From: a virus
Virus genome (UHGV): UHGV-0077748
Length of the DNA stretch: 10,441 bases
Strand: one strand, 5' to 3'
A model generated the notes under the pieces. That model was not told the origin of the DNA. It did no database searches and worked only from the letters and a program-made list of their open reading frames with translations. This document shows, one piece after another, positions 1 to 10,441 of this stretch. The position numbers were made by a program, and so were the translations under genes. Numbering within the stretch: position 1 is the first letter of the stretch; the number at the start of each line of letters is the position of its first letter.

Positions 1-125
1 ATTTGTATTTATTGTCTTTTGTATATTGTCTTTTGTGTTTAGCTGACTTGGCTTATACCCATTAGCCGACTTGGCTAATGTTTTATTAGCTGTTTTAGCT
101 AATGTTAAGCTGTCCTGGCTAATCC
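1..125. repeat. ori-like region inside the O coding sequence: four ~20-bp iterons (about 41-125) next to a 40-bp AT-rich block (1-40)
   Basis: Seen directly: degenerate direct repeats agctgacttggcttataccc / attagccgacttggctaatg / ..tagctgttttagctaatg / ttaagctgtcctggctaatcc (core AGCYGNYYTGGCTAAT), followed in the O reading direction by atttgtatttattgtcttttgtatattgtcttttgtgttt. Matches the lambda ori layout (iterons then AT-rich unwinding region within O). Confidence 0.6.
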
Positions 126-462
126 ACTGAGAAACCACCTTGTTCACTCCGATTTTCACGCCATCAGCAATGAGGAATTTACGCTCGATAAGCTGGCGCT
201 TGGCAGCGCAAACATGAGTGTGATGAATACCTGTCATGGCTGCTATCTGCGTGTTTGTGAGTCGATCCATCGGCTTATTGAATCCGTATGTCTTGCGCAT
301 GATAGCGAGCATCACCTTCAACTGCCGGACGGTTAAATCAGCCATCAGCAGACTGTCGGTAATCTCGTTAGCAACGCGCATGAAACCATCTTCGGTATCT
401 GCCACGCGATGCTCCACGACCTCCAGTTGAGGCCTGTAATCAGCTAACTTAACGACGCCCAT
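1..462 (-). CDS. Replication initiator, lambda O / P22 gp18 family, N-terminal iteron-binding domain (partial; C-terminus lies beyond window start)
   Basis: Minus-strand ATG at 462..460 preceded by AGGAG; open frame with no stop down to position 1. Translation MGVVKLADYRPQLEVVEHRVADTEDGFMRVANEI..LTVRQLKVMLAIMRKTYGFNKPMDRLTNTQIAAMTG.. resembles the lambda O N-terminus as recalled (..DLTKRQFKVLLAILRKTYGWNKPMDRITDSQLSEIT..). Not in the supplied ORF track because it has no in-window stop. Confidence 0.8.
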   Translation of the reverse strand, partial: MGVVKLADYRPQLEVVEHRVADTEDGFMRVANEITDSLLMADLTVRQLKVMLAIMRKTYGFNKPMDRLTNTQIAAMTGIHHTHVCAAKRQLIERKFLIADGVKIGVNKVVSQWISQDSLTLAKTANKTLAKSANGYKPSQLNTKDNIQKTINTN

Positions 463-610
463 GTTTCACTCCTGCTTTGGCTAGTCTGTAAACACCAACA
501 AGGCGCTCTGCGAACGCCCTGTTATTTGCTGCGGCTACCACTAATCCCTCAGGTGAATCAGGGTGTCGAATCTCTTCTTTTTCCTGGTATTTCTTACGAC
601 GTTTTGTCAT
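449..610 (-). CDS. Hypothetical small basic protein (53 aa) between cII and O, overlapping the O start
   Basis: Minus-strand ATG 610..608, stop at 451..449; translation MTKRRKKYQEKEEIRHPDSPEGLVVAAANNRAFAERLVGVYRLAKAGVKHGRR. Its 3' end contains the O RBS and start codon. No recognised family; may be non-coding. Confidence 0.3.
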   Translation of the reverse strand: MTKRRKKYQEKEEIRHPDSPEGLVVAAANNRAFAERLVGVYRLAKAGVKHGRR

Positions 611-618
611 AATTACTC

Positions 619-700
619 CTGTGGATTGATCCAGTAATTCCCTCAGAATTGCATATCAATTTGCTTAAAATCCTCGGTGGCAGCCGGGGATTTTTTCTTT
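619..700 (+). ncRNA. oop: oop-like antisense RNA overlapping the 3' end of cII
   Basis: Plus-strand intrinsic terminator (stem atcctcgg / ccggggat, then TTTTTTCTTT at 691-700) lies antisense inside the cII 3' end. A CATAAT -10-like hexamer at 607-612 would start a transcript near 619, giving about 80 nt, as for lambda OOP (~77 nt). Exact 5' end uncertain. Confidence 0.45.
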
Positions 701-939
701 GTGATTTCATCCAATGCATACTTAAAAGCCCTGCTAATCGGACTGATGTCTGATGCCATTCCAAAAGCACACAAGACCGAAGCAATAAATCTCCAGTCCG
801 TTCTGCTTATCTTCGATTCATGACAGCCAATCATCTTTGCCAGACCGCGCTGGGTAAGCGTTGACAGGTTGATGAGTAAATCAGTTTCAGCGCGATCAAT
901 TTCTCGCTGTGTTGGCTTGCTGTAGCTTGCTTGTGCCAT
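643..939 (-). CDS. cII: CII-family transcriptional activator (lambda cII / P22 c1 homolog)
   Basis: 98-aa ORF; C-terminus ..KKKSPAATEDFKQIDMQF parallels lambda CII ..KKRPAATERSEQIQMEF as recalled; internal HTH-like segment TQRGLAKMIGCHESKISR; position directly downstream of cro. Confidence 0.85.
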   Translation of the reverse strand: MAQASYSKPTQREIDRAETDLLINLSTLTQRGLAKMIGCHESKISRTDWRFIASVLCAFGMASDISPISRAFKYALDEITKKKSPAATEDFKQIDMQF

Positions 940-1007
940 TTGTTAATTTTCCTATATTGATATTGAGTTATAGCGGCACACCCAATGGATTTGCCGCCGA
1001 TGTTTGC

Positions 1008-1048
1008 TCACCCGGTTAGAGGTGAAAGGCCAGAACTGTTAAAGAGCA
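1008..1048 (-). promoter_or_regulatory. nutR: boxA (1048..1037, minus-strand TGCTCTTTAACA) and boxB hairpin (1025..1008, tcacct-CTAACC-gggtga)
   Basis: Seen directly between cro and cII on the minus strand: boxA-like element (lambda boxA CGCTCTTA-type) followed by a stem-loop whose loop CTAACC is identical to the nutL loop. Confidence 0.6.
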
Positions 1049-1054
1049 ATTTGC

Positions 1055-1240
1055 TTATGCCGCTTGGCGGTAAGCACTTTCTTGATACTTCAGGGCGCCA
1101 GCTGTAACGATTTCCAATCGATAGGCGTCTTTCTCTGGGATAACTTCTTTCCACTGAGAGACTGCTGCATCGCTAATGCCTAGTGCTTTAGCAACAGCAC
1201 GCTGGGTTCCGAAGTGGTCAATAACATCTTTTTTGTACAT
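1055..1240 (-). CDS. cro: Cro repressor, P22-type
   Basis: 61-aa ORF MYKKDVIDHFGTQRAVAKALGISDAAVSQWKEVIPEKDAYRLEIVTAGALKYQESAYRQAA; matches P22 Cro as recalled; HTH QRAVAKALGISDAAVSQW; divergent from the repressor gene across an operator region. Confidence 0.9.
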   Translation of the reverse strand: MYKKDVIDHFGTQRAVAKALGISDAAVSQWKEVIPEKDAYRLEIVTAGALKYQESAYRQAA

Positions 1241-1254
1241 AGACTCGCTCCGAA

Positions 1255-1320
1255 ATTAAAGAACACTTAAATTATCCACCAAAGGAATCTTAAGTCAAGT
1301 TTATTTAAGATGTCTTAACT
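1255..1320. promoter_or_regulatory. OR operator cluster with PR (toward cro) and PRM (toward c2): three 18-bp operators about 24 bp apart
   Basis: Seen directly: 1255-1272 attaaagaacacttaaat (reverse complement ATTTAAGTGTTCTTTAAT, the P22 OR1-type operator as recalled); 1279-1296 weaker; 1303-1320 atttaagatgtcttaact. PR candidate on the minus strand: -35 TTGACT (1298..1293), -10 GATAAT (1276..1271). Confidence 0.8.
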
Positions 1321-1971
1321 ATGAATACACAACTGATGGGTGAGCGTATTCGCGCTCGCAGAAAAGAACTCAAGATTAGGCAGGCTGCCCTTGGCAAGAT
1401 GGTTGGCGTGTCTAATGTTGCTATTTCCCAATGGGAGCGATCTGAAACTGAGCCCAATGGCGAAAACCTATTGGCCTTAGCCAAGGCTTTGCAGTGCTCC
1501 CCTGATTACCTGTTGAAAGGAGAGGATAGTCTTTCAAACATTGCCTATCACAGCAGGCATGATCCAAGAGGTTCGTATCCTCTAATTAGTTGGGTAAGCG
1601 CAGGATGTTGGATGGAAGCTGTAGAGCCATATCATAGGCGTGCAATAGATAACTGGTACGACACAACGGTAGATTGTTCTGAAGACTCTTTTTGGCTCGA
1701 CGTTAAAGGCGATTCAATGACTGCCCCGGCAGGACTGAGTATTCCTGAGGGGATGATTATTCTCGTCGACCCAGAAGTCGAACCACGTAATGGAAAGCTG
1801 GTAGTCGCCAAACTTGAAGGAGAAAACGAGGCGACATTCAAAAAGTTAGTTATTGATGCCGGTAGAAAATTCCTGAAACCACTCAATCCACAATACCCAA
1901 TGATTGAAATCAATGGGAACTGTAAAATCATTGGCGTTGTCGTTGATGCCAAGCTAGCAAACCTTCCTTAA
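1321..1971 (+). CDS. c2: Phage repressor, P22 C2 / lambda CI family (N-terminal HTH, C-terminal S24 LexA-like autopeptidase domain)
   Basis: 216 aa; MNTQLMGERIRARRKELKIRQAALGKMVGVSNVAISQWERSETEPNGENLLALAKALQCSPDYLL.. matches P22 C2 over its length as recalled; HTH VGVSNVAISQWE; Ala-Gly cleavage site (..WVSAGCW..) and GDSM serine motif with downstream Lys. Confidence 0.95.
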   Translation: MNTQLMGERIRARRKELKIRQAALGKMVGVSNVAISQWERSETEPNGENLLALAKALQCSPDYLLKGEDSLSNIAYHSRHDPRGSYPLISWVSAGCWMEAVEPYHRRAIDNWYDTTVDCSEDSFWLDVKGDSMTAPAGLSIPEGMIILVDPEVEPRNGKLVVAKLEGENEATFKKLVIDAGRKFLKPLNPQYPMIEINGNCKIIGVVVDAKLANLP

Positions 1972-1993
1972 GGGGCTTTCGCCCCTTTTTTTA
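1971..1993 (+). terminator. Intrinsic terminator immediately after c2
   Basis: GC stem aggggc / gcccct with loop TTTC followed by a 7-T run, directly after the c2 stop codon. Confidence 0.7.
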
Positions 1994-2035
1994 TTTCCCG
2001 TTAAAAATCAAAGACAAACTAAATTCACGCCCATA

Positions 2036-2090
2036 AAATTAAGTTTTCTTCAAAAATGCACTTGACCAATAAATTAAGAGGTCTTAAATT
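2036..2090 (+). promoter_or_regulatory. pL promoter with OL operator(s)
   Basis: -35 TTGACC (2062-2067), 17-bp spacer, -10 TAAATT (2085-2090). 18-bp operator aattaagaggtcttaaat (2072-2089), palindromic with ATTTAAGA half-sites as in OR, overlaps the spacer and -10; weaker operator-like sequence at 2036-2057. Confidence 0.6.
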
Positions 2091-2136
2091 TAAGCCGTCA
2101 GCAGGACGCTGGAAGCCAAACGGAACAGATTGGCAG

Positions 2137-2176
2137 GCTCTTTAACATCGACGGACTCTCAACCTAACCGTTGAGA
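2137..2176 (+). promoter_or_regulatory. nutL: boxA (2137-2147 GCTCTTTAACA) and boxB hairpin (2157-2176 tctcaac-CTAACC-gttgaga)
   Basis: Seen directly in the pL leader upstream of N: boxA-like element, 9-nt spacer, then a perfect 7-bp stem with a 6-nt loop. Confidence 0.7.
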
Positions 2177-2286
2177 CCAGAACTTGAGTGGTTTTGGGGA
2201 TGGCGCGAATTGCAGCTGCAAGACAGCGATCGAGAAGATAAGCACCTCGACGCGTCATGCGCCAAAGCCACTTAAAGGAGACCATC

Positions 2287-2592
2287 ATGGTAACCATTGT
2301 CTGGAAAGAATCCAAAGGTACGGCAAAAAGCCGCTACAAAGCTCGCAGAGCAGAACTTATTGCCGAGCGACGCAGTAATGAAGCACTGGCGCGAAAAATT
2401 GCGCTAAAGCTCTCTGGTTGCGTCAGAGCAGACAAAGCAGCATCACTAGGAAGCCTTTGCTGCAAGAAGAAAGAAGAAGTCGTTCGAAAAAATAGAAGTA
2501 TTTATTACAAAGATTCAAACCCATTAGGAAACAAAATACATGCAGTCCAAAAAATAAAATTGTACAGTAAACTACCGTACGGTGCTTATTGA
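2287..2592 (+). CDS. N: N-family transcription antiterminator, phage 21-type, with N-terminal arginine-rich motif
   Basis: AAGGAG RBS 7 nt upstream of ATG 2287. Translation MVTIVWKESKGTAKSRYKARRAELIAERRSNEALARKIALKLSGCVRADKAASLGSL.. matches phage 21 N as recalled. First gene after pL/nutL. The track ORF begins at 2257 but the SD supports 2287. Confidence 0.85.
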   Translation: MVTIVWKESKGTAKSRYKARRAELIAERRSNEALARKIALKLSGCVRADKAASLGSLCCKKKEEVVRKNRSIYYKDSNPLGNKIHAVQKIKLYSKLPYGAY

Positions 2593-2594
2593 GT

Positions 2595-2933
2595 ATGCTT
2601 ATGGTGAAAAAGACTATTTATGTTAATCCTGACCGCGGACAAAACAGAAAAGTATCTGATAGAGGTCTTACATCTCGAGACAGGAGGAGAATAGCGAGAT
2701 GGGAAAAAAGGATAGCATATGCATTAAAAAACGGTGTAACACCTGGATTTAATGCTATAGATGACGGTCCTGAATATAAGATTAATGAAGAACCAATGGA
2801 CAAAGTTGACAAAGCATTAGCAACACCATTTCCTCGCGATGTCGAAAAAATTGAAGATGAAAAATATGAGGATGTAATGCACAGAGTTGTTAATCACGCT
2901 CACCAACGAAATCCAAATAAAAAATGGTCATAG
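2595..2933 (+). CDS. Hypothetical protein (about 112 aa), AT-rich moron gene A; Arg-rich segment SRDRRRIARWEKR
   Basis: Open frame ending at TAG 2931-2933 inside a terminator hairpin. Start uncertain (ATG 2595 or 2601, weak SD; possibly coupled to the N stop). Visibly lower GC than flanking phage core genes. No family recognised. Confidence 0.6.
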   Translation: MLMVKKTIYVNPDRGQNRKVSDRGLTSRDRRRIARWEKRIAYALKNGVTPGFNAIDDGPEYKINEEPMDKVDKALATPFPRDVEKIEDEKYEDVMHRVVNHAHQRNPNKKWS

Positions 2934-2954
2934 CCCACTTCGGTGGGTTTTTTA
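2932..2954 (+). terminator. Intrinsic terminator (UUCG-tetraloop hairpin plus T-run)
   Basis: cccac-TTCG-gtggg followed by TTTTTTATT. Confidence 0.7.
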
Positions 2955-3069
2955 TTGTCTGAACAAACCTAATTTACTACCGCAAGCCACGCAGTGAAAT
3001 GGGTGTGACTTGCTCAGGCCGCCAGAAAATGAAATTAGGCAGCAAACCACTTATTTGAGAGGAATTAAT

Positions 3070-3693
3070 ATGTCATCAATCCGCTTAACTACGAGAATGA
3101 AAGAGGAAATCGCTCGTAACGCTTTAATTAAGTCTGGGGTTTTCACTGAACTTGAAGAAGTAACAAAGTTAAAGAACCAGCTTGCACTTGACGCCAGAGT
3201 TATTGCGTTTGGCGGTAAAAAGAAAACTGAGGAAGTGGATCAGTTATCATCCAAGTTGGTAGCTATAAGTGAAGAACTTGGAAAGATGGGATGTTCATTT
3301 TACTCATACGATGTTAGTTCTACTTCAATTTATCTGACTGTATCTGGCAGAAGGGTTGGATGGCATTCATATGGGAAAGACGGCAACGGCGAAGATATAT
3401 TGCTCCCTACTCCGACCAAAGATAAATGCATGTTTAGCGCAGAACACGAAATAACAAAAAGGTTTGATGAAATCTGCGCATTGCAACAAAAACTTGAAGC
3501 CAAGAAAAAGGATATCGAATCAAATGTATGGGCTGCTTTGAACTCAGTCACAACAGTTAAGCGACTTATTGAAGTTTGGCCTGAAAGCAAAGAATTGCTA
3601 CCAAAAGAAGCAGATAAAGCAAGTACAGCACTTCCTGCTTTACGGGTAGAAGATTTGAATAAGATGATTGGACTTCCTTCCGAGGCCGCATAG
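3070..3693 (+). CDS. Hypothetical protein (207 aa), AT-rich moron gene B
   Basis: ATG 3070 preceded by GAGAGG; translation MSSIRLTTRMKEEIARNALIKSGVFTELEEV..GRRVGWHSYGKDGNGEDILLPTPTKDKCMF..; no family recognised. The track start at 3010 looks like upstream read-through of the frame. Confidence 0.7.
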   Translation: MSSIRLTTRMKEEIARNALIKSGVFTELEEVTKLKNQLALDARVIAFGGKKKTEEVDQLSSKLVAISEELGKMGCSFYSYDVSSTSIYLTVSGRRVGWHSYGKDGNGEDILLPTPTKDKCMFSAEHEITKRFDEICALQQKLEAKKKDIESNVWAALNSVTTVKRLIEVWPESKELLPKEADKASTALPALRVEDLNKMIGLPSEAA

Positions 3694-3709
3694 TCGGCCT
3701 TTATTTTTG
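3682..3709 (+). terminator. Terminator-like hairpin overlapping the gene B stop codon
   Basis: Stem gaggccg / cggcctt with the stop codon TAG in the loop, followed by TTTATTTTT. Confidence 0.55.
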
Positions 3710-3735
3710 GCATAAACAACAGAATAAACACTGCA

Positions 3736-3767
3736 CTGTGTATTCATTCCAACGAGTGAATACACGG
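3736..3767. repeat. Near-perfect inverted repeat (12-bp arms, 4-nt spacer CAAC): gtgtattcattc-caac-gagtgaatacac
   Basis: Seen directly; 11 of 12 arm positions are Watson-Crick complementary and the twelfth is a G-U pair as RNA. Lies in the spacer between two terminators, abutting GGAG at 3766-3769. Confidence 0.6.
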
Positions 3768-3827
3768 AGCAATGTCGCTCGTAACTAAACAGGAGCCGAC
3801 TTGTTCTGATTATTGGAAATCTTCTTT

Positions 3828-3854
3828 GCCCTCCAGTGTGAGGGCAATTTTTTT
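3828..3854 (+). terminator. Intrinsic terminator immediately upstream of the gene C RBS
   Basis: gccctc-cagtgt-gagggc followed by AATTTTTTT; the SD GGAGG (3859-3863) and ATG 3867 follow directly. Confidence 0.65.
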
Positions 3855-3866
3855 GACGGAGGATAT

Positions 3867-4835
3867 ATGAGTGAAGTAACAGATTTAGTTGTTATTGAAA
3901 AAGCAAATGCAATGACTGTATTTCAGTCTGCCGACCAGATTGAAGAAATCCTTCAAAGGGTTGAACGTGAAGTTATGTCCTTTGTGCCTGATATCACAAC
4001 GGCAAAGGGCAGAAAGGAGATCGCTTCTCTGGCGTATAAAGTTGCGCAGACGAAAACATATCTCGATGGTCTTGGCAAAGACCTTGTTGCTGAACTGAAG
4101 GAAATTCCAAAGCTAATTGATGCCAACCGCAAGACAGTGCGTGATCGCCTTGATGAGCTGAAAGCCAAGGCGCGCCAGCCTCTTACTGATTATGAGGAGG
4201 AACAGGCACGGATTAAAGCCGAAGAAGAAGCTAAGGCAGCAGCTGAAGCTCTCGCAAAGCAAATTGAGTCTGACCATGAAATAGCGATTTTGATGGATCG
4301 CGAATTTGACCGCCAAAGAGAAGAGGCAAGACTCAAAGCGGAGCAGGAAAAGCGAGAGCATGAAGAACGCTTAAAAAGAGAAGCTGAAGAGAAAGCCAGA
4401 GCAGAAGCCGAAGCAAAGGCAAAAGCCGAAATTGAAGCAGCAGCAAGGCGAGAAGCAGAAGCTAAGGCCGCAGCGGAACGTGCAGAGCGTGAACGCATTG
4501 AAGCCGAGCAACGAGCACAGCGCGAAGCAAAAGAGGCAGCAGAACGAGCTGAAAGAGAAAAGCAGGCGGCAATTGAAGCAGAACGCCGAAAAGCACAGGA
4601 GGAGGCTGAACGAATCCGGCGCGAGGCTGAAGCAAAAGAGCAAGCCAGAATAGCAGAAGAAAAAAGAATCAAGGAAGAAGAAGAGTGTAGAGCAAAGGAT
4701 AAAGCTCACCGGAAAGAAGTAAATAACAAAATACTTGCTGACCTTATCAAGGTTGGCGCATCAGAAGATGTTGCTAAAAATATCATAACAGCCATCGTAA
4801 AAGGCGAAGTATTCGCAACAAAAATAACCTACTAA
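3867..4835 (+). CDS. Hypothetical phage early protein (322 aa): about 115-aa N-terminal domain plus about 170-aa E/A/K/R-rich charged helical (single alpha-helix / coiled-coil-like) repeat region
   Basis: ATG 3867 with GGAGG SD. Translation MSEVTDLVVIEKANAMTVFQSADQIEEILQRV.. then ..EEAKAAAEALAKQ..REAEEKARAEAEAKAKAEIEAAARREAEAKAAAERAERERIEAEQRAQREAKEAAERAEREKQAAIEAERRKAQEEAERIRREAEAKEQARIAEEKRIKEEEE... The track start at 3813 is TTG; the internal ATG is preferred. Confidence 0.75.
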   Translation: MSEVTDLVVIEKANAMTVFQSADQIEEILQRVEREVMSFVPDITTAKGRKEIASLAYKVAQTKTYLDGLGKDLVAELKEIPKLIDANRKTVRDRLDELKAKARQPLTDYEEEQARIKAEEEAKAAAEALAKQIESDHEIAILMDREFDRQREEARLKAEQEKREHEERLKREAEEKARAEAEAKAKAEIEAAARREAEAKAAAERAERERIEAEQRAQREAKEAAERAEREKQAAIEAERRKAQEEAERIRREAEAKEQARIAEEKRIKEEEECRAKDKAHRKEVNNKILADLIKVGASEDVAKNIITAIVKGEVFATKITY

Positions 4836-4859
4836 TAAAACCAACATAAGGAACCACCC

Positions 4860-5006
4860 ATGATTTACGCAATCGCGGGAGGCGCTCGCATGGGTGCCTT
4901 CCAATTAAATGAATCTTTACTTGAACGAATCACCCGTAAATTACGTGACGGATGGAAACGACTCATCGACGTACTTAATCAGCCAGGAGTTCCAAAAAAT
5001 GGATAA
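4860..5006 (+). CDS. cIII: CIII protein (FtsH/HflB inhibitor that stabilises CII)
   Basis: 48-aa ORF below the track's length cutoff: MIYAIAGGARMGAFQLNESLLERITRKLRDGWKRLIDVLNQPGVPKNG. Central segment matches lambda CIII as recalled (..ESLLERITRKLRDGWKRLIDILNQPGVPKNG..). AAGGA SD upstream. Confidence 0.85.
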   Translation: MIYAIAGGARMGAFQLNESLLERITRKLRDGWKRLIDVLNQPGVPKNG

Positions 5007-5112
5007 AACACTTATGGCTATTCAGACTAAATTCACTATCGCCACTTTTATTGGCGATGAAAAGATGTTTCGTGAGGCCGTCGAAGCCTACAGAAAATGG
5101 AGGTCTAAATGA
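4999..5112 (+). CDS. kil: Kil-like host cell-division inhibitor (37 aa)
   Basis: ATG 4999 with AGGAG 9 nt upstream, overlapping the cIII 3' end. MDKTLMAIQTKFTIATFIGDEKMFREAVEAYRKWRSK resembles lambda Kil (MDQTLMAIQTKFTIATFIGDEKMFREAVDAYKKW..) as recalled. Immediately downstream of cIII as in lambda. The longer track ORF from 4909 is upstream read-through. Confidence 0.55.
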   Translation: MDKTLMAIQTKFTIATFIGDEKMFREAVEAYRKWRSK

Positions 5113-5297
5113 TTCCGGTAGAGCTGGCGAAAACTCCAGAGTTAAGTCGATTAAAAAGAGAATATCACATTGCTGAGGCTCGTTACTGGCGTAAAGCGGG
5201 AGATAAATCAAAGAAACAACTTTGTTTATGGCAAGCACAAAGAGAGCGCATGAATGAGCGCGAATTTCTTTCCTCCCCATCCGAATTACCATTCTGA
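5109..5297 (+). CDS. Hypothetical protein (62 aa), translationally coupled to kil (ATGA overlap)
   Basis: MIPVELAKTPELSRLKREYHIAEARYWRKAGDKSKKQLCLWQAQRERMNEREFLSSPSELPF; occupies the position of gam in lambda but is not Gam-like. Confidence 0.55.
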   Translation: MIPVELAKTPELSRLKREYHIAEARYWRKAGDKSKKQLCLWQAQRERMNEREFLSSPSELPF

Positions 5298-5305
5298 GGT
5301 GAATT

Positions 5306-6013
5306 ATGGATTTGAATAAATTCGATGAGCCATTCAGCCCTGAAGATATCGAATGGCGAATACAGCAAAGCGGTAAAACACGCGATGGCAAGGTGTGGGC
5401 TATGGTGCTGGCTTATGTCACGAACCGGGCAATCATGAAACGCCTGGACGATGTTTGCGGCAAAGCAGGATGGCGCAATGAATACCGCGATATTCCCAAC
5501 AACGGCGGAGTTGAATGCGGCATATCAATCAAGATTGATTCCGAATGGGTAACCAAATGGGATGCTGCTGAAAACACGCAGGTAGAAGCCGTCAAAGGTG
5601 GTCGTTCCGGTGCAATGAAGCGCGCTGCCGTTCAGTGGGGAATCGGTCGGTATCTGTATAACCTTGAGGAAGGTTTCGCACAAACATCTCTCGATAAAAA
5701 GCAGGGATGGCACAGGGCAAAACTGAAAGATGGAACAGGATTTTACTGGCTCCCTCCATCGCTTCCGGGATGGGCAATCCCAGCATCAGATAACAAACCA
5801 TCACCAGAAAATACCAACCAGAAATCTCCATCGGTTGACTGCGAACAAATCCTGAAAGACTTCAGCGATTATGCGTCAACAGAAACTGACAAGAAAAAAC
5901 TCATCGAGCGTTATCAGCGTGACTGGCAATTAATGGCTGGCAACGAGGAGGCGCAGGCTAAATGCGTTCAGGTAATGAACATCAGAGTTAACGAACTAAA
6001 ACAGGCGGCATAA
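5306..6013 (+). CDS. Single-strand annealing protein, Rad52/Sak-type recombinase (tentative family assignment)
   Basis: 235 aa; GAGGTG SD. Motif ..EAVKGGRSGAMKRAAVQWGIGRYLY.. resembles the conserved Rad52-family core as recalled ([21 protein letters not shown]). Adjacent to an SSB gene as is common for phage SSAPs. Confidence 0.65.
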   Translation: MDLNKFDEPFSPEDIEWRIQQSGKTRDGKVWAMVLAYVTNRAIMKRLDDVCGKAGWRNEYRDIPNNGGVECGISIKIDSEWVTKWDAAENTQVEAVKGGRSGAMKRAAVQWGIGRYLYNLEEGFAQTSLDKKQGWHRAKLKDGTGFYWLPPSLPGWAIPASDNKPSPENTNQKSPSVDCEQILKDFSDYASTETDKKKLIERYQRDWQLMAGNEEAQAKCVQVMNIRVNELKQAA

Positions 6014-6487
6014 ATGGGAAGTAGAGGCGTAAATAAGGTGATCATTATTGGTCGCCTTGGGCATGATCCAGAAATCAGATATTCACCATCAGGAACGGCA
6101 TTTGCAAACCTTACAGTTGCTACGTCAGAACAATGGCGTGATAAGCAAACTGGAGAGCAAAAGGAGCAGACGGAGTGGCACCGTGTGGTAATGAGCGGGA
6201 AACTGGCAGAAATTGCCAGCGAATATCTGCGAAAAGGCTCTGAGGTTTATCTTGAAGGCAAATTACGGACAAGAAAATGGCAGGATCAAAGCGGACAGGA
6301 TAGGTTCACTACCGAAGTCATCGTGGGCGTTGGTGGAACCATGCAAATGCTTGGTGGCAAGCAAGGAGGCAATGAACAGTCTTCACCTCAGCGAAATAAC
6401 GGTCAGCAACAAAGACAGCAATCTCAGCAGCAGGGGAATCACAGCGAACCACCTATGGATTTTGACGATTCGGATATTCCGTTCTAG
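6014..6487 (+). CDS. ssb: Single-stranded DNA-binding protein (phage-encoded SSB)
   Basis: 157 aa; N-terminal OB-fold [75 protein letters not shown].. closely parallels E. coli SSB as recalled; Gln/Gly-rich linker; acidic C-terminal tip DFDDSDIPF. Confidence 0.95.
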
Positions 6488-6496
6488 GAGCTGAAT

Positions 6497-6976
6497 ATGA
6501 AAATCTGCTCAAGATGCCATCAACAGAAGGAAGAAAGGGACTTTCAAATCAGAAGAGCATCCAGAGATGGATTAACTGCCGCTTGCCGGGCTTGCCTGGC
6601 TGAATACGACAAAGAACGCGCTGGATTGCCACATCGAGTATCAGCAAGGAGAGAATATCAATCATCGGAACGCGGAAGAGAACGGTGTAACGCAGCCAAA
6701 AAGCGGTTCATTCAGAGCAACCCATGGAAAAGAAAAGCCCACATCATTGTGGGTAATTTTTTGCGCGACGGTAAGCTAATCCGACCACCACAATGTGAGT
6801 GCTGCGGATCAGAATGTAAACCACAGGCGCACCACTGCGACTACAGCAAACCAACCGATGTGATGTGGCTCTGCAAGTCATGTCATGTCGAGTGGCACAA
6901 ACATAACAAACCTATCTACCCAGACGAGGAACCAGTAACTCTCCCCTTCCCTCGTCACGCTATTCACGCAATTTAA
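6497..6976 (+). CDS. HNH-family endonuclease-like protein with N-terminal CxxC..CxxC zinc ribbon
   Basis: 159 aa; AGGAG SD. N-terminal CSRCHQQ..AACRAC; C-terminal CECCGSEC..AHHCDYSKPTDVMWLCKSCHVEWH, fitting the HNH (His-Me finger) pattern HH..N/D..CxxCH..H. Confidence 0.6.
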   Translation: MKICSRCHQQKEERDFQIRRASRDGLTAACRACLAEYDKERAGLPHRVSARREYQSSERGRERCNAAKKRFIQSNPWKRKAHIIVGNFLRDGKLIRPPQCECCGSECKPQAHHCDYSKPTDVMWLCKSCHVEWHKHNKPIYPDEEPVTLPFPRHAIHAI

Positions 6977-6989
6977 TCAGGAGAAAATC

Positions 6990-7286
6990 ATGCCAGCGCC
7001 TCTGTATGGTGCGGATGACGCGCGCCGCTGTTCCGGCAATTCCGTATCGGAGGTGCTGGATAAATTCAGAAAAAACTACGACCTGATAATGTCGCTACCG
7101 CAGGAAACGAAAGAGGAAAAGGAATTTCGCCACTGTATATGGCTTGCAGAGAAAGAAGAACGCGAGCGAATTTACCAGACATCAATCCGACCATTCCGCA
7201 AAGCCACATATACCCACTTCCCTGAATATATCGACCCGCGCCTGCGTAATTACCGCTCACGCTATGGCGCTATCAGTAATGACTGA
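6990..7286 (+). CDS. Hypothetical protein (98 aa)
   Basis: AGGAGA SD 7 nt upstream of ATG 6990; no family recognised. Confidence 0.6.
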
Positions 7287-7296
7287 GGAATTTACC

Positions 7297-7461
7297 ATGA
7301 GAGGACTTGCATACAATCCCGGCATTCTTCCGGCAGAAATGATTATTCGCCAACGCGTAAAGCCAATGCCATCGAGAGAGGAATTGCTTAAGAGAAATAG
7401 TTTCGGTTCTGTTAACGACAACAGATATCTGAATGCGATGTGGCGGAGTGGGAAGAAATGA
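7297..7461 (+). CDS. Hypothetical small protein (54 aa)
   Basis: ATG 7297 preceded by GAGGAA; [54 protein letters not shown]. The track's 7144 start overlaps the upstream gene. Confidence 0.45.
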
Positions 7462-7856
7462 AACAAATGTCACTAATTGAGATGGATGGATTTCTGAAAG
7501 GTAAATGCATCCCAAGTGATTTAAAGGTTAACGAAACAAACGCTGAATATCTGGTGCGTAAATTTGCTGAAGCGGAGGCCAAGTGCGCGGCGCTGGCTGC
7601 TGAAGTTGAGGCTGTGAAATCAGCACATCAAGATGCTGTAAACACCATCATGTATACCGCCAATCGAACGGGTGTTTTATACACAGAGAAGGCAATTCAA
7701 ATGTCCTGCAAAACCCCGGCCACCGACGCCTTCCTGGCTGAAGTGCGGGCGCAGGGGGTAGAGATGATGCGCGAACATCCATCAATCAAACTTTGCTCTT
7801 TGACGCACATATGTGACGAGTTAGCCGCCCAGCTTCGCAAAGGAGGCAACCAGTGA
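7458..7856 (+). CDS. Hypothetical protein (132 aa)
   Basis: ATG 7458 overlaps the upstream stop (ATGA); [53 protein letters not shown]..; no family recognised. Confidence 0.6.
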
Positions 7857-8473
7857 GCAAGATTGATTATCAAAAGCTTCGTGAAATCGCTGAAAAAACA
7901 AAAATTGCCGGTGAAGCACCTGTAATGCCTTTCGATCAGCGAATTAATGCGCTTAACGATTTTATGAAGCACTTTTCGCCAGATATCGCGCTGGCATTGT
8001 TGGATGAACGGGAAAGAAACCAGCAATACATCAAACGCCGCGACCAGGAGAACGAGGATATTGCGCTTACGGTTGGGAGGCTGCGCGTTGAGCTGGAAGG
8101 CAAAGACAGCAAAATAGCCAATCTTACCGCCGAACGCGATGCTCTTCGTGAAGGTGAGATGGGCGACGCTAGGCATAGCAACACACGGGCCGCAGCTGAT
8201 ATCTACTTCCAACTGGTCGAGGAATGCGAAATTCCTGCTGGCGGATCTCTGGTCGAGTACGTTGACGATATGCGCGAGAAGCTGGAAGCCGCAGAGAAGC
8301 GCATTGCAGAACTGTCTGCTAGCCACAGCAAATTGCGCGACACAATGGCTGGCATCCACAACACAATCCGAATGGATGGCGGCTATACGCCACTGGCAGC
8401 AATCCTTAACGCTGCTAAACGCGCATATGAAGAATCAGCAAGCGCAGCTGGCATTCGCATCAAAGGAGAGTGA
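7853..8473 (+). CDS. Hypothetical protein, possibly Ead/Ea22-like family (206 aa, coiled-coil segments)
   Basis: GTG 7853 with AAAGGAGG SD, overlapping the upstream stop; [58 protein letters not shown]..; N-terminus resembles Ead/Ea22-like prophage proteins as recalled. Confidence 0.6.
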   Translation: MSKIDYQKLREIAEKTKIAGEAPVMPFDQRINALNDFMKHFSPDIALALLDERERNQQYIKRRDQENEDIALTVGRLRVELEGKDSKIANLTAERDALREGEMGDARHSNTRAAADIYFQLVEECEIPAGGSLVEYVDDMREKLEAAEKRIAELSASHSKLRDTMAGIHNTIRMDGGYTPLAAILNAAKRAYEESASAAGIRIKGE

Positions 8474-8474
8474 T

Positions 8475-8684
8475 ATGGCTATTGCCGCAAGTTACACCAT
8501 GCATCTCTATTGTGACTGCCGCCAGTGTACGGAAGGTGTATATCCAGTGCCAGACTTCGGTGAGTATATCGGTACGTCATGGTCTGGTTGTGCAAAAGAG
8601 GCGCGCAAGGATGGCTGGCGAATAAGCAAAGACAAAACGCGTGCTTTTGCGCCCGGGCATAAAGTTTTGAGGGTTAACAAATGA
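8475..8684 (+). CDS. Hypothetical small cysteine-containing protein (69 aa; CxC..C..C)
   Basis: ATG 8475 with AAGGAGAG SD; MAIAASYTMHLYCDCRQCTEGVYPVPDFGEYIGTSWSGCAKEARKDGWRISKDKTRAFAPGHKVLRVNK. The longer track ORF from 8139 overlaps the previous gene out of frame. Confidence 0.5.
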   Translation: MAIAASYTMHLYCDCRQCTEGVYPVPDFGEYIGTSWSGCAKEARKDGWRISKDKTRAFAPGHKVLRVNK

Positions 8685-9601
8685 CCACTATTACCAGAGA
8701 ACAAGCTCTGAAAATTATTGAGGCAGCCGATGAGGTTATTAGTGCGCTTGCCGGAACTAACGAGGATGTTCACCCTGGTAGCGATAACATGCTACGCCTG
8801 TGGGATGACCTGAATGACCGTTACGCGCCCCCGGAAGTAGTGCGTGAGCTGGCACGAATTGTGCTGGCATCGCTGGAAGCGGAGCCTGTTCTGTATCAGT
8901 CCTGCACACGCCCCACCTGGAATAGCGGTGTTCCGTGGACGGAATGGAAAGAACGAAGTCGTGAGTGCTACGAAGACGATTTGCGCTTTACAGACACGCC
9001 TGACCATGCCGGTTGGATATACAAATGTCGAAAACTATATACCACTCCGCCAGCGCCGATAGCGTTAGAGGCCATTGAAAACGCAATTGAATACATCCGC
9101 AGTATCGCTTTTCACATCGATGAAGACGATTACCACGGCAAACATATTGCGTATTTCATGCAGCAAGCATTGGCCTGGCTGGAAGGGCATTCATGCAGCG
9201 ACGACAGACTGGGTAAAGCCGAGAATCAACCAGTACGCGGCAACCAGGCTGCCGAATCCAATCGCGGTAATGAGTGGACTGGCAATCCTGATATTGATAA
9301 CGCCATCATCATGCTCGACCGCATAGATACGGCGGAAAGTTGCGATGATGACCGTATTGAGGCCGTTAAGGCTGTGTTGCGTAGACTGGCTGGCAACTAT
9401 CCGGTAACTCCAGATGGTTGGATAAGCTGTAGTGAGCGAATGCCGAACGACGCGCAGTGGTGCGTAGTGAACACAGAATACGGGTATTACGTGCAATGCT
9501 GGTCTGAAGGTCAAGGGTGGCTTGGTGATGATATCAGCATCCCTGAATGCGATGTAATCAATTGGATGCCGCTACCGGAACCGCCGCAGGAGGCGAAATG
9601 A
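8681..9601 (+). CDS. DUF551-domain prophage protein (306 aa)
   Basis: ATG 8681 overlaps the upstream stop (ATGA). C-terminal ..PDGWISCSERMPNDAQWCVVNTEYGYYVQCWSEGQGWLGDDISIPECDVINWMPLPEPP matches the DUF551 signature as recalled (W..MPLPEPP ending). Confidence 0.7.
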   Translation: MTTITREQALKIIEAADEVISALAGTNEDVHPGSDNMLRLWDDLNDRYAPPEVVRELARIVLASLEAEPVLYQSCTRPTWNSGVPWTEWKERSRECYEDDLRFTDTPDHAGWIYKCRKLYTTPPAPIALEAIENAIEYIRSIAFHIDEDDYHGKHIAYFMQQALAWLEGHSCSDDRLGKAENQPVRGNQAAESNRGNEWTGNPDIDNAIIMLDRIDTAESCDDDRIEAVKAVLRRLAGNYPVTPDGWISCSERMPNDAQWCVVNTEYGYYVQCWSEGQGWLGDDISIPECDVINWMPLPEPPQEAK

Positions 9602-9858
9602 TGGATGTAAAAGAGAAGGTTTTGCAGGTGATGCGTTCCCGGGCTGCCCTGCAAGATAAAGCTCTCGGCGGGGAATATCCATTCAGGATGGCAACCTGGA
9701 ATTTGCGGTTGGCAATGGAGAAGGAATTTCCTGATGAAGAATGGCGTTCGGCAGATTTGCGCAAAATTCTTATGGAGATTGCTAAAGACGGAACAGTATC
9801 TAAAGATAACCATGCCAGCCGGATTGGTCAGGCGGTATGGAGACTGGAGGTGCGGTAA
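9598..9858 (+). CDS. Hypothetical protein (86 aa)
   Basis: ATG 9598 with CAGGAGG SD, overlapping the upstream stop; MMDVKEKVLQVMRSRAALQDKALGGEYPFRMATWNLRLAMEKEFPDEEWRSADLRKILMEIAKDGTVSKDNHASRIGQAVWRLEVR. Confidence 0.6.
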   Translation: MMDVKEKVLQVMRSRAALQDKALGGEYPFRMATWNLRLAMEKEFPDEEWRSADLRKILMEIAKDGTVSKDNHASRIGQAVWRLEVR

Positions 9859-9929
9859 TGGCTAACCTGCAACTTGCCGTCAAAGGTGAATAACAATCCT
9901 CGCACTCGCGGGGATTTCTTTTATCTGAA

Positions 9930-9952
9930 CTCGCTACGGCGAGTTTTGTTTT
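9930..9952 (+). terminator. Terminator-like hairpin with T-run
   Basis: ctcgc-tacg-gcgag followed by TTTTGTTTT. Confidence 0.6.
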
Positions 9953-9965
9953 ATGGCGATGATAA

Positions 9966-10133
9966 ATGCACTTCCGAGTTACAGGTGAATGGAATGGAGA
10001 ACCATTCAACAGAGTTATCGAAGCCGAGAACATCAGCGACTGCTATGACCACTGGATGCTGTGGGCGCAGATAGCACATGCAGACGTAACCAATATTTGT
10101 ATTGAAGAACTGAAAGAACACCAAGCCGCCTGA
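9966..10133 (+). CDS. Hypothetical small protein (55 aa), bracketed by two terminators
   Basis: ATG 9966, stop 10131-10133; MHFRVTGEWNGEPFNRVIEAENISDCYDHWMLWAQIAHADVTNICIEELKEHQAA. Weak SD; below the track cutoff. Confidence 0.35.
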   Translation: MHFRVTGEWNGEPFNRVIEAENISDCYDHWMLWAQIAHADVTNICIEELKEHQAA

Positions 10134-10146
10134 TGGCGGTTTTTTA
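10125..10146 (+). terminator. Intrinsic terminator
   Basis: gccgcc-tgat-ggcggt followed by TTTTTTATT; the stop codon of the small ORF sits in the loop. Confidence 0.65.
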
Positions 10147-10190
10147 TTACCTGATTTGCAGGTTCGATTCCGTATTCGGAGATAGCACTC

Positions 10191-10391
10191 ATGCAACACG
10201 AACTACAACCTGATTCACTGGTTGATTTGAAATTCATCATGGCTGATACTGGCTTCGGTAAGACCTTCATCTATGACCGGATTAAGTCCGGCGACCTGCC
10301 TAAAGCCAAAGTTATCCACGGACGAGCAAGATGGTTATATCGTGACCATTGTGAATTCAAAAATAAGCTCTTAAGCCGCGCCAATGGGTAA
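10191..10391 (+). CDS. xis: Excisionase-like DNA-binding protein (Xis/AlpA-type winged helix), 66 aa
   Basis: GGAGA SD 9 nt upstream of ATG 10191; MQHELQPDSLVDLKFIMADTGFGKTFIYDRIKSGDLPKAKVIHGRARWLYRDHCEFKNKLLSRANG. Last gene of the pL operon, where xis precedes int in lambdoid phages; resembles prophage excisionases as recalled. Confidence 0.6.
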   Translation: MQHELQPDSLVDLKFIMADTGFGKTFIYDRIKSGDLPKAKVIHGRARWLYRDHCEFKNKLLSRANG

Positions 10392-10441
10392 AATAGCGGG
10401 TAAAATATTTTTCAAATCTAAAAAACACCATTCCAATCAAT

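Follow-up and report, generated by a model that had tools for sequence, protein, structure and literature searches.

The interval between N and cIII in this lambdoid prophage probably comprises three early-left (pL) operon modules that assort independently of one another, and not one functional cluster. Three open reading frames on the + strand, of 112, 207, and 322 aa, lie between N (2287-2592) and cIII (4860-5006) in the window, by which we mean the whole 10,441-nt stretch of viral genome UHGV-0077748 that was analyzed. An earlier note on this DNA, made from the letters alone, had described the same three genes, here confirmed as ORFs, as a cluster without recognizable families. All three can be placed in families: gene A is, by its sequence, Nun; gene B is a Pfam Nmad5 protein; and gene C belongs to PHROG 1376 and is homologous to phi80 agt. 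Most of this finding is already known, as it consists of Nun and two known but uncharacterized families.

Layout and variability of the N-cIII interval

The features of the interval and its borders are as follows.

2287-2592, + strand: N antiterminator, phage-21 type (PHROG 271, N-like, E 1e-31), containing GTAKSRYKARRAELIAERR
2595-2933, + strand: gene A, assigned as nun, an ORF of 112 aa
2932-2956, + strand: terminator-like hairpin and T-run after nun (-10.3 kcal/mol), closing the nun transcription unit
3070-3693, + strand: gene B, standalone Nmad5-family protein, 207 aa
3682-3709, + strand: terminator-like hairpin and T-run overlapping the end of gene B (-11.0 kcal/mol)
3714-3854, + strand: conserved backbone "boundary sequence" of the Sf6 bsq4 type, holding a 14-bp-stem hairpin and a tL2A-like terminator
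3733-3766, + strand: the 14-bp-stem hairpin of the boundary sequence (-22.8 kcal/mol, z -7.1)
3826-3847 plus T7, + strand: tL2A-like terminator upstream of gene C (-13.2 kcal/mol), counterpart of the tL2A annotated in Sf6
3867-4835, + strand: gene C, Agt/Mog-family protein, 322 aa
4860-5006, + strand: cIII (Pfam Lambda_CIII, E 1.9e-24), the downstream border of the interval
5109-5297: 62-aa ORF upstream of the Rad52/Erf-type gene
6990-7286: Abc2 homologue, the anti-RecBCD gene of the resident phage

Genes A and B had been called AT-rich, and this held: their GC contents are 36.9% and 40.2%, against 46.1% for the window, while gene C, at 46.2%, is not AT-rich, and erf, ssb, and the rest lie at 48-49%. 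A hairpin of its own had also been proposed after each gene. This stands for A and B, whose hairpins lie at 2932-2949 and 3682-3701, but not for C, since the third hairpin (3826-3847) lies upstream of C, and none was found after it: the sequence from 4825 to 4865 folds at only -0.9 kcal/mol, and 25 nt separate the stop codon of C from the start of cIII. Beyond this point, the order is C, cIII, kil, the 62-aa ORF, the Rad52/Erf-type annealing gene, and SSB, with Abc2 also downstream. The interval shares its operon position, a tL2A-type terminator, and the boundary sequence with the N-cIII region of lambda and P22, but ral, sieB, ea10, and gene 17 are all absent from the window. An Rfam scan of the window returned two chance-level matches only, and NCBIfam gave no match for A, B, or C.

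That the N-cIII interval is a variable hotspot, as had been suggested, was borne out by comparative genomics. Between N and the tL2A terminator, 53 related viral loci show 51 different ORF architectures, with Ral, P22 gp17-family, DUF2528, Nmad5, and Nun proteins among the occupants; Ral is found in this slot in 16 of 80 loci and gp17-family genes in 7 of 80. The N-to-tL2A slot is a hypervariable accessory hotspot. Its downstream edge is the boundary sequence, which is annotated in Sf6, as bsq4 together with tL2A, just upstream of gene 33. This sequence is present beside differing genes in 2,240 of 5,426 complete Escherichia coli genomes, and is 96-100% identical to that of HK022, in which it is split by IS903. 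The comparison thus delimits the slot, which runs from N up to the conserved boundary sequence at tL2A, and shows that the genes within it assort independently.

The idea of a three-gene cluster fails on the same genomes: nun occurs in 219 of them, B in 209, and C in 495, and all three are found together in one. Likewise, in two viral loci (L050 and L056), cI, N, and nun are the same as here but other genes occupy the position of B. The B-C junction is present in 42 of the 5,426 genomes, and we rejected an obligate B-C pair given the separate totals of 209 and 495.

These counts also bear on an alternative in which all three genes, or just B and C, make up a new prophage-expressed system for superinfection exclusion, anti-restriction, or anti-defense. 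The 42 genomes with B and C adjacent speak for such a system, as do the AT-richness of B and the hotspot itself, in which relatives have genes for Ral, P22 gp17-family, and SieB-annotated proteins; in addition, a distant Nmad5 protein is genetically tied to the Tmn defense system and toxic when cloned (PMC11846954). However, B and C mostly occur apart, gene A is the already known Nun, B homologues are present in virulent phages, and C-family genes track recombination genes. Defense models (PADLOC-DB 2.0) gave no significant match for any of the three genes, with none for A or B and only LmuB for C (E 0.033), a non-significant hit and a coiled-coil artifact. Finally, terminators lie upstream of both B and C and no promoter does, so expression of either gene in a lysogen is not expected. 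We consider a new exclusion system unlikely, and favor three independent modules.

The nun gene behind a phage-21-type N

Gene A shares 110 of its 112 residues (98%) with HK022 Nun and all of them (100%) with the Nun proteins of mEp235 and mEpX1, and it falls in PHROG 5632 (E 8.5e-71). It also matches chain N of PDB 6ALG, solved inside an RNA polymerase elongation complex (E 8e-71, 107 of 109 identical); this 109-residue Nun aligns from V4 of gene A, which fits translation beginning at the ATG at 2601. The 26-residue boxB-binding Nun peptide of PDB 1HJI aligns with residues 22-47 (E 5e-11), and the 1HJI and 6ALG matches together place an arginine-rich boxB-binding motif in the N-terminal part of the protein. 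At the other end, the C-terminus, VVNHAHQRNPNKKWS, is identical to that of HK022 Nun and to the aligned 6ALG segment, so the arrest segment is present. Residues of Nun that arrest RNA polymerase are H93, R94, N97, H98, H100, R102, K106, K107, and W108 (PMC5386594). Both substitutions relative to HK022 Nun fall outside the 1HJI-peptide match and the C-terminal arrest motif.

A putative promoter precedes the gene, embedded in the last ~55 nt of N.

2540-2568, + strand: PNun promoter (putative), with -35 ATGCAG (2540-2545), -10 TACAGT (2563-2568), and TG before the -10

Phage O276, a carrier of the HK022 immunity region, has identical hexamers, annotated "nun gene promoter", at an equal distance from nun; upstream of the gene, 123 of 125 bases are identical to O276, and homology to HK022 begins at window position 2475. 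The assignment of PNun follows the annotation of the O276 record. A generic sigma-70 scan did not flag the site, the -35 of which is weak. PNun is reportedly the subject of a paper by King et al. in 2000, on which the assignment also leans. With hexamers in register upstream and a hairpin with a T-run downstream, nun has the build of a classic moron, comprising a putative promoter of its own, a gene, and a terminator, and it is also low in GC. The moron architecture that had been proposed for all three genes is complete in nun; B has a terminator and low GC, but no promoter of its own was found, and C has ordinary GC and neither a promoter nor a terminator of its own.

In HK022, the repressed prophage produces Nun constitutively. 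The arginine-rich motif of the protein binds the boxB hairpin in the RNA of a lambda-type phage that superinfects, and its C-terminal segment wedges into RNA polymerase and halts translocation (PMC5386594). By analogy, nun would be transcribed from PNun in the prophage studied here, and Nun would act on the boxB RNA of an invader to arrest its early transcripts. The gene is thus the predicted superinfection-exclusion gene of this prophage against lambda-type phages. The earlier note had reported no rex- or sie-like gene, though Nun itself is an exclusion function. Its guess at exclusion or anti-defense was right for A, the already known Nun, and lacks support for B and C. Nor is the function new, as had been thought possible: HK022 Nun has been characterized since the 1980s, and exclusion by Nun here is the same, already known function.

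The resemblance to HK022 extends from the protein to the promoter hexamers, the place just downstream of pL, and the presence of a terminator after the gene, although HK022 has a different hairpin and T-run sequence at that place. A further difference is that HK022 lacks an N gene and relies on put RNA for antitermination, whereas here nun stands directly behind an intact N of the phage-21 type. This is a natural case of Nun behind such an N, in an arrangement already sequenced in mEp235 and mEpX1; the Nun of HK75 is among the closest known counterparts as well. The resident N is 80% identical to that of phage 21 (residues 1-95) and 99-100% identical to those of mEpX1 and mEp235, and two nut sites accompany it.

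2137-2176, + strand: nutL, with boxA GCTCTTTAAC (2137-2146) and a phage-21-type boxB hairpin TCTCAACCTAACCGTTGAGA (2157-2176)
~1010-1045, - strand: nutR, with boxA TGCTCTTTAAC and boxB CACCTCTAACCGGGTG, also of the phage-21 type

The nutL pattern occurs once in the window, and its hairpin folds at -9.3 kcal/mol (z -2.9). No lambda-type boxB was found anywhere in the window with 3 mismatches allowed. As both its N and its boxB are of the phage-21 type, the resident phage should escape its own Nun.

Gene B, a standalone Nmad5 protein

Gene B matched Pfam PF18757 (Nmad5) with an E value of 9e-72 and 241.9 bits against a gathering cut-off of 27, and the model was covered in full, with residues 4-203 aligned to model positions 1-206 of 206. 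The invariant residues are mostly G, P, W, R, and K, without a catalytic-looking cluster, and gene B has the conserved C-terminal core, composed of a K/R-R..WPE motif and a terminal LP.L.V..LN..G.P peptide. Its predicted fold, a helical bundle with a beta-hairpin, is like no solved enzyme but agrees with those predicted for other Nmad5 proteins of viruses, with Foldseek E values as low as 3.5e-13. Members of the family include CDS6 of Dhillonvirus SM_S22, gp32 of Edwardsiella phage eiAU, and gp49 of Escherichia phage Pollock. Gene B differs from them in standing alone at the start of a lambdoid pL operon, without nucleotide-metabolism neighbors.

The homologues occur in two kinds of setting. 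In Serratia and Providencia prophages, they are the first gene after the repressor gene. In virulent phages, they also lie inside replication and nucleotide-metabolism clusters: N4-like Pollock has the order thymidylate synthase, B homologue, gp42-like exonuclease, and primase, and in eiAU the homologue follows a helicase-primase. In SPN3UB, the homologue is two genes from one annotated as queuine tRNA-ribosyltransferase.

The Pfam name, "nucleotide modification associated domain 5", raises the alternative that gene B has a role in chemically modifying the bases of phage DNA; Nmad domains are reportedly the subject of a 2013 paper by Iyer et al. Alongside the strong Pfam match, this is consistent with the queuine tRNA-ribosyltransferase gene near the SPN3UB homologue, with thymidylate synthase beside that of Pollock, and with partial homologues in Pseudomonas phages M6 and PAE1, of which M6 is reported to have hypermodified thymidines. 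However, the base-modification neighbors from which the Nmad name originates were found neither in the N-cIII interval nor in the rest of the window, and the interval specifically is without a kinase, glycosyltransferase, aGPT-Pplase, Tgt/DpdA, or thymidylate synthase. The Serratia and Providencia prophage contexts also lack such genes, and in the PI24 prophage the only one nearby, a common N6-adenine methyltransferase, belongs to the nin region at a distance of ~5 kb. Gene B shows neither a catalytic-type conserved motif nor a fold resembling any solved enzyme, and we rate a role in base modification as distinctly improbable. Gene B is most likely a non-enzymatic helical protein that acts on phage DNA metabolism or in host interference.

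Its timing can be proposed from its surroundings. No promoter-like site was found between 2950 and 3070, upstream of the gene, and it is flanked by terminators. Given this position and the lack of a promoter of its own, gene B would most likely be expressed only in lytic growth, via the N-antiterminated pL transcript.

An anti-defense role for gene B is possible, given its AT-richness and a slot that also houses Ral and gp17. In a Dhillonvirus Nmad5 homologue, a K-to-E substitution allows escape from Tmn defense but deletion of the gene fails to, and cloning of the gene proved toxic (PMC11846954). These data, the sole functional ones on an Nmad5 protein, are ambiguous, and the Dhillonvirus homologue is distant: at 334 aa, it aligns with gene B only over its C-terminal half, at 31% identity. 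The escape residue of SM_S22, K296, corresponds in the alignment to R165 of gene B.

Gene C and its proposed link to recombination modules

Gene C is 51% identical to phi80 (Lula) agt from end to end (residues 1-322 of both, E 1e-63 by BLASTP), and the two share a length of 322 aa and a three-part build. This consists of a conserved N-terminal domain (~1-105), a long charged helix of variable length (107-295), and, at the C-terminus, a small conserved domain whose last residues are ..ITY; gene C is thus a full-length member of the Agt/Mog family, with N-terminal domain, long helix, and C-terminal ..I.Y domain all present. It is also a homologue of Sf6 gp33 (gene 33), and its N-terminal domain is ~54% identical to D3 Orf53. 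The C-terminal domain recurs, with at least 60 matches at E<=1.4e-4 when 144 family representatives were searched, and an exhaustive profile search put the family at 1,919 clusters (50% identity) at E<=1e-30; a search with the N-terminal domain returned mostly short fragments. Gene C matched nothing in Pfam, NCBIfam, PADLOC, or PDB, and Pfam scans of its N- and C-terminal parts, then of 10 and 61 diverse members, gave sub-threshold coiled-coil noise only. A suspected likeness to DUF1351 of Gram-positive phages was supported by no search and was set aside. AF2 models gene C as a single long helix whose ends are of low confidence (pLDDT 41-76 for the N-terminal domain).

RefSeq names the protein "cell envelope biogenesis protein TolA", and a TolA-like envelope protein might, for example, block phage entry. 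Beyond such database names, the likeness appears to come from the charged, alanine-rich helical repeat region and not from a shared domain: Pfam gave no TolA match, the C-terminal TolA domain included, and across close relatives the length of the repeat ranges from 245 to 333 aa. There is also no signal peptide, membrane anchor, or hydrophobic segment (maximum 19-residue Kyte-Doolittle hydropathy 1.03; pI 5.4). We rejected this reading, which we hold to be extremely unlikely, on the missing anchor and the missing TolA match. Gene C would instead be a cytoplasmic protein in which two small conserved end domains are joined by a helical spacer of variable length.

Gene neighborhood points toward recombination. 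In the phi80 record, agt carries the annotation "anti-toxin for Gam; Mog (modifier of Gam)" and is immediately followed by gamL, with a RecT-like gene and exo also downstream; the gamL entry reads "toxic without Mog". The primary paper on these genes is said to be that of Rotman et al. in 2012. As in phi80, Sf6, and D3, gene C lies in the early-left operon just upstream of recombination genes, that is, at the upstream edge of the recombination module. Across the family, members are almost always beside phage recombination genes. Homologues in named phages adjoin Erf and YqaJ (D3), Bet (TCUAN1), or ExoVIII and Bet (Eta), and distant members have as neighbors RecT; a DUF3799 exonuclease and an AAA_24 protein; ERF and YqaJ; YqaJ alone; or a DnaQ-like exonuclease and SSB. 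Among enterobacterial loci with cIII detected, cIII directly follows C in all 74, and Rec genes come next where detected. This signal is partly trivial in lambdoid phages, as recombination genes are common in pL operons anyway.

Taken strictly, the phi80 record would make gene C the antitoxin of a GamL-type RecBCD inhibitor, and its 51% identity to agt fits that role. However, the "antitoxin for Gam" label is a record annotation, and a tblastn search with phi80 GamL that covered the window, 80 viral loci carrying C, and 13 further loci found no homologue. In phi80, the next gene downstream is gamL; at that place this phage has cIII, kil, the 62-aa ORF, the Rad52/Erf-type protein, SSB, and Abc2, the last being the anti-RecBCD gene here. 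With no GamL near C, the phi80 role cannot transfer literally, and we rejected a dedicated GamL antitoxin, a very improbable reading, for want of a gamL partner downstream. The conserved neighborhood, together with the phi80 annotation, suggests that gene C is most likely an accessory or scaffold of the phage recombination module (SSAP / exonuclease / anti-RecBCD).

A broader picture can be put forward only tentatively, and we think it possible but doubtful: the C family, which is very large and has neither a Pfam model nor a solved structure, could be a general, unrecognized accessory of recombination modules, acting with annealing proteins (Erf, RecT, Bet, or Sak4) and their exonucleases, and perhaps tempering or scaffolding the way these interact with host RecBCD, a role hinted at by the phi80 annotation "modifier of Gam"; separately, gene B could be an early counter-defense factor or a trigger that host immunity, for instance Tmn, detects. 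The interval draws attention to two widespread phage families, Nmad5 and Agt/Mog, and the latter is the better lead. In phages of Enterobacteria, Pseudomonas, Acinetobacter, and Serratia alike, Agt/Mog genes keep a conserved place next to recombination genes, so that a role related to recombination is directly testable.

Gene A is Nun

The window holds a lambdoid prophage immunity and early-left region whose pL operon runs along the + strand, arranged as follows.

643-939, - strand, cII
1055-1240, - strand, cro
1321-1971, + strand, P22-c2-like repressor
2287-2592, + strand, N
2595-2933, + strand, ORF A (nun)
3070-3693, + strand, ORF B
3867-4835, + strand, ORF C
4860-5006, + strand, cIII
about 5002-5112, + strand, kil
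5109-5297, + strand, 62-aa ORF
5306-6013, + strand, Rad52/Erf-type annealing protein
6014-6487, + strand, SSB
6990-7286, + strand, Abc2-type anti-RecBCD protein

Window positions 2200-5200 are matched at 99.9% identity by a prophage of E. coli PI24 (NZ_CP074012), the end of which adjoins torI and dsdC. The 62-aa ORF at 5109-5297, between kil and the annealing protein, matched PHROG 1723 "recombinase" (E 1.6e-33) and no Pfam family, and is common to only 14/80 related loci. The gap between ssb and abc2 (6497-6976) contains a 159-aa ORF with many CxxC pairs (MKICSRCHQQKEERDF...), which was found in only 9/80 related loci and lies in a stretch where the PI24 RefSeq record annotates no gene.

The three ORFs between N and cIII are present at the sizes given by the earlier note, which had described them as morons of unrecognizable families, A and B visibly AT-rich, each ending in its own terminator-like hairpin, and as candidates for exclusion, anti-restriction, or anti-defence functions. 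The observation was largely right. Genes A and B are AT-rich (36.9% and 40.2% GC, against 46.1% for the whole window and 46.2% for gene C). A and B are followed by hairpins with T-runs, but C has none 3′, the third hairpin (3826-3847) lying 5′ of it. The families, however, are recognizable: gene A is Nun, and B and C belong to known families without known biochemistry. The proposed function holds for gene A alone, as the already characterized Nun, and not for the rest.

Gene A matched PHROG 5632, "Nun-like transcription termination factor," from end to end (E 8.5e-71). Its tblastn identity is 100% with nun of both mEp235 and mEpX1 and 98.2% with that of HK022, from whose Nun it has two differences. 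It also matched 107/109 residues of Nun in the E. coli RNA polymerase elongation complex (PDB 6ALG, chain N) and the 26-residue boxB-binding peptide of 1HJI. The mechanism of Nun is established: its arginine-rich motif binds lambda nut boxB RNA, and its C-terminal segment inserts into the polymerase and prevents it from translocating (PMC5386594). Residues H98, K106, K107, and W108, which are important in vivo (PMC5386594), are all conserved in gene A.

DNA homology to HK022 spans window positions 2475-2950 at 97%, starting 120 nt upstream of nun. The record of O276, which carries the HK022 immunity region, annotates a nun promoter (-35 ATGCAG, -10 TACAGT); the window has the same two hexamers in the same register (2540-2545 and 2563-2568), and 123/125 bases upstream of nun are the same. 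A passage of PMC5386594, citing King et al. 2000, describes nun expression from the repressed prophage as constitutive. Because it combines a promoter, a gene, a terminator, and the lowest GC of the region, gene A is a true moron.

To judge from sequence, the resident phage should escape its own Nun, since its N is 80% identical to that of phage 21, the boxB elements of nutL (2157-2176) and nutR are both of the phage-21 type, and no lambda-type boxB was found in the window with three mismatches allowed.

Related sequences were observed elsewhere. In one compared viral locus (L035, 5052-5330; also in L019 and L030), the interval between N and the tL2A terminator contains a 92-aa ORF with no Pfam match, which joins an arginine-rich N-terminus unlike that of Nun, NSRNRRREARKAERAEKE, to the Nun C-terminal arrest motif, FKVVNHAHQRNPKKKW. 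Possibly this ORF encodes a form of Nun that targets another boxB and hence another set of phages. A match to PHROG 12139 covers only the Nun C-terminus. When window 2350-2592 was compared with the putL-nun interval of HK022, HK75, and O276, the window N protein matched (tblastn, 57%, N residues 22-101) a non-coding stretch upstream of HK022 nun. HK022 thus appears to retain the remains of an N gene in the putL area, and the combination of N with nun may have come first.

Gene B, a standalone Nmad5 protein

Gene B matched Pfam PF18757 (E 9e-72) and is named "Nmad5 family putative nucleotide modification protein" in RefSeq. A confident AlphaFold2 model built with 21 homologues (pLDDT 84.5, pTM 0.68) begins with three long helices at the N-terminus, followed by a beta-hairpin and a fourth long helix, after which a disordered stretch connects to a short conserved terminal helix; LPALRVEDLNKMIGLP is the conserved C-terminal peptide. 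The invariant residues do not have a catalytic look, and Foldseek against viral models returned only other Nmad5 proteins, none with an assigned function. The only experimental paper found concerns a Dhillonvirus nmad5, in which a single K-to-E change gave escape from the Tmn defence system and deletion did not, and which was toxic to clone (PMC11846954). In gene B the residue aligned with this escape lysine (SM_S22 K296) is R165, which falls within a nearly invariant K-R pair directly preceding an invariant WPE motif.

Homologues of gene B occupy varied positions: directly behind the repressor in prophages of Serratia and Providencia, between thymidylate synthase and a gp42-like exonuclease in the N4-like phage Pollock, after a helicase-primase gene in phage eiAU, and between a Tgt-like gene and DinI in SPN3UB. 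Since terminators flank gene B on both sides and no promoter-like site was found upstream, its expression is probably N-dependent and lytic, and it probably acts in DNA metabolism or interferes with the host.

Gene C and a possible link to the recombination module

Gene C had no significant match in Pfam, NCBIfam, PADLOC, or PDB sequence. RefSeq names it TolA, yet it lacks a membrane anchor, and the label appears to rest on its charged, alanine-rich helix. In the AlphaFold2 model, one helix spanning 107-295 connects two small end domains, of which the N-terminal one is helical; close relatives range from 245 to 333 aa, with helix length varying. An N-terminal-domain profile retrieved 5,774 clusters at 50% identity from a 1.84-billion-protein library (E<=1e-30 for 1,919), and the C-terminal domain (ending ..INY or ..ITY) recurs in many of the 144 family representatives searched.

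The phi80 homologue, also 322 aa and 51% identical to gene C from end to end, is annotated "agt, anti-toxin for Gam; Mog (modifier of Gam)" and is immediately followed by gamL ("toxic without Mog"), a RecT-like gene, and exo. Neither the window nor any of the C-carrying loci compared has GamL, so acting as its antitoxin cannot be the general role of gene C. Recombination genes recur beside distant family members:

Neighbours of C-family genes in compared viral loci (L numbers) and named phages
L093: RecT
L096: DUF3799 exonuclease, AAA_24 protein
L098: ERF, YqaJ
L102: YqaJ
L100: DnaQ-like exonuclease, SSB
Pseudomonas phage D3: Erf, YqaJ
Acinetobacter phage TCUAN1: Bet
Serratia phage Eta: ExoVIII, Bet
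L094: uninformative
Vibrio phage 1.209.O: uninformative

Among 80 close enterobacterial loci, cIII is directly 3′ of gene C in all 74 in which it was detected, and of the 68 that reach at least 4.5 kb past the C start, 54 have an Abc2 homologue downstream. The best-supported reading is that gene C serves the recombination module as an accessory or scaffold, a new lead of modest strength drawn from gene neighbourhood and one record annotation.

A hotspot between N and tL2A

The slot between N and tL2A is a hotspot, and A, B, and C assort independently.

Complete E. coli genomes, out of 5,426, that carry each feature
nun: 219
Gene B: 209
Gene C: 495
B-C junction: 42
Whole A-B-C arrangement: 1
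~160-bp B-C intervening sequence: 2,240

The intervening sequence corresponds to the Sf6-annotated "bsq4 boundary sequence" plus the tL2A terminator, and has quite different neighbour genes in other genomes. tL2A divides the interval, with the variable part upstream and gene C downstream, fixed beside cIII. Across 53 viral loci with C and a recognizable repressor, the two lie 1.25 to 4.0 kb apart, and crude ORF clustering gave 51 distinct architectures and 71 ORF families, including Ral (16 loci), Nmad5 (10), P22 gp17-family (7), DUF2528 (4), and Nun (2). Two viral contigs, L050 and L056, share the repressor, N, and nun of the window (99-100%) but have different small genes where the window has gene B, which illustrates module replacement directly.

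Within the boundary sequence, conserved in 2,240 E. coli genomes, window 3733-3766 forms a perfect 14-bp-stem hairpin (RNA MFE -22.8 kcal/mol, z -7.1) that lacks a T-run and matched nothing in Rfam. Comparison of window 3714-3852 with HK022 (L004, 2868-2906 and 3964-4071) showed the HK022 boundary sequence to be split by a ~1,057-bp insertion annotated IS903, at a site uninterrupted in the window. Nine bp of the window (3744-3752) flank the HK022 insertion on both sides, which fits a target-site duplication.

Follow-up and report, generated by a model that had tools for sequence, protein, structure and literature searches.

The open reading frame at positions 2595–2933 on the plus strand of the window, that is, the whole stretch of 10,441 nucleotides analysed here from the virus genome UHGV-0077748, is very probably nun, encoding a prophage factor for transcription arrest and superinfection exclusion of the type originally reported as Nun in coliphage HK022. 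The product, 112 amino acid (AA) residues long as commonly annotated and terminated by a TAG codon (2931–2933), matched the PHROG 5632 profile 'Nun-like transcription termination factor' from position 1 to position 112 of its 112 residues (E value 8.5e-71). A tblastn search against phage genomes gave 100% AA identity with Nun of mEp235 and mEpX1 and 98.2% identity across 112 AA with Nun of HK022, and a PDB search with the same product returned the full-length Nun chain N of the cryo-EM elongation complex 6ALG (E value 8.2e-71). The sole differences from HK022 Nun, in the 109-residue numbering, are R11 (S11 in HK022) and E63 (D63 in HK022), both located outside the arginine-rich motif (ARM, residues 19–44) and the arrest tail (residues 87–109). 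The gene is already known: positions 1900–3800 of the window share 98.7% identity with the DNA of phage mEp235, and this nearest phage record annotates the counterpart gene as 'transcription termination factor Nun'. The dN/dS ratio of nun is 0.10–0.20 among four natural alleles, which, together with published work on the purified protein and its structure, establishes that the frame is coding; the nun ORF is real and under purifying selection.

Other databases were silent on this product. Zero Pfam families were matched at E ≤ 1, NCBIfam and PADLOC scans gave no match, and only PHROGs holds a model for it; no Rfam family reached its gathering score anywhere in the window. We also considered whether the product could itself be an N antiterminator. 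This was rejected, as the ARM is internal (residues 19–44), the C-terminus is the arrest tail and the true N is the upstream ORF at 2287–2592; the N-family models (Pfam N36, N_peptide and Phage_N_antitermin, and those of NCBIfam) did not match the nun product.

The window corresponds to the immunity and early left part of a lambdoid phage genome. Minus-strand genes resembling cII and cro come first. A repressor gene of the P22 C2 type (1321–1971) was assigned from the Pfam domains Peptidase_S24 and HTH_3 and from the P22 C2-like annotation in mEp235, and a terminator scan placed a terminator after it (1970–1987). A candidate pL on the plus strand (2062–2090; TTGACC, 17 nt, TAAATT) came from a consensus scan only, with a position matching that of lambdoid pL. 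The nutL site (2137–2176, plus strand) consists of boxA GCTCTTTAA (2137–2145), annotated as such in mEp235, and a phage-21-type boxB UCUCAACCUAACCGUUGAGA (2157–2176), which is a hairpin with a CUAACC loop. On the minus strand, nutR (1008–1048) was located from sequence and folding and from the boxA annotation of mEp235, with boxA TGCTCTTTAA at 1048–1039 and boxB UCACCUCUAACCGGGUGA at 1025–1008, the latter carrying the same CUAACC loop as its nutL counterpart. The leader of N is strongly structured. The N antiterminator gene itself (2287–2592, plus strand; PHROG 271 'anti-termination protein N-like', E value 4.6e-31; annotated as N in mEp235) encodes a phage-21-type ARM, GTAKSRYKARRAELIAERR. 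nun is thus placed between the repressor, pL and N on one side and the remaining pL operon on the other, the latter including an Nmad5 gene, a Rad52-like recombinase, an SSB and others.

The junction between N and nun is as tight as the sequence-only reading had described it: the N stop codon TGA (2590–2592) ends 2 nt before the ATG at 2595 and 8 nt before the ATG at 2601. That reading had also seen no good Shine-Dalgarno (SD) sequence, and indeed the best anti-SD pairing ahead of any of the three starts amounts to only about -2 to -3 kcal/mol. The nun frame opens with TTG at 2589 and contains in-frame ATG codons at 2595 and 2601 and a GTG codon at 2604. Since divergent Nun homologues begin with M[AVK]KKT, aligned to ATG 2601, and the PDB chain begins with VKKT, either ATG 2601 (110 AA residues, 109 without Met) or GTG 2604 (109 AA residues, the numbering of the literature) is more likely to be the true start than ATG 2595.

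The charge pattern of the protein has three parts rather than the two proposed from sequence inspection. Residues 1–47 are basic (pI 11.5, net charge +10) and residues 48–93 are acidic (pI 4.15, net charge -8), in keeping with the description of an acidic C-terminal half; the last 17 residues, however, are strongly basic again (pI 12, net charge +4), and it is this basic C-terminal tail that is the functionally decisive part of Nun. The basic stretch SRDRRRIARWEKR, noted earlier, is present at 2673–2711. It belongs to the ARM, the boxB RNA-binding helix of Nun (residues 19–44, DRGLTSRDRRRIARWEKRIAYALKNG; 2658–2735, plus strand), in which 26 of the 26 residues are identical to chain B, 'NUN-PROTEIN', of the boxB complex 1HJI. 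The suggestion of a small nucleic-acid-binding regulator was therefore correct; that of a 'mimic-type' regulator found no support. The region recognising lambda boxB (residues ~20–44, including Y39) lies within this identical stretch, and the core DRRR..RW.K is invariant among HK022-type family members. The role of the ARM in Nun has been described previously (PMC5386594).

The second module, the RNA-polymerase arrest tail (residues 87–109, KYEDVMHRVVNHAHQRNPNKKWS; 2862–2930, plus strand), is identical to that of HK022 Nun. All of the residues H93, R94, N97, H98, H100, R102, K106, K107, W108 and S109, which contact polymerase, RNA or DNA in the structural paper (PMC5386594), are present in Nun of the window. 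Residues 87–109 are the only part of Nun visible inside the elongation complex by cryo-EM and hold all known arrest determinants (PMC5386594). The motif VNHAHQR.P.KKW within the tail is invariant in 84 family clusters.

Conserved promoter and terminator sequences bracket the gene. The nun promoter, PNun (2540–2568, plus strand), consists of a -35 hexamer ATGCAG (2540–2545), a spacer of 17 nt and a -10 hexamer TACAGT (2563–2568), and was assigned from sequence identity and from the annotation of phage O276 (a lambda/HK022 hybrid, MH547045), in which the -35 and -10 elements of a 'nun gene promoter' are placed 27–55 nt upstream of nun. The hexamers and ~115 nt around them are identical or nearly so in the window, HK022, HK75, mEpX1, PDP110P1 and mEp235, from which we infer that PNun is active as a promoter in the window phage as well. 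A generic promoter scan of the window did not detect PNun, because its -35 hexamer (ATGCAG) is too poor. In the window PNun agrees with the O276 promoter at every base and lies within the last 18 codons of N. This location inside a translated N gene, unlike that in HK022, could make its activity differ during lytic growth.

Downstream, an intrinsic terminator (2932–2955, plus strand; stem AGCCCAC/GTGGGTT, UUCG loop and T run) was found by a terminator scan, with a folding energy of -10.3 kcal/mol. The stem differs from that of HK022 by a compensatory change (CCCAC/GTGGG here, CCCGC/GCGGG there). Folding of the nun leader revealed no significant RNA structure able to regulate translation (z -0.49). 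As judged from these elements, promoter, gene and terminator would together form a unit, so that nun could be expressed in a repressed prophage with N neither transcribed nor translated. Translational coupling to N, which the short junction had suggested, is possible on transcripts from pL, but it is neither necessary nor conserved, because HK022 and HK75 carry or express nun without an upstream N gene, the stop codon of the N remnant in HK022 is mutated from TGA to TGG, a 1-nt deletion in PA28 shifts the frame and extends N 32 nt into nun, and the window has a sequence identical to the dedicated nun promoter annotated in O276. The N–nun junction, when checked in related phages, is accordingly not conserved. 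Nun is present at ~100 nM in lysogens and is toxic if overexpressed, its arrest then being nonspecific (PMC5386594). The weak SD sequence and weak promoter fit this documented need for a low Nun level.

The boundaries of the cassette could be drawn by comparison with phages that lack one or the other of its parts. Homology of HK022 to the window runs from 2475, inside N, to 2950. From about 2475 onwards, N has a 'type B' C-terminal tail (…YKDSNPLGNKIHAVQKIKLYSKLPYGAY), which is common to the N remnant of HK022 and carries PNun. HK022, which has been described as a phage without N (PMC9378689), has retained, ahead of nun, ~39 codons from the 3' end of an N gene (…EVVRKNRSIYCKDSNPLGNKIHAVQKIKLYSKLPYGAY). 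The right boundary is an orphaned second N C-terminus (TNLIYYRKPRSEMGVTCSGRQKMKLGSKPLI / IYYRKPRSEMGVTCSGRQKMKLGSKPLI, each ending at a stop codon; 2963–3058, plus strand), recognised by DNA homology to SH2026Stx1, a phage that has a related N but no nun. Positions 2962–3741 of the window are 98% identical to SH2026Stx1, where the corresponding DNA is the 3' end of an intact N with no nun behind it; the SD sequence and start of the Nmad5 gene directly follow the N-tail remnant, as they do in SH2026Stx1. Among the phages examined, every one that carries both N and nun has such an orphaned N tail behind nun; the put-type phages lack it. On this sequence comparison, the cassette appears to be composed of the 'type B' N tail with PNun, nun and the terminator, followed by the orphaned 'type A' N tail. 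The two tails gave no alignment in BLASTP within the window, and align at the DNA level. To label them a 'direct repeat' would be an overstatement; they are recognisable as alternative, diverged versions of one N segment only through the DNA alignment and the 98% match between the remnant and an intact N elsewhere.

The mechanism of exclusion has been established for the HK022 protein and is transferred here to Nun of the window. ARM-mediated targeting of boxB, competition with N, the dependence on Nus factors and the roles of the tail residues have all been described (PMC5386594), and exclusion by HK022, the one phage for which it is documented, depends on Nus factors, affects only lambda and lambda imm434 (which have their NUT sites in common) and is the sole role known for Nun (PMC4124055). 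In a lysogen of the window phage, nun would be transcribed constitutively at a low level from the weak PNun in the 3' end of N and translated from a weak ribosome-binding site, with transcription stopping at the terminator (2932–2955); after induction, nun would also be present on the N-antiterminated pL transcript. When lambda or a phage of the lambda-imm434 type superinfects, the ARM helix (residues 19–44) would bind the boxB hairpin in the lambda-type nut RNA of the invader's nascent early transcripts, in competition with lambda N. Together with NusA, NusB, NusE and NusG, the tail (residues 87–109) would insert into the RNA polymerase active-site cleft and block translocation, so that the early genes of the invader would remain unexpressed.

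The transcripts of the resident phage would not be targets of Nun, given its phage-21-type N with cognate CUAACC-loop boxB sites. The lambda-type boxB GCCCTGAARAAGGGC is absent from the window, as found in a search of its whole length allowing up to 3 mismatches. Because there is no lambda-type boxB, both nut sites carry a CUAACC-loop boxB and N has a 21-type ARM, the resident phage should not be susceptible to its own Nun. That phage-21-type boxB is not bound by Nun is what we infer from the range of phages reported to be excluded. A literature search found no exclusion data for lysogens of mEp235-type phages. A lambda-type N occurs together with an HK022-type Nun in L005. L005 has a putL-like sequence and no lambda-type boxB within the 6.3 kb examined, and for this reason is not contrary to self-avoidance.

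Three other explanations of the gene were weighed against exclusion. The one that survives best, and which we still regard as very unlikely, holds that in N-bearing phages Nun mainly tunes early transcription of its own phage, damping N antitermination or the pL operon while being co-translated with N by coupling, and that exclusion is a side effect. The distance of 2–8 nt from the N stop to the nun start and the weak SD sequence would suit such a role, unrelated phages (L011, L013 and L014) repeat the pattern of a Nun-family gene starting no more than 8 nt after N, and a high concentration of Nun arrests any elongation complex (PMC5386594). Nevertheless, nun mutants of HK022 are normal in lytic growth and lysogenisation (PMC4124055), the window offers no lambda-type boxB for the ARM to bind, the junction is lost through the change of TGA to TGG in HK022 and the frameshift in PA28, and a separate promoter and terminator enclose nun. 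It is still harder to regard nun as a decaying passenger gene that has no present function and is a relic of mosaic recombination in the N region. Recombination scars, in the form of the duplicated N tails, do lie on both sides of it and the terminator is degraded in HK75 and PA28, but about 219 E. coli genomes carry the gene intact and at full length, its dN/dS of 0.10–0.20 speaks against decay, and every functional residue is identical to that of the active HK022 protein. The restriction-alleviation or anti-restriction protein of the Ral type, first suggested by a position downstream of N as that of lambda ral, small size and charged composition, can be practically dismissed: no Pfam family and hence no Ral was matched at E ≤ 1, in line with the impression that the sequence is not Ral-like, and the confident PHROG match and the 98.2–100% identity to named Nun proteins tie the product to a characterised, unrelated family whose different function is biochemically and structurally established.

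An exclusion factor of the HK022 Nun type therefore remains the preferred identity, and the HK022 protein (NUN_BPHK0; 6ALG and 1HJI) is the closest characterised system. Its ARM and tail are identical to those of the window, the upstream ~115 nt including PNun are shared, and a terminator is located at the same position. HK022 differs in having no N gene, with putL and the last ~39 N codons (stop TGG) upstream of nun and IS903 downstream, whereas in the window nun is preceded by an intact N of the phage-21 type and followed by an orphaned N tail. Phage mEp235 (JQ182731) agrees with the window in repressor, nutL, N, nun, N-tail remnant and Nmad5 gene, and mEpX1 (JQ182727) encodes a Nun protein that is 100% identical; the window is an allele of the mEp235 phage type from which nothing of substance differs. 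The best chromosomal match is E. coli PI24 (99.9%).

Nun has been called a homologue of N (PMC4124055), and the window carries N and Nun side by side. Like Nun, the N proteins of the lambda family are small and basic, are encoded just downstream of pL, bind boxB of nascent RNA through an ARM and act with Nus factors and RNA polymerase. Unlike Nun, they bring about antitermination rather than arrest, and they differ from it in the C-terminal segment (VNHAHQR.P.KKWS in Nun).

In complete E. coli genomes, nun is present in 221 of 5,426 and is intact and full-length in about 219 of them; at least 80% of the pL-nutL-N-nun-remnant stretch is held by 212 of the 221, which have the N-nun layout. The putL-N'-nun layout of HK022 was seen in a single one of the 5,426, demonstrating that the model phage is atypical and that nun almost always stands behind an intact N in E. 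coli. In RefSeq the gene is labelled 'hypothetical protein' or 'transcriptional regulator'. With no Pfam, NCBIfam or PADLOC model, nun stands under such labels in about 220 complete E. coli genomes and is missed by defence-system finders. As to the single gene, the present finding itself adds little, as the correct call for the ORF is a textbook gene.

The organisation of the cassette is reminiscent of the 'morons' of lambdoid phages, reportedly described by Juhala, Hendrix and colleagues in 2000 as units of promoter, gene and terminator inserted between conserved phage genes. As far as its sequence allows, nun resembles them in that it is bracketed by its own promoter and terminator, would be expressed from the repressed prophage and would benefit the lysogen. 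Two features set it apart. Its promoter is not intergenic but is contained in the coding sequence at one alternative 3' end of N, the neighbouring essential gene, and a diverged N tail lies on each side of the unit. The placement of PNun inside the last codons of N constrains the evolution of both genes and reveals the cassette organisation.

The Nun of the window is one member of a wider family. An exhaustive profile search yielded only 16 representative clusters, and a word-indexed search using a profile built from diverse members yielded 97 clusters, 84 of them full length. Family members are spread over the Enterobacterales, in Escherichia, Citrobacter, Klebsiella, Enterobacter, Yersinia, Hafnia, Providencia, Proteus and Photorhabdus. 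Common to all 84 full-length clusters is the tail ..D[AVI]M.[RK]VVNHAHQR.P.KKW(S). The N-termini attached to this tail fall into at least eight arginine-rich classes, three of which are homologous to N proteins: P0064 resembles the phage-21-type N of the window (52% over 46 AA, E value 2e-15), P0044, annotated as 'antitermination protein N', resembles lambda-type N (56% over 52 AA, E value 8e-12), and P0051 resembles P22-type N (44% over 36 AA, E value 2e-5). P0039 likewise has an ARM of the 21 type and P0028 one of the P22 type, and P0067 represents an 'NSRNRRRE' class that occurs in E. coli.

Family members often occur in tandem pairs, usually directly after the resident phage's own, different N. 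In Hafnia phage Pocitis76, its own N is followed by a member with a lambda ARM and then by a member with a P22-like ARM; in L005 and L006, an HK022-type member overlaps a member with a 21-like ARM. In L013 and L014, a family member begins 8 nt past the N stop codon and is followed by a terminator, after which L014 has a short duplicated N end. Taken together, these sequences suggest that the system is modular: the effector (the tail) is kept, while the address (the ARM) may be swapped. In laboratory nun-N hybrids (Henthorn and Friedman 1996), RNA binding by the N-terminal part and the effector function of the C-terminal part proved separable (PMC5386594). The natural family members resemble the same kind of swap; the laboratory hybrids were engineered, whereas their apparent natural counterparts are encoded in prophages of Hafnia, Yersinia, Klebsiella, Providencia, Escherichia and others.

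Based on these observations, we lean slightly towards the view that nun is one member of a modular, diversifying 'anti-N' exclusion family, in which each paralogue targets one nut specificity. P0064, with an N-terminus like the N of the window, would be an example of a paralogue aimed at one such specificity. New specificities would arise through recombination between adjacent N and nun genes, and the cassettes would travel between phages with the duplicated N 3' ends serving as homology arms. Literature searches on mEp235 together with Nun, on Nun homologues and on Nun-like proteins found neither the N-nun arrangement nor natural ARM variants, which is no proof of novelty.

On this view, N followed by nun, the common layout, would probably also be the ancestral one, and HK022 would be a derivative whose 5' part of N was lost to putL. 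If this reading of the family is true, the textbook account, in which HK022 exchanged N for Nun, would have to be turned round. The ARM-swapped arrest factors would then constitute a naturally programmable, RNA-guided block to transcription, addressed by hairpins, and the family would provide a clear case of an arms race over antitermination specificities.

An orphaned second N C-terminus (…IYYRKPRSEMGVTCSGRQKMKLGSKPLI, followed by the stop codon) is located on the + strand at window 2963-3058, after the nun terminator and ahead of the Nmad5 gene. It shares 98% identity with the 3' end of N in phage SH2026Stx1, which has an intact N gene and lacks nun. This orphaned N tail marks the right-hand limit of the nun cassette. 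The Nmad5 family gene that follows the cassette (window 3070-3693, + strand) encodes a strong member of the 'nucleotide modification associated domain 5' family (PF18757, E 9e-72), which also matches PHROG 1965 (unknown function); PADLOC returned no match for this product.

A further N remnant was observed directly 5' of nun in HK022 (AF069308), at 2381-2500, which corresponds to window 2475-2594. Although this phage is usually described as lacking N (PMC9378689), the final ~39 N codons are still present directly upstream of its nun, with the original stop codon changed from TGA to TGG. The annotated nun promoter falls within this remnant. The junction between N and nun also varies in phage PA28 (KP682381, 1470-1532), in whose Stx-phage allele a 1-nt deletion close to the N terminus-coding 3' end shifts the frame and results in a 32-nt overlap of N and nun. 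The stem of the nun terminator is broken in both PA28 and HK75 (1836-1870 in each locus).

Folding of the N leader of the window gave a long, very stable hairpin (window 2184-2275, + strand; -47.2 kcal/mol, z -4.98), with none of 200 shuffled sequences equally stable, which stops just 5' of the N Shine-Dalgarno sequence AAGGAG (2275-2280). This hairpin resembles the structure in the lambda N leader that is processed by RNase III. In Hafnia phage Pocitis76 (OL512804, locus L011), a tRNA-Gly is annotated between nutL and N (1638-1717), and its flanking arms, 'GGGGTG…CACCACCAAAG', are common to the N leaders of the comparison loci L005 (about 3920-4100) and L014 (about 3490-3600), within whose arms no obvious tRNA was detected.

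Divergent nun homologues (60-65% identity) were found directly 3' of sequence resembling the HK022 putL in L005 (2860-2930 and 4117-4440) and in L004 from Citrobacter braakii (about 470-560 and 923-1060). Some 500 nt farther downstream, L005 also possesses an N gene of the lambda type, but no lambda-type boxB was found in the 6.3 kb covered. In L004, nun is followed by only a 45-AA N-tail remnant. Tandem Nun paralogues are also present. In Pocitis76 (1740-2680), N is followed by ORF43, in which a lambda-type Arg-rich RNA-binding motif (ARM) is joined to the Nun tail, and then by ORF42, which combines a P22-like ARM with the same kind of tail; in L005 (3001-3617), the HK022-type nun overlaps, at ATGGTGA, a paralogue of 97 AA whose ARM is phage-21-like.

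Among 5,426 complete E. coli genomes, nun was found in 221, most commonly labelled as 'hypothetical protein', and it is without a model in Pfam, NCBIfam and PADLOC. The N-nun arrangement of the window occurs in 212 genomes of this set and the HK022-type putL-N'-nun arrangement in only one. In the wider family, covering proteins P0021-P0103 and the loci L005, L006, L011, L013 and L014, 84 full-length clusters carry the Nun arrest tail VNHAHQR.P.KKW[S], and 'antitermination protein N' is the annotation given to some of the members. At least eight different kinds of Arg-rich N-termini precede this tail, several of which are homologous to the N ARMs of the lambda, 21 and P22 types.
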